From NCBI GenBank assembly GCA_944388305.1, contig CALXIG010000004.1, positions 1 through 49,966 on the forward strand: a stretch of 49,966 nucleotides of DNA, read 5' to 3'. Positions 1 to 49,966 of this stretch are shown here, one piece after another. The translations under genes were made by a program, and so were the position numbers. How positions within the stretch are numbered: the first letter of the stretch is position 1; every line of letters begins with the position of its first letter. Below the pieces are notes generated by a model. That model worked only from the letters and a program-made list of their open reading frames with translations. It was not told the origin of the DNA and made no database searches. The stretch is from an uncultured Clostridia bacterium (GTDB lineage: Bacteria > Bacillota > Clostridia > Oscillospirales > Ruminococcaceae).

Positions 1-831
1 AGCGGCGTACTGGGCGGTGGTGGGGGCGCACATGATGGCGTACTGGTGGATTTTGGTCATCTGCCTGATGGCGGCGGCAGGACCTGCCGCGTACCCCAGC
101 CGCCAGCCGGTCATGGCGAAGGTCTTGGAGAATCCGTTGACCACGATGGTGCGCTCTTTCATCCCGGGAAGGGAGGCGATGGAGACATGACGGCCGTTGT
201 AGGTGAGCTCCGCGTAAATTTCATCCGACAGCACGACAATGTCATGGCGACGCAGCACCTCGGCGATGGCCTCCAGGTGCTCCCTGCGCATGACGGCGCC
301 GGTGGGATTGTTGGGATAGGGGAGGATGAGCATCTTGGTTTTGGGGGTGATGGCCGCCTCCAGCTGTTCCGGGGTGAGGCGGAAGCGGTCCTCCTCGCGG
401 GTTTCGATGATGACCGGCACGCCGCTCGTCAGGGTGACGATGGGCGCGTAGCAGACAAAGCTCGGCTCGGGAATCAGGACCTCGTCGCCGGGGTTTAAAA
501 AGGCGCGGATGGCGAGGTCGATGGCTTCCGAGCCGCCGACGGTCACGACTACCTCGGTGCTTTTGTCGTAATCCAGATCGAATTTCCGCTTCAGATAGTC
601 GCAGATGGCGCGGCGCAGCTCAATAAGGCCGGCGTTCGCGGAGTAGCGGGTTTTTCCCTGCTGCAGGTTTTCAATCGCGGCCTGGCGGACGGAGTAGGGA
701 GTTTTAAAATCCGGTTCGCCGACGCCCAGGGCGATGACGCCCTTCATCTCATTGGCAATGTCAAAAAACTTCCGAATGCCGGAGGGTTTTAAGGAGACCG
801 TCCGCTCCGACAGCATGGATTCCAGATTCAT
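1..831 (-). CDS. PLP-dependent class I/II aminotransferase (AspB-like); C-terminal part lies beyond the window edge
   Basis: Not in the ORF track because it has no stop inside the window. My reverse-strand translation from ATG 831-829 reads MNLESMLSERTVSLKPSGIRKFFDIANEM..GVGEPDF..LPYPNNPTGAV..VNGFSKTFAMTGWRLGYAAGP (SK PLP-lysine motif). The ATG shares 1 nt with the TGA of the upstream Lrp gene. Confidence 0.85.
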   Translation of the reverse strand, partial: MNLESMLSERTVSLKPSGIRKFFDIANEMKGVIALGVGEPDFKTPYSVRQAAIENLQQGKTRYSANAGLIELRRAICDYLKRKFDLDYDKSTEVVVTVGGSEAIDLAIRAFLNPGDEVLIPEPSFVCYAPIVTLTSGVPVIIETREEDRFRLTPEQLEAAITPKTKMLILPYPNNPTGAVMRREHLEAIAEVLRRHDIVVLSDEIYAELTYNGRHVSIASLPGMKERTIVVNGFSKTFAMTGWRLGYAAGPAAAIRQMTKIHQYAIMCAPTTAQYAA

Positions 832-1313
832 CAAAGCGAGATGTTCCCCCTTTCGTCGCCGGGCATATCCGTCATGTTGACGCCGCGGTCCTTGTAGCGG
901 GAGAGCACAAAGTGGGTGGCGGTGGAGACCACCCCGTCCAGAACGGCCAGGCGCTGGGCGACAAAGAGCGCGACGTCCTTGAAGGTCTTGCCGACCACCT
1001 GAACGTGGAGGTCGTAGCCGCCGCTCATCAGGAAGACGCTGTCGACTTCCTGGTACTGGCTGATCTTTCTGGCGATTTCCTCAAAGCCGAAGTCCTTTTT
1101 GGGCGTGACCCGCAGCTCAATGACCGCCTCCACATACTGGGTGTCGATTTTGTCGTAATCGAGCAGCGGCTTGTAGCCGCGGATGACGCCTTCTTCCTCA
1201 TATTTGGCGATGCGGCGCTCCACATCTTCCCTGGTGGTATCGAGCATCACTGCCAGCGTTTCGGCATCCATGCGGGCGTCGGAATTCAGCAGTTCGAGCA
1301 GTCTGTCCATCAT
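831..1313 (-). CDS. Lrp/AsnC family transcriptional regulator
   Basis: 160 aa. N-terminal HTH (LDRLLELLNSDARMDAETLAVMLDTTREDVERRIAKYEEEGVIRGY) plus C-terminal RAM/AsnC-type ligand domain. Translationally coupled to the aminotransferase. Confidence 0.9.
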   Translation of the reverse strand: MMDRLLELLNSDARMDAETLAVMLDTTREDVERRIAKYEEEGVIRGYKPLLDYDKIDTQYVEAVIELRVTPKKDFGFEEIARKISQYQEVDSVFLMSGGYDLHVQVVGKTFKDVALFVAQRLAVLDGVVSTATHFVLSRYKDRGVNMTDMPGDERGNISL

Positions 1314-1360
1314 AATCGGTCACTCCTTTTGATGAAGTCAAAAATATTTGGGAATATTTT

Positions 1361-1389
1361 ATTATAGCAAATTTTTCCCGGCTTTTCAA
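1361..1389 (-). promoter_or_regulatory. Sigma-A type promoter for the lrp-aminotransferase unit
   Basis: Minus strand reads TTGAAA (1389-1384), 17 nt, TGc-TATAAT (1366-1361). It sits in an AT-rich island about 50 nt upstream of the lrp ATG. Confidence 0.6.
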
Positions 1390-1424
1390 GACGGATTCTG
1401 TGAATACGGCGCATCACCGCAAGG

Positions 1425-1454
1425 CAAAAAGGAGGCGGCCCATCAGCCGCCTCC
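1425..1454 (-). terminator. Rho-independent terminator after the amidohydrolase/ANT/APH operon
   Basis: Minus strand: GGAGGCGGC, 6-nt loop, GCCGCCTCC (9-bp perfect stem), followed by TTTTTG. Confidence 0.75.
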
Positions 1455-1480
1455 CTGCGATTTCTCAAACAAGCCGCGTC

Positions 1481-2638
1481 TCAGACCCGGCGCACGCCGT
1501 CTACAAAGACGGCTGCCGTCTCATAGGCGATGTCGGTGAGGGGATTGCCGCGGAAAACGGCGATATCCGCGTCCTTGCCGGGCGCGAGACTCCCCACCCG
1601 GTCCGCAATGCCCGCGATTTTGGCGGGATTCAGGGTAATTGCCTTCCAGGCTTCCTGCTCGTCCATTCCCGCGCGGACCGCCAGTCCGGCGCAGAGGGGA
1701 AGATGGGCGAGGGGGATGACCGGCGCGTCGGTGATGATGGCGGTCAAAAGTCCCGTCCGGCTGAGGATGCCGGGGGTTTCAAAGCTCTTGTTCGCCAGCT
1801 CCACCTTGGACTTGTTGCCGAGCGACGGACCGACCAGGACGGGGCGGCCCTCCCCGGCCAGCTCATCGGCGATGAGGGCGCCGTCGGTGCAGTGATCGAG
1901 GGTGATGTCGAGGTCGAACTCCTTCGCGATGCGCAGGGCGGTGAAGATGTCGTCGGCGCGGTGGGCGTGCGCCTTGAGGGGAATCTCCTTGCGGATGACC
2001 GGGCGCATCGCCTCGAGCTGGAGATCAAAATCCGGCTTCTTTTCGGCCTCGCCGCGCTCGTAGGCGGCCCATTTTTCCTCATAGTCCCGCGCCTTGTAAA
2101 GGAGGGCGCGGAGGATGGCGGCTGTCGCCATCCGGGTGACGGGGGACTGCTGCTTGCTGCCATAGACCCGTTTGGGGTTTTCGCCGAAGGCGATCTTCAT
2201 GGCGACCGGGTCCTTGACGATCATCTTGTCGACCCGTTTGCCGAACATTTTGATGGCGCAGAAGGTGCCGCCCACCACATTGGCGCTGCCGGGACCGGTG
2301 ACGGCGCAGGTGACGCCCGCCTTGAGCGCCTCGGAGAGGCCCTCGTCCATCGGATTGATGGCGTCGATGGCCCGCAGCTGCGGGGTGGTCGGGCTGGTCG
2401 TCTCGTTGATGTCAAGGCCGACGGCCCCGATGATCTCCTCGTGCAGGCCGATGTGGCAGTGTCCGTCGACAAAGCCGGGCGCCACAATGCAGCCCGCCGC
2501 GTCAAAGACCTCGGTTCCCGCGGGAACCTCGAGGTTCTTTCCGACCGCAACAATTTTTCCGTTGTCGAGAAGCACGTCTCCGCCCGCGATATCGGGCCCT
2601 TCCATCGTTTTAACCATTCCGTTGTGAATCAGAAGCAT
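1481..2638 (-). CDS. Metal-dependent amidohydrolase family protein
   Basis: 385 aa. N-terminal composite-domain motif VLLDNGKIVAVG..APGFVDGHCHIGL (HxH metal site), a later AHAHRADD segment, and C-terminal GSLAPGKDADIAVF. The start may be an internal Met (2617 or 2605), because 2638 overlaps the upstream gene by 29 nt. Confidence 0.8.
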   Translation of the reverse strand: MLLIHNGMVKTMEGPDIAGGDVLLDNGKIVAVGKNLEVPAGTEVFDAAGCIVAPGFVDGHCHIGLHEEIIGAVGLDINETTSPTTPQLRAIDAINPMDEGLSEALKAGVTCAVTGPGSANVVGGTFCAIKMFGKRVDKMIVKDPVAMKIAFGENPKRVYGSKQQSPVTRMATAAILRALLYKARDYEEKWAAYERGEAEKKPDFDLQLEAMRPVIRKEIPLKAHAHRADDIFTALRIAKEFDLDITLDHCTDGALIADELAGEGRPVLVGPSLGNKSKVELANKSFETPGILSRTGLLTAIITDAPVIPLAHLPLCAGLAVRAGMDEQEAWKAITLNPAKIAGIADRVGSLAPGKDADIAVFRGNPLTDIAYETAAVFVDGVRRV

Positions 2639-3485
2639 GTTGTTTCATCCTTTCCAGATAGTAATCGAGATACCGGCTGACTTTTTCGTCATAGTCGGGG
2701 TAGGAGCAGCCGGTTTCCTCCGACACCCGGCGGGAAGACTCCTGAAACAGCGCTCGGAGCTTTTGGAGCGCTGTTGCGGCCTCCTCGAGGGAGGAGAGAC
2801 CGTAACTTTCCTCGAGAAGGCGCATCCGCACCGGCTCGAGATAACGCCCGAGGAATTTCTGCCCCTTCCCCAGGCCGAAGGTGAAACCGCGCCGCAGCCC
2901 CAGCTCCCAGCCGAGCATCCGGAAGAGCTCCTCCCGCATCGCACCGAGATGGGCGGCGGCGTAAAAGAGCTCCCTGCGGCACAGCCCCTTGACCACGTAG
3001 TGGGAGAGATTCCAGAACTCGTTGCAGCAGTCGTCGAAACTCCGCGCCGTCGGCCGTTTCACCCAGTAGTCCGCGTCGGTGGGAGCGGGGAGCGCGGGGG
3101 CGCGGCCGTCCTTGTCGAGGAGGATGGCGCGCAGCCGGTCCTCCTCAAGGTAGGCGGGCAGGTCGCCGGCAGGCCGCAGAGTCAGATCGGCCTTGCGGAA
3201 ATCCGCAAAGAGCATCAGGTAGGAAAATCCCGGCTCTTCCGGCGGAAACAGCTCCATCCCCTCCGGCTTCTGGAGAATGAGCCGCTCTCCGAAGCGGTCG
3301 AGCCAGCCGTCGTCCCGCGTGAAGTCTTCCAGCTCCGTCACAAAGTAGGTCAGGTCGAAGTCCTGAAATTCGTCCGGTGTGACCTGCGGGTTCAGGCGCG
3401 ATCCCTCCATCCCGACCGCGCGGATGCGGGGATCTTCCCGGGCAAAATCCAGAAAGAGCCGGTACATCTCCTGCTCAGACCGCAT
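2610..3485 (-). CDS. aadK: Aminoglycoside 6-adenylyltransferase, ANT(6)/AadK family
   Basis: Starting from the internal ATG at 3485: MRSEQEMYRLFLDFAREDPRIRAV..EGSR..FQDFDLTYFV..LQKPEGMELFPPE..YWVKRPTARSFDDCCNEFW..YVVKGL..YPDYDE. I recall this as nearly collinear with B. subtilis AadK. The upstream 50 codons in the ORF track are Arg/Cys-rich junk. Overlaps the APH stop by 11 nt. Confidence 0.85.
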   Translation of the reverse strand: MRSEQEMYRLFLDFAREDPRIRAVGMEGSRLNPQVTPDEFQDFDLTYFVTELEDFTRDDGWLDRFGERLILQKPEGMELFPPEEPGFSYLMLFADFRKADLTLRPAGDLPAYLEEDRLRAILLDKDGRAPALPAPTDADYWVKRPTARSFDDCCNEFWNLSHYVVKGLCRRELFYAAAHLGAMREELFRMLGWELGLRRGFTFGLGKGQKFLGRYLEPVRMRLLEESYGLSSLEEAATALQKLRALFQESSRRVSEETGCSYPDYDEKVSRYLDYYLERMKQHASDSQRNG

Positions 3486-4482
3486 AGAGCGGCCCCCTTT
3501 CCTCCAGCGTCTCGCACTCCTTTTGCAGCATCCGCAGCGATTCCGCGCGGAGCGCGGGGTCCGGATTGTCGTAAAGAATGCGGGCGATGAATTCCCAGAT
3601 ATCCTCGCACTTCCGGCGGACGCTATAAAATTCAAGCCGTTCCCGGTTGAGAGCCGCTTCCGGCCGCTCTTCGCGGTAGGCGGCCCAGAGGGCGTCGAAG
3701 TGCGGCAGGGCGGTCAGTGCGAAGAAATCCGCCTCCGGCGGAGCGTACCGGAGCCCTTCCCAGTCGAGAAGGACGAGCTGTCCGCCCTGTATGAGATTCC
3801 AGCCGTGAATGTCGGTATGGCAGGGCACCATCAGGCAGGGCGCGTGGCGCAGCTTCCGCGCCAGACGGCTCAGATGGTCGCAGAGAGCCAGCAGCCGTCC
3901 GCGGCAGCCGTTCAGGATGGCCGCCAGATCCGGCGGAAGGCCATGCGGCTGCTCCAGCAGGGAAATCAGCTGCCCCGCGAAAGGAAGCTGGAAATTTTCA
4001 CGCAGAGGGCTGGGGCGGGCCGGGCGCGGCATCGCGGGCACAAACCGGTGCAGCCTGCCTATGATCGCCCCAAGCCCGGCGGACTGCTCCCGGGTGAGCG
4101 GGCGTTCCCCGAGCGTCTCCCCCTCGATGTAGCGGTAGAGCAGGCAGAGGTACCGCTCGTCCTCCCGCCAGAGTCCGCCGTTCACGGCCGGCACCAGGGA
4201 GGGCACCTGTCCGGGCAGAGGTCCCTCCTCCATCTGCCGCACAAAGCGGAGGGAAAAGTCCAGGTGACGCGTCCACTGCGCCGACGACTTCTCCTCCTTG
4301 TCGTAAATCTTGACAAAAAAGGAACCTTCTGCCGCGTCCGCCCGGTAGGCGCGGGCCGACCAGCCGCCTTTCTGTTCCCGAACAGCCGAAGCGGAGAGCG
4401 CATAGTCTTTCGCCAGAAGATTTGTTAAATATTCCTCCAGATTTTCGGTTCTCAACTGTTCCAGCACCACCTTTTCCGTCAA
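3475..4482 (-). CDS. Aminoglycoside/small-molecule phosphotransferase (APH/ChoK kinase-like fold)
   Basis: 335 aa. Brenner-type catalytic motif PCHTDIHGWNLIQGGQLVLLDWEGL (HxDxxxxN...D). TTG start at 4482. Confidence 0.75.
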   Translation of the reverse strand: MTEKVVLEQLRTENLEEYLTNLLAKDYALSASAVREQKGGWSARAYRADAAEGSFFVKIYDKEEKSSAQWTRHLDFSLRFVRQMEEGPLPGQVPSLVPAVNGGLWREDERYLCLLYRYIEGETLGERPLTREQSAGLGAIIGRLHRFVPAMPRPARPSPLRENFQLPFAGQLISLLEQPHGLPPDLAAILNGCRGRLLALCDHLSRLARKLRHAPCLMVPCHTDIHGWNLIQGGQLVLLDWEGLRYAPPEADFFALTALPHFDALWAAYREERPEAALNRERLEFYSVRRKCEDIWEFIARILYDNPDPALRAESLRMLQKECETLEERGPLYAV

Positions 4483-4502
4483 TATCGGTAAGATTCCCTC
4501 AT

Positions 4503-4531
4503 ATTATAGCGGAAAACAGTAGATTTTGCAA
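4503..4531 (-). promoter_or_regulatory. Sigma-A promoter for the APH-ANT(6)-amidohydrolase operon
   Basis: Minus strand: TTGCAA (4531-4526), 17 nt, TATAAT (4508-4503). It lies back to back with the GNAT promoter. Confidence 0.65.
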
Positions 4532-4550
4532 GCATATTAAAATGTTTTTG

Positions 4551-4579
4551 TTGATTTTCCCCGAATGCTTTGTTATAAT
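4551..4579 (+). promoter_or_regulatory. Sigma-A promoter for the GNAT gene
   Basis: TTGATT (4551-4556), 17 nt, TGt-TATAAT (4574-4579). The leader contains a 10-bp hairpin, CCTTCCGGCG-N9-CGCCGGAGGG. Confidence 0.65.
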
Positions 4580-4652
4580 GAGAGCGTTGAACCTTCCGGC
4601 GGTATTTGCTCGCCGGAGGGGTTTAACGGAACACATGCAGGGAGGTTTGATT

Positions 4653-5153
4653 ATGAAAATTCGTTCCATGATACCAGAGGATATCGAAACGCTGAGCGCA
4701 GGCTTTGCCGCGCAGGGCTGGCAGCCCAAACCGGAGGTCTGGAAGCGGTACATCGAGCAGGAGGCGGCCGGACAGCGGCTGACCTTTGTCGCCGAAGTGG
4801 ACGGTGCGGCGGCGGGGTACCTGAACCTCGTCCGTTCGCCCCAGTGCGGCCCTTACGCGGGGAGCGGCCTGCCGGAAATCACCGACTTCAATGTGCTCGC
4901 CCCCTACCGGCGTCAGGGAATCGGCGCGGCGCTGATGGACGCGGTCGAGGCGGCCGCAGCGCGGGAATACGATGTGGTCACCATCGGAGTGGGACTGCAC
5001 AGTGGCTACGGTTCTGCCCAGCGGATGTACGTCAAGCGCGGCTATATTCCCGACGGCAGCGGCGTGTGGTACCGGAATCACCGGGCCGCGGAGGGGGAGG
5101 CGGTCGCAAACGACGATGACCTCGTCCTCTATTTCAGCAAGAAGCTGCGGTAA
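4653..5153 (+). CDS. GNAT family N-acetyltransferase
   Basis: ATG at 4653 follows GGAGG (4641-4645). The acetyl-CoA motif is VLAPYRRQGIGAALMDAVE (R/Q-x-x-G-x-G/A). The track ORF that starts at 4422 is an upstream over-extension. Confidence 0.85.
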   Translation: MKIRSMIPEDIETLSAGFAAQGWQPKPEVWKRYIEQEAAGQRLTFVAEVDGAAAGYLNLVRSPQCGPYAGSGLPEITDFNVLAPYRRQGIGAALMDAVEAAAAREYDVVTIGVGLHSGYGSAQRMYVKRGYIPDGSGVWYRNHRAAEGEAVANDDDLVLYFSKKLR

Positions 5154-5156
5154 GGG

Positions 5157-6899
5157 TTACCGCAGCGCCCGCACCAGCTCCTCGATGAGGTCGATCCGCC
5201 GGAAAGGCGTGATGAGGTAGTAGCCGTCCACCCAGGGCGCGATTTTTTCCGCCGATTCGAGGCAGAGCGAAACGCCGAGTTTCCCGGCCGCTTCGCGGTC
5301 CAGTCCCTCATAGCGGGCGAGAATTTCCTCCGACAGGCGGATGCCTGCGATTTCATTGTGCATGAAGCTGGCGTTGCGGTAGCTGACCGGCGGCATCAGT
5401 CCGCCCAGAATGCGCAGGCCGGTCTCCTCCCGCGCCCGGCGAAGGTTGCGGACCGCCTCTTCGGTGAAGACAGGCTGGGTCATCAGCAGCTCCACCCCGT
5501 TTTCTTTTTTGCGCAGCGCCTTTTGAAGCTCCGCGTCAAAATTGCGGGCGTTGACATTGAGCGCCCCGGCGATCAGAAAAGGCGCGGGCAGCGTCTCCTC
5601 GCCGAGCGCGCGGATGTATCCGGCCAGCATGGCTGAGTTGAAGTTGTAGACCGCTTTGACCTCCTCCCGCTCTGCGCCGGGGATCGGGTCGCCGGTGATG
5701 GCGAGGATGTTCTGTACCCCCTCCATCGCGAGACCGAGGAGGAGAGCCTTTGCCGCGTTCAGATTGCGGTCGCGGCAGGTCATGTGGGGGATGGCATCCA
5801 TGTCCAGCTCCCGTTTGAGCTTGGCCGCGAGGAGGGAGCTGTCGGCCCGCACCCGCGCGACGGGACAGTCGGCGATGGTGACGGCGTCAGTTCCGGCCGC
5901 CTTGAGGCGGGCGGCGGCTTCCATGAAAAAACTGCCGTCCGCGTCGGCGGGCGGATCCACCTCGACGGCAATGACCCGTTTTCCGGCGGCAAGTTTTTCG
6001 CGCAGCCGGTTGGCGGGCGCTTTTTTTTGCGCCGGCCCGGAAACGGAAACCGGCTCTCCGGCGGGGCGCGCTGCGGTGAGGAGGGCGGCGGTCCGCGCGA
6101 TGTGGGCGGGGGTGGTGCCGCAGCAGCCGCCGAGAATGTGCACGCCGGAAGCCGCGATTTTGCTCATCTGCTCCGCGAAGTACTCTGCGCCGCTTTCAAA
6201 ATAGGTCCGTCCCCCGACGATTGCCGGGTAGCCGGAGTTTGGCATGACCGACCGCACCGTCCCGGCGGGCAGTCCGCCGGCCAGACGGCGCAGATGCGCC
6301 GGGCCGGAGACGCAGTTGAGTCCCACCGCGTCGGCGTAGGCCGCGGCCTCCTTTGCCAGGCGGAGGGCGGGAAGGCCCTGTCTCGTGAAGCCATCCGGCG
6401 TGGCTGCAAAGGAGACGAGCAGGAAGGCGTCCGGCTTCTGCTCCCGGATAAAGGCGCAGGTTTCCCGCAGCCCCTCCGCGGAGGGAAAGGTCTCAAAGAG
6501 AAAGTTTTCCACTCCCATTTCGAGAAATACCGCCGCAATGCGGCGGTATTCGGCCGCCGCATCTTCCTCCGGCAGGAGGATGGGACCGATGTCTGCGAAG
6601 ACAAAGGCATTCGCTCCCGCAGCTTCCCGCGCGAGGGCATAGCCCGCCCGCAGGATCTCCCGCACCGTACCGGAATCTGCCATGAGGGCCGCGGTGTTGG
6701 CGCCGTAGGTGTTGGTCTTGAGAGCCGCCGCCCCCGCCTCCCGGTAGGCGCGGTGAATGGCCAGGACGTCGGCGGGGTGGGAGAGATTTGCAAGCTCGCA
6801 GCGCGGGTCCCGGGCGGGATAGAGGCTGCGGTACCAGGTGCCCATCGCGCCGTCAAAGAGGAGCGGCCGCTCCTTCAGATATTCGCGGACCGGTTTCAT
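5157..6899 (-). CDS. yitJ: Bifunctional homocysteine S-methyltransferase / 5,10-methylenetetrahydrofolate reductase (YitJ-like)
   Basis: 580 aa. N-terminal Hcy-binding domain (LLFDGAMGT..TNTYGAN..GGCCGTTPAHI) is fused to a C-terminal MTHFR domain (VEVDPP..HMTCRDRN..LAITGD). The ATG overlaps the metH stop (ATGA at 6896-6899). Confidence 0.85.
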   Translation of the reverse strand: MKPVREYLKERPLLFDGAMGTWYRSLYPARDPRCELANLSHPADVLAIHRAYREAGAAALKTNTYGANTAALMADSGTVREILRAGYALAREAAGANAFVFADIGPILLPEEDAAAEYRRIAAVFLEMGVENFLFETFPSAEGLRETCAFIREQKPDAFLLVSFAATPDGFTRQGLPALRLAKEAAAYADAVGLNCVSGPAHLRRLAGGLPAGTVRSVMPNSGYPAIVGGRTYFESGAEYFAEQMSKIAASGVHILGGCCGTTPAHIARTAALLTAARPAGEPVSVSGPAQKKAPANRLREKLAAGKRVIAVEVDPPADADGSFFMEAAARLKAAGTDAVTIADCPVARVRADSSLLAAKLKRELDMDAIPHMTCRDRNLNAAKALLLGLAMEGVQNILAITGDPIPGAEREEVKAVYNFNSAMLAGYIRALGEETLPAPFLIAGALNVNARNFDAELQKALRKKENGVELLMTQPVFTEEAVRNLRRAREETGLRILGGLMPPVSYRNASFMHNEIAGIRLSEEILARYEGLDREAAGKLGVSLCLESAEKIAPWVDGYYLITPFRRIDLIEELVRALR

Positions 6900-9292
6900 T
6901 TCTCCTCCTCCCCAAAGACCTCCTTCGCGATGTCAGCCGAACGCTTGGCGTCCTTTGCGTAGTAGTCGGCCCCCATTTCCGCGGCGAACTGTTCGGTCAG
7001 CACCGCTCCGCCGACCATGATTTTGCAGTCATGGCCCGACGCGCGGAGCTGCCGGATGGTCTCGGCCATGCTCTTCAGGGTGGTGGTCATGAGGGCGGAC
7101 AGCCCGACCAGACGGACCTTTTCCCTGACAGCCGTCTGGACGATGGTTTCGGGCGGCACGTCCCGTCCGAGGTCGAGGACCTGGAACCCGTAGTTTTCCA
7201 GCAGGACCTTGACAATATTCTTGCCGATGTCATGGACGTCCCCCTTGACGGTGGCGAGGATGATTCTGCCCCGGCTTGCCGGCGCACCGCCGGAGGCCGC
7301 CATTTTCCGGCGGATAACCTCAAACGCCTCCTGAGAGGCCGCCGCGGCATTTAGAAGCTGCGGGAGAAAGAGGGTTCCCTTCTCAAACCCGTCTCCGACC
7401 TCGTCGAGGGCCGGGATGAGCATCCCGTCAATGATCGAAAACGGGTCCTGCGTTTCCAGCAGCCGGGCGGTGATCTCCCGCGCGTCCTCCTTCAGCCCCG
7501 CCTTAACCGCTTCGGGCAGGGTGCGGCTTTCGGCGGGTGCGGCTTTCGGCGGGGTAGCGGGCGCGCCCTTCGGGGCAAAGCGGGCGATGTAGTCCGCTGC
7601 GCCTTTATCCAGGCCGTGCAGTACCCGGAAGGCGGCGACCGCATCCGTCATGGCAGAGACGTTGGGGTTTAGGATGGGGAAGTTCAGGCCGTTTGCCAGG
7701 GCTGCGGAGAGGAAGGCAGCGTTTAAAAGCTCCCGGTTTGGCAGGCCGAAGGAGATGTTGGAGACGCCGAGCACGGTCTGAAGCCCCAGTTCCTCCCGCA
7801 CCAGCCGCACCGCGCGGAGAGTTTCCGCCGCCTGGTCCTACTGCGCCGAGACGGTGAGGGTGAGGCAGTCGATGAGCACCTTTTCCCGCGGGATGCCGTA
7901 GGAAAGGGCGGCGTCCAGGATGCGGCGGGCGATGGCCAGCCGTTCCGCAGCGGTTTTGGGGATTCCGGCGCTGTCGAGGGTGAGTCCGACGACAAAGGCG
8001 CCGTATTTTTTGACCAGGGGGAGAATTTTCTCCAGCGTTTCGGCATCGCCGTTGACCGAGTTGACAATGCCGACCCCGTGGAAGGCCCGCAGGCCGGCTT
8101 CGATGGCGGCGGGATCGGAGGAGTCGATCTGGAGCGGGAGGGAGAGGACGCTTTGCAGTTCCTCGACCGCCTGCCGCATGAGGGCAGGCTCATCCACGCC
8201 GGGCATTCCGACGTTCAGATCGAGCAGTTCCGCTCCCGCACCGGCCTGTTCCAGCCCCTGGTCGAGAATGTAGTCGATATCCCCGTCCAGGAGCGCCTGC
8301 TGAAACTGTTTTTTTCCGGTGGGATTCAGCCGCTCGCCGATGATGTGCACGCCGCCGGCCGGGAGAATTCGGGTGGCTGAACAGAAGGCCGGTGCGGGTT
8401 TGGGCTGCGGCGCGGGGGCGAGGGGCGCGAGCGCGTCCCGCAGAGCGGCAATGTGGGCGGGGGTGGTGCCGCAGCAGCCGCCTGCAAGCCGCATCCCGCA
8501 TTCCGCGAAGGCGGCCATCTGCTGCGCAAACAGGGCGGGGGTGAGGGAGTAGCTTCCGTCCCGCGGGTCAGGCAGCCCGGCGTTCGCCTTGACGACGAGG
8601 GGAAGGGAGGTGGACGCCGCGATCTCCCGCGCGATGGGAAGCAGTGCGTCCGGCCCCAGCGAGCAGTTGACGCCCAGTGCGTCGGCGCCGAGTCCCTCGA
8701 TGGTCCGGGCCATCGCCGCGGCGGAGCAGCCGGTGAAGGTGCGCCCGCCCGCTTCAAAGGTCATCGTCGCGACGACGGGGAGGTTTGTGCACTCCTTCGC
8801 CGCGAGGACAGCGGCCCGCAGCTCGCCCAGATCGGTCATGGTCTCGAAGACGACAAGGTCGGCCCCCAGTTCCGCTCCCGCGAGGAGCTGTTCCTTAAAA
8901 AGCGCATAGGCCTCCTCAAAGCGCAGCATCCCCGCGGGGTACAGCATTTCACCGATCGGACCGATGTCGAGCGCGAGGAGCGGCCGCTCCCCTGCAAATC
9001 CGTCAGCGGCCTGCCGGGCGGCGGCAAAGGCGGCGCGGATGACGGTCTGCGGGTCCGTTCCGCTGTTGGCGAGCTTGCGGCGGCTGGCGCCGAAAGTGCA
9101 GGTGTAGAGGATGTTGCTTCCGCTTTCCAGGTACTGCCGGTGGACGGCGGTGACCTTTTCGGGGTGCTGGAGGACGAAAAGCTCGGGGCGCTCGCCCGGT
9201 TTGAGGCCCTCCTTCTGAAGCATGGTTCCCATCGCGCCGTCGAGGAGGACAAACGGCTTGCGGGCGAGGAGACGGGTCAGTTTATTTTCCAC
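6896..9292 (-). pseudogene. metH: Cobalamin-dependent methionine synthase (short MetH: Hcy-binding, pterin-binding and B12-binding domains) interrupted by one in-frame TAG at 7840-7838
   Basis: One continuous 799-codon frame. The N-terminal fragment 7838-9292 has VLLDGAMGT, GGCCGTTPAHI and GERLNPTGKK. The C-terminal fragment 6896-7810 has GVSNISFGLP and the B12 motif GDVHDIGKNIV..GLSALMTTT. My translation across the break is LTLTVSAQ-TAG-DQAAETLRAVRLVREELG, with no frameshift. Confidence 0.85.
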
Positions 9293-9941
9293 AGAGAATC
9301 CCTTCCTTTCGAATGTGGCAGGCTTCGTAGCGGGGGCAGTCGCGGCAGCCGGACCGTTCCGGCTGTCTGGCGGTTCCGGCTGTGTTTTTGAGGATGCCCA
9401 TGACGGCGGTGACAGATTTGCGCGGGAGGAGCAGTCCGTCCGGACTCACAGTCAGACCGATGCGGCGCCCGGCGTCGAGGCGGGCGAGGAGCTCCTCCTG
9501 AAAAGAAAGCGGAAAGTCGCCGTATCCGGGGCTGAATCGGGGCGTCAGCGACTCTCCGCGCGCGGCATAGTCCGCGGCGATTTCCTCCGAAAGCCGGACG
9601 CACACCGCTTCCGCCGCGGCGCCCAGGGCACAGTCGAGCGCGACAGCCGCCGCCGGATCGGTGCGGAAAAGCGCGCGCAGCGTGCGCTCCGCTTCCTGCC
9701 CGACGGTTGCCGCGAGCAGGACGGCCCGCCGGCAGCCGGCAAGATGGGCCGCGATATCCCGGCCGGACAGCGGAAGATCCGCAAGGGCGAACTCCCGCCA
9801 GACAGTCCGCGGCCGCGCAAGCTCTGCCGCCATGCGGACGGCTTCCGCCGCCTGCCGCGCCAGAGCAGGAGGCGGCGTTCCCCGGCAGCCCAGATAGGCG
9901 CAGGTCTCTTCCAGGGAGATCTGTACAGGCGTCAGCTTCAT
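9282..9941 (-). CDS. Stand-alone methionine synthase reactivation (AdoMet-binding, MetH activation-domain-like) protein
   Basis: ATG at 9941 follows GGAGGG. The sequence is MKLTPVQISLEE..RFSPGYGDFPLSFQEELLARLDA..GLTVSPDGLLLPRKSVTAVMG. The RxSPGYGD and P-x-KS motifs are typical of the Met_synt_B12 domain. Overlaps the metH GTG start by 11 nt. Confidence 0.7.
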   Translation of the reverse strand: MKLTPVQISLEETCAYLGCRGTPPPALARQAAEAVRMAAELARPRTVWREFALADLPLSGRDIAAHLAGCRRAVLLAATVGQEAERTLRALFRTDPAAAVALDCALGAAAEAVCVRLSEEIAADYAARGESLTPRFSPGYGDFPLSFQEELLARLDAGRRIGLTVSPDGLLLPRKSVTAVMGILKNTAGTARQPERSGCRDCPRYEACHIRKEGILCGK

Positions 9942-10019
9942 ATTGCGGTCCCTCCGTTCCTGCCTGCTTTCTGATAGTAACAGTATAACGGTTTTCTCCT
10001 CAAAAGTAAAGAGAAAGGG

Positions 10020-10048
10020 TTGCATTTCCGCGGGAAAAGCGGTAAAAT
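10020..10048 (+). promoter_or_regulatory. Sigma-A promoter upstream of rhaM and the hybrid kinase
   Basis: TTGCAT (10020-10025), 17 nt, TAAAAT (10043-10048). Confidence 0.6.
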
Positions 10049-10085
10049 GAGGGTGAATCACAGGTCCAAAGGGAGGTTTTATTGT

Positions 10086-10403
10086 ATGGAACGCTACGCA
10101 TGGAAGGCAACCGTCAGGGACGGAATGCTCGCTGAATACCGGCGGCGCCACGACGAAATCTGGCCCGAGATGAAGGCGGTGCTCAAGGAGGCCGGCATCT
10201 GCAATTACAGCATCTGGAATGCCGGAAATGAGCTGTTCGGCTACTACGAGTGCGAAAAGGGACGGGACTTTGCTGCGAGGGTGCAGGCGGAAAGCCCGGT
10301 GGTCGCGCGCTGGAACCGCTACATGGAGGACGTCATGGTCATGGAGATGGACCCGGAGACCGGCGCCCAGCCCCTCCTGACCGAAGTGTTCCGGCTGGAT
10401 TGA
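10086..10403 (+). CDS. rhaM: L-rhamnose mutarotase (RhaM/YiiL family)
   Basis: 105 codons from ATG 10086: MERYAWKATVRDGMLAEYRRRHDEIWPEMKAVLKEAGICNYSIW..ELFGYYEC. This is the typical YiiL signature. Confidence 0.85.
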   Translation: MERYAWKATVRDGMLAEYRRRHDEIWPEMKAVLKEAGICNYSIWNAGNELFGYYECEKGRDFAARVQAESPVVARWNRYMEDVMVMEMDPETGAQPLLTEVFRLD

Positions 10404-10419
10404 GCGGCGGGGTGCTGAA

Positions 10420-12936
10420 ATGAAACGTCAGATCAAATGGGAACGGCGCCGGAAAAGACTTTTTACTGCCCTCATTCTGGCGGCCTTTGTCATCCTCTCC
10501 CTGGTGAGCATCGGCCGGGTGCAGGCGACGATGCTGCGAAACGCCTCGATCATGGGGGAGCAGATTGTGCAGAGCTTTTCGGTCAATGAAGACGCGAACA
10601 TCAACGCCTATGAGCTGCTGCTGCAAAACGCCTCCAAGTGGCTGGAGGGGGAGCTGAAGGACGGGAGCAGCCAGGAGAAAATTGAAGCCTGGATGCGGGA
10701 ATATCTCTCCTACATGCAGGAAAGGGTCGGCGCAGAGGGCATCGACATGTACGCCGCCATCGGCGGGGAACTCACCGCCGCGATCCGCTGGGAGGGAGAA
10801 GGCGACTTTGACCCGCATTCCGCCGGCTGGTACCTTCTTGCCCTGGAGGCGGACGGGGAGATTATTACAACCGGCGCCTACACCGATGTCGTCACCGGGC
10901 AGCGGGTGGTCACCCTCGCCCAGAAAATCGGGGAAACAGAGGATGTTCTGGCTATTGACCTCTTCCCCCGGTATTTTCACCAGTGGACGGCGATGGAAAG
11001 CCTGCCGGAAGGCAGCTCCTTCTTCCTGTGCGACGGCACCGGGCAGCTGATGTACTGGGAGTCCGGCATGGAACAGACGCCGGAGGAAATTCAGGCGTAT
11101 GTGAGCGGGCTGCTCACCGAGGCGGAGGAGCGGGAGGGGGAAGTCCTTTACCGCAATGGACTGGACGGAATCCGCAGGGCGGTCTTTCACCGCCGCACCG
11201 GAAACGGCTGGATCTCCATCATCACGATCCCCTACCGGTATCTGGTCAACGGACTGGACAGCCTGGCCCTCTGGTATGCGGCGGTTTTCGCTGCGTTTCT
11301 GACCCTGGCTGTGGTGATGTCGGTCCGGGAGGGGCGGCTCAACCGGCAGATGGCGCTGACCAACGAGACGATCAAGGTGCTGGGCAACTCCTATTTTGCG
11401 ATTTACCGGGTCAATTTTCAAAAGGAACGGTACACCATGCTCAAGGGGAGCGACTATGTCCGTTCCCGCATTCCGCAGGAGGGCAGCTACGCAGATTTCA
11501 TGGCGGTGATCCAGGAGATCATCGAGCCGGAGGCTTACGGCGACTTTGTCAAAAGCTTTTCGATAGAAAATATCCGCAGCCTGGTCCGGCGCAAGGTCCG
11601 GGACTACGGCGGGGATTTTCTGCGGCTTTTCAACGGCGAATACTGCTGGATCAACGTCCGGCTGCTCTTTGACGAATCGCTCGAGCTGGATGAGGCGGTC
11701 CTCTGTTTCCGCGAAATCGACGAGGAGAAGCGCCGGCAGCTGGATCAGTTCCACCTGCTCAAGGAGTCCCTTCAGACGATGAAGCAGAATGTGGCGGCGA
11801 AAAATCTCTTTTTCGCCAACATGTCCCACGACATGCGGACTCCCTTAAACGCCATTATCGGGATGTCCGAACTGGCGGGAACCCACCTGAACGAGCCGGA
11901 CCGGATGGCGGATTATCTGAAGAAAATTCACGGCGCAAGCGAGCATCTGCTCGGGCTGATCAACGACGTGCTCGAGATGTCGCGGTTCGAGCAGGGCAAG
12001 CTCAGCATCGAAAGCCGGCCCTTCCTTCTGAAGGAAAGCGTCGAGGAGTGCGCGGAGATTTTCCGCATCCAGGCGAAGGAGCAGGGAAAGACCTTTGAGA
12101 CGCGGATCTCTGTTCAGGACAACCACGTCAGCGGCGACCTGTTCCGCATCCAGCAGATTCTGAACAACCTTCTCTCCAATGCGGTGAAGTTCACCCAGCG
12201 CGGCGGCCGGATTCTGCTTTCGGTCACCCAGATGGATTCCGGCAGCTATCCCAAGTACAAGTTTGTCGTGCAGGACAATGGTGCCGGCATGTCCAAGGAG
12301 TTCCTCGAGAAGATTTTCATCCCCTTTGAGCGGGAGACCCGGTTCGGAGCGAAGGAAGTGACCGGCACGGGGCTTGGAATGCCGATTGTCCACAACATCG
12401 TGCTGCAAATGGACGGCGAAATTAACGTCGAAAGCGAGCTTGGCAAGGGGAGCACCTTTACTGTCGTCCTGCCGCTGGCAGTCGAAGAGAAGGAGAACGC
12501 CCCTGCGCGCAGTTCGGAGCCGCCGATGGAGGCGCTGGAGGAGGCGGATCTGTCGGGGCGGCAGATCCTGCTGGCCGAGGACAACGAGCTGAACATGGAG
12601 ATCGCGGCCGAGCTTTTGCAGATGCAGGGTGCGGTGGTGACGAAAGCCTGGAACGGCCGGGAGGCGGTCGAGCGGTTTGCGGAATCGGCGGAGGGATTTT
12701 TTGACGTCATCCTGATGGACATGCAGATGCCGGAGCTGGACGGCTGCGAGGCCGCGCGGGCAATCCGGGCGCTGGACCGCTCCGACGCGGCGTCGGTTCC
12801 CATCATCGCGGTCACTGCCAACGCCTTTGCGGAGGATGTGGCGGCGACAGTGGCGGCCGGCATGAACGCGCACATCTCCAAGCCGATTGATTTTTCCGTG
12901 TTGGGAAGGACGCTGGCCAAATTCCTGTCTGCATGA
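10420..12936 (+). CDS. Hybrid sensor histidine kinase / response regulator
   Basis: 838 aa. It has an N-terminal TM helix, an extracytoplasmic sensor region, a second TM helix and a PAS-like segment. These are followed by HisKA (FFANMSHDMRTPLNAI), HATPase (DNGAGM..GTGLGMPIV) and a C-terminal REC domain (ILLAEDNELN..DVILMDMQMPELDG..KP). Confidence 0.9.
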   Translation: MKRQIKWERRRKRLFTALILAAFVILSLVSIGRVQATMLRNASIMGEQIVQSFSVNEDANINAYELLLQNASKWLEGELKDGSSQEKIEAWMREYLSYMQERVGAEGIDMYAAIGGELTAAIRWEGEGDFDPHSAGWYLLALEADGEIITTGAYTDVVTGQRVVTLAQKIGETEDVLAIDLFPRYFHQWTAMESLPEGSSFFLCDGTGQLMYWESGMEQTPEEIQAYVSGLLTEAEEREGEVLYRNGLDGIRRAVFHRRTGNGWISIITIPYRYLVNGLDSLALWYAAVFAAFLTLAVVMSVREGRLNRQMALTNETIKVLGNSYFAIYRVNFQKERYTMLKGSDYVRSRIPQEGSYADFMAVIQEIIEPEAYGDFVKSFSIENIRSLVRRKVRDYGGDFLRLFNGEYCWINVRLLFDESLELDEAVLCFREIDEEKRRQLDQFHLLKESLQTMKQNVAAKNLFFANMSHDMRTPLNAIIGMSELAGTHLNEPDRMADYLKKIHGASEHLLGLINDVLEMSRFEQGKLSIESRPFLLKESVEECAEIFRIQAKEQGKTFETRISVQDNHVSGDLFRIQQILNNLLSNAVKFTQRGGRILLSVTQMDSGSYPKYKFVVQDNGAGMSKEFLEKIFIPFERETRFGAKEVTGTGLGMPIVHNIVLQMDGEINVESELGKGSTFTVVLPLAVEEKENAPARSSEPPMEALEEADLSGRQILLAEDNELNMEIAAELLQMQGAVVTKAWNGREAVERFAESAEGFFDVILMDMQMPELDGCEAARAIRALDRSDAASVPIIAVTANAFAEDVAATVAAGMNAHISKPIDFSVLGRTLAKFLSA

Positions 12937-12974
12937 CCGCTGCGGGGAACCCCCGCCGGAATTGACGCCGCGGC
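12935..12974 (+). repeat. Copy A of a GC-rich two-hairpin intergenic repeat; overlaps the TGA of the hybrid kinase
   Basis: GACCGCTGCGGGGAACCCCCGCCGGAATTGACGCCGCGGC. It is 40/40 identical to 13044-13083 (period 109 nt) and contains the hairpin GCGGGG-AAC-CCCCGC. Confidence 0.9.
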
Positions 12975-13043
12975 AGGATGCCCCGCGTCGGGTTTCGGCA
13001 GGCGCTCGATAAACTCGCGCCTCCGGGGCTGTCTCACCCGCAC

Positions 13044-13100
13044 GACCGCTGCGGGGAACCCCCGCCGGAATTGACGCCGCGGCGTTTCAGGCCCGCGGGA
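13044..13100 (+). repeat. Copy B of the same repeat, with a second CCGCGG..CCGCGG hairpin
   Basis: The exact 40-nt repeat is followed by GTTTCAGGCCCGCGG. The self-complementary CCGCGG words flank a 10-nt loop. Confidence 0.85.
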
Positions 13101-13180
13101 GATTGCGGGATATCCCGACAGGCGGAGCGGTTTCGAGAGAAACTTTCCGCAAAGGCGCGCTTTTCCGGAGAGAAACGGAA

Positions 13181-13220
13181 ATATCGCAGGGGGCATTCGC
13201 TCCTCTGCGATATTTTTTCT
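13181..13220 (+). terminator. Rho-independent terminator (end of the kinase transcript or of an unannotated RNA)
   Basis: ATATCGCAG (13181-13189), 15-nt loop, CTGCGATAT (13205-13213), followed by TTTTTT. Confidence 0.7.
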
Positions 13221-13252
13221 GTTATTATACAAAGCGTGTTCAACCGCGCAGC

Positions 13253-14269
13253 TCAGTGCGAGTAGGTTGCGGCGTTTTCAAAGCCCTCCTTCAGCTCGCT
13301 CATGCACTCAAAGCAGGTGCCGGTACCGATGCCGACGCTACGGATGGGGTCTTCGGCGTGGCGGGTTGTGATGCCGGTATTTTCCTCGATCAGCTCGGCG
13401 AGGCCGCGCAGCAGCGAGGTGCCGCCAGTCAGGATGATGCCGTTTTCGTGGATGTCGCCGATCAGCTCGGGGGGTGTGCGCTCCAGGACGCTGCGCACCG
13501 CCATCACGATTTCGGCCGCAAAGGGGCGCAGCACCTCAAACAGCTCGGTCTGGGTGATGGTGATCTGTTCCGGATAGCCGGTCAGCAGGTTGCGCCCCTT
13601 GACCGAGGCCGATACCGTTTCCTGCGGCTCAAAGACGCAGCCGATTTCCTTTTTCAGATTTTCGGCGACCTTGGTGCCGATGGCGAGCTTGTAGCTGTTC
13701 TGGATGTACTTGATGATTGCCTCATCAAAGCTGTTTCCGGCCACCCGCAGGGAGTTGGCGGTGATGATGCCGCCCAGCGAGATGACGGCGACGTCGGTTG
13801 TGCCGCCGCCCGAGTCGACGACCATGTGTCCCTCCGGACGGATGACGTCGACGCCGGCCCCGATGGCCGCGGCCAGCGGCTCGTCCACCAGATAGACCTG
13901 CCGGGCGCCGGCGCTCATTGCGGCGTCGACCACCGCCCGCGCTTCCACATGGGTGATGGCCGAGGGAATGCAGATGGCAATGCGCGGTTTAATCAGGTAG
14001 CTTTTTGTTACTTTCCGTACAAATTCCTTGACAAGATACTCAGTGTATTTGTGGTCGGAGATGACGCCGTCCCGGATGGGACACTCCGTCTGGATGTAGG
14101 CGGGCGTCTTGCCCAGCATGGCCAGCGCTTCGTGGCCGACGGCCACGACCTTGCCGGAGCGGGTGTTGTAGGCCACGACGCTCGGCTCCTCCAGCACGAT
14201 GCCTTTATCTCTTCGGTAAATGATGATTTTTGTCGTCCCCAGGTCGATGCCAAGATCCACTCCAGCCAT
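13253..14269 (-). CDS. mreB: Rod-shape-determining actin homologue MreB/Mbl
   Basis: ATG 14269 follows AGGAGG. The sequence is MAGVDLGIDLGTTKIIIY..EPSVVA..IRDGVISD..DSGGGTTDVAVISLGG..GIILTGGTSLLRGL. Confidence 0.9.
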   Translation of the reverse strand: MAGVDLGIDLGTTKIIIYRRDKGIVLEEPSVVAYNTRSGKVVAVGHEALAMLGKTPAYIQTECPIRDGVISDHKYTEYLVKEFVRKVTKSYLIKPRIAICIPSAITHVEARAVVDAAMSAGARQVYLVDEPLAAAIGAGVDVIRPEGHMVVDSGGGTTDVAVISLGGIITANSLRVAGNSFDEAIIKYIQNSYKLAIGTKVAENLKKEIGCVFEPQETVSASVKGRNLLTGYPEQITITQTELFEVLRPFAAEIVMAVRSVLERTPPELIGDIHENGIILTGGTSLLRGLAELIEENTGITTRHAEDPIRSVGIGTGTCFECMSELKEGFENAATYSH

Positions 14270-14597
14270 GGAGAACGCCTCCTTTTGTATCAAACTGTCT
14301 GATTTTACAAAATGTTGTCCGATTTGGCCGGACAGAGAGCTCTGTCCGCCTTTTGCGGCGCACATCCGAATCTATTATAACGCAAAAAGAGTGAAATTTC
14401 CAATAAAATTCGGTCGAATCAAGAATTTTTTACAAATGCGCCTCCCTGTTTCCGGTCAGAAGCGCAAAAAGGAGGTGATATCGAGCAAAATATCCAAATG
14501 TCAACATAAACTTTTGTTGATGTACGGGAATTGAGAACATCGACAAAAAAGGTTATGCTTAATGTAGACAATAAAATTCGGAAAGGAAGATGTTTCA

Positions 14598-15566
14598 ATG
14601 GTAAACAGAGCTATGATTGATGAGATTCAGTCCTACGGTCTCATCCCCGTCATCAAAATTGAGGACTCCGCGCAGGCGGAACCGCTTGCAAAGGCGCTCT
14701 GCGAGGGCGGACTGCCCGCTGCCGAGGTGACCTTCCGCACCTCCGCCGCCAAGGAGGCGATCGCGCGGATGACCAAAGCCTTCCCCGACATGCTGGTCGG
14801 CGCCGGCACTGTTCTCACCACCAAACAGGTGGACGAGGCGGTGGAAGCGGGCGCGAAGTTTATCGTTTCGCCCGGCCTGAATCCCAAGGTTGTCGCTTAC
14901 TGTCTGGAGAAGGATGTTCCGATCCTGCCCGGCTGCGCGACTCCGTCCGACATGGAAGCCGCCATTGAGATGGGGCTGGATGTCGTCAAATTCTTCCCTG
15001 CCGAGGCAAACGGCGGCGTGAAGTCCATCAAGGCGATGGCTGCCCCCTACACCCAGCTGCGCTTTATGCCCACCGGCGGCGTCAATGAGAAAAACCTTCT
15101 CGACTACCTCTCCTTCCCCAAGATCATCGCCTGCGGCGGCAGTTTCATGGTCCCCGAGAACCTGCTGAAGGCCGGCGACTATGCCGCCATCACCGAACTG
15201 ACCCGCGGCGCCGTCCGCCTGATGCTCGGTTTTGAGCTTGCGCATGTCGGCATCAATGCGGAAAACGCAGAGGAGGCAAAGAAGGCTGCCGCCCTCTTCG
15301 AAACGCTGTTCGGCTTTACCGCCAAGGAGGGCAACAGCTCTGTCTTTGCGGGCACCGAGGTCGAGCTGATGAAGGGTCCGTACCTGGGCAGATGCGGCCA
15401 TATCGCCATTTCCACCAACAGCATTTCCCGCGCGGTCGCTTTCTTTACGCGCAAGGGAATTGCCTTTAATCAGGAATCCGCGAAATACGACGCGAAGCAG
15501 AATCTCAAGGCCATTTACCTTGCCGATGAGATCTGCGGCTTCGCCATTCACCTTGTCCAGAAATAA
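14598..15566 (+). CDS. eda: KDPG/KHG aldolase (Eda) fused to a C-terminal VOC/glyoxalase-like domain
   Basis: Residues 1-205 have the Eda pattern (IPVIKI..AEVTFRT..GAGTVL..FIVSPG..VKFFPA..MPTGGV). About 110 extra C-terminal residues (HVGINAENAEEA..GHIAISTNSI..IHLVQK) look like one VOC module. Confidence 0.85.
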   Translation: MVNRAMIDEIQSYGLIPVIKIEDSAQAEPLAKALCEGGLPAAEVTFRTSAAKEAIARMTKAFPDMLVGAGTVLTTKQVDEAVEAGAKFIVSPGLNPKVVAYCLEKDVPILPGCATPSDMEAAIEMGLDVVKFFPAEANGGVKSIKAMAAPYTQLRFMPTGGVNEKNLLDYLSFPKIIACGGSFMVPENLLKAGDYAAITELTRGAVRLMLGFELAHVGINAENAEEAKKAAALFETLFGFTAKEGNSSVFAGTEVELMKGPYLGRCGHIAISTNSISRAVAFFTRKGIAFNQESAKYDAKQNLKAIYLADEICGFAIHLVQK

Positions 15567-15592
15567 GCAACGGCAGATAAAGGAGAATTACC

Positions 15593-16612
15593 ATGAAAGT
15601 TGTCACCTTCGGCGAGCTGATGCTTCGTCTCGCCCCCAACGGCTATTACCGTTTCTTCCAGAATGACCAGATGCAGGCCACCTTCGGCGGCGGCGAGGCC
15701 AATGTCGCCGTCTCCCTCGCCAACTACGGCGCCGACGTCGCCTACGTCACCAAGCTGCCCAAGCACGCCATCGGCCAGGCGGCTGTCGACTCGCTGCGCT
15801 ACTTCGGCATCGACACCTCCAAGATTGTCCGCGGCGGCGACCGGGTCGGCATCTACTTCCTCGAGAAGGGCGCCTCCCAGCGCGGCAGCGTCTGCATCTA
15901 TGACCGCGCCCACTCTGCCATCCAGGAGGCCAAGCCCTCCGCTTTTGACTGGGACGCCATCTTCGAAGGCGCCGACTGGTTCCACTTCACCGGCATCACC
16001 CCCGCCTTGGGCGAAAATCTCGTCGAAATCTGCCTCGAGGCCTGCAAGGCCGCCAAGGCGAAAGGCGTCAAGATCTCCTGCGACCTGAATTACCGCGGCA
16101 AGCTCTGGACCCGCGAACAGGCCCGCGCGGCGATGACAAAGCTCTGCGAGTATGTCGATGTCTGCATCTCCAATGAGGAGGATGCCAAGGACGTCTTCGG
16201 CATCGAGGCGGAAGGCACCGATATCACCGGCGGCAAGCTCAATCATGAGGGCTACAAGTCGGTTGCGAAACAGCTGGCGGACAAATTCGGGTTTGAAAAG
16301 GTCGCCATCACCCTGCGTTCTTCCATCTCGGCCAATGACAACGACTGGGCCGGAATGCTTTATGACGGCGAGAATTACTGCTTCTCCAAGCAGTATCACC
16401 TGCACATCGTAGACCGCGTCGGCGGCGGCGACAGCTTCGGCGGCGGGCTGATTTACGCCCTGCTGTCCGGTAAGGACACCCAGGCCGCCGTGGAATTCGC
16501 GGTGGCAGCATCCGCCCTCAAGCACTCCATCGAGGGCGACTACAACCGCGTCACCGTCTCCGAGGTTGAAAAGCTGGCTGGCGGCGACGGCTCCGGCCGC
16601 GTCCAGCGGTAA
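15593..16612 (+). CDS. kdgK: 2-dehydro-3-deoxygluconokinase (PfkB family)
   Basis: MKVVTFGELMLRLAP..FGGGEANVAVSLA..DLNYRGKLW..NEEDA..DRVGGGDSF. This is the classical KdgK/PfkB signature. Confidence 0.9.
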   Translation: MKVVTFGELMLRLAPNGYYRFFQNDQMQATFGGGEANVAVSLANYGADVAYVTKLPKHAIGQAAVDSLRYFGIDTSKIVRGGDRVGIYFLEKGASQRGSVCIYDRAHSAIQEAKPSAFDWDAIFEGADWFHFTGITPALGENLVEICLEACKAAKAKGVKISCDLNYRGKLWTREQARAAMTKLCEYVDVCISNEEDAKDVFGIEAEGTDITGGKLNHEGYKSVAKQLADKFGFEKVAITLRSSISANDNDWAGMLYDGENYCFSKQYHLHIVDRVGGGDSFGGGLIYALLSGKDTQAAVEFAVAASALKHSIEGDYNRVTVSEVEKLAGGDGSGRVQR

Positions 16613-16635
16613 CTTCCGTTTTTCCAATCCCCCCG

Positions 16636-16670
16636 TAATGATTGTTGCGGGGGGATTTCTGTAAATACCG
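16636..16670 (+). terminator. Terminator after kdgK
   Basis: AATCCCCCCG, loop, CGGGGGGATT, followed by TCT. Confidence 0.6.
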
Positions 16671-16700
16671 GCATCCCGATTCCGTCTCAGAAAGGACTGA

Positions 16701-18575
16701 ATGAACATGATCCTCACAGACTGGTTGAAAACACACGTCCTCTCCGCCTGCCTCCCGCCCGCTTCCGCCACCCGGCTTTACCCGAAGCGCGCGGAAAGAG
16801 CGGAGTGGGAGAAGGTCCCTGCGGAGCTGAAAAAGCTCTGCATGGAAAAGGCGGAGAGCTTTCTCGGCTATGAGTGGCCTTCCCTCTCTGCGGCCGCTTT
16901 TATGGAATTCCGGCGCAGCGGAGACCGCGAGATCTACGAGAAACCGCATTTTGCCCGCCGCCACGCGCTGGAATGGCTCGTGCTCGGCGAGTGCATTGAG
17001 GGGAAGGGACGGTTTGCCGGCGACATCATCAACGGCATCTGGTGCATCTGCGAGGAATCCTTCTGGGGCGTTTCCGCCCACAATGGGACTGCCCACCATG
17101 CCGGGACCGGCGTGCAGCCGATGATCCTGCCGGACGTGGAGGACCCCTACATCGACCTGTTTGCCGCTGAGACGGCCGCGCTGCTCGTCTGGACGCAGTA
17201 CCTGCTGGGCGATCTCCTGGACGGTGTCAGCTGGCAGATCAACCGCCGCATCGACGTGGAGATGGAGCGCCGGATCAAACTGCCGTTTCTGACCCGGTTT
17301 GACTACTGGTGGATGGGATACAGCCAGCCGGTCAACAACTGGAACCCCTGGATCCTGGCGAACCTCATCACCGTCTTCCTGTTCGGAGAATTGAATGAAA
17401 ACCGCCGCCGGGCGGCTTTTGAGAAAATTTTTGTCTGCCTGGACAAATTCCTTTCCGGATATTCGGAGGATGGCGGCTGCGACGAGGGCACCTCCTACTG
17501 GGGCGTCGCGGGTGGTGCGCTGTTCGACTGCCTGGAGCAGCTTCTGCTGGCTTCCGGCGGCCGCATCAACTTCTTTGACGAGCCGCTGGTCGGGGAGATC
17601 GGGCGCTTCCTTTACCGCGCCCACATCGACGGCGACTACTTTGTGAATTTTGCCGACGGCGCAGCCCGGGTCAGCATCTCGAGCTGCATGGTCTACCGCT
17701 ACGGCAGGTACATCGGAGATGAGAAACTGATGGGGCTCGCCGCGGGCATCCCCTCATCCAGCTACCGGATGCAGGAGGGTTCGCTGCGCCGGATGCTGCC
17801 CTGCCTTTTCATGCAGCGGGAGATGGCGGAGTGCAGCCTGAAGCCCCCCTATAAGCGGGACGTCTGGCTCCCCGGCATCCAGGTGATGGCGGCGAGGGAG
17901 AGCGCCTCCCGGGAGGGCTTTTATCTCGCTGCGAAGGGCGGCAGCAACGCCGAAAGCCACAACCACAACGATGTCGGTTCCTGCGTCCTCTACCTGGACG
18001 GCAGGCCGGTTCTCATCGACGCGGGAGTCGGGGTCTACACCCGTCAGACCTTCAGTGAGGAGCGCTACCGGATCTGGTCCATGCAGTCCCAGTATCACAA
18101 CCTCCCCACCATCAACGGGCAGATGCAGTGCCCCGGCGCGGAATTCCGCGCGGAGGACGTCCGTTACAGCGCCTCCGGCGGCGAGGCGGACTTCTCCCTC
18201 GAACTGCGCGCGGCCTACCCCGCCGCAGCGGGCGTTGCCTCCTACCGCCGCAGCTACCGCCTGGTCCGCGGGGCGGACGCGCGGATGGAGCTGTGCGACC
18301 GCTGGGTTTTTGAGGGCGGGGAGAATACGCTGTCCCTCAACCTCCTTACCGCCAAAAAGCCGGAGATCCGGCCGGACAGCGTCCTGCTGGACAGCGGGGA
18401 GCGGAAGGTCCTGCTCCGCTGGGAGGGCGCGGAACTGACGGCAGCCGCTGAATTTGTCCCGATCGACGATGCGAAGCTCTCGCCGGTCTGGGGGAATGGC
18501 GTCTGGCGCATCGTCCTCCATGCGGAACATCCCGCGCGGGCAGGAGAGGTCCGCCTGCGCTTTGAAAAGGAGTGA
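16701..18575 (+). CDS. Heparinase II/III-like family protein (alginate-lyase-like N-domain plus Hepar_II_III C-domain)
   Basis: 624 aa. FMEFRRSGDREIYE and WNPWI in the N-terminal toroid. The C-terminal domain has GGSNAESHNHNDVGSCVLYLDGRPVLIDAG..YHNLPTING. Confidence 0.75.
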   Translation: MNMILTDWLKTHVLSACLPPASATRLYPKRAERAEWEKVPAELKKLCMEKAESFLGYEWPSLSAAAFMEFRRSGDREIYEKPHFARRHALEWLVLGECIEGKGRFAGDIINGIWCICEESFWGVSAHNGTAHHAGTGVQPMILPDVEDPYIDLFAAETAALLVWTQYLLGDLLDGVSWQINRRIDVEMERRIKLPFLTRFDYWWMGYSQPVNNWNPWILANLITVFLFGELNENRRRAAFEKIFVCLDKFLSGYSEDGGCDEGTSYWGVAGGALFDCLEQLLLASGGRINFFDEPLVGEIGRFLYRAHIDGDYFVNFADGAARVSISSCMVYRYGRYIGDEKLMGLAAGIPSSSYRMQEGSLRRMLPCLFMQREMAECSLKPPYKRDVWLPGIQVMAARESASREGFYLAAKGGSNAESHNHNDVGSCVLYLDGRPVLIDAGVGVYTRQTFSEERYRIWSMQSQYHNLPTINGQMQCPGAEFRAEDVRYSASGGEADFSLELRAAYPAAAGVASYRRSYRLVRGADARMELCDRWVFEGGENTLSLNLLTAKKPEIRPDSVLLDSGERKVLLRWEGAELTAAAEFVPIDDAKLSPVWGNGVWRIVLHAEHPARAGEVRLRFEKE

Positions 18576-19216
18576 CCGGCGTGGAGACTCCGGACAGCAA
18601 TCTGTTCATGGCCTGCCGCATCCCAAACCGGGAGGCCTTTTCCGCCCTCCCGGCAGGGTACACCCTCCGCCCGCTCCGGCGGGAGGAACTCCCTCTCTGG
18701 ATGGACATCCATTTTGACAGCCCGGAGGAGGCACGCGACAACCGCCCGTACATGGAGCGCTTTTTCGCGCAGGTCTACGCGCCGCAGGAGGCGCTTTTCT
18801 TCCGAACCTGCCGCCTGCTCTGCGCGCCGGATGGAGAGGCCGCCGGGAGCTGCTTTGTCTGGAGGGCCTACGGACAGGTCAATACCATCCACTGGTTTAA
18901 GGTGAAGCGGGCGTGTGAGGGCCGCGGACTGGGCCGCGCGCTGCTCTCCGCCGTGCTTGCGCCTCTGGGGGAGGCGGACTATCCGGTCTGCCTGCACACC
19001 CAGCCGGGCAGCTTCCGCGCCATCAAGCTGTACAGCGACTTCGGCTTCCGCCTGCTGACCAACCCGGTCATCGGCGGCAGGACAAATGATTTGAAGAAAA
19101 GCCTTCCCTTCCTGCGGAAGGTCATGCCGCCGGAGGCGTTCGCGCGGCTGCAATTTGACGCAGCCCCCGCCGTGCTGCTGGAGGCGGCGGACAGCTCGCC
19201 GGTGAGCGAGTTTTGA
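18572..19216 (+). CDS. GNAT family N-acetyltransferase
   Basis: WFKVKRACEGRGLGRALLSAVL acetyl-CoA motif. The track start GTG 18572 overlaps the upstream TGA. GTG 18581, 8 nt after AAGGAG, is an equally good start. Confidence 0.75.
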   Translation: MTGVETPDSNLFMACRIPNREAFSALPAGYTLRPLRREELPLWMDIHFDSPEEARDNRPYMERFFAQVYAPQEALFFRTCRLLCAPDGEAAGSCFVWRAYGQVNTIHWFKVKRACEGRGLGRALLSAVLAPLGEADYPVCLHTQPGSFRAIKLYSDFGFRLLTNPVIGGRTNDLKKSLPFLRKVMPPEAFARLQFDAAPAVLLEAADSSPVSEF

Positions 19217-19248
19217 CGCAGCGCTTTTGCGGGGCGTGCGTTTTCAAA

Positions 19249-19333
19249 GGCGCGAGTTGATCGAGCGCCGGCCGGAGCCTGCCGCGGAGCTGAAATGCCG
19301 CGGCGGCAATTCCGGCGGAGGTACTCCGCCGGG
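19249..19333 (-). repeat. Copy C of the mosaic two-hairpin repeat; begins immediately after the gpr TAG
   Basis: Minus strand: CCGGCGGAG-TAC-CTCCGCCGG AATTGCCGCCGCGGCATTTCAGCTCCGCGG ... GGCGCTCGATCAACTCGCGCC. It matches copy B, and the last word matches 13001-13021 at 20/21. Confidence 0.8.
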
Positions 19334-20155
19334 CTAGTTGACCAGCGCCAGCAGGTCTTCCAGCGAAAGACCGGGCTGAAGGGCACGATTGATGGCGAAG
19401 GCGATGGTCTTCGCGGCGTTTTCGACAATGACGTCGATTTCCCGCGGCGTCACCATCATCGGCGCGCCGGACTGGCCGGGGTAGTCCGCCACCGTCGGCA
19501 CCCCGACGGCCACAACCGGCACTCCCAGCGTCGCCGGACTCAGCTCCTTCCGCCGGTTGGCCACTCCGGACCCGGGGGAAATGCCGCTGTCGCAGATCTG
19601 AACGGTCGCCCCCAGCCGGGAAAAATCTCCGGCTGCCAGCGCATCGACTGCGATGACCGCCGACGGGCGGATCTCCCGGACCAGCGCGGAGAGAATTTCC
19701 GCCGTCTCCATCCCGGTTTGACCGAGGACGCCGGGCGCGATCGCCGCAGCTGGCCGCAGCCCGGGCAGCCCCGCAAGCGCCGCGCTTTCCCCGTCGATGT
19801 GGCGGGTGGCGAGCAGCAGCCGGGCTGTTTCCGGCCCAAGTGCGTCGGGGGTGATGGAGTCGTTGCCCAGCCCCACGGTCAGGACCAGCCCCTTCCGGGG
19901 CAGCAGGGAGCGGAGAATGCCGGCCGCCGCCTCAACTTCGGCGGGAAAGTCCTCCGGCGCACAGCGAAACGGCGTGCAGCTGAGAGTGAAATAGCGCCCC
20001 GCCGGCTTTTGGAGCGTCCGCGCAGCGGCTTCTCCGCGAATTTCCACCAGCGTGCAGGGAACGCCGCGCAGGCTGAATTCCCGGCATCCGGCTCCGGCGG
20101 GCAGCGGCGCGGAGAGGTCGAGCCGTTCGACTGCAAGGTCAGTGCGAATGTTCAA
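19334..20155 (-). CDS. gpr: GPR endopeptidase (spore germination protease)
   Basis: TTG start after AAGGAG. The sequence is (M)NIRTDLAVE..LTVGLGN..ITPDALGP..IAVDALAA..ICDSGISPGSGV. It ends with TAG. Confidence 0.9.
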   Translation of the reverse strand: MNIRTDLAVERLDLSAPLPAGAGCREFSLRGVPCTLVEIRGEAAARTLQKPAGRYFTLSCTPFRCAPEDFPAEVEAAAGILRSLLPRKGLVLTVGLGNDSITPDALGPETARLLLATRHIDGESAALAGLPGLRPAAAIAPGVLGQTGMETAEILSALVREIRPSAVIAVDALAAGDFSRLGATVQICDSGISPGSGVANRRKELSPATLGVPVVAVGVPTVADYPGQSGAPMMVTPREIDVIVENAAKTIAFAINRALQPGLSLEDLLALVN

Positions 20156-20231
20156 AATATCAGCTCCTTTTTCTTCTGTTTTGGAAGATGTCCCATTTTT
20201 GAAAAAACATGATTTTTTTCGGAAAAAACCC

Positions 20232-20260
20232 TTGCTTTTTCTGCGAAAAAATGCTATGAT
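20232..20260 (+). promoter_or_regulatory. Sigma-A promoter of rpsT
   Basis: TTGCTT (20232-20237), 17 nt, TGc-TATGAT (20255-20260). It predicts a leader of about 140 nt. Confidence 0.65.
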
Positions 20261-20403
20261 ATAAAAGCTGTCTTATGCCGTTCCCCGTGTCTGGGCGCAT
20301 CATTTTGTGCGCTTTTGGAAGGGCAGGGACAAAACGCTGGAAAGCGCAATCCCCGGTTAGTTTGCGTGATGCAGGCTAACTTTATGTGAAGGAGGTGCAA
20401 ACG

Positions 20404-20667
20404 ATGCCGAATATCAAGTCAGCGAAAAAGCGCGTCAAAGTTGCCGCTGCGAAGAATCTCCAGAACAGAATGCTCAAGGGTAAACTCAAGGCCGCTCTGA
20501 AGGTTGCCAACGCCGCCATCGAGCAGGATGCCGCCAACAAGCAGGAGGCCGTAAAGGTCGCCTACAAGGTGATCGATCAGTCCGCCGCCAAGGGGATCAT
20601 CCACAAGAACATGGCTGCGAGAAAGAAATCTCAGATTGCATCCAAGTTGAACGCAGCAAAGGCGTAA
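20404..20667 (+). CDS. rpsT: 30S ribosomal protein S20
   Basis: ATG 20404 follows GGAGG. The sequence is MPNIKSAKKRVKVAAAKNLQN..IHKNMAARKKS. Confidence 0.95.
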   Translation: MPNIKSAKKRVKVAAAKNLQNRMLKGKLKAALKVANAAIEQDAANKQEAVKVAYKVIDQSAAKGIIHKNMAARKKSQIASKLNAAKA

Positions 20668-20698
20668 TCCCTCTCACCGGATTCGTCTTTGGAAATAG

Positions 20699-20740
20699 GC
20701 GCCCGCCCCTCTAACCTCTGGGGGCGGGCGCTGCTGTTTA
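20699..20740 (+). terminator. Terminator after rpsT
   Basis: GCGCCCGCCCC (20699-20709), 11-nt loop, GGGGCGGGCGC (20721-20731). The U-tract is weak (TGCTGTTT). Confidence 0.6.
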
Positions 20741-20787
20741 CCTGTGGCCAGGCCGGTGCGGCTGCGGGGATTGTAACGCCTTTGTCA

Positions 20788-20816
20788 TTGTTATTTTGAC
20801 AAAAATATGGTAAAAT
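20788..20816 (+). promoter_or_regulatory. Sigma-A promoter for the membrane protein and pepT unit
   Basis: TTGTTA (20788-20793), 17 nt, TGg-TAAAAT (20811-20816). Confidence 0.55.
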
Positions 20817-20861
20817 ACTCCTGTAAACAGTGATTTTTGCCGCATGAAAGGAGTGTTTTCC

Positions 20862-21713
20862 GTGAGAAAGACCCTGCTTGCTTTTCTGATCTGCCTGTTT
20901 GCCGCGGTGTTTGCCCTGCCGCTCACCGTTTCGGCGGATATGGGGCCGAAGCCCTCGGTCACCGTCACCGTCGAAGGGGCGGACGGCCGGGATTTTTACG
21001 GCACCCTCCTCTCGGAGCGGGATTCCACCGGCCCGCAGAGCGCCTACGATCCGGCTCACCCGGAGTTCTATCACTATTATGACCAGTACGGCGACGAGGA
21101 AATTTTTCGGAAGTTCATCGAGTACGAGGACCCGGACGGCTACTACTTCCTCCAGATCTGCTGGCCCTGCGAGGGGACCGGCACCTTCGCCTGGACCTAC
21201 TATCCGCCGCAGCGCTTCAAGATCCTTCTGTATTTTCCGGACACCGGCGAGTTTGTCTCGAGCGGCATTCTGGAGGATTACGCCTTCGACAGCTACTTTA
21301 CCGCCGCCCTGAGCGGGGAGGGGCTTTCGGTCCGCACCTCCTATGACTACCGCTGGGAGCTGATTTCCCTCGGGGCCCGCATCCTGCTGACCATTGCGGC
21401 CGAGCTGCTGCTCGCGCTGCTTTTCCGCTTCCGCGGGAAGGCGCTTTTCACCGTCGTCTGGGTCAACATCGCCACACAGGTTCTGCTGAACGCCGGACTC
21501 AACCTCATCGACTACTACGGCGGATACATGGCGTTTCTTTTCTTTTACGTGCTGCTGGAGATCGCTGTCTTTGTGCTGGAAGGAATTTTGTTCACCCTGC
21601 TGCTGCGCAGGATGGAGAAGCGGTGGAAGCTGTGGCTCTATTCCCTCGCGGCAAACGGCTGTTCCTTTGCGCTGGGACTCGCGCTGGCCCGCTGGATCCC
21701 CGGTATTTTTTAA
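20862..21713 (+). CDS. Hypothetical secreted/membrane protein (signal peptide, roughly 150-aa Tyr/Asp-rich ectodomain, about four C-terminal TM helices)
   Basis: GTG 20862 lies 8 nt after AAAGGAG; the track's ATG 20844 has no RBS. Signal-like VRKTLLAFLICLFAAVFALPLTVSA. The hydrophobic C-terminus is LISLGARILLTIAAELLLALLF..VVWVNIATQVLL..FLFFYVLLEIAVFVLEGILFTLLL. I recognised no family. Confidence 0.6.
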   Translation: MRKTLLAFLICLFAAVFALPLTVSADMGPKPSVTVTVEGADGRDFYGTLLSERDSTGPQSAYDPAHPEFYHYYDQYGDEEIFRKFIEYEDPDGYYFLQICWPCEGTGTFAWTYYPPQRFKILLYFPDTGEFVSSGILEDYAFDSYFTAALSGEGLSVRTSYDYRWELISLGARILLTIAAELLLALLFRFRGKALFTVVWVNIATQVLLNAGLNLIDYYGGYMAFLFFYVLLEIAVFVLEGILFTLLLRRMEKRWKLWLYSLAANGCSFALGLALARWIPGIF

Positions 21714-21734
21714 CATTTGGAAAGGATGTTTTTC

Positions 21735-22979
21735 ATGAAAGAGACTGTTTTGGAGCGGTTTCTCCGCTATGTGACCTTCGACACCACCTCTGACCCGGAG
21801 ACAGGCGCCCACCCGAGCACGCCGGGGCAGCTCGTCCTGGGAAAGCAGCTGGCGGAGGAGCTCGCCGCCCTGGGGCTTGCCGATGCACGGCAGGATGAAT
21901 ACGGCTATGTCTACGCCTCCATCCCGGCCACGCCCGGACGGGAAGGCTGCCCGGCCATCGGATTTATCGCCCATCTCGACACCTCCTGCGCGGTTTCCGG
22001 CAAGAACGTGAAGCCTCTCGTCACGCGGAACTACGACGGCGGGGAGATTGTTCTGGGCGGGGAGCCGGGAGCGGTCCTTTCTCCCGCCGAATTTCCCGAG
22101 CTGGCAGAGTACAGGGGGCTGACGATCGTCACCGGCGACGGCACCACCCTGCTGGGCGGCGATGACAAGGCGGGCGTCGCGGGAATCATGGGCTTCGCGG
22201 AGGAGCTGCTCGCCCACCCGGAGATTCCGCACGGCAAAATCTGCATCGCCTTCACCCCCGACGAGGAGATCGGGGAGGGGGCCGACCGGTTCGATGTCCC
22301 CGGTTTCGGCGCGCGGTTTGCCTACACCGTCGACGGCGGCGCAGCCGGCGAACTGGAATATGAGACCTTCAATGCGGCCTCCGCGGACCTCGTCTTTCAC
22401 GGCAAAAGCATCCACCCCGGCTCGGCCAAGGGGCAGATGGTCAACGCCATTCTCCTTGCGATGGAGTTCCACGCCATGCTCCCGGCTTTTGAGGATCCGG
22501 CCTGCACCTCCGGGCGGGAGGGGTTTCACCACATCGACGGCATCCGCGGCGGCGTTGAGCGGACCGAGTGCGAGTACATCATCCGCGACCACGACCGGGC
22601 GCTGTTTGAAAAGAAAAAGGAGAACTTCCGCGATGCGGCCGCCTACCTCAACCGCAAATACGGGGAGGGGACGGTCGAGCTGACCCTCCAGGATTCCTAC
22701 TACAACATGAAAGAGCAGATTCTCCCCCATTTCCACCTCGTTGAAAATGCGCAGGCGGTGATGGAGTCGCTCGGCATTGCGCCGAAAATCCTTCCGGTTC
22801 GCGGCGGCACCGACGGCAGCCGGCTCTCCTACATGGGGCTGCCCTGTCCCAACCTCTTCACCGGCGGCCACAACGGACACGGACGGATGGAGTACGTCGT
22901 CGCCGAGCAGATGGCTCTCGTTCCCGCGCTGCTGCTGGGAATCGTGCGCAAATACGCGGACTGGACGGAAACCGCGTGA
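21735..22979 (+). CDS. pepT: Peptidase T (tripeptide aminopeptidase, M20B)
   Basis: MKETVLERFLRYVTFDTTS..GFIAHLDTS..LGGDDKAG..FTPDEEIG..GGTDGS. Confidence 0.9.
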   Translation: MKETVLERFLRYVTFDTTSDPETGAHPSTPGQLVLGKQLAEELAALGLADARQDEYGYVYASIPATPGREGCPAIGFIAHLDTSCAVSGKNVKPLVTRNYDGGEIVLGGEPGAVLSPAEFPELAEYRGLTIVTGDGTTLLGGDDKAGVAGIMGFAEELLAHPEIPHGKICIAFTPDEEIGEGADRFDVPGFGARFAYTVDGGAAGELEYETFNAASADLVFHGKSIHPGSAKGQMVNAILLAMEFHAMLPAFEDPACTSGREGFHHIDGIRGGVERTECEYIIRDHDRALFEKKKENFRDAAAYLNRKYGEGTVELTLQDSYYNMKEQILPHFHLVENAQAVMESLGIAPKILPVRGGTDGSRLSYMGLPCPNLFTGGHNGHGRMEYVVAEQMALVPALLLGIVRKYADWTETA

Positions 22980-23785
22980 TGGAGCGGGCGTTACTGCTTG
23001 AAAATATGCGGAGATTCGGCCGTTCGGAGGAGGATATCTGCCGCAGCACGCTGGGAATCGGTCCGGCGCAGCTTTGCAGCAGCGTGATTCTCTCGCCCGG
23101 CTGGCATCCGGAGCTGCTGTTTCCCGCTTCCGCCATTGCCGAAGTGGTGCGTTCCAGCCCCCTTCACCAGTACACCATCTGGGAAATCGCCTGGCGGGAC
23201 AGGCGATTCAGCTACCTGCGGACCGGCTTCGGTGCGCCGGCGGCAATGGACGCTGTCATGCTGTTGGGGCTGGCGGGAAAATGCCGGCAGCTCCTTTTTG
23301 TCAGTTCGACCGGGTCGATTGTGCCGGAAATCGGGATCGGGGACATTGTTCTGCCGGAGTTTGCAGCGAGCGGCGACGGCGCGCTCCGCTATCTGTCGGA
23401 CGATTTGCTGCGCGACCCGTTCGGCGAGCGGGTCTACCCGGATGGCGCCCTGTCTGCCGCCCTTGCGGAGGCGGCGGAAGAGATCTGCCTCCAAACCGGC
23501 GTGCGGTGGCACCGCGCGCGGGTTTTCTGCACCGCCACCATCGCCGCGCAGTTTGGACACCTCGGCCGGATCGCCGGGATGGGGTATCAGACCCTGGACA
23601 TGGAGAGCGCCGCCGTTTTGAAGGCGGCCCAGCTGACCGGCATGTCTGCCGCGGCAGTTTTCAACGTGTCTGACAACTCCGCGGCCGGCAGCTCCCTCAT
23701 GACCGCCCGCGGCGAGCGGGAGCAGGCGTACCGCCGGTTTGTCCGGCGGGAGGTCATGCCGCAGATCCTCGCTGCGGCGCTGTAA
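22976..23785 (+). CDS. Nucleoside phosphorylase-family (PNP_UDP_1-like) protein
   Basis: 269 aa. RTGFGAPAAMDAVMLL..FVSSTGSI..GDIVLPE..LDMESAAV resembles the phosphorylase fold. The start overlaps the pepT stop (GTGATG, ATG at 22979). Confidence 0.55.
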   Translation: MMERALLLENMRRFGRSEEDICRSTLGIGPAQLCSSVILSPGWHPELLFPASAIAEVVRSSPLHQYTIWEIAWRDRRFSYLRTGFGAPAAMDAVMLLGLAGKCRQLLFVSSTGSIVPEIGIGDIVLPEFAASGDGALRYLSDDLLRDPFGERVYPDGALSAALAEAAEEICLQTGVRWHRARVFCTATIAAQFGHLGRIAGMGYQTLDMESAAVLKAAQLTGMSAAAVFNVSDNSAAGSSLMTARGEREQAYRRFVRREVMPQILAAAL

Positions 23786-23803
23786 CAACGGCCTGACTGC
23801 CTG

Positions 23804-23845
23804 AAAAAGCCTCCGGATGCCCGGCATCCGGAGGCTTGCTGCTTT
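23804..23845. terminator. Bidirectional terminator between convergent genes
   Basis: AAGCCTCCGGATGC / GCATCCGGAGGCTT is a perfect palindrome (23807-23837), flanked by AAAAA and TGCTGCTTT. Confidence 0.8.
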
Positions 23846-23853
23846 GAGGCGGA

Positions 23854-24267
23854 TCAGCTTTTTCTGATGAATTTCGCGCGGCAGTGCGGGCAGGAAATCT
23901 CGATTTTTCCCCTGCCTTTCGGGACGCGCAGCGTCTGCCTGCACTGCGGGCAGCGGAAATAGCGGTGGGTTTTGCGGTCGGCAAACCGGCGCCTGCGGGT
24001 CTGAAACCAGTTTTTCACCCGGCGCCCCTCTTTTTTGACCGCTTCCCAGAAGACCAGAAATTTCTGATTTTCCCTCGAACGCGCCGCGCCGTTGCGGGAG
24101 AGGGTGCGGAAGACCGCCCAGCACATCAGCGCGATTCCGAGCAGGTAAAGCAGCAGAAGGCCGGTCAACGACGACAGCAGGGTGCAGGCCATCATGACAA
24201 TCAGGATGCCGACAGTCATCTGATCGAGGCCGTAGCGCCCCATCATGAAATTGCGAAGCCAGTTCAA
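23854..24267 (-). CDS. Small membrane protein with C-terminal zinc-ribbon (CxxC..CxxC)
   Basis: 137 aa. Two TM helices (VGILIVMMACTLLSSLTGLLLLYLLGIALMCWAVF), then FRCPQCRQTLRVPKGRGKIEISCPHCRAKF. Confidence 0.7.
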   Translation of the reverse strand: MNWLRNFMMGRYGLDQMTVGILIVMMACTLLSSLTGLLLLYLLGIALMCWAVFRTLSRNGAARSRENQKFLVFWEAVKKEGRRVKNWFQTRRRRFADRKTHRYFRCPQCRQTLRVPKGRGKIEISCPHCRAKFIRKS

Positions 24268-24380
24268 TGCGATTCCTCTTTTCGTATGTTATATTTAATA
24301 TTATAGCACATTCGCGGAGAAAGGGGTGAATTTTTCGTAACGGATTCGTTACGCTTTCCGCGATTTTTCGCCACGGATTC

Positions 24381-24409
24381 TTGACAATTTTTCAAAAGAA
24401 GGGTATACT
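24381..24409 (+). promoter_or_regulatory. Sigma-A promoter of the marR-ABC operon with an adjacent palindrome
   Basis: TTGACA (24381-24386), 17 nt, TATACT (24404-24409). The 8-bp palindrome GTTGCAAC about 13 nt downstream is a candidate MarR operator. Confidence 0.6.
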
Positions 24410-24495
24410 GAATACGGTATGTTGCAACCGCAACGATATGCGCGCAGCGGCGAAAAAACGGCGCTGCGCCGGATTTTGTCCTGGGAGGGAATCAC

Positions 24496-24954
24496 ATGGA
24501 CAGCTTTATGCGCTGTATCAGCCGCACCGCGCGCTGCGCCCAGCTTTACCGCTCCGAGCGGTTTGAGGCGCTGGGGCTGAGCGGCGGCCAGTACATCTAC
24601 ATCACCTGCGCCTGCCGGAATCCCGGAATTTCGCAGGAACAGATGGCCCGCCAGATTCTGGTCAACAAATCCAACGTCTGCCGCCAACTCGCCCAGCTCG
24701 AGCAAAACGGCTTTGTCCGGCGGGAGCCGGACGCCAAAGACCGCCGCGTTCTGCGGGTCTATCCCACCGAAAAGGCAAAGCAGGCGCTTCCGCAGATTCA
24801 TCAGGCGCTCACAGAGTGGCGGGAGTACCTGACCGGCGGCTTTACGGAGGAGGAGCGGGAAACGCTCGACGCACTGCTGGAGCGGATCCTCGACAAGGCG
24901 GCCGCCTATGCAGAAACCCGGCTGGTGCCGGACAGAAAGGAGGAACGGCCTTGA
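24496..24954 (+). CDS. MarR family transcriptional regulator
   Basis: 152 aa. Winged-helix core: ISQEQMARQILVNKSNVCRQLAQLEQNGFVRREPDAKDRRVLRVYPTEKA. Confidence 0.9.
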   Translation: MDSFMRCISRTARCAQLYRSERFEALGLSGGQYIYITCACRNPGISQEQMARQILVNKSNVCRQLAQLEQNGFVRREPDAKDRRVLRVYPTEKAKQALPQIHQALTEWREYLTGGFTEEERETLDALLERILDKAAAYAETRLVPDRKEERP

Positions 24955-26672
24955 ATATGCTGCTGCGGTATATCCGCCCCTATACCCTGAAAATGATGGG
25001 CGGGATGTTTGTCAAATTTGTCGGCGCGATCATGGACCTGCTCATCCCCTGGTTTCTGGCCTACATCATCGACAACATCATCCCCCTGCGCAGCGTGGCG
25101 CAGATCTTCCTCTGGGGCGGCGTCATGCTGTTCTGCTCCGTGATGGCCTGGGTGACGAACATCGTTGCAAACCGCATTGCGGGCTGGGTCTCCAAAATGG
25201 TGGTCGGCAATATGCGCCACGACCTGTTCCGGAAAATTTCCGCCCTTTCCTGCGCGCAGGTGGACGGATTTTCCATCCCCTCGCTCATCTCCCGCGTTAC
25301 ATCGGACAGCTATAACATTCACAGCATGATCGGGATGCTCCAGCGCATGGGAATCCGCGCGCCGATTCTGCTGCTGGGCGGCGTCGTGGTCACGCTGACC
25401 CTAGAGCCGGTGCTCGCCTCTGTGCTGATCGCGATGATGCCGCCGCTTGCGGCCATCATCGTCTACGTCTCCCGGAAGGGCATTCCCCTTTACGCCAGCC
25501 TGCAAAAGGGCGTCGACCGGATGGTCCAGGTGGTGCGGGAAAACATCATCGGCATCCGGGTCATCAAGGCGCTCTCCAAGACGGATTACGAAAAGGGGCG
25601 TTTTGAGGAGATCAACGCCGAGGTCGTCCGCCGGGAAAAAAAGGCGGGCCTCACGATGGCGGTCACCAATCCGAGCATGAATATCTTTCTGAACCTCGGC
25701 CTCACCCTGGTCATTCTGGTGGGTGCCTTCCGGGTAGACGCCGGCGCCAGCCAGGCGGGAAAGATCATCGCCTTTATGAGCTATTTTACCATCATTCTGA
25801 ACGCGCTGATGTCTATCAACCGCATTTTTGTCATGTGCTCCAAGGGCATCGCCTCCGCCAACCGCATTTCCGAGGTGCTGGACACCCTCCCCGACCTGGG
25901 TGTGATTCCGGAGACGGAGGAGGAAGAGAAGGATCCGCCGCACGTCTCCTTTGACAAAGTCTGTTTTTCCTACACCGGGACCGAGCGGACACTCACCGAC
26001 ATCAGCTTTTCACTGAAGAAGGGGGAGACGCTGGGCATTATCGGCGCGACCGGCGCGGGCAAGACGGCGGTCATCAACCTGCTCATGCGGCTGTATGAGG
26101 CGGACAGCGGGGAGATCCGCATCGGCGGGCGGAAGGTGAGCGCCATCCCCCCGGAAGAGCTGCACACCAAGTTTGGCATTGTCTTCCAGCACGATGTGAT
26201 TTTTGCCGACACCGTCGCCGAAAATATCTCCTTCGGCCGGGACATCCCCCTCGAGCGGCTGGAGGAGGCCGCGCGGGACGCCCAGGCGCTCGAATTCATT
26301 GACGGGCTGCCCGGACGGTTTGACTACGAGCTCGCCATCAAGGGTTCCAACCTGAGCGGCGGACAAAAGCAGCGGCTGCTCATCGCACGTGCACTGGCGG
26401 GGAATCCCGAGATCCTCGTCCTGGACGATTCATCGAGCGCGCTCGACTACAAGACCGACGCCAAGCTGCGGCAGGCGCTGCGCGAGCACTACGCGGGCAC
26501 CACAACCATCATCATTGCCCAGCGGATCAGCTCCATCCTCCACGCCGACCACATCCTCGTCCTGGAAGACGGGCGGGAAATCGGCTACGGCACCCACGAG
26601 CAGCTCATGGAGGAGTGCGAGAGCTACCGCGAAATCAGCCAGTCACAGATGGGAGGCGGGGACATTGGCTAA
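24951..26672 (+). CDS. ABC transporter permease/ATPase (type I exporter half-transporter, subunit 1)
   Basis: TTG 24951 lies 6 nt after GGAGGA and overlaps the marR TGA; ATG 24957 is an alternative. It has a six-TM domain, then Walker A GATGAGKT, signature LSGGQKQR and Walker B ILVLDDSSSALD. Confidence 0.85.
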   Translation: MNMLLRYIRPYTLKMMGGMFVKFVGAIMDLLIPWFLAYIIDNIIPLRSVAQIFLWGGVMLFCSVMAWVTNIVANRIAGWVSKMVVGNMRHDLFRKISALSCAQVDGFSIPSLISRVTSDSYNIHSMIGMLQRMGIRAPILLLGGVVVTLTLEPVLASVLIAMMPPLAAIIVYVSRKGIPLYASLQKGVDRMVQVVRENIIGIRVIKALSKTDYEKGRFEEINAEVVRREKKAGLTMAVTNPSMNIFLNLGLTLVILVGAFRVDAGASQAGKIIAFMSYFTIILNALMSINRIFVMCSKGIASANRISEVLDTLPDLGVIPETEEEEKDPPHVSFDKVCFSYTGTERTLTDISFSLKKGETLGIIGATGAGKTAVINLLMRLYEADSGEIRIGGRKVSAIPPEELHTKFGIVFQHDVIFADTVAENISFGRDIPLERLEEAARDAQALEFIDGLPGRFDYELAIKGSNLSGGQKQRLLIARALAGNPEILVLDDSSSALDYKTDAKLRQALREHYAGTTTIIIAQRISSILHADHILVLEDGREIGYGTHEQLMEECESYREISQSQMGGGDIG

Positions 26673-28437
26673 GTATTACCGGCGCGATCACCATACAACC
26701 CAGCCGAAGAGCAAGATCCTGCTGCGGCTCAGCACCTACATCCTCCGGCACAAGGCCATCGTCTTCTGCTGCCTGATGCTGACCATCGGCAGCAACCTGC
26801 TCGCCCTGGTCGGTCCGGCTCTGTCGGGCTATGCGATCAACGCCATCGAACCGGGGCCGGGCGCGGTGAACTTTGACGTCGTCTTCTATTACTGCGGACT
26901 GATGGCGGCCTTTTACATCGGGTCGTCAGTCCTTTCCTACATCCTTTCCGCGCTGATGATCGTGCTGAGCCAGCGGATTGTCTATCAGATGCGCAAGGAG
27001 GTCTTTGAGAAGCTGGCCGACCTCCCGGTCAATTACTTTGACCGCCACCAGACCGGCGATATCCTGAGCCGCATTTCCTACGACATTGACGTCGTCAATG
27101 CCTCCCTCTCCAACGACCTCTTGCAGATCTGCACCAGTGTTATCACCGTCGTCGGGTCCTTTATCATGATGGTGCGGATTTCTCCGCCGCTCGTGACCAT
27201 TTTCTTCGTCACCATCCCGGCTTCCATCCTCTTTACCCGCTACCGGGTCAAGAAGGTCCGGCCGCTGTTCCACATCCGTTCTGAAAAGCTTGGGGAACTC
27301 AACGGCTTTACCGAGGAGATTGTATCCGGCCAGAAAACGACCAAGGCGTACCACCAGGAGGCCGTTATGGAGAGCCGGTTTGACGAGAAAAACGACGAGG
27401 CGGTCACCGCCTTTTACCGGGCGGACTACTACGGCAGCGTCACCGGCCCGTCGGTCAACTTTATCAACAATGTCTCCCTTTCGCTGGTCAGCGTCTTCGG
27501 GGCGCTGTTATACCTGTTCGGGCAGATTACGCTCGGCAACATTTCGACCTTTGTCCTCTATTCCCGGCGGTTTTCCGGGCCGATCAACGAGATGGCCAAC
27601 ATCGTGAGCGAGCTGCAATCCGCCTGCGCCGCGGCGGAGCGGGTTTTCCGCCTGCTGGATGAGCCGGTCGAGCCGGCCGATGCGCCGGACGCCGTTGTTC
27701 TCAACCATGTGCGGGGCGATGTGCGGATGCGGAACATCCGCTTCGGCTACACGCCGGACAAGATCATCATCCCCAATCTGAACCTCACCGCTCCGGCCGG
27801 CAGCACCGTCGCCATTGTCGGGCACACCGGCGCGGGGAAGACGACCCTTATCAACCTGCTGATGCGCTTTTATGATCCGCAGAGCGGCGTTATTTCGGTG
27901 GACGGCAAAGATATCCAGCATGTCACCCGCAAGAGCCTGCGGCTCTCCTATGCGATGGTGCTGCAGGACACCTGGCTGTTTAACGGCACGATTTTTGACA
28001 ACATCGCCTACGGCAAGCCGGGCGCGACCATTGAGGAGGTCTCGGCAGCCGCAAAAGCCGCCCGCATTGACAGCTACATCCGCAAGCTGCCGGACGGGTA
28101 CCAGACCTACATCAACGAGGACGGTGTCAACATCTCCCAGGGGCAGAAACAGCTGCTGACCATCGCCCGGGCGATGCTGCTCGACGCAAAAATGCTCATC
28201 CTCGATGAGGCGACCTCCAACGTCGACACCCGCACTGAGATTCAGATTCAGGCCGCGATGCAGGAGCTGATGAAGGGCAAGACCTGCTTCATCATCGCAC
28301 ACCGGCTTTCCACCATCCAGCACGCCGACAACATCCTCGTCGTCGACGGCGGCAACATCGTCGAGCAGGGCACCCACGCCGAGCTGATGGCAAAAGGCGG
28401 CGTTTATGCCGGGCTGTACCGGTCGCAGTTCCAGTAA
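26665..28437 (+). CDS. ABC transporter permease/ATPase (subunit 2 of the heterodimeric exporter)
   Basis: TTG 26665 lies 8 nt after GGGAGG and overlaps the end of subunit 1. It has Walker A GHTGAGKTT, ISQGQKQL and MLILDEATSNVD. The track ORF from 26389 is an out-of-context 5' extension. Confidence 0.85.
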   Translation: MAKYYRRDHHTTQPKSKILLRLSTYILRHKAIVFCCLMLTIGSNLLALVGPALSGYAINAIEPGPGAVNFDVVFYYCGLMAAFYIGSSVLSYILSALMIVLSQRIVYQMRKEVFEKLADLPVNYFDRHQTGDILSRISYDIDVVNASLSNDLLQICTSVITVVGSFIMMVRISPPLVTIFFVTIPASILFTRYRVKKVRPLFHIRSEKLGELNGFTEEIVSGQKTTKAYHQEAVMESRFDEKNDEAVTAFYRADYYGSVTGPSVNFINNVSLSLVSVFGALLYLFGQITLGNISTFVLYSRRFSGPINEMANIVSELQSACAAAERVFRLLDEPVEPADAPDAVVLNHVRGDVRMRNIRFGYTPDKIIIPNLNLTAPAGSTVAIVGHTGAGKTTLINLLMRFYDPQSGVISVDGKDIQHVTRKSLRLSYAMVLQDTWLFNGTIFDNIAYGKPGATIEEVSAAAKAARIDSYIRKLPDGYQTYINEDGVNISQGQKQLLTIARAMLLDAKMLILDEATSNVDTRTEIQIQAAMQELMKGKTCFIIAHRLSTIQHADNILVVDGGNIVEQGTHAELMAKGGVYAGLYRSQFQ

Positions 28438-28517
28438 CAGACTTCCGGGCTGCCGGGCGGCGTCCGGTTGACAATAGGGCTGCGCGATTGCTGCAACCCG
28501 GGATCGCGGGCCGGAAT

Positions 28518-28556
28518 CCCCCCCCTCTCACGCTCCGAGAGGGGGGAATTTTCTCC
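28518..28556 (+). terminator. Terminator after the ABC operon
   Basis: CCCCCCTCTC, 7-nt loop, GAGAGGGGGG, followed by AATTTTCT. Confidence 0.7.
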
Positions 28557-28582
28557 AATTTCAGGAAATTTGCGCAAATCTC

Positions 28583-28613
28583 TTGACACTTCCCCAAGGT
28601 CAGATGGTACGCT
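28583..28613 (+). promoter_or_regulatory. MerR-type promoter with a 19-bp spacer
   Basis: TTGACA (28583-28588), 19 nt, TACGCT (28608-28613). The imperfect dyad TGACaCTT-CCCC-AAGGTCA spans the -35 box and spacer, as in MerR-family-controlled promoters. Confidence 0.55.
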
Positions 28614-28637
28614 GAAGGCAGAAAGGGGTGGATTTTT

Positions 28638-29546
28638 ATGAAGATCAGGGAAATCTGCGAGAAAACCGGCCTGACCGAACGGGCCGTGCGGCTCTATCTG
28701 GAGCGGGGGCTGCTGCATCCCGCGAGCGAGCGGCGGCGGGGGAGGACCTACCACGAATACAGCGAGGCCGACCTGGCCCGCCTGCGGGAGATCGCCGCCC
28801 TCCGGGGCCGCGGCTTTTCGCTCGAGGAGATCGCCCTCCTGCTGGACGGCGGGGATGCGGACGCAATCCTCGCTTCCCGCATCGCGCAGCTTAAAGAGGA
28901 AGCCGGGCGGGCGGCCGAAAACGCGGACGCATTGGGGCAGCTTTCCGGGAAGGGATGGCCGGACGGCAGTGCGCTCGCGCAAGCGGTGCTGCGGCAGGGC
29001 TGCCCTAGGGTGCCGGCCGACGCTGAACCGGATTTCGGGCGGGAGGACGGCCTCACCCGGGAGGAAAAGCGCCGTCTTTCCCAAAACGCCCGCAAAAACC
29101 TCGCCCGCGCTTCCCACCGCAGGCGGATCCTGGCCGGGGCCGCCGCCGCGGTGCTGCTGGCAGCGGGCGCGCTGGGCTGGCAGCACTGGCAGGGAAGCCG
29201 CCCTGTCTCGGCCGTGACCCTCTTAAGCCCGGCCGTCTTCACCGACAAACGGCTGCTCAGAAACGAAGACGGCGAGATTCTGCTGACCGCCCGGTGCAGG
29301 GCCGAGACGGGCGAGTTCCTGGCGGTTTTCCGCGGGGAGACGGGGGACGCGCTGTACAGCAGCCTCTTTTTGGGGCAGGAATACGCGGGCGCCACCGTAT
29401 GCATCGACCTCCCCCGCCGGGAGGCGGAAAAGCGCGGGCTTCTGGACGGGGGCTTTCTCCGGATGCCATGGGAGCAGGCGCTCTCCGACGACAGCTTCTG
29501 CCTCGAATATCTCTCGGTCATCAGCCTGCAGGGTGATTTCTATTGA
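28638..29546 (+). CDS. MerR family regulator with a predicted TM helix and C-terminal extracytoplasmic domain
   Basis: N-terminal MKIREICEKTGLTERAVRLYLERGLL..YSEADLARLREIAALRGRGFSLEEI (MerR HTH). Hydrophobic ILAGAAAAVLLAAGALGW at about residue 175, followed by roughly 110 further residues. Confidence 0.8.
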   Translation: MKIREICEKTGLTERAVRLYLERGLLHPASERRRGRTYHEYSEADLARLREIAALRGRGFSLEEIALLLDGGDADAILASRIAQLKEEAGRAAENADALGQLSGKGWPDGSALAQAVLRQGCPRVPADAEPDFGREDGLTREEKRRLSQNARKNLARASHRRRILAGAAAAVLLAAGALGWQHWQGSRPVSAVTLLSPAVFTDKRLLRNEDGEILLTARCRAETGEFLAVFRGETGDALYSSLFLGQEYAGATVCIDLPRREAEKRGLLDGGFLRMPWEQALSDDSFCLEYLSVISLQGDFY

Positions 29547-29728
29547 TTTGTGAATAATCTTTGTCTTGGGTGAACGATCTGAAATGCTTGCAAAAAATTC
29601 AGGGCTTTTGGCAAAATGTTCATAAAAAAAGCATGGTTTTTTAAATGTGAATATGGTATCATAAGGTTACCAATTCAAGAACACAGCTTGCGATTGGCTT
29701 CATCAAATGGAAAAAGGGGGCTTTTTAT

Positions 29729-30427
29729 ATGGCACTTGGAAAGATTCTGGTTGTAGACGACGATCAGAATATCTGTGAATTGCTTCGTTTGTATTTGGAA
29801 AAAGAGGGATATACGGTTATTCTCGCCTACGATGGGGAAGAGGCGCTCAGCAAATTCAAGGCGCTTCCGCCCGACCTTATCCTGCTTGACATCATGCTGC
29901 CCGGCCTGGACGGCTGGCAGGTCTGCCGCGAGATCCGCAAAAAGAGCCAGGTCCCGATCATCATGCTCACCGCGAAGGGGGAGACCTTTGACAAGGTTCT
30001 GGGCCTTGAGCTGGGCGCAGACGACTATGTGGTCAAGCCCTTTGACACCAAAGAGGTCATCGCCCGGATCAAGGCGGTGCTCCGCCGCGTCGGCCAGAAC
30101 ACCCAGCAGAACGACCTCAAGGAGGTCTGCTACGACAAGCTGGTGGTCAATATGACCCGCTACGAGCTGAAGGTGGACGGCAAGGTTATCGACACGCCGC
30201 CCAAAGAGCTGGAGCTGCTTTACCACCTTGCCTCCAACCCCAACCGGGTCTACACCCGCGATCAGCTGCTCGACGAGGTCTGGGGCTTTGAATACTACGG
30301 CGATTCCCGCACCATCGACGTTCATGTCAAGCGGCTGCGCGAAAAGCTGGAGGGCGTTTCGGACAAGTGGTCGCTCAAGACGGTCTGGGGCGTCGGCTAT
30401 AAATTTGAAGTGGTCGACCTGCTGTAA
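29729..30427 (+). CDS. OmpR/PhoB family response regulator
   Basis: KILVVDDD..LILLDIMLPGLDG..MLTAKG..DDYVVKPF, plus a winged-helix output domain (LTRYELKVDG..TPKELELL..VWG..RTIDVHVKRLREKL). Confidence 0.92.
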   Translation: MALGKILVVDDDQNICELLRLYLEKEGYTVILAYDGEEALSKFKALPPDLILLDIMLPGLDGWQVCREIRKKSQVPIIMLTAKGETFDKVLGLELGADDYVVKPFDTKEVIARIKAVLRRVGQNTQQNDLKEVCYDKLVVNMTRYELKVDGKVIDTPPKELELLYHLASNPNRVYTRDQLLDEVWGFEYYGDSRTIDVHVKRLREKLEGVSDKWSLKTVWGVGYKFEVVDLL

Positions 30428-30511
30428 AGGGCCGTCTCAAGCCGCACAGCGGTTTTGCTGCTCCATGCAGCGGACCGCTGTGCGGTTCTTTCCGCGGAAG
30501 GATGTGTGACC

Positions 30512-32008
30512 ATGCAAAAAAGTATCTTCAGCAAGTATTTCCGGGTCTGCGCCGTGACAGTCCTGTCGGCGACCCTGCTGATCGGCACCCTCTTCATGGC
30601 CTTTGCCGCTCAGTATTTTTCCAGCGACAAGCTGAAACTGCTGGCCGGCAGCGCCTATGTCATCAAAAATTATGTGATCGAACGGGTCAGCACCGATTCC
30701 GGACAGCTTTCTTCCAATGATATCGCCCTCCGCCCGACCCTGCTCGCCCTCTCCGATTCCAACGACAACGTCATTTTCATCACCGACACAGAGGGGAAAA
30801 CCATCTTCTGTACCGAAGGGAAAAACTGCGTCCTCCACAGCACCTACCTTCTCCCGCGCCGCGTGCTGGAGAAGGCGGAGGAGGAGGGAATCTACAGCGA
30901 GAGCGGCCGGCTGGACGGCTATTACCGTGAGCCGCAGTACACCGTCTGCATGCCGATCGCCGAGACCGGCTCCCAGCGCACGGCCGGCTTCCTTTTTGTG
31001 ACCGGCAGCACCGAGGAACTGCACCAGTTTGTCTTTGAGATGATCAAGATCTTTCTGCTGTGCGCCATTCTGGTGCTTCTGATCACCTTCCTGGCGACCT
31101 ATTTTGTGACCTTGAAGATGGTTCGCCCGCTGCGGGAGATGGCGGTCGCGGCCAAGAAATTTGGGCAGGGAGACTTTTCCACCCGCATCCGCATCGACTC
31201 GGACGATGAAATCGGGCAGCTCGCAATGGCATTCAACAATATGGCCAAGTCCCTCTCCACCCTCGAGTCCATGCGCCGCAGCTTTGTCGCCAACGTCTCC
31301 CACGAGCTGCGCACCCCGATGACCTCCATCGCCGGCTTTATCGACGGCATCCTGGACGGCACCATCGGCCCGGAAAAACAGAGCCACTACCTGCGCATCG
31401 TTTCCGATGAGGTCAAGCGGCTCTCCCGTCTGGTTCGCAGCATGCTCAATCTCTCCCGCATTGAGGCGGGGGAGCTGAAGGTGCAGACCACCCAGTTCGA
31501 CGTGCTGGAGATCATCTGCGAGACGGTTTTCAGCTTCGAGCAGGCCATCAACAAAAAGCGGCTGGATATCCGCGGCCTGGACAACGACAAAGTGATGGTG
31601 GAGGCGGACCCCGACCTCATCCATCAGGTCGTCTACAACCTGATCGAAAACGCAGTCAAGTTTGTCAATGAGGACGGTTACCTCGAGTTTTCCTTCAATA
31701 CCGACAGCCACATGACCTATGTCGGCATCCGAAACAGCGGCGAGGGCCTCGCCAAGGAGGAGATCCCGCGGGTGTTCGACCGGTTTTACAAGACGGACCG
31801 CTCCCGCGGCATGGATAAAAACGGCGTCGGCCTGGGGCTTTACCTGGTCCGGTCGATCATCAACCTGCACGGCGGCGATATCATCGTCAAGAGCACGCCG
31901 GGCGAGTATACGGAGTTCATCTTCTCCATCCCGACCGCAAAGGCCAAAAATCCCAACCTGGTCAAGGGCCGGGAAAAGGAATATCCGGCGCAGCAGCCCA
32001 AGGAATAA
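30512..32008 (+). CDS. Sensor histidine kinase (2 TM, HAMP, HisKA, HATPase_c)
   Basis: ATG 30512 follows GGAAGGA. It has HAMP (MVRPLREMAVAAKKFGQGDF), the H-box FVANVSHELRTPMTSI, the N-box NLIENAVKF and the G-box GVGLGLYLV. Confidence 0.9.
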   Translation: MQKSIFSKYFRVCAVTVLSATLLIGTLFMAFAAQYFSSDKLKLLAGSAYVIKNYVIERVSTDSGQLSSNDIALRPTLLALSDSNDNVIFITDTEGKTIFCTEGKNCVLHSTYLLPRRVLEKAEEEGIYSESGRLDGYYREPQYTVCMPIAETGSQRTAGFLFVTGSTEELHQFVFEMIKIFLLCAILVLLITFLATYFVTLKMVRPLREMAVAAKKFGQGDFSTRIRIDSDDEIGQLAMAFNNMAKSLSTLESMRRSFVANVSHELRTPMTSIAGFIDGILDGTIGPEKQSHYLRIVSDEVKRLSRLVRSMLNLSRIEAGELKVQTTQFDVLEIICETVFSFEQAINKKRLDIRGLDNDKVMVEADPDLIHQVVYNLIENAVKFVNEDGYLEFSFNTDSHMTYVGIRNSGEGLAKEEIPRVFDRFYKTDRSRGMDKNGVGLGLYLVRSIINLHGGDIIVKSTPGEYTEFIFSIPTAKAKNPNLVKGREKEYPAQQPKE

Positions 32009-32151
32009 TCCGCCGCAGATGGGGAATTCTCCCATGTGTCGGTCAGGTGAAAAAAATCGAAAAAAATTCTCCGCGCATTGATACAATCATCAAACGGCGT
32101 TCACATTCGGGTGGTAGAATACAGCTATACAAAGATCAAGGAGGTCTCCAC

Positions 32152-33732
32152 ATGAACGATCAGAATCTTTTCGAAGGCCAGCAGCCGCAGGGTGAACCGG
32201 CGGAGCAGCCTTCCGGCAATACAGAAACATCCGGCCAGCAGCAGAATCCTCAGACAGACCGGCAGGCTCCCGGACAGGGCCAGCAGGGTGGTGCCGGCGT
32301 AGCCCGGGAAAATCCCGGCCCCAATCTGAACGGGTGGCATTCCTACTCTGCGGACAGCGCCGGTCAGGGCCAGCAGCCTCCCCGGCAGGATGCCGGTTTC
32401 GGCTTCCAGCAGGCTTCTCAGAGCCCCGAATACCACTGGACTTTTGAGGATTACGACGAAATCTCCCGGAAACAGGGCGGTGCCCGCGCAAAGCACAGCT
32501 CCGGGCTGAAGATTTTCGCCGTCGTCATGACAGTGGTCTTTCTCCTCACCGCGGTCGCTTTCGCGGGGGTGCTGGTCTTCTTTACCACCCGCGACAATGT
32601 CTCCGGTGAGACGCTGACGGAAAATTCAGCCGAAGTATCCGAGCCGGACGGCCCGCAGCTCGGGCTGAACAACCGCCCCGCCCCCGATGAGGAGGCGTAC
32701 ACCGACGGCGTCCTCTCGACCGAGGAAATTGCCGCCAAGGTGCGGCCGTCGGTTGTCGGCATCGTCTCCTACCAGAGCACAACCTTCCCCATGCAGGCGT
32801 ACAGCACCGGTTCCGGCATCATCATGACGGGTGACGGCTATATCATCACCAACGCCCACGTTGTCAACGGCGCGACCGGCATCGCGGTCGTCCTGGACAA
32901 CGAGGAGGAGTACGAGGCGCGGCTGATCGGCCTGGACGAAAAGACCGACCTCGCTGTCATCAAAATCGAGGCGGAAAATCTGACGCCGGCAGAATTCGGC
33001 AATTCCGACGAACTGGTGGTCGGCGAGCGGGTCGTCGCGATCGGCAACCCCACCGGCCTGAATCTCGCCGGTTCTGTCACGCAGGGCATCGTTTCCGGCC
33101 TGGAGAGAAGCATTCAGGTGACCGACGAGACAACCGGAAACGTCATTGAGATGCAGGCCATCCAGGTGGATGCCGCCATCAATCCCGGCAACTCGGGCGG
33201 CGCGCTCATCAACAAGTACGGCCAGGTCGTCGGCATCAACTCCTCCAAGCTTTCCTCCACCCAGATCGAGGGCATCGGCTTCGCCATCCCGATCTCAACG
33301 GCCAAGCCGATTGTCGACGATCTGATCAGCTACGGCTATGTCCGCGGCCGCGTCCTGCTTGGCATCACCTACTACGCTATCAGCGACGTGACCGGTGCGA
33401 TCAGCGGCTACACCCCCGGCCTGTGGGTGCAGACCGTCCGCGAGGACCTCGACGTCTACGCAAAAGGTGTCCGTCCGGGCGATGTGATCGTTCAGATGGA
33501 CGGCCAGGACGTCCGCGACTCGGACACTGTGAAGGAGATTATGGAGGGCAAGAAGCCGGGCGACACCGTCCAGCTCACAATCGTCCGCCAGAGCGTCACC
33601 GGCAAGCTCTCAACCTTTACTGTCGACGTGGAGCTGGCCGAGGACACCGGTTCTCTGTCCGCCTCCCAGCAGGAGGAACAGAGCCAGCTCGAACCGTATC
33701 AGGGCGGCCTGCAGCAGCTCCCCACCGACTGA
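32152..33732 (+). CDS. htrA: HtrA/DegP-family serine protease (S1C) with PDZ domain and a Gln/Gly-rich N-terminal tail
   Basis: ATG 32152 follows AAGGAGG. The catalytic triad contexts are ITNAHVV, DLAVIKI and GNSGGALIN. It has one TM helix (IFAVVMTVVFLLTAVAFAGVLVFF) and a C-terminal PDZ domain (GDVIVQMDG). Confidence 0.9.
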   Translation: MNDQNLFEGQQPQGEPAEQPSGNTETSGQQQNPQTDRQAPGQGQQGGAGVARENPGPNLNGWHSYSADSAGQGQQPPRQDAGFGFQQASQSPEYHWTFEDYDEISRKQGGARAKHSSGLKIFAVVMTVVFLLTAVAFAGVLVFFTTRDNVSGETLTENSAEVSEPDGPQLGLNNRPAPDEEAYTDGVLSTEEIAAKVRPSVVGIVSYQSTTFPMQAYSTGSGIIMTGDGYIITNAHVVNGATGIAVVLDNEEEYEARLIGLDEKTDLAVIKIEAENLTPAEFGNSDELVVGERVVAIGNPTGLNLAGSVTQGIVSGLERSIQVTDETTGNVIEMQAIQVDAAINPGNSGGALINKYGQVVGINSSKLSSTQIEGIGFAIPISTAKPIVDDLISYGYVRGRVLLGITYYAISDVTGAISGYTPGLWVQTVREDLDVYAKGVRPGDVIVQMDGQDVRDSDTVKEIMEGKKPGDTVQLTIVRQSVTGKLSTFTVDVELAEDTGSLSASQQEEQSQLEPYQGGLQQLPTD

Positions 33733-33752
33733 TATCCCGTTTTTCAGGACGG

Positions 33753-33797
33753 ATCCCCGCTCCCCCCATTCTTCGCCGGGAGCGGGGATATTTTTTG
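33753..33797 (+). terminator. Terminator after htrA
   Basis: ATCCCCGCTCCC (33753-33764), loop, GGGAGCGGGGAT (33778-33789), followed by ATTTTTT. Confidence 0.85.
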
Positions 33798-33866
33798 TAA
33801 TCCTATAAAATCGGAATAAAATTCCGCTGTTTGCCGGAATATATCACATAAAATTTCGAATAACGG

Positions 33867-33895
33867 TTGACATGCGGTAAAATATGTGGTACTCT
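33867..33895 (+). promoter_or_regulatory. Candidate promoter of the leu operon
   Basis: TTGACA (33867-33872), 17 nt, TGg-TACTCT (33890-33895). The leader is only about 35 nt, leaving no room for a T-box. Confidence 0.45.
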
Positions 33896-33932
33896 AAAAG
33901 TAATCGTCAGAAAAACGGAAAGGAATCTGCTT

Positions 33933-35603
33933 ATGAAGAATGTTCAGAAATACACCCGCGGCTACTTCCTTCCTCCCGAAACGCCGGAGCGGCCGCTCGG
34001 GAAATGGATGAAGCGGGACCACGTTGAAAAAGCGCCGGTCTGGTGCAGCGTGGACCTGCGGGACGGGAACCAGTCGCTGATGATCCCCATGAATCTGGAG
34101 GAAAAGCTGGAATTTTTCAAGCTCCTGTGCAAAATCGGCTTTCAGGAGATCGAGGTGGGCTTCCCCGCCGCCTCGGATACAGAGTATCATTTTTTGCGGG
34201 CCCTCATCGAGCAGGACCTCATCCCGGAGAATGTGACCATCCAGGTGCTCACCCAGGCCAGAGAGCACATCATCGAAAAGACCTTTGCAGCCCTGGAGGG
34301 ATGCAAAAAGGCCATCGTCCACCTGTATAACTCCACATCCCGGGCCCAGCGGGAGCAGGTCTTCCGCAAATCCAGAGAGGAGATCACCCGAATCGCAGTG
34401 GAAGGAGCGGAGCTTTTCGCCCGCCACGCGGAGAAATTCCCCGGCGAGCTGCGGTTTGAATACTCCCCCGAGAGCTTTACCGGCACCGAGCCGGAATACG
34501 CACTGGAGGTCTGCAACGCTGTTTTAGATGTCTGGAAACCCACGCCGGAGAAAAAGGCGATCATCAATCTGCCGGTGACGGTGGAGCTCTCCATGCCCCA
34601 TGTTTATGCCAATCAGGTGGAGTACATCTGCGAGAATATCAGCCGCCGGGACAGCGTCATCCTCTCTCTCCATCCTCACAACGACCGGGGCTGCGCCGTG
34701 GCCGACACCGAGATGGCCCTGCTGGCCGGGGCAGAGCGTGTGGAGGGGACTCTCTTCGGCAACGGCGAGCGCACCGGGAACGTGGATATCATTACCCTGG
34801 CCCTCAACATGTACGCGCAGGGGGTGGATCCGGGGCTTGACTTTTCCGACCTCCCCGCCATCACCGAACAGTACGAGGAGGTCACCCGGATGCACGTGGG
34901 CGAGCGCCAGCCCTACTCCGGCGCGCTGGTCTTCGCCGCCTTCTCCGGCTCCCATCAGGACGCTATCGCCAAAGGGCTCAAGTGGCGGGAGGAGACGCAC
35001 GACCCGCATTGGACAGTCCCCTATCTGCCCCTCGACCCGGCGGATGTGGGGCGGGAGTACCAGACCGACGTTATCCGCATCAACTCCCAGTCGGGCAAGG
35101 GCGGCATCGGTTACCTGCTGGAACACGGCTACGGCTACAACCTTCCCCCGAAAATGCGGGAGGATGTGGGTTATACCGTCAAGGGCGTTTCCGACCGGCT
35201 GCACAAGGAACTCACTCCCGACGAGGTGGCCGGGATTTTCCGCAGCCAGTACGTCAACTACTTCACCCCCATCGACGTGGTGGAGGCCCACTTCTCCCAG
35301 GTGGGCGGCCTTTCCACCGTCATCACCGTTCAGATCGGGGGGGAACGCCACATCTTTAAGGCCGCCGGCAACGGCCGCCTGGACGCCATCAGCAACGCGC
35401 TGAAGGCAAACCTCGGCCTCGACTACGAGATCGTCACCTACAACGAGCACGCCCTTCAGAAAGGTTCCAACGCGCAGGCCATCGCCTATGTGGCCATCCG
35501 CTATGACGGCGGAAAAATCAGCTGGGGCGCGGGCACCCACGAGGACATCATGTCCGCTTCGGTCAACGCGCTGGTCTCCGCCATCAACCGGCGGCAGCTC
35601 TGA
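33933..35603 (+). CDS. leuA: 2-isopropylmalate synthase (long LeuA type)
   Basis: ATG 33933: MKNVQKY..WCSVDLRDGNQS..EVGFPAAS..LHPHNDRGCAVA..GTLFGNGERTGN, plus a C-terminal LeuA dimerisation/regulatory domain. Confidence 0.92.
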   Translation: MKNVQKYTRGYFLPPETPERPLGKWMKRDHVEKAPVWCSVDLRDGNQSLMIPMNLEEKLEFFKLLCKIGFQEIEVGFPAASDTEYHFLRALIEQDLIPENVTIQVLTQAREHIIEKTFAALEGCKKAIVHLYNSTSRAQREQVFRKSREEITRIAVEGAELFARHAEKFPGELRFEYSPESFTGTEPEYALEVCNAVLDVWKPTPEKKAIINLPVTVELSMPHVYANQVEYICENISRRDSVILSLHPHNDRGCAVADTEMALLAGAERVEGTLFGNGERTGNVDIITLALNMYAQGVDPGLDFSDLPAITEQYEEVTRMHVGERQPYSGALVFAAFSGSHQDAIAKGLKWREETHDPHWTVPYLPLDPADVGREYQTDVIRINSQSGKGGIGYLLEHGYGYNLPPKMREDVGYTVKGVSDRLHKELTPDEVAGIFRSQYVNYFTPIDVVEAHFSQVGGLSTVITVQIGGERHIFKAAGNGRLDAISNALKANLGLDYEIVTYNEHALQKGSNAQAIAYVAIRYDGGKISWGAGTHEDIMSASVNALVSAINRRQL

Positions 35604-35621
35604 CAGAAAGGAAGGATTTGC

Positions 35622-36905
35622 ATGGGAATGACCATGACACAGAAAATTCTGGCAGCCCACGCGGGATTGCCCGAGGTGCGGGCAGGGCAGCTCATCCGGG
35701 CGAAGCTCGACCTCGTTCTGGGCAACGACATCACCTCCCCCGTGGCCATCAACGAGTTTGAAAAGGCGGGGTTTTCCTCCGTCTTTGACCGGGAGAAGAT
35801 CGCGATGGTGATGGACCATTTCGTTCCAAACAAGGATATCAGGGCGGCGGAACAGTGCAGGCAGTGCCGCGCCTTCGCCAGACGCTTTGACGTGACAAAT
35901 TATTTCGACGTGGGGGAAATGGGCGTCGAGCACGCCCTTTTGCCGGAAAAGGGGCTGGTGGGTCCCGGCGAGTGCGTCATCGGCGCCGACTCCCACACCT
36001 GCACCTACGGTGCGCTGGGCGCGTTCTCGACCGGCGTCGGCTCCACCGATATGGCGGCCGGCATGGCCACCGGGGAAGCGTGGTTCAAGGTCCCGGCAGC
36101 CATCCGCTTTGTGCTCGGCGGGAAACTCGCCCTACGTGTCTCCGGCAAGGACGTCATCCTCCACATCATCGGAAAAATCGGGGTGGACGGGGCCCTCTAC
36201 CGGTCGATGGAGTTCACCGGTCCGGGGCTTGCCTCCCTTTCGATGGACGACCGCCTCACCATCGCCAACATGGCGGTGGAGGCCGGGGCGAAAAACGGCA
36301 TCTTTGAGGTGGACGAGGTGACGATGTCCTACATGAAAGGCCGCGCGGACCGGAAATTTGCCGTTTATAAGGCGGACGCAGACGCTGTTTACGAGCAGAC
36401 TTTTGAGATTGACCTTTCGGCCATTGAGCCCACCGTCGCCTTCCCGCATCTGCCGGAAAACGCGAAGACCTTCTCTGAGATCGGGGAAGTGCCCATCGAC
36501 CAGGTGGTGATCGGTTCGTGCACCAACGGCCGTCTCTCCGACCTGGCCGCCGCCGCGGAAATTCTGGAAGGCCGCCATATTGCCAAAGGGGTGCGGGTCA
36601 TCGTCATCCCGGCTACCATGGCGGTCTATAAGGAAGCGATGAAGCGCGGGTACCTCGAGACCTTTATCGACGCCGGATGCGTCGTGTCCACCCCCACCTG
36701 CGGGCCCTGCCTGGGCGGGTATATGGGCATCCTGGCCGCCGGGGAACGCTGCGTCGCCACCACCAACCGCAATTTTGTCGGCCGGATGGGCCATGTGGAT
36801 TCGGAGGTGTACCTGGCGAGCCCCGCCGTGGCCGCCGCCTCCGCCGTCATGGGGAAAATCGCCGATCCGCGGGTTCTGATGGGGGAAAAGGAGGAATCAA
36901 AATGA
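35622..36905 (+). CDS. leuC: 3-isopropylmalate dehydratase large subunit
   Basis: [44 protein letters not shown] (aconitase-family Cys ligands). Confidence 0.92.
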
Positions 36906-37384
36906 ACGTAAAAGGTTTTGCGCACAAATACGGGGACAATGTGGACACCGACGTCATCATCCCCGCCCGGTACTTAAACACCGCTGACCCGAAGGAGCTG
37001 GCGGTTCACTGCATGGAGGACATCGACCCGGATTTCCGCAAAAAACTCGCCCCCGGCGACCTCATCGTGGGGGGGATGAATTTCGGTTGCGGCTCTTCCC
37101 GGGAACACGCTCCCATGGCTATCCGGGCGTCCGGCGTCTCCTGCGTGATCGCAGGGAGCTTCGCCCGCATCTTTTACCGCAATTCCATCAACATCGGACT
37201 GCCCATTCTGGAATGCCCCGAAGCGAGCGCGAAAATCGAGGACGGCGACGAGGTGGCGGTCGATTTCAACACCGGCGTCATCCAAAATCTCACCAAGAAC
37301 GAGCAGTATCAGGCTGAACCTTTTCCGCACTTCATCAGGGAGATCATCCAAAAAGGCGGGCTCCTGAAGGCTATCGGCAGATAG
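36902..37384 (+). CDS. leuD: 3-isopropylmalate dehydratase small subunit
   Basis: ATG 36902 overlaps the leuC TGA (ATGA). The sequence is [40 protein letters not shown]. Confidence 0.92.
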
Positions 37385-37393
37385 GGGGCGTTT

Positions 37394-38467
37394 ATGGAAA
37401 AGACCATCACCGTCATCCGCGGCGACGGCATCGGCCCGGAAATCATCGGGCAGGCGCTTCGGGTCCTGCGGAAAATTGAGGAGACCTCCGGCTGCACGTT
37501 CCACTTCCAGGAAGCCCTGGCGGGCGGCTGCGCCATCGACGCCTGCGGGACCTCCCTGCCGGAGGAGACGCTGCAAAAGTGCTTAAACTGCGATAGTGTG
37601 CTGCTGGGGGCGGTGGGCGGCCCCAAATGGGACGGCGTCCCAAAGGAGATCCGCCCGGAAGCGGCGCTGCTGGGACTGCGCGCGGCCATGGGGCTTTATG
37701 CGAATCTCCGCCCGGCCCGGCTCTTTCCCCAGCTTGCGGCGGCGTCCCCCCTGAGAGCGGAGATTGCAGAGCGGGGCGTGGACCTCATGATGGTCCGGGA
37801 GCTGACCGGCGGGGTCTATTTCGGCGAGCACCGCACCGGCATCGAAAACGGCGGGCTGACCGCCCATGACGACATGGTTTATACGGAGCGTGAAATTGAG
37901 CGCATCGTTCGCCGGGGGTTCGAGACCGCCCGGAAACGCTCCCGCCGCCTCACCTCGGTGGATAAGGCAAACGTCCTCGACACTTCCCGCCTCTGGCGGA
38001 AGGTCGCTCACCGGGTGGCGGAGGCGTACCCCGATGTGGCGTTTTCCGACCTTCTGGTGGACAACGCCGCCATGCAGCTGGTCAAAGACCCCGCCCAGTT
38101 CGACGTCATCGTCACCGAAAACCTCTTCGGGGACATTTTGTCCGACGAGGCGAGCATGATTACCGGCTCGATTGGAATGATGGCTTCCGCCTCGCTGGGG
38201 GACGGGCCGCGCGGGATGTACGAGCCCATCCACGGCTCCGCGCCGGACATCGCCGGAAAGGACCTGGCAAACCCCGTCGGAACCATTCTCTCCGCCGCAA
38301 TGATGCTCCGGTACTCCTTCGGCATGGCCGGGGAGGCGGACCGCATCGAACGGGCGGTCAGTGCCGTCCTCGACGCCGGATACCGCACCGCTGACTGCAT
38401 GAGCGTGGGCTGCACCCGGCTCACCTGCTCGGAGATGGGGGAGCGCATTCTGCGGGAGCTTTGCTGA
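37394..38467 (+). CDS. leuB: 3-isopropylmalate dehydrogenase
   Basis: [67 protein letters not shown]. Confidence 0.93.
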
Positions 38468-38504
38468 TTTTTGCGGAAAATTCCGGCTTTTTCCGCGCTG
38501 CCCC

Positions 38505-38533
38505 TTGACAAACGGGGCCGCATCCGCTATAAT
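38505..38533 (+). promoter_or_regulatory. Consensus sigma-A promoter driving the cobalamin riboswitch
   Basis: TTGACA (38505-38510), exactly 17 nt, TATAAT (38528-38533). Confidence 0.75.
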
Positions 38534-38554
38534 AAAATCAAATTGAATGACAGA

Positions 38555-38737
38555 TTGCAGATTTTGTGCCGCCGTGCATCTGCCGGCGCACAGGAAGCCG
38601 GGTGCAAATCCCGCACAGGAACGCTGCTGTAAGGATGGAGCGGTTTTTCACGGACAGGATTTCCTGTCCAGTCACTGGAAGCTTTTCCGGGAAGGCGAAA
38701 AACTGGCGATGAGAGCCGAGTCAGAATACATCTGCAT
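38555..38737 (+). promoter_or_regulatory. Cobalamin (B12) riboswitch aptamer
   Basis: P1 is TTGCAGAT (38555-38562) paired with ATCTGCA (38730-38736). The core is AGGAAGCCGGGTGCAAATCCCGCACAGGAACGCTGCTGTAAGG, then AGTCACTGG..N..GGGAAGGCG, and a B12-box-like AGTCAGAATACATCTGCA. This order matches my recollection of the RF00174 consensus. Confidence 0.85.
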
Positions 38738-38829
38738 GAAGAAGACCTGTTCACTTCGGACTCAAGGGGAACGGACTGGTACCTGTACGGATTTTTTGTC
38801 CGGCGGGTGCTTTTGCGGCAGTTTTTTCC

Positions 38830-38862
38830 GCGCGGACCTTTTGACCGGTCCGCGCTTTTTTT
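38830..38862 (+). terminator. Intrinsic terminator of the riboswitch expression platform
   Basis: GCGCGGACC (38830-38838), TTTTGACC loop, GGTCCGCGC (38847-38855), followed by TTTTTTT. The 5' arm can alternatively pair with GTCCGGCGG (38798-38806). Confidence 0.85.
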
Positions 38863-38897
38863 GCCAACTCAATCCAATTTCATATACCTCCGACCTT

Positions 38898-38932
38898 CAA
38901 AACCCTGCCGACCTCCAACCGGCGGGGTTTTG
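38898..38932. other. Isolated 13-bp hairpin between the riboswitch terminator and purC
   Basis: CAAAACCCTGCCG, 9-nt loop, CGGCGGGGTTTTG (one G-U pair). There is no U-tract on the plus strand. Confidence 0.5.
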
Positions 38933-39008
38933 AACTGGAAAACGGATTTTTCCCCGAAACATCACAAAAAACTGCGCGGAAAGGGCCGAAATTTTTCCGA
39001 TGGAAAAC

Positions 39009-39037
39009 TATACAACCGGATGGAATTGTGCTATAAT
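39009..39037 (+). promoter_or_regulatory. Candidate purC promoter
   Basis: TATACA (39009-39014), 17 nt, TGc-TATAAT (39032-39037, extended -10). Confidence 0.5.
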
Positions 39038-39106
39038 AATTGGGTAATCGGTTTTCCACTGGCCCCCCGCCGACCGGCCGGGGATGTTGTATTTTGGAGG
39101 ATGTTT

Positions 39107-39784
39107 ATGAAAAAAGTGTACACCGGCAAAACCAAAGACGTTTTTGAGCTCGACAACGGCAACTACCAGCTCCTCTTTAAGGATGACTGCACCGGCACCG
39201 ACGGCGTTTTCGATCCCGGCGCGAACACGGTCGGCCTGCAGATCGAGGGCATCGGCCGCGAGAACCTGAAGGTTTCCGTCTACTTCTTTGAAATCCTCAA
39301 AAAGGCCGGCATCAAAACCCACTATGTCGGCGCCGACATCGACAAAGCGACGATGGAAGTTCTCCCCGCCAAGGTCTTCGGCCACGGCCTCGAGGTGATC
39401 TGCCGTTACCGCGCGGTCGGCAGCTTCTTCCGCCGCTACGGCGACTACATTGAGGAGGGCGCGCCGCTCGACGCCTATGTGGAGACCACCTTTAAGAACG
39501 ACGACCTGGGCGACCCGCTCGTCACTCCCGACGGCCTCGCTTACCTCGGCGTCATGACCCTCGCGCAGTACGCCGAAATGAAGGAAATGACCCAGAAGAT
39601 CTCCGGCATTGTCCGCGACACCCTTAAGGAAAAAGGCCTCGATCTCTACGATATCAAGTTCGAGTTCGGCTACCATGACGGCCAGGTCATCCTCATCGAC
39701 GAGATCGCTTCCGGCAATATGCGCGTCTACAAGGACGGCGAGATTGTCGAGCCTGTCGAGCTGACCAAGCTCATTCTCGCGTAA
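39107..39784 (+). CDS. purC: Phosphoribosylaminoimidazole-succinocarboxamide (SAICAR) synthase
   Basis: ATG 39107 follows GGAGG. The sequence is [27 protein letters not shown]-type nucleotide-binding pattern..DIKFEFG..ILIDEI. The track ORF from 38807 is a 5' over-extension. Confidence 0.9.
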
Positions 39785-39800
39785 ATTTCCACAGCAAATC

Positions 39801-39840
39801 AAACAGGAGGCCGCCGCGGTCTCCTGTTTTGCGTTATTTC
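39801..39840 (+). terminator. Terminator after purC
   Basis: AAACAGGAG (39801-39809), 11-nt loop, CTCCTGTTT (39821-39829), followed by TGCGTTATTTC. Confidence 0.65.
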
Positions 39841-39860
39841 TCTGTTTTCTGGAAAGGGGC

Positions 39861-40619
39861 ATGATGATGCAGCCAAAACTTCTGGAGTGCTGCGTGGATT
39901 CGGTCGAGTCGGCCGTGATCGCGGCGGAAAACGGCGCAGACCGTCTGGAACTCTGTGCCAATCTCGTCATCGGCGGAACTTCCCCCAGCCCGGCTCTCTT
40001 TCAGGAGGTGCAAAAGCGGGTGAAAGTCCCCGTTCGGGTGCTGCTGCGGCCCCGGTTCGGCGATTTCCTCTACACCGGGGCGGAGTTTGCCGTCCTCCGG
40101 CAGGAGGTTCGGCTCTTTCGGGAGCTGGGCGCGGATGGGCTGGTTTTCGGCTGCCTGACGGCGGAGGGGGCGCTCGATCGGGAGCGGCTGGCCGTCCTCA
40201 TGGAGGAGGCGGGCCCCCTGCCTGTCACCCTGCACCGGGCGTTTGATCTCTGCGCCGACCCCTTCGCGGCCCTGGAAACGGCGCGGGAGCTGGGAATCGG
40301 CACCATTCTCACCTCGGGGCAGGCGGCTTCCTGTCTGGCCGGCAGGGAGCTGCTCGCCGCGCTTTGCCGGAAGGCGGAGGAGATCACCATCCTCGCGGGA
40401 GCCGGGGTGGACGCCGCGGCGATTGCCGCGTTGCTGGGCGGGACGCCGGTGCGGGCTTTCCACATGTCCGGCAAGGAGGTGCTGAAAAGCGGGATGCGGT
40501 TCCGGCGGGAGGGCGTGCCGATGGGCCTGCCCGGAATGAGCGAGTACAGCCTCTGGCGGACCAGTCCCGCCGCCGTCCGTGCGGCGCGGAGGGCGCTGGA
40601 CGCAGGACGGGACGCGTAA
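39861..40619 (+). CDS. cutC: CutC family (copper homeostasis) TIM-barrel protein
   Basis: LECCVDSVESAVIAAENGADRLELC..GGTSPS..VLLRPRFGDFLY..VFGCL..HRAFD..ILTSGQ. Confidence 0.85.
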   Translation: MMMQPKLLECCVDSVESAVIAAENGADRLELCANLVIGGTSPSPALFQEVQKRVKVPVRVLLRPRFGDFLYTGAEFAVLRQEVRLFRELGADGLVFGCLTAEGALDRERLAVLMEEAGPLPVTLHRAFDLCADPFAALETARELGIGTILTSGQAASCLAGRELLAALCRKAEEITILAGAGVDAAAIAALLGGTPVRAFHMSGKEVLKSGMRFRREGVPMGLPGMSEYSLWRTSPAAVRAARRALDAGRDA

Positions 40620-40623
40620 AGAG

Positions 40624-40656
40624 CCGGAATCGGGGCAGTTCATTTCAACCCTGCGG
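40624..40656 (+). repeat. Possible degenerate fourth copy of the stop-codon-adjacent repeat
   Basis: CCGGAATCGGGGCAGTTCATTTCAACCCTGCGG starts 5 nt after the cutC TAA. It shares CCGGAAT and 13/16 positions of CATTTCAGCTCCGCGG with copy C. Confidence 0.35.
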
Positions 40657-40720
40657 CTTTTGCGCATAACCGGCGAAAAACCGGCGATACTAAGGGCAAA
40701 ACCGCTGAGGAGGATTTGCC

Positions 40721-40930
40721 ATGAATCAGAAGCACCAGATCACCATTACGACCCGGGACCGGCTGCTGCGCGGGTGGGAAAATTCGATGGAGCTCGTCCG
40801 GGATTTCGAGAGTTATGCCCACGAGATCCGGGATGACCGGCAGGTTTCCGAGCTCTTTGCGCGCTTTGCCGAGGAGGAGGGGGTCCATGCGGCTAAATTC
40901 CACGAGATGCTGCACGGCTACGACGCATGA
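40721..40930 (+). CDS. Small hypothetical helical protein (69 aa) with a ferritin/rubrerythrin-like ExxH word
   Basis: Strong RBS GAGGAGG 7 nt upstream of the ATG. FAEEEGVHAAKFHEML resembles a single diiron-site helix. No family assigned. Confidence 0.55.
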   Translation: MNQKHQITITTRDRLLRGWENSMELVRDFESYAHEIRDDRQVSELFARFAEEEGVHAAKFHEMLHGYDA

Positions 40931-41070
40931 CCTGTGCCCAGGCCGGACAATGACGCCGCGGCCGCAGTGCGCTGGTCCGGCTGCCGGAACGGCCTGACAG
41001 GCGGGAAGTCCCCGGGGAAGACCTCCCGCGCCTGCAATCGCAATCTTTAAAAATATAACATGCCGGCACC

Positions 41071-41104
41071 GGTGGGCGGAGACTTCCGCCCGCCTTTTCT
41101 TTTT
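41071..41104. terminator. Terminator shared by the small ORF (+) and dpaB (-)
   Basis: GGTGGGCGGA (41071-41080), GACT loop, TCCGCCCGCC (41085-41094), followed by TTTTCTTTTT. It abuts the dpaB stop codon. Confidence 0.7.
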
Positions 41105-41681
41105 ACACGCAGAGCAGCGGCTGGAGCTGCTCCCCGCGGAGAGCGGCTTCGAGCGCCGCCGGGATGCGGGTGAAATCCGCCACCAGCGAGGTGGGCTTGC
41201 GGAAGGGATCGTCCTGCCGGAAGGGGACAAAGTAGTAGTGCCGCCGGTTGAGCAGCGCGCCCAGGTTGGCGGCGCTTCCCGAGAGGGCGTCGTTTGTCGA
41301 GATGGCGAGGACGACCGGCTTGCCGCCGCGCAAATGGCTTTTCACCGCCATGGTGACGCAGTTGTCGGTGATGCCGTTTGCGAGCTTGGCGGCGGTGTTG
41401 CCGGTACAGGGCGCGACCAGCATGATGTCGGTCAGATTTTTGGGGCCGACCGGCTCGGCGCCGGGAATGTCAAGAATGGCCGGCCGGCCGCTCAGCTCCT
41501 CAATTTTGCGGAGAAAATCGGCCGCCCGTCCGAAGCGGGTGTCGGTCGAGGCCGCAGCGGGGGAGAGGATGGGGAGAATCTCGTAGCCGGCCTCCCGGCA
41601 GGCGGCCATGCTTTCGAGCATTTTGGAAAAGGTACAGAAGGAACCGGTGACAGCGAAGCCCAGGCGGATCGGGTCACGCAT
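41103..41681 (-). CDS. spoVFB: Dipicolinate synthase subunit B (SpoVFB, flavoprotein family)
   Basis: GFAVTGSFCTF..ILPILS..VAPCTGNTAAKLANGITD..VLAISTNDALS..YYFVPFRQDD. Confidence 0.9.
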   Translation of the reverse strand: MRDPIRLGFAVTGSFCTFSKMLESMAACREAGYEILPILSPAAASTDTRFGRAADFLRKIEELSGRPAILDIPGAEPVGPKNLTDIMLVAPCTGNTAAKLANGITDNCVTMAVKSHLRGGKPVVLAISTNDALSGSAANLGALLNRRHYYFVPFRQDDPFRKPTSLVADFTRIPAALEAALRGEQLQPLLCV

Positions 41682-42558
41682 ACACGCACCCCCTTTCGGC
41701 CAGGATGTTGCCGATGGTTTTGTCGATGATGGCGGCGGCCGTGACCGGTGCGGTTTTGCCGGGAAGCGAAAGCGCGTGAATGGCCCGCAGCCCCAGCTCC
41801 CCGGCGACCGCGTAGTCGATTCCGCCCGGGGCGGAGGCGAGGTCGAGCAGCAGGGTGTCGCAGTCGAGCAGAGAGAGCTCTCTTTCTCCGAAAATCCGGG
41901 CTGGGATGGTATTGAGGATCACCCGGTACCGGGGGAGCATCCGCTCCATACAGTTGAGCGGCAGGCAGTGCGCGCCGTATGCCTCGGCCCAGGCCAGGTC
42001 GCGGCAGCTGCGGGCAGCGACCGTCACCTGCGCCCCGGCCCCGGCGAATACGCGGTGGCAGAGCCGGGCGACCTTGCCGTAGCCGGTGATAAGCACCCGC
42101 TGGCCGTTCAGCGCGGCAGGCAGCTCCTCGAGAACGATCTGCAAGGCGCCTTCGGCGGTGGGTACGGCGTTTAAGACGGCGAATTCTTCCCGCCTGAGAT
42201 AGTCGGCAAAGTCCAGCCCCCGCTCCTCGCAGGCGAGCAGGAGCGCCTCATCCGCCTTGCCGCCCAGAACAAGTGCTCCTTTGCGGCAGAGGTCGAGGAG
42301 GTGGGAAAGCAGCAGCTTTTCGCGGGTGAGCGGTGCGTTCAGCGTCAGGCCGTTTTGGGTGACCGGCATGGGGAGCACCAGCACGTCAGGCGCGTCCTTG
42401 AGCTCGCTTAAGGAGAGAAGGCGGGTGACGTGCTCCGAAAACTCCGCGCCGCTGTCGAACCCGATGGCGCAGACCGTCCCCCGCTCGGCCAGCAGGTTGG
42501 CGAGGTGGATGTAACGGGAATCGCCGCCCGCGACCAGATACAGTTTGTTAGGATACAT
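41674..42558 (-). CDS. spoVFA: Dipicolinate synthase subunit A (SpoVFA)
   Basis: YLVAGGDSRYIHLANLL..NAVPTAEGALQ..VLITGYGKVARLCHRVFAGAGAQVTVAAR (Rossmann GxGxxA)..DLASAPGGIDY. Overlaps subunit B by 8 nt. Confidence 0.9.
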   Translation of the reverse strand: MYPNKLYLVAGGDSRYIHLANLLAERGTVCAIGFDSGAEFSEHVTRLLSLSELKDAPDVLVLPMPVTQNGLTLNAPLTREKLLLSHLLDLCRKGALVLGGKADEALLLACEERGLDFADYLRREEFAVLNAVPTAEGALQIVLEELPAALNGQRVLITGYGKVARLCHRVFAGAGAQVTVAARSCRDLAWAEAYGAHCLPLNCMERMLPRYRVILNTIPARIFGERELSLLDCDTLLLDLASAPGGIDYAVAGELGLRAIHALSLPGKTAPVTAAAIIDKTIGNILAERGCVYA

Positions 42559-42592
42559 GGCAAACCCTCCGTTTTCATAGCATCGGATACCC

Positions 42593-42601
42593 TATCTTAT
42601 G
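42593..42601 (-). promoter_or_regulatory. SigK-like -10 element upstream of spoVFA
   Basis: The minus strand reads CATAAGATA, which matches the mother-cell SigK -10 consensus CATAnnnTA. It lies about 35 nt upstream of the ATG, with an AC-containing -35 region. Confidence 0.4.
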
Positions 42602-42683
42602 AAGCGGCAGGTGGTTTGGTGCCGCGGCGCAGTCCGCGGACTTCAGCTGCAATATTTACAATCTTTTCTGCAAGGAAACACTA

Positions 42684-42712
42684 TTGCACATTCCTTTAAA
42701 ATGCGGTATCAT
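42684..42712 (+). promoter_or_regulatory. Sigma-A promoter for the isomerase-oxidoreductase pair
   Basis: TTGCAC (42684-42689), 17 nt, TATCAT (42707-42712). Confidence 0.55.
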
Positions 42713-42765
42713 AAAGATAAGAATTGGTAAAATTCACTGTATTCTCATGTCAGGGGGAGATTATT

Positions 42766-43527
42766 ATGAAACTCGGTGCACAGCTTTTTACCGTTCGGGA
42801 GTATACCCGGACGCTGGATGACTTTGCGGAAACGCTCAAAAAAGTTGCCGATATCGGTTATGATACCGTCCAGGTCTCCGGCACCTGTGCCTTTGAGGCG
42901 GAGTGGCTGAAGGAACAGCTCGATAAGAACGGCCTGGTCTGTGCCATTACCCACACGCCGCCCGACCGCATCCGCAACGAGACCGAAAAGGTCATCGAAG
43001 AACATCGGATTTTCGGCTGTAACTACATTGGCCTGGGTGCGATTCCCGGTGAGCTGCGGCACAACCCCGCCGGGCTGGAGGCGTTCGTCGAGATGTTCGC
43101 GCCCGCCGCGAAAAAAATCAGCGAAGCCGGCCTGAAGTTCATGTACCACAACCACGGCTTTGAGTTTGAAAAGGCAAACGGCGTCACCCTTCTCGAGCGG
43201 ATCGCCAACGCTTTCCCGGTGGACCAGCTGGGCTTCACGCTCGACAGCTACTGGGTTCAGTACGGCGGCGGCGACCCCGCAGCCTGGATTGAAAAACTGA
43301 ACGGCCGGGTCGAGTGCATCCATCTCAAGGACATGAAATTTGTCAATGACAAGCAGCAGATGGCCTACATCGGCGAAGGCAACATCAACTTCGACCGCTA
43401 CCTCGCTGCCTGCGAGAAATCCGGCACCAAATACGCGCTGGTCGAGCAGGACGACTGCCAGGGCCGCGACCCCTTCTTCTGCCTGAAAAAGAGCTACGAG
43501 TATCTCACTTCGCTCGGACTCAAATAA
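42766..43527 (+). CDS. Sugar phosphate isomerase/epimerase (xylose-isomerase-like TIM barrel)
   Basis: ATG 42766 follows GGGGGAG. The sequence is MKLGAQLFTVRE..GYDTVQVSG..YHNHGFEF..LDSYW..IHLKD..VEQD. Confidence 0.85.
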   Translation: MKLGAQLFTVREYTRTLDDFAETLKKVADIGYDTVQVSGTCAFEAEWLKEQLDKNGLVCAITHTPPDRIRNETEKVIEEHRIFGCNYIGLGAIPGELRHNPAGLEAFVEMFAPAAKKISEAGLKFMYHNHGFEFEKANGVTLLERIANAFPVDQLGFTLDSYWVQYGGGDPAAWIEKLNGRVECIHLKDMKFVNDKQQMAYIGEGNINFDRYLAACEKSGTKYALVEQDDCQGRDPFFCLKKSYEYLTSLGLK

Positions 43528-43596
43528 GCGCTTTTTTCCCGTATCCCCTTCGCCGCGGAACCGCGCGGGCGAAATTCATATTAGAAAGAACGGAGA

Positions 43597-44772
43597 ATGA
43601 CTATGGAAAAAGTAAGACTCGGCATTATTGGCGTCGGCAACATGGGAACCGGTCATATCAGCAACATCGAGCTGCATAAGCGCTGCCCGGAGATCACTGT
43701 CACTGCCGTCGCGGACATCAACCCCGACCGCCTCACCTGGGTCAAGGAAAACATCGGCGATCATGTCGCCCTCTTTGACGACGCGGAAAAGATGATGGAT
43801 TCCGGTCTGGTCGACGCGGTCCTCATCGCCATCCCCCACTACGGCCATCCCGTCTACGCCGTCAAGGCGTTTGAACGCGGCCTCCACGTCATGTGCGAAA
43901 AGCCCGCCGGCGTTTACACCAAGCAGGTCCGCGAGATGAACGAAGCCGCCAAGAAGGCCGGCGTCGTCTTTGGCATGATGTTCAACCAGCGCACCAACCA
44001 CATCTACCGCAAGATGAAGGAAATCGTCTCGAGCGGCGAGATGGGCGAGATCAAGCGCACCAACTGGATCATCACCAACTGGTACCGTCCCCAGGCTTAT
44101 TACGATTCCGGCGCCTGGCGCGCCACCTGGTCCGGCGAGGGCGGCGGCGTTCTGCTCAACCAGTGCCCGCACAACCTCGACCTGTGGCAGTGGATCTGCG
44201 GCATGCCCGTCAAGGTCAACTCCCACATGCAGTTTGGAAAGTGGCATGACATTGAGGTAGAGGACGACGTCACCACCTATGTCGAGTACGCCAACGGCGC
44301 GACCGGCGTGTTTGTCACCACCACCGGCGACGCCCCCGGAACCAACCGTTTCGAGATCGACCTCGACGGCGGCAAGCTGGTTTCCGAGAACGACAAGCTC
44401 TATATGTGGAAAAACGAAGTTTTCGAGCGCGAATTCTCCGCCACCAACACTGTCCCCTTCGGTCATCCCAAGTCCGAAATGGTTGAAGTGGAAACGGATG
44501 GCAAGAACGAGCAGCACATCGGCGTCCTGAACGCCTTTGCCGGCCGCATTCTCCACGGCACCCCCCTCATCGCCGAGGGCTATGAGGGCATCAACGGCCT
44601 GACCCTTTCCAACGCCATGCACCTTTCCGCCTGGCTGGATAAGACAGTCGACATCCCCTTCGACGAGGACCTCTTCTATGACGAGCTGATGAAGCGGGTC
44701 AAGACCTCCCGCCGCAAGGAGAACGTCGCGTCGGTCTACGCCGATACCTCCAACACCTACAACAGCAAATAA
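43597..44772 (+). CDS. Gfo/Idh/MocA family NAD(P)-dependent oxidoreductase
   Basis: VRLGIIGVGNMGTGH..VLIAIPHYGH..HVMCEKP (EKP motif)..NQRT..GGGVLLNQCPHNLD. Confidence 0.88.
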   Translation: MTMEKVRLGIIGVGNMGTGHISNIELHKRCPEITVTAVADINPDRLTWVKENIGDHVALFDDAEKMMDSGLVDAVLIAIPHYGHPVYAVKAFERGLHVMCEKPAGVYTKQVREMNEAAKKAGVVFGMMFNQRTNHIYRKMKEIVSSGEMGEIKRTNWIITNWYRPQAYYDSGAWRATWSGEGGGVLLNQCPHNLDLWQWICGMPVKVNSHMQFGKWHDIEVEDDVTTYVEYANGATGVFVTTTGDAPGTNRFEIDLDGGKLVSENDKLYMWKNEVFEREFSATNTVPFGHPKSEMVEVETDGKNEQHIGVLNAFAGRILHGTPLIAEGYEGINGLTLSNAMHLSAWLDKTVDIPFDEDLFYDELMKRVKTSRRKENVASVYADTSNTYNSK

Positions 44773-44783
44773 TTCGCCCCTCC

Positions 44784-44820
44784 GAAAAAACCGGGCCGGC
44801 AGCAATGCCGGTCCGGTTTT
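44784..44820. terminator. Bidirectional terminator
   Basis: AAAAAACCGGGCCGGC, AGCAAT loop, GCCGGTCCGGTTTTG. The stem is 12 bp with one G-U pair, flanked by A and T runs. Confidence 0.8.
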
Positions 44821-44821
44821 G

Positions 44822-45058
44822 CTATATCTCGAAATCCAGGGGCGGCGGCCCCGCCAGACTGTCTTCCGCCTCCATCTGCGCGCGGCGGAGCCGCCGGATC
44901 ATATAGTTGATCGTCTCGTCCAGCTCCTCGTAAATACGGATGTTCTTGAGCGGCCCCGCCAAAGCCATGTCCTCCAGCCGCACATCGTGTGCCGCGTCGC
45001 AGGCTTCCGCAATCCCCTTCATCAGGATGACATAGGCGTCCTTGTATCGCTCCAACAT
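44822..45058 (-). CDS. Hypothetical small helical protein (78 aa)
   Basis: ATG 45058 lies 6 nt after AAGGGAGAG. The sequence is MLERYKDAYVILMKGIAEACDAAHD..ELDETINYMIRRLRRAQMEAE. No recognisable family. It is divergent from the XRE gene across an AT-rich spacer. Confidence 0.5.
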   Translation of the reverse strand: MLERYKDAYVILMKGIAEACDAAHDVRLEDMALAGPLKNIRIYEELDETINYMIRRLRRAQMEAEDSLAGPPPLDFEI

Positions 45059-45193
45059 GACAATCTCTCCCTTTGACTGCATAATACTGTCTATATGGAG
45101 AATTATAACATAATAAAACGATATTTACAACTGTATAAAGTTCTATTTTTCTTCTCGCTTCTATATTACAATACATAATAAAGAGGTGAGAAC

Positions 45194-45526
45194 ATGGACT
45201 TTGCGCAGAAAATCCGCGAATTGATGCAGGAAAACGGGAATATTACGGAATATCGCCTGGCGAAGGACTCGCAGATCCCGGCTTCCACCTTGGCAAACAT
45301 CCTGCACCGGGATACCGCTCCCACCATGTTCACCCTGAAGGAAATCTGCCGTTTTTTTCACCTCACCCTCTCCCAGTTCTTCTTCGACCCGGAGACCGAG
45401 ACGCGCTACCCGCTGACCGAGAGCCAGCGCCGGATGGTGGACAAATGGGCGGCGCTGACGCCGGAACAGCAGCGGATTTTGATGGAGCTTATCGAATACA
45501 TGCAGAAACAAAACGACGAGGCGTGA
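45194..45526 (+). CDS. XRE-family helix-turn-helix protein
   Basis: 110 aa. IRELMQENGNITEYRLAKDSQIPASTLANILH is a Cro/C1-type HTH. RBS AAAGAGGTGA. Confidence 0.8.
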   Translation: MDFAQKIRELMQENGNITEYRLAKDSQIPASTLANILHRDTAPTMFTLKEICRFFHLTLSQFFFDPETETRYPLTESQRRMVDKWAALTPEQQRILMELIEYMQKQNDEA

Positions 45527-45543
45527 AAGCCCCGTCGTTTTTT
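45510..45543 (+). terminator. Terminator overlapping the 3' end of the XRE gene
   Basis: AAAACGACG, loop, CGTCGTTTT, followed by TTG. Confidence 0.6.
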
Positions 45544-45548
45544 GTCTG

Positions 45549-47126
45549 TCATTTTCCGCTGTCGCCGTAGTTTGCGAGGACCCGCGCGGAGGGGTCATCG
45601 ACCTTGCAGCCCTCCCATTCCGGGTTGGGCATCCAGAAGCCGGCGATCATCCCGCCCTGCCCGGGGTAGAATTCCTCGAAAATCTCCCGGTAGAGGAGCG
45701 ACTCCTTTGTAAAAGGCTGGGCGTGGGTGTACTTTTTGCGCTTTTCCTCGAATTCCGCATCGGTGTAGAGACTGTCCGCGTACTCCTTGAGGTAGTCGAC
45801 CATCGAGTGGCCGACCGCGTCGGAGAAGGCCGCCTTTTCCCGCCAGAGGATGGATTCCGGGAGATAGTCCCCCTCAAAGGCGCGCCGCAGCAGGTATTTG
45901 CCCTTGCCGTAGCGATTCACCTTCAGCTCCGGGTCGAGGCACATCACATAATGGACGAAATCGAGGTCGCCGAAGGGCACCCGCGCTTCCAGCGAATTGA
46001 CCGAGATGCAGCGGTCGGCGCGGAGGACGTCGTACATGTGCAGTTCCCGCACCCGCTTTTCGGATTCCTTCTGGAATGCCTCCGCCGAGGGGGCGAAGTC
46101 GGTGTACTTGTAGCCGAACAGCTCGTCGGAAATCTCGCCGGTCAGCAGGACGCGGATGTCGGTATGCTCATGAATCCACTTGCAGAGCAGGTACATCCCC
46201 ATGCTCGCCCGGATGGTGGTGATGTCGAAGGTCCCGAGCAGCCGGACGACCTCCCGCAGCGAGGAGAGGACCTCCTCTTTGGTCATGTACACCTCGGTGT
46301 GGTCGCTGCCGATGTAGGCGGCGGCCTGCCGGGCGTATTTGAGGTCGATGGCGTCCTCGCGCATTCCGATGGCGAAGGTGCGGATGGGCGCGGCGCTTTT
46401 TCTCGCCGCAATTGCACAGACAAGGGAGGAATCGAGCCCTCCGCTCAGCAGAAATCCGACCTTCGCGTCGGCGACCAGCCGTTTTTCAACGCCGCGGATG
46501 AGTTTTTCCCGGATATTGCAGCAGGCGGCGTTGAGGCTGTCATGGCAGACCGTGTCCACCCTGGCGATGTCGCGGTAGCAGACAAACTGCCCGTTTTTGT
46601 AGTAATGTCCGGGCGGAAAGGGCTTCACCCCGGCGCAGAGGCCGGTGAGGTTCTGGGGTTCGCTCGCGAAGACGATGGTCCCCTTCCTGTCATAGCCGTA
46701 GTAGAGCGGGCGGATGCCGATCGGGTCGCGGGCGGCGATGTATTCCCCGGTGTCACCGTCATAGAGGATGAGGGCGAATTCCGCGTCGAGCATGGGGAAC
46801 ATCCCGACCCCATATTCCCGGTACATCGGCAGCAGGACCTCGCAGTCGGAACCGCTTGTGAAGGTGTATTTGGAAGAAAGGGCAGCCTTGAATTTCTCGT
46901 AGCCGTAGATTTCGCCGTTGCAGACAAGCAGGCTGTCCCCCAGGGAAAAGGGCTGCATCCCCGCCGGGGTCAGCCCCATGATCGCGAGGCGGTGAAAGGC
47001 AAAAAGTCCCTCGCCTGCCTGTGCGATGCGGGTGTCGTCCGGGCCGCGCGAAAGGGTGCGGGCAAAACCTTCCCGGAACGCTTCCAGGTCGGCGGCGGCC
47101 CCGCAATAGCCCATAATGGAACACAT
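45549..47126 (-). CDS. asnB: Asparagine synthase (glutamine-hydrolysing)
   Basis: ATG 47126 follows GGAGG and gives MCSIMGY (N-terminal nucleophile Cys2). Also RGPDD, NGEIYGY and the PP-loop SGGLDSS. The track start at 47141 adds 5 spurious codons. Confidence 0.92.
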   Translation of the reverse strand: MCSIMGYCGAAADLEAFREGFARTLSRGPDDTRIAQAGEGLFAFHRLAIMGLTPAGMQPFSLGDSLLVCNGEIYGYEKFKAALSSKYTFTSGSDCEVLLPMYREYGVGMFPMLDAEFALILYDGDTGEYIAARDPIGIRPLYYGYDRKGTIVFASEPQNLTGLCAGVKPFPPGHYYKNGQFVCYRDIARVDTVCHDSLNAACCNIREKLIRGVEKRLVADAKVGFLLSGGLDSSLVCAIAARKSAAPIRTFAIGMREDAIDLKYARQAAAYIGSDHTEVYMTKEEVLSSLREVVRLLGTFDITTIRASMGMYLLCKWIHEHTDIRVLLTGEISDELFGYKYTDFAPSAEAFQKESEKRVRELHMYDVLRADRCISVNSLEARVPFGDLDFVHYVMCLDPELKVNRYGKGKYLLRRAFEGDYLPESILWREKAAFSDAVGHSMVDYLKEYADSLYTDAEFEEKRKKYTHAQPFTKESLLYREIFEEFYPGQGGMIAGFWMPNPEWEGCKVDDPSARVLANYGDSGK

Positions 47127-47163
47127 GATGATGACCTCCAATTCCGATGATAATGGAAAAATG

Positions 47164-47223
47164 CCCCGGAGGCGGATATCCTGCCCCCGGGGAGGCCCCA
47201 GAGGCGTATATCTTGCCCTGGGG
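47164..47223 (-). repeat. Tandem pair of 28/29-nt hairpin repeats forming the glnN 3' end/terminator
   Basis: Minus strand: CCCCAGGGCAAGATATACGCCTCTGGGG, CCT, CCCCGGGGGCAGGATATCCGCCTCCGGGG, followed by CATTTTT. The closing pair differs coordinately between units (A-T versus G-C). Confidence 0.8.
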
Positions 47224-47236
47224 CGGAAAGGGCTGC

Positions 47237-49333
<2,097 letters not shown>

Positions 49334-49351
49334 ACGTTTGACACTCCTTTT

Positions 49352-49407
49352 AAAAAACAGGGCAGCGGCGCCTTGAGAACTGCATTCTCAGGACGTCGTT
49401 GCCCTGT
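49352..49407 (-). terminator. Leader terminator T2, directly upstream of the glnN RBS
   Basis: Minus strand: ACAGGGCAACGACGTCCTGAGAA, TGCAG loop, TTCTCAAGGCGCCGCTGCCCTGT, followed by TTTTTT and then AAAAGGAG. Confidence 0.7.
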
Positions 49408-49423
49408 CCGGTTTCGATACAGC

Positions 49424-49455
49424 AAAAAACGCCTGAGAGTTTCGACTCCCAGACG
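49424..49455 (-). terminator. Leader terminator T1 of glnN
   Basis: Minus strand: CGTCTGGGAG, TCGAAA loop, CTCTCAGGCG (two G-U pairs), followed by TTTTTT. Confidence 0.65.
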
Positions 49456-49474
49456 CCTTTGCCTGTTTGCCTGC

Positions 49475-49503
49475 ATTATACGCCTTCAAAATTTATTTGT
49501 CAA
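49475..49503 (-). promoter_or_regulatory. Consensus sigma-A promoter of glnN
   Basis: Minus strand: TTGACA (49503-49498), 17 nt, TATAAT (49480-49475). Confidence 0.75.
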
Positions 49504-49531
49504 GGGGATGTGCACAAAAATTCTGTTTTTC

Positions 49532-49553
49532 ATATAAAATCAGGCTTTTATAT
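49532..49553. promoter_or_regulatory. AT-rich dyad between the divergent nitrogen-assimilation promoters
   Basis: ATATAAAA, TCAGGC, TTTTATAT (8-bp perfect inverted repeat). Confidence 0.4.
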
Positions 49554-49592
49554 CTAAATTTATGGTAAAACCGTTTTTTATTCGATTTTTTC

Positions 49593-49621
49593 TTGACATT
49601 GCAGAACCGTTGTGCTACAAT
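49593..49621 (+). promoter_or_regulatory. Sigma-A promoter of the glutamate-synthase-like gene
   Basis: TTGACA (49593-49598), 17 nt, TGc-TACAAT (49616-49621). Confidence 0.7.
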
Positions 49622-49635
49622 GAAAACCGATGAGC

Positions 49636-49692
49636 AAAGGCGTTCATCCCGAAGGAGAGATTTTTCCTGTGGGATGGGCGTTTTTTCTTTTT
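49636..49692 (+). terminator. Leader terminator upstream of the glutamate-synthase-like gene
   Basis: CGTTCATCCC (49641-49650), 20-nt loop, GGGATGGGCG (49671-49680), followed by TTTTTTCTTTTT. It ends 23 nt before the ATG. Confidence 0.65.
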
Positions 49693-49714
49693 GACGCGGA
49701 AAGGACGGACTGGT

Positions 49715-49966
49715 ATGAAGGTCGAAGGACAGGTGCGAATTCCTTCCGGCTGCGCGATTGCGGCCGTCATCTCAAAGGAAGGGAGAAAGATGACCGGCGA
49801 GACGGTGATGGCGGGAATGATCCCCATGCATGACCGCTCCAACGGACTGGGCGGCGGTTTCGCCGGTTACGGGATTTATCCGGAGTACCGCGACTGCTAC
49901 GCCTTTCACATTTTTTTCGAAGATCATGCCGCCCGCCGGCCCTGCGAATGTTTGTTGTATGACCAC
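49715..49966 (+). CDS. Class II (Ntn) glutamine amidotransferase, GlxB / glutamate-synthase domain-1-like; runs off the window
   Basis: Not in the track because it has no stop. ATG 49715 follows GGAAAGGA. My translation is MKVEGQVRIPSGCAIAAVISKEG..MHDRSNGLGGGFAGYGIYPEY. Confidence 0.6.
   Translation, partial: MKVEGQVRIPSGCAIAAVISKEGRKMTGETVMAGMIPMHDRSNGLGGGFAGYGIYPEYRDCYAFHIFFEDHAARRPCECLLYDH

Follow-up and report, generated by a model that had tools for sequence, protein, structure and literature searches.

Cobalamin riboswitches are usually taken as markers of genes for B12 uptake, B12 synthesis or B12-independent isozymes. In EutX, a constitutive promoter is followed by an AdoCbl aptamer and a B12-stabilised terminator, giving a short isoform, and a longer one without B12 (PMC5821096). 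A B12 riboswitch likewise decides the extension of a non-coding transcript in AspocR of Listeria, the extension there being antisense to pocR. The locus described here lies between leuB and purC in the window, by which we mean the whole stretch of 49,966 nucleotides that was analyzed. It resembles EutX of Enterococcus faecalis and Rli55 of Listeria monocytogenes in having its own promoter, a B12 aptamer, a predicted conditional terminator and no ORF on the transcript, but differs from them in that it always lies upstream of purC in the same orientation. An earlier note on this DNA had described a self-contained riboswitch with no cognate gene and had likened it to both kinds of system. The missing gene is now supplied by comparison with relatives, since the riboswitch is linked to purC in six or seven lineages whose neighboring genes differ on both sides. 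The likeness to AspocR is lost as well, because in every lineage and all five genomic contexts the riboswitch and purC share a strand, and there is no antisense target.

The elements P1, aptamer, regulatory hairpin, middle hairpin, T1, second hairpin, P2 and purC follow one another in this order (Table 1) in six or seven diverged lineages, which comprise Ca. Merdivicinus and relatives: that of the window (with L001-3), L010 (Ca. Merdivicinus faecavium), L006, L090, L091/92 and L093/94, together with L110, which is partial. Our preferred reading, to which we give a probability of roughly 40%, is that a working, B12-terminated cobalamin riboswitch and purC make up a conserved cassette with two promoters, the riboswitch being its upstream half, and that read-through from the riboswitch most likely reaches purC.

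Table 1. Features of the cassette and its flanks in the window
Feature	Position	Strand	Basis or remark
leuB	37394-38467		TIGR00169, 488 bits
Promoter P1, TTGACA-17-TATAAT	38505-38533	+	12/12 consensus match; start expected near 38540
Cobalamin riboswitch aptamer	38542-38749	+	RF00174, full model; 14/58 compensated pairs
Regulatory hairpin (P13-like), loop UUCGGACUCAAG	38747-38774	+	folds in every lineage
Middle hairpin, 3' arm GUCCGGCGG (38798-806)	38778-38811	+	-19.0 kcal/mol
Intrinsic terminator T1, GCGCGGACC-loop-GGUCCGCGC then U7	38830-38862	+	terminator scan
G-poor, C/A-rich unstructured spacer	38863-38895	+	2 G in 33 nt
Hairpin H2, putative weak second terminator, loop ACCUCCAAC	38896-38934	+	15-bp stem, -24.2 kcal/mol
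Promoter P2, TATACA-17-TG-n-TATAAT, extended -10	39009-39037	+	promoter scan; purC's own promoter; 10/12 match
H3, purC 5' UTR hairpin	about 39063-39083	+	fold
purC Shine-Dalgarno GGAGG	39096-39100	+	
purC, SAICAR synthetase, short clostridial type, 225 aa	39107-39784	+	PF01259, E 1.6e-37
Terminator after purC	39801-39829	+	13-pair hairpin, then T-rich tail
cutC	39861-40619		PF03932

The riboswitch and its expression platform

The aptamer is a genuine full-length cobalamin riboswitch. The Rfam covariance model RF00174, the family to which the earlier note had assigned it, matches with 60.7 bits (E 1.2e-12) against a gathering score of 31.5 and aligns from position 1 to 189 of 189; this was the sole Rfam hit across the 50-kb window, and the aptamers of relatives score 58.6-68.5 bits. 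The strings GGUGCAAAUCC, GUCACUGG and GGGAAGGC agree with the RF00174 consensus in the conserved core and B12-box region. For the closing P1 helix, proposed as 38555-62 with 38730-36, the Rfam alignment and RNAalifold both support 38556-62 with 38730-36, relatives show compensatory changes, and across seven leaders 14 of the 58 predicted aptamer pairs have been kept through changes on both sides. Loop L5 hardly varies in the compared set, and by inspection we saw no clear complementarity or covariation between it and the loop of the regulatory hairpin. Such an RNA would be expected to respond to corrinoids.

Transcription should start just upstream of the aptamer, at a promoter that is as perfect as had been claimed. 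Its position is constant in all related leaders (-35 TTGACA or TTGACT; -10 TATAAT, TATACT or TATGCT), and the 1.1 kb scanned holds two promoter-like sites, where 0.4 would be expected.

Beyond the aptamer, the loop UUCGGACUCAAG of the regulatory hairpin is conserved and recurs in related riboswitches ahead of btuF-type transporters; this hairpin thus belongs to the riboswitch. The middle hairpin is present in 7/7 leaders, where its sequences are unrelated. The same is true of the terminator: a T1-type hairpin and U-run stand at the equivalent place in all seven leaders, again unrelated in sequence; their fold z-scores range from -3.1 to -4.3. In the window the strong terminator with T7 that the earlier note had placed at 38830-62 was found by the scan, its hairpin (38830-38855) having 9 pairs, 8 of them G-C, and a predicted energy of -18.7 kcal/mol. 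The competing helix drawn in that note also holds: GUCCGGCGG (38798-806) pairs with CCGCGCGGAC (38828-37) over 9 bp with one bulge (-14.8 kcal/mol), and is mutually exclusive both with T1 and with the middle hairpin. On these folding predictions, the 3' arm of the middle hairpin and the 5' arm of T1 can act as an antiterminator. When folds are truncated before the T1 3' arm, the partner of the 5' arm is, in L006, L090 and L110, the 3' arm of the regulatory hairpin and, in the window, upstream strands; these are the candidate strands of the antiterminator. T1 is, by computational prediction of a mutually exclusive terminator/antiterminator platform, the conditional stop of the riboswitch.

The region between T1 and purC

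Of the 33 nt in the spacer that follows T1, 2 are G, whereas G makes up 31% of the window as a whole; only 0.2% of 33-nt windows are equally G-poor, and the spacers of relatives contain 0-3 G. Within the spacer lie the motif CCAACTCAAT (38864-73), a second copy of it that is degenerate (38874-83), and ACCTCC (38886-91). Two copies of the motif are present in L006, L010, L090 and L093/L094, and the repeats CCAACUCAAU are kept in 5/6 lineages. The exception is L091, in which the spacer between T1 and P2 has been swapped for unrelated sequence while the riboswitch and purC were retained. Outside the leader, neither CCAACTCAAT nor its complement occurs in the window above chance frequency.

Hairpin H2 comes next. 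The earlier note had seen a lone 13-bp hairpin here; the hairpin is real, but its stem is 15 bp. In five lineages 96% of cells are paired and 6 of the 15 pairs have changed on both sides, which none of 500 shuffles equaled. It is followed by four U in the window and by 3-5 U in L010, L006, L090 and L093, and is absent from the calls of our terminator scan. L091 has no H2, but a different terminator-like hairpin occupies the same place before P2.

It might be supposed that a small protein-coding gene between T1 and purC, overlooked so far, is the true regulated cargo, but we find this hardly credible. The interval does contain possible ORFs of 35-128 aa, and the longest (38547-38933, 128 aa) indeed runs through the aptamer and hairpins as had been noted; it has no Pfam match, however. 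Neither we nor the earlier note found an ORF with a ribosome binding site: the T1-H2 spacer is nearly G-free and contains no ATG or GTG behind a Shine-Dalgarno (SD) sequence, no frame is conserved in L006, and in L091 the spacer has been replaced entirely. An N-terminal extension of PurC was also considered, as the frame is open back to a GTG at 38807 and the databases include proteins of 290-331 aa. We rejected it: the longer proteins are chimeras of assembly that contain internal duplications, and in L006 the frame is closed.

The separate promoter-like signal of the earlier note is P2, whose CTATACAA and extended -10 have been retained by 6/6 full leaders. The purC promoter of Holdemania, TGTGCTAAACT, shares the P2 -10 box and has no riboswitch; thus purC does not need P1. 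In the 5' UTR, H3 is similar to H2 in L010 (alignment score 38; null maximum 24), the similarity being weak in the window. The family matches in Table 1 bear out the flanks given earlier (leuB stop at 38467, purC ATG at 39107). PurC matches PurC structures over its full length (for example 1KUT, E 3.5e-28) and scores under the TIGR00081 cutoff (110.8 vs 189.9 bits); its orthologues come after purE in other Clostridia. Because a terminator follows purC, the gene is monocistronic and cutC lies outside the unit. The suggestion that read-through might extend into cutC falls on this terminator and on the absence of cutC from the cassette in most lineages.

Linkage to purC and the fate of read-through transcripts

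Riboswitch and purC stand in the same orientation throughout, in five genomic contexts. The cassette is flanked by leuB and cutC in the window; by leuB with a DUF1275 gene and by cutC in L010; by divergent glycosyltransferases and a convergent leuB in L006; by ferredoxin genes and a convergent leuA in L090; and by divergent rplM-rpsI and an SdpI-family gene in L093. Third-codon identity of purC among the cassette lineages is 54-78%, so that synonymous sites are near saturation. The association is limited to a small clade whose PurC proteins are at least 89% identical. In about 95 genomes or contigs with PurC at most 86% identical the riboswitch is absent, and some of these have a ZTP riboswitch on purE-purC. 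Searches upstream of more distant purC genes by regular expression (89 loci), Rfam (36 loci) and nhmmer (123 loci) found no cobalamin riboswitch; in five more contigs, three of them also covered by nhmmer, the gap upstream of purC is just 12-324 nt. A metagenome scan with the aptamer pattern gave 24 loci, mostly ahead of transporters or disrupted by insertions and none linked to purC, although L110, whose contig ends just past T1, resembles the purC-linked leaders. A second homologue search gave no further close PurC clusters.

Is the riboswitch merely a passenger? It could be a relic of a lost B12 transporter gene, an origin raised in the earlier note, or of a lost biosynthesis gene, or a duplicate of a btuF leader, which stays beside purC because the gap is small. 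The nearest aptamer relatives do precede btuF-type transporters, riboswitches of the same subtype have been orphaned by insertions in L099 and L105/107/113/116, purC is not B12-related, and the second CCAACTCAAT copy in the window is degenerate. The 245 nt that separate T1 from purC are also a small target for rearrangement breakpoints, which could partly account for the conserved linkage. Nevertheless we consider this origin very improbable: in the face of near-saturated synonymous sites, the aptamer is intact everywhere, its pairing is maintained by compensatory change, the consensus promoter is retained, T1 has been re-made from different sequences in each lineage and H2 covaries. Nor does any lineage have a btu, cbi, metE or other B12-related gene adjoining the cassette. 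From the compensated aptamer, the rebuilt T1, the covarying H2 and the differing neighbors we conclude, on comparative sequence grounds, that the riboswitch is functional and travels with purC.

Among the alternatives raised in the earlier note, the conserved linkage favors B12-dependent read-through into purC. In our preferred reading P1 would fire constitutively. When B12 is bound, the aptamer and adjacent regulatory hairpin would be stabilised, the middle hairpin and T1 would form, and the transcript would end near 38862 at a length of about 320 nt. In the absence of B12, upstream strands and the T1 5' arm would form the antiterminator, and RNA polymerase would pass the G-poor spacer and the weak H2 and most likely continue to purC, so that the basal transcripts from P2 would be supplemented by a pulse of purC mRNA that B12 can repress. 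A rationale may lie in folate metabolism: in a B12 shortage folate would be locked up as methyl-THF, leaving the purine synthesis steps that need formyl-THF undersupplied. The window carries genes for B12-dependent methionine synthase (6896-9292), and an organism that uses this enzyme would be expected to suffer such a trap. Sister lineages may meet the same stress with the ZTP riboswitch on purE-purC. We infer that read-through reaches purC, and the sign and physiological meaning of its effect, from the sequence features given above. The weakness of H2 in the window, with its U4 and its absence from the scan calls, speaks for read-through, and the replacement of the spacer in L091 agrees with the view that the switch and the gene alone are important. 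Against it, the covarying H2, or the other hairpin in L091, and the conserved P2 look like insulation of two transcription units; purC can do without P1, and the association is restricted to a small clade. We know of no B12 logic for SAICAR synthetase. The literature searched contained no relevant paper on a B12 riboswitch with purC or SAICAR synthetase, in agreement with the earlier remark that purC is not a known B12-regulated gene, and we found no earlier description of the riboswitch-purC association or of the cassette architecture.

If H2 does insulate, the product of P1 could be a stand-alone riboswitch-gated non-coding RNA with EutX/Rli55-like logic, a short isoform being made to T1 with B12 and one of about 395 nt to H2 without it. 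The active part would be the extra 75 nt, with its G-poor CCAACUCAAU repeats and the H2 loop CCUCCAAC, which might bind a protein or mRNAs; the most obvious target would be the ribosome binding site of the P2-made purC mRNA, so that low B12 would mean less purC translation. We think this somewhat unlikely, though a serious rival to the read-through model. The layout (promoter, aptamer, conditional terminator, extra RNA, second hairpin) matches that of EutX, the conserved P2 means that purC is transcribed independently, the spacer is unstructured and its repeats are largely kept, and H2 covaries and is followed by U residues in four relatives, with another terminator-like hairpin replacing it in L091. 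Moreover, in the window, L010 and L006 the H2 loop CCUCCAA is perfectly complementary to UUGGAGG, the SD region of purC, and in L090 one of the pairs is G-U. Pairing with the translation start region of purC is predicted to extend to about 20 bp in the window and L010 (-30 kcal/mol; equaled by 2% and 0.6% of shuffles, respectively), but only in these two do the predictions beat shuffled controls, and this is partly due to lineage-specific similarity of H2 and H3. UUGGAGG, too, is common at purC in lineages that have no riboswitch. The anti-SD element is missing from L093, whose H2 loop is UUUUU, and from L091, which also lacks the repeats, although the riboswitch persists in both. The predicted masking of the purC SD by the upstream RNA does not exceed that obtained when this RNA is dinucleotide-shuffled (fractions of shuffles that do as well: 0.09, 0.21, 0.51, 0.79, 0.30 and 0.01), and in the window the run of U after H2 is a weak one.

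As to the EutX/Rli55 analogy itself, the layout fits but the content does not. The extra RNA of EutX is an ANTAR dual-hairpin decoy for EutV in the eut locus, and neither is seen here: a scan for ANTAR dual hexaloop hairpins (A1, G4) found scattered hexaloops, none of them conserved and none at all in L006 and L093, and no eut genes were found among the Pfam-scanned ORFs of the window, whose two-component genes are an OmpR-type regulator with a kinase and a hybrid kinase. A permissive Rfam scan of 38480-39200 gave only sub-threshold noise for other RNA families. An ANTAR-independent version may be imagined, in which the long low-B12 isoform, through its CCAACUCAAU tract and anti-SD loop, silences purC mRNA or titrates an RNA-binding factor, and the branch point after AIR, between purines on one side and thiamine and the benzimidazole lower ligand on the other, becomes B12-responsive with inverted logic; we hold this more specific version to be decidedly unlikely. 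Should the transcript prove to end at H2, B12-gated small RNAs would gain a second class, working by a mechanism other than that of EutX/Rli55.

Inverted logic could also arise from transcriptional interference. P1 and P2 point in the same direction, 500 bp apart, and P1 is the closer to consensus (12/12 vs 10/12), so that low-B12 read-through from P1 might occlude P2 and give a poorly translated, long-leader purC mRNA. B12 would then activate purC, and the step after aminoimidazole ribotide (AIR) would be held back when AIR is needed for the benzimidazole lower ligand. Predicted accessibility of the purC SD is indeed far lower in read-through than in P2 transcripts in 6/6 lineages (0.59 to 0.016 in the window), but this drop is mostly an effect of composition and length, as dinucleotide-shuffled extensions do nearly as well, and H2 would cut the polymerase traffic needed. 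To our knowledge there is no precedent for such an arrangement with a B12 riboswitch, and we regard it as improbable.

Comparison with cis-acting leaders

Like a canonical cis-leader, the riboswitch lies on the same strand as purC, directly upstream of it and in conserved linkage with it. A canonical leader is uninterrupted, however, and its gene belongs to B12 metabolism, whereas here H2 and P2 intervene between T1 and the gene, which is purC. The leaders of btuF-type ABC transporters in gut Clostridia (L096, L100, L108) share the aptamer subtype, including the L5 region ACAGGAACGCUGCUGUAAGG, a consensus-like promoter just upstream, the post-aptamer loop UUCGGACUCAAG and, beyond it, a middle hairpin and then an intrinsic terminator. 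In those leaders the ribosome binding site of the B12 transporter gene comes 35-60 nt past the terminator; here the gene is purC, and a G-poor repeat spacer, a covarying second hairpin and an independent promoter come between. Calls of "orphan" riboswitches made from one genome can be overturned by synteny across diverged relatives, and the long-maintained pairing of this switch with purC, a core purine gene, suggests that purine synthesis may be tied to B12 supply in a way not yet described.

The ZTP (pfl) riboswitch of L029, L035, L038 and L043 offers the other comparison, being a leader on the same orthologous purC that is tied to one-carbon/folate status. It differs in family and ligand (RF01750; ZMP/ZTP) and in acting directly on the purE-purC operon, where neither a second terminator nor an internal promoter intervenes. 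If read-through from the cobalamin riboswitch reaches purC, it would be the first direct link of B12 status to de novo purine synthesis, and a counterpart to the ZTP riboswitches that control this gene in sister lineages.

A cobalamin riboswitch unit in front of purC

An earlier note had placed a promoter, cobalamin aptamer, two promoter-distal hairpins and a second promoter between leuB (TIGR00169, 488 bits) and purC (PF01259), with cutC (PF03932) beyond, and these features were all recovered at the positions listed in the table. The riboswitch is the sole Rfam match across the whole 50-kb window, and score, core and covariation all place it in RF00174. The closing helix of its aptamer appears in both the Rfam alignment and the RNAalifold consensus, and the proposed competing helix (GUCCGGCGG with CCGCGCGGAC; 9 bp with one bulge, -14.8 kcal/mol) also holds up, being mutually exclusive with the terminator after the aptamer (T1, -18.7 kcal/mol) and with the middle hairpin (-19.0 kcal/mol). 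Aptamer and terminator platform are, as modelled, consistent with an OFF switch. The "lone hairpin" of that note is the second hairpin, H2, and its "separate promoter-like signal" is purC's own promoter, P2. Since purC is followed by its own terminator, cutC is not part of the unit.

The only long frame is, as had been said, one that crosses the aptamer; as it matches no family and the spacer is G-poor, a missed ORF is very unlikely. An N-terminal extension of PurC was excluded, because the "long PurC" database entries (P0001, P0003, P0008 and P0108; 290-331 aa) hold internally duplicated PurC segments and are chimeras of assembly or gene calling; no genuinely longer protein stands behind them.

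Coordinates of the cassette and of other features (L-numbers are loci from other genomes or contigs)
Feature	Sequence	Position	Strand	Detail
Promoter P1	window	38505-38533		TTGACA-17-TATAAT, perfect; ends 8 nt 5' of aptamer
Cobalamin riboswitch, RF00174	window	38542-38749	+	full model; 60.7 bits, gathering 31.5; E 1.2e-12
Long frame	window	38547-38933		
Aptamer closing helix	window	38556-62 with 38730-36		
T1	window	38830-38862		9-bp stem (8 G-C), then T7; 80 nt 3' of aptamer
T1-H2 spacer	window	38863-38895		2 G in 33 nt
H2	window	38896-38934		15-bp stem, -24.2 kcal/mol
P2	window	39009-39037		TATACA-17-TATAAT, extended -10 TG
H3 (purC 5' UTR hairpin) + flank	window	39063-39100		
purC	window	39107-39784		
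purC terminator	window	39801-39829		
Fused homocysteine S-methyltransferase/MTHFR	window	5157-6899	-	
Methionine synthase, B12-binding domains	window	6896-7810	-	
Methionine synthase, S-methyl_trans + Pterin_bind	window	7838-9292	-	
dpaA, dpaB	window	41103-42558	-	dipicolinate synthase subunits A, B
DUF1275 gene	L010	2534-3322		between leuB and riboswitch promoter
H2 + 3' flank	L010	~3779-3818		UUGAAUUUU
H3 + flank	L010	~3958-3989		UUGAAUUUUGGAGG
ZTP riboswitch	L029	1522-1604		before purE-purC
ZTP riboswitch	L035	2740-2822		before purE-purC
ZTP riboswitch	L038	988-1070		before purE-purC
ZTP riboswitch	L043	3346-3428		before purE-purC
Gut-1 RNA pair	L022	4182-4253; 4320-4396	+; -	just 3' of purC
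T-box leader	L014	3590-3834	-	5' of purC
DUF772 transposase	L099	1866-2375		after same-subtype riboswitch

Linkage of the riboswitch to purC

That the riboswitch has "no cognate gene" was not borne out, for in the cassette-bearing lineages it is always paired with purC. Every contig found with PurC at least 89% identical to the window's (97% in L010, the uncultured Oscillospiraceae Candidatus Merdivicinus faecavium) carries, on the purC strand and a few hundred nt 5' of the gene, an RF00174 match scoring 58.6-68.5 bits. The neighbours vary between lineages on both sides: leuB upstream and cutC downstream in the window and L001-3; leuB, then a DUF1275 membrane-protein gene, and cutC in L010; two divergent glycosyltransferase genes and convergent leuB in L006; ferredoxin-type genes and convergent leuA in L090; divergent rplM-rpsI and an SdpI-family gene in L093/94. 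No B12-related gene lies beside the cassette in any lineage carrying it. Between the window and the other lineages purC agrees at just 54-78% of third codon positions and LeuB at about 80% of residues, and the cassette-bearing lineages are, on sequence grounds, evidently old. We infer that at least 3-4 rearrangements struck each cassette border, in spacers of 40-100 nt, and that none struck the stretch of 245-450 nt that separates T1 from purC; such sparing is improbable under random breakpoints in local intergenic DNA and, with few events, is supportive only. The DUF1275 gene of L010, missing from the window, indicates another rearrangement at the upstream border.

The pairing is limited to a small clade. 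Outside it we covered about 95 genomes or contigs whose PurC identity does not exceed 86% (Holdemania, other Oscillospiraceae, Acutalibacteraceae and others); no cobalamin riboswitch was found by regular expression in 89 loci, by Rfam in 36 loci at that identity, or by an nhmmer profile in 123 loci, and in five further contigs, three of which were also in the nhmmer search, the gap upstream of purC is merely 12-324 nt. In relatives without the cobalamin riboswitch purC often follows purE, and four Acutalibacteraceae genomes have a ZTP (pfl) riboswitch ahead of purE-purC, so that sister lineages place the orthologous purC under another riboswitch and this type of PurC is an ordinary purine-pathway enzyme. 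The window's PurC matches solved PurC structures over its full length; it and its whole subfamily fall below the NCBIfam TIGR00081 cutoff (110.8 vs 189.9 bits). It shares 86% identity with Holdemania (Erysipelotrichaceae) and just 70-75% with other Oscillospiraceae, an affinity that suggests an old horizontal transfer. A roe-deer gut MAG (L022) carries a Gut-1 RNA pair on opposite strands beside purC, and an Erysipelotrichaceae MAG (L014) carries a T-box leader.

Conservation of the leader and its possible effect on purC

Compared element by element, the leader is under selection. Two-sided changes preserve 14 of the 58 pairs predicted for the aptamer, and all seven leaders have the same three hairpins (regulatory, middle, and terminator with a U-run). 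The regulatory hairpin loop UUCGGACUCAAG is conserved across the seven and shared with same-subtype riboswitches of transporter genes, so it belongs to the switch; middle hairpin and terminator are made of unrelated sequence in each lineage (z-scores -3.1 to -4.3). Inspection for a kissing-loop contact showed neither clear complementarity of the aptamer loop L5 to the regulatory loop nor covariation, L5 being almost invariant among these leaders. When folds are cut before the 3' arm of T1, its 5' arm is taken up by the regulatory hairpin's 3' arm in L006, L090 and the partial cassette L110, and by upstream strands in the window; this is the layout to expect of a switch that terminates once ligand stabilises aptamer and regulatory hairpin. 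The unit is unlikely to be a relic of a lost transporter gene, as had been considered: over a span in which synonymous sites saturate, a switch without function would have lost its consensus promoter and compensated helices, and its terminator would not have been re-invented.

Downstream of T1, H2 is paired in 96% of cells across five lineages, with both partners altered at 6 of 15 pairs; none of 500 shuffles matched this, and slid registers fall to 32-58% paired. The T1-H2 spacer is G-poor and C/A-rich (0-3 G in relatives), and only 0.2% of windows of its size are equally G-poor in a window sequence of 31% G. Two copies of CCAACTCAAT at variable spacing (10-20 nt) occur there in five of six lineages, the second being degenerate in the window. 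By analogy, the spacer's composition (window, L006, L010, L090, L093) may recall a Rho-utilisation site or the C-rich seed of a Firmicute sRNA. In 6/6 full leaders P2 retains CTATACAA in the -35 region together with the extended -10, and its -10 box is recognisably shared with Holdemania purC, where the riboswitch is absent. In L091/92 the entire T1-P2 spacer is swapped for unrelated structured RNA, including another terminator-like hairpin; P1, aptamer (top score of all), T1, P2 and purC are still retained. In L010, H2 and H3, each with its flank, look like copies of one another (alignment score 38, null maximum 24); the window shows this likeness weakly, and L006, L090 and L093 not at all.

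We tentatively prefer, at a probability of about 0.4, read-through from P1 into purC over an EutX-like RNA or interference. With B12 present, transcripts from the very strong P1 would end at T1; with B12 absent they would run past it. The window's H2 has only a U4 tract, and the terminator scan did not report it; it would be a leaky stop, part of the P1 transcripts would pass P2 into purC, and purC would gain a B12-repressible boost atop constitutive expression from P2. The invariant orientation and adjacency of riboswitch and purC, and the dispensable spacer content in L091, are in keeping with this reading, and constant co-directionality excludes the AspocR-like antisense RNA that had been suggested.

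If H2 instead insulates the unit from purC, the product could be a two-isoform RNA in the EutX/Rli55 manner, a serious rival that we hold less likely than read-through; a variant acting by interference is more doubtful still. The effector of the two-isoform RNA would be the isoform-specific G-poor repeat tract with the H2 loop CCUCCAAC. In the window, L010 and L006 that loop is an exact complement of UUGGAGG in the purC SD region, with one G-U in L090; for the window and L010 a pairing of some 20 bp at the start region of purC is predicted (-30 kcal/mol, equalled by 2% and 0.6% of shuffles). However, L093 and L091 lack the anti-SD loop and L091 also the repeats, purC genes elsewhere often carry UUGGAGG, shuffled extensions reproduce the drop in SD accessibility that is predicted for long transcripts, and a search for ANTAR-type hairpins gave none that is conserved. 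Under read-through the sign of the B12 effect on purC would be the reverse of that under the two-isoform RNA.

The organism uses B12, since genes for a split B12-dependent methionine synthase lie in the window, adjoined by that for the fused homocysteine S-methyltransferase/MTHFR. With methionine synthase present, folate would presumably be held as methyl-THF when B12 runs short, limiting the formyl-THF-dependent steps of purine synthesis, from which a rationale for B12 control of purC can be constructed. ZTP riboswitches sense formyl-THF shortage in purine synthesis; on this rationale, those on purE-purC in sister lineages would answer the same shortage. A B12 effect on purine synthesis, if any, and its sign become directly testable; the physiological logic is one that we infer. 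The dpaA and dpaB genes indicate a spore former.

Relation to known systems

The switch itself is of a known kind. Its stable pairing with purC is new, as is the architecture, in which a conditional terminator is followed by a G-poor repeat spacer, a covarying hairpin and a private promoter; we found no published description of either, and both gene and layout would surprise a specialist. EutX and Rli55 are two-isoform B12-riboswitch RNAs (PMC5821096), and the likeness to them drawn by the earlier note stands for the layout and fails for the defining ANTAR decoy and eut context, which they have and the purC-linked unit lacks. The unit is also unlike AspocR.

A metagenome scan for the aptamer pattern gave 24 loci, most with a same-subtype riboswitch before Peripla_BP_2/FecCD (btuF-type) ABC transporters and one before an SBP_bac_5 binding protein. 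The leader preceding btuF in L096 is broken in L105, L107, L113 and L116 right after the regulatory hairpin, about 150 nt past the pattern match, with unrelated DNA and a 139-aa ORF (no Pfam match) following; in L099 a DUF772 transposase follows the riboswitch. Other genomes show same-subtype riboswitches that became orphaned naturally. The purC-linked unit itself resembles a paralogue of the btuF-type transporter leader. In the transporter-linked leaders the gene starts 35-60 nt past the terminator, whereas the purC unit differs from such a canonical cis leader in having an intervening conserved hairpin and promoter, and a gene outside B12 metabolism.
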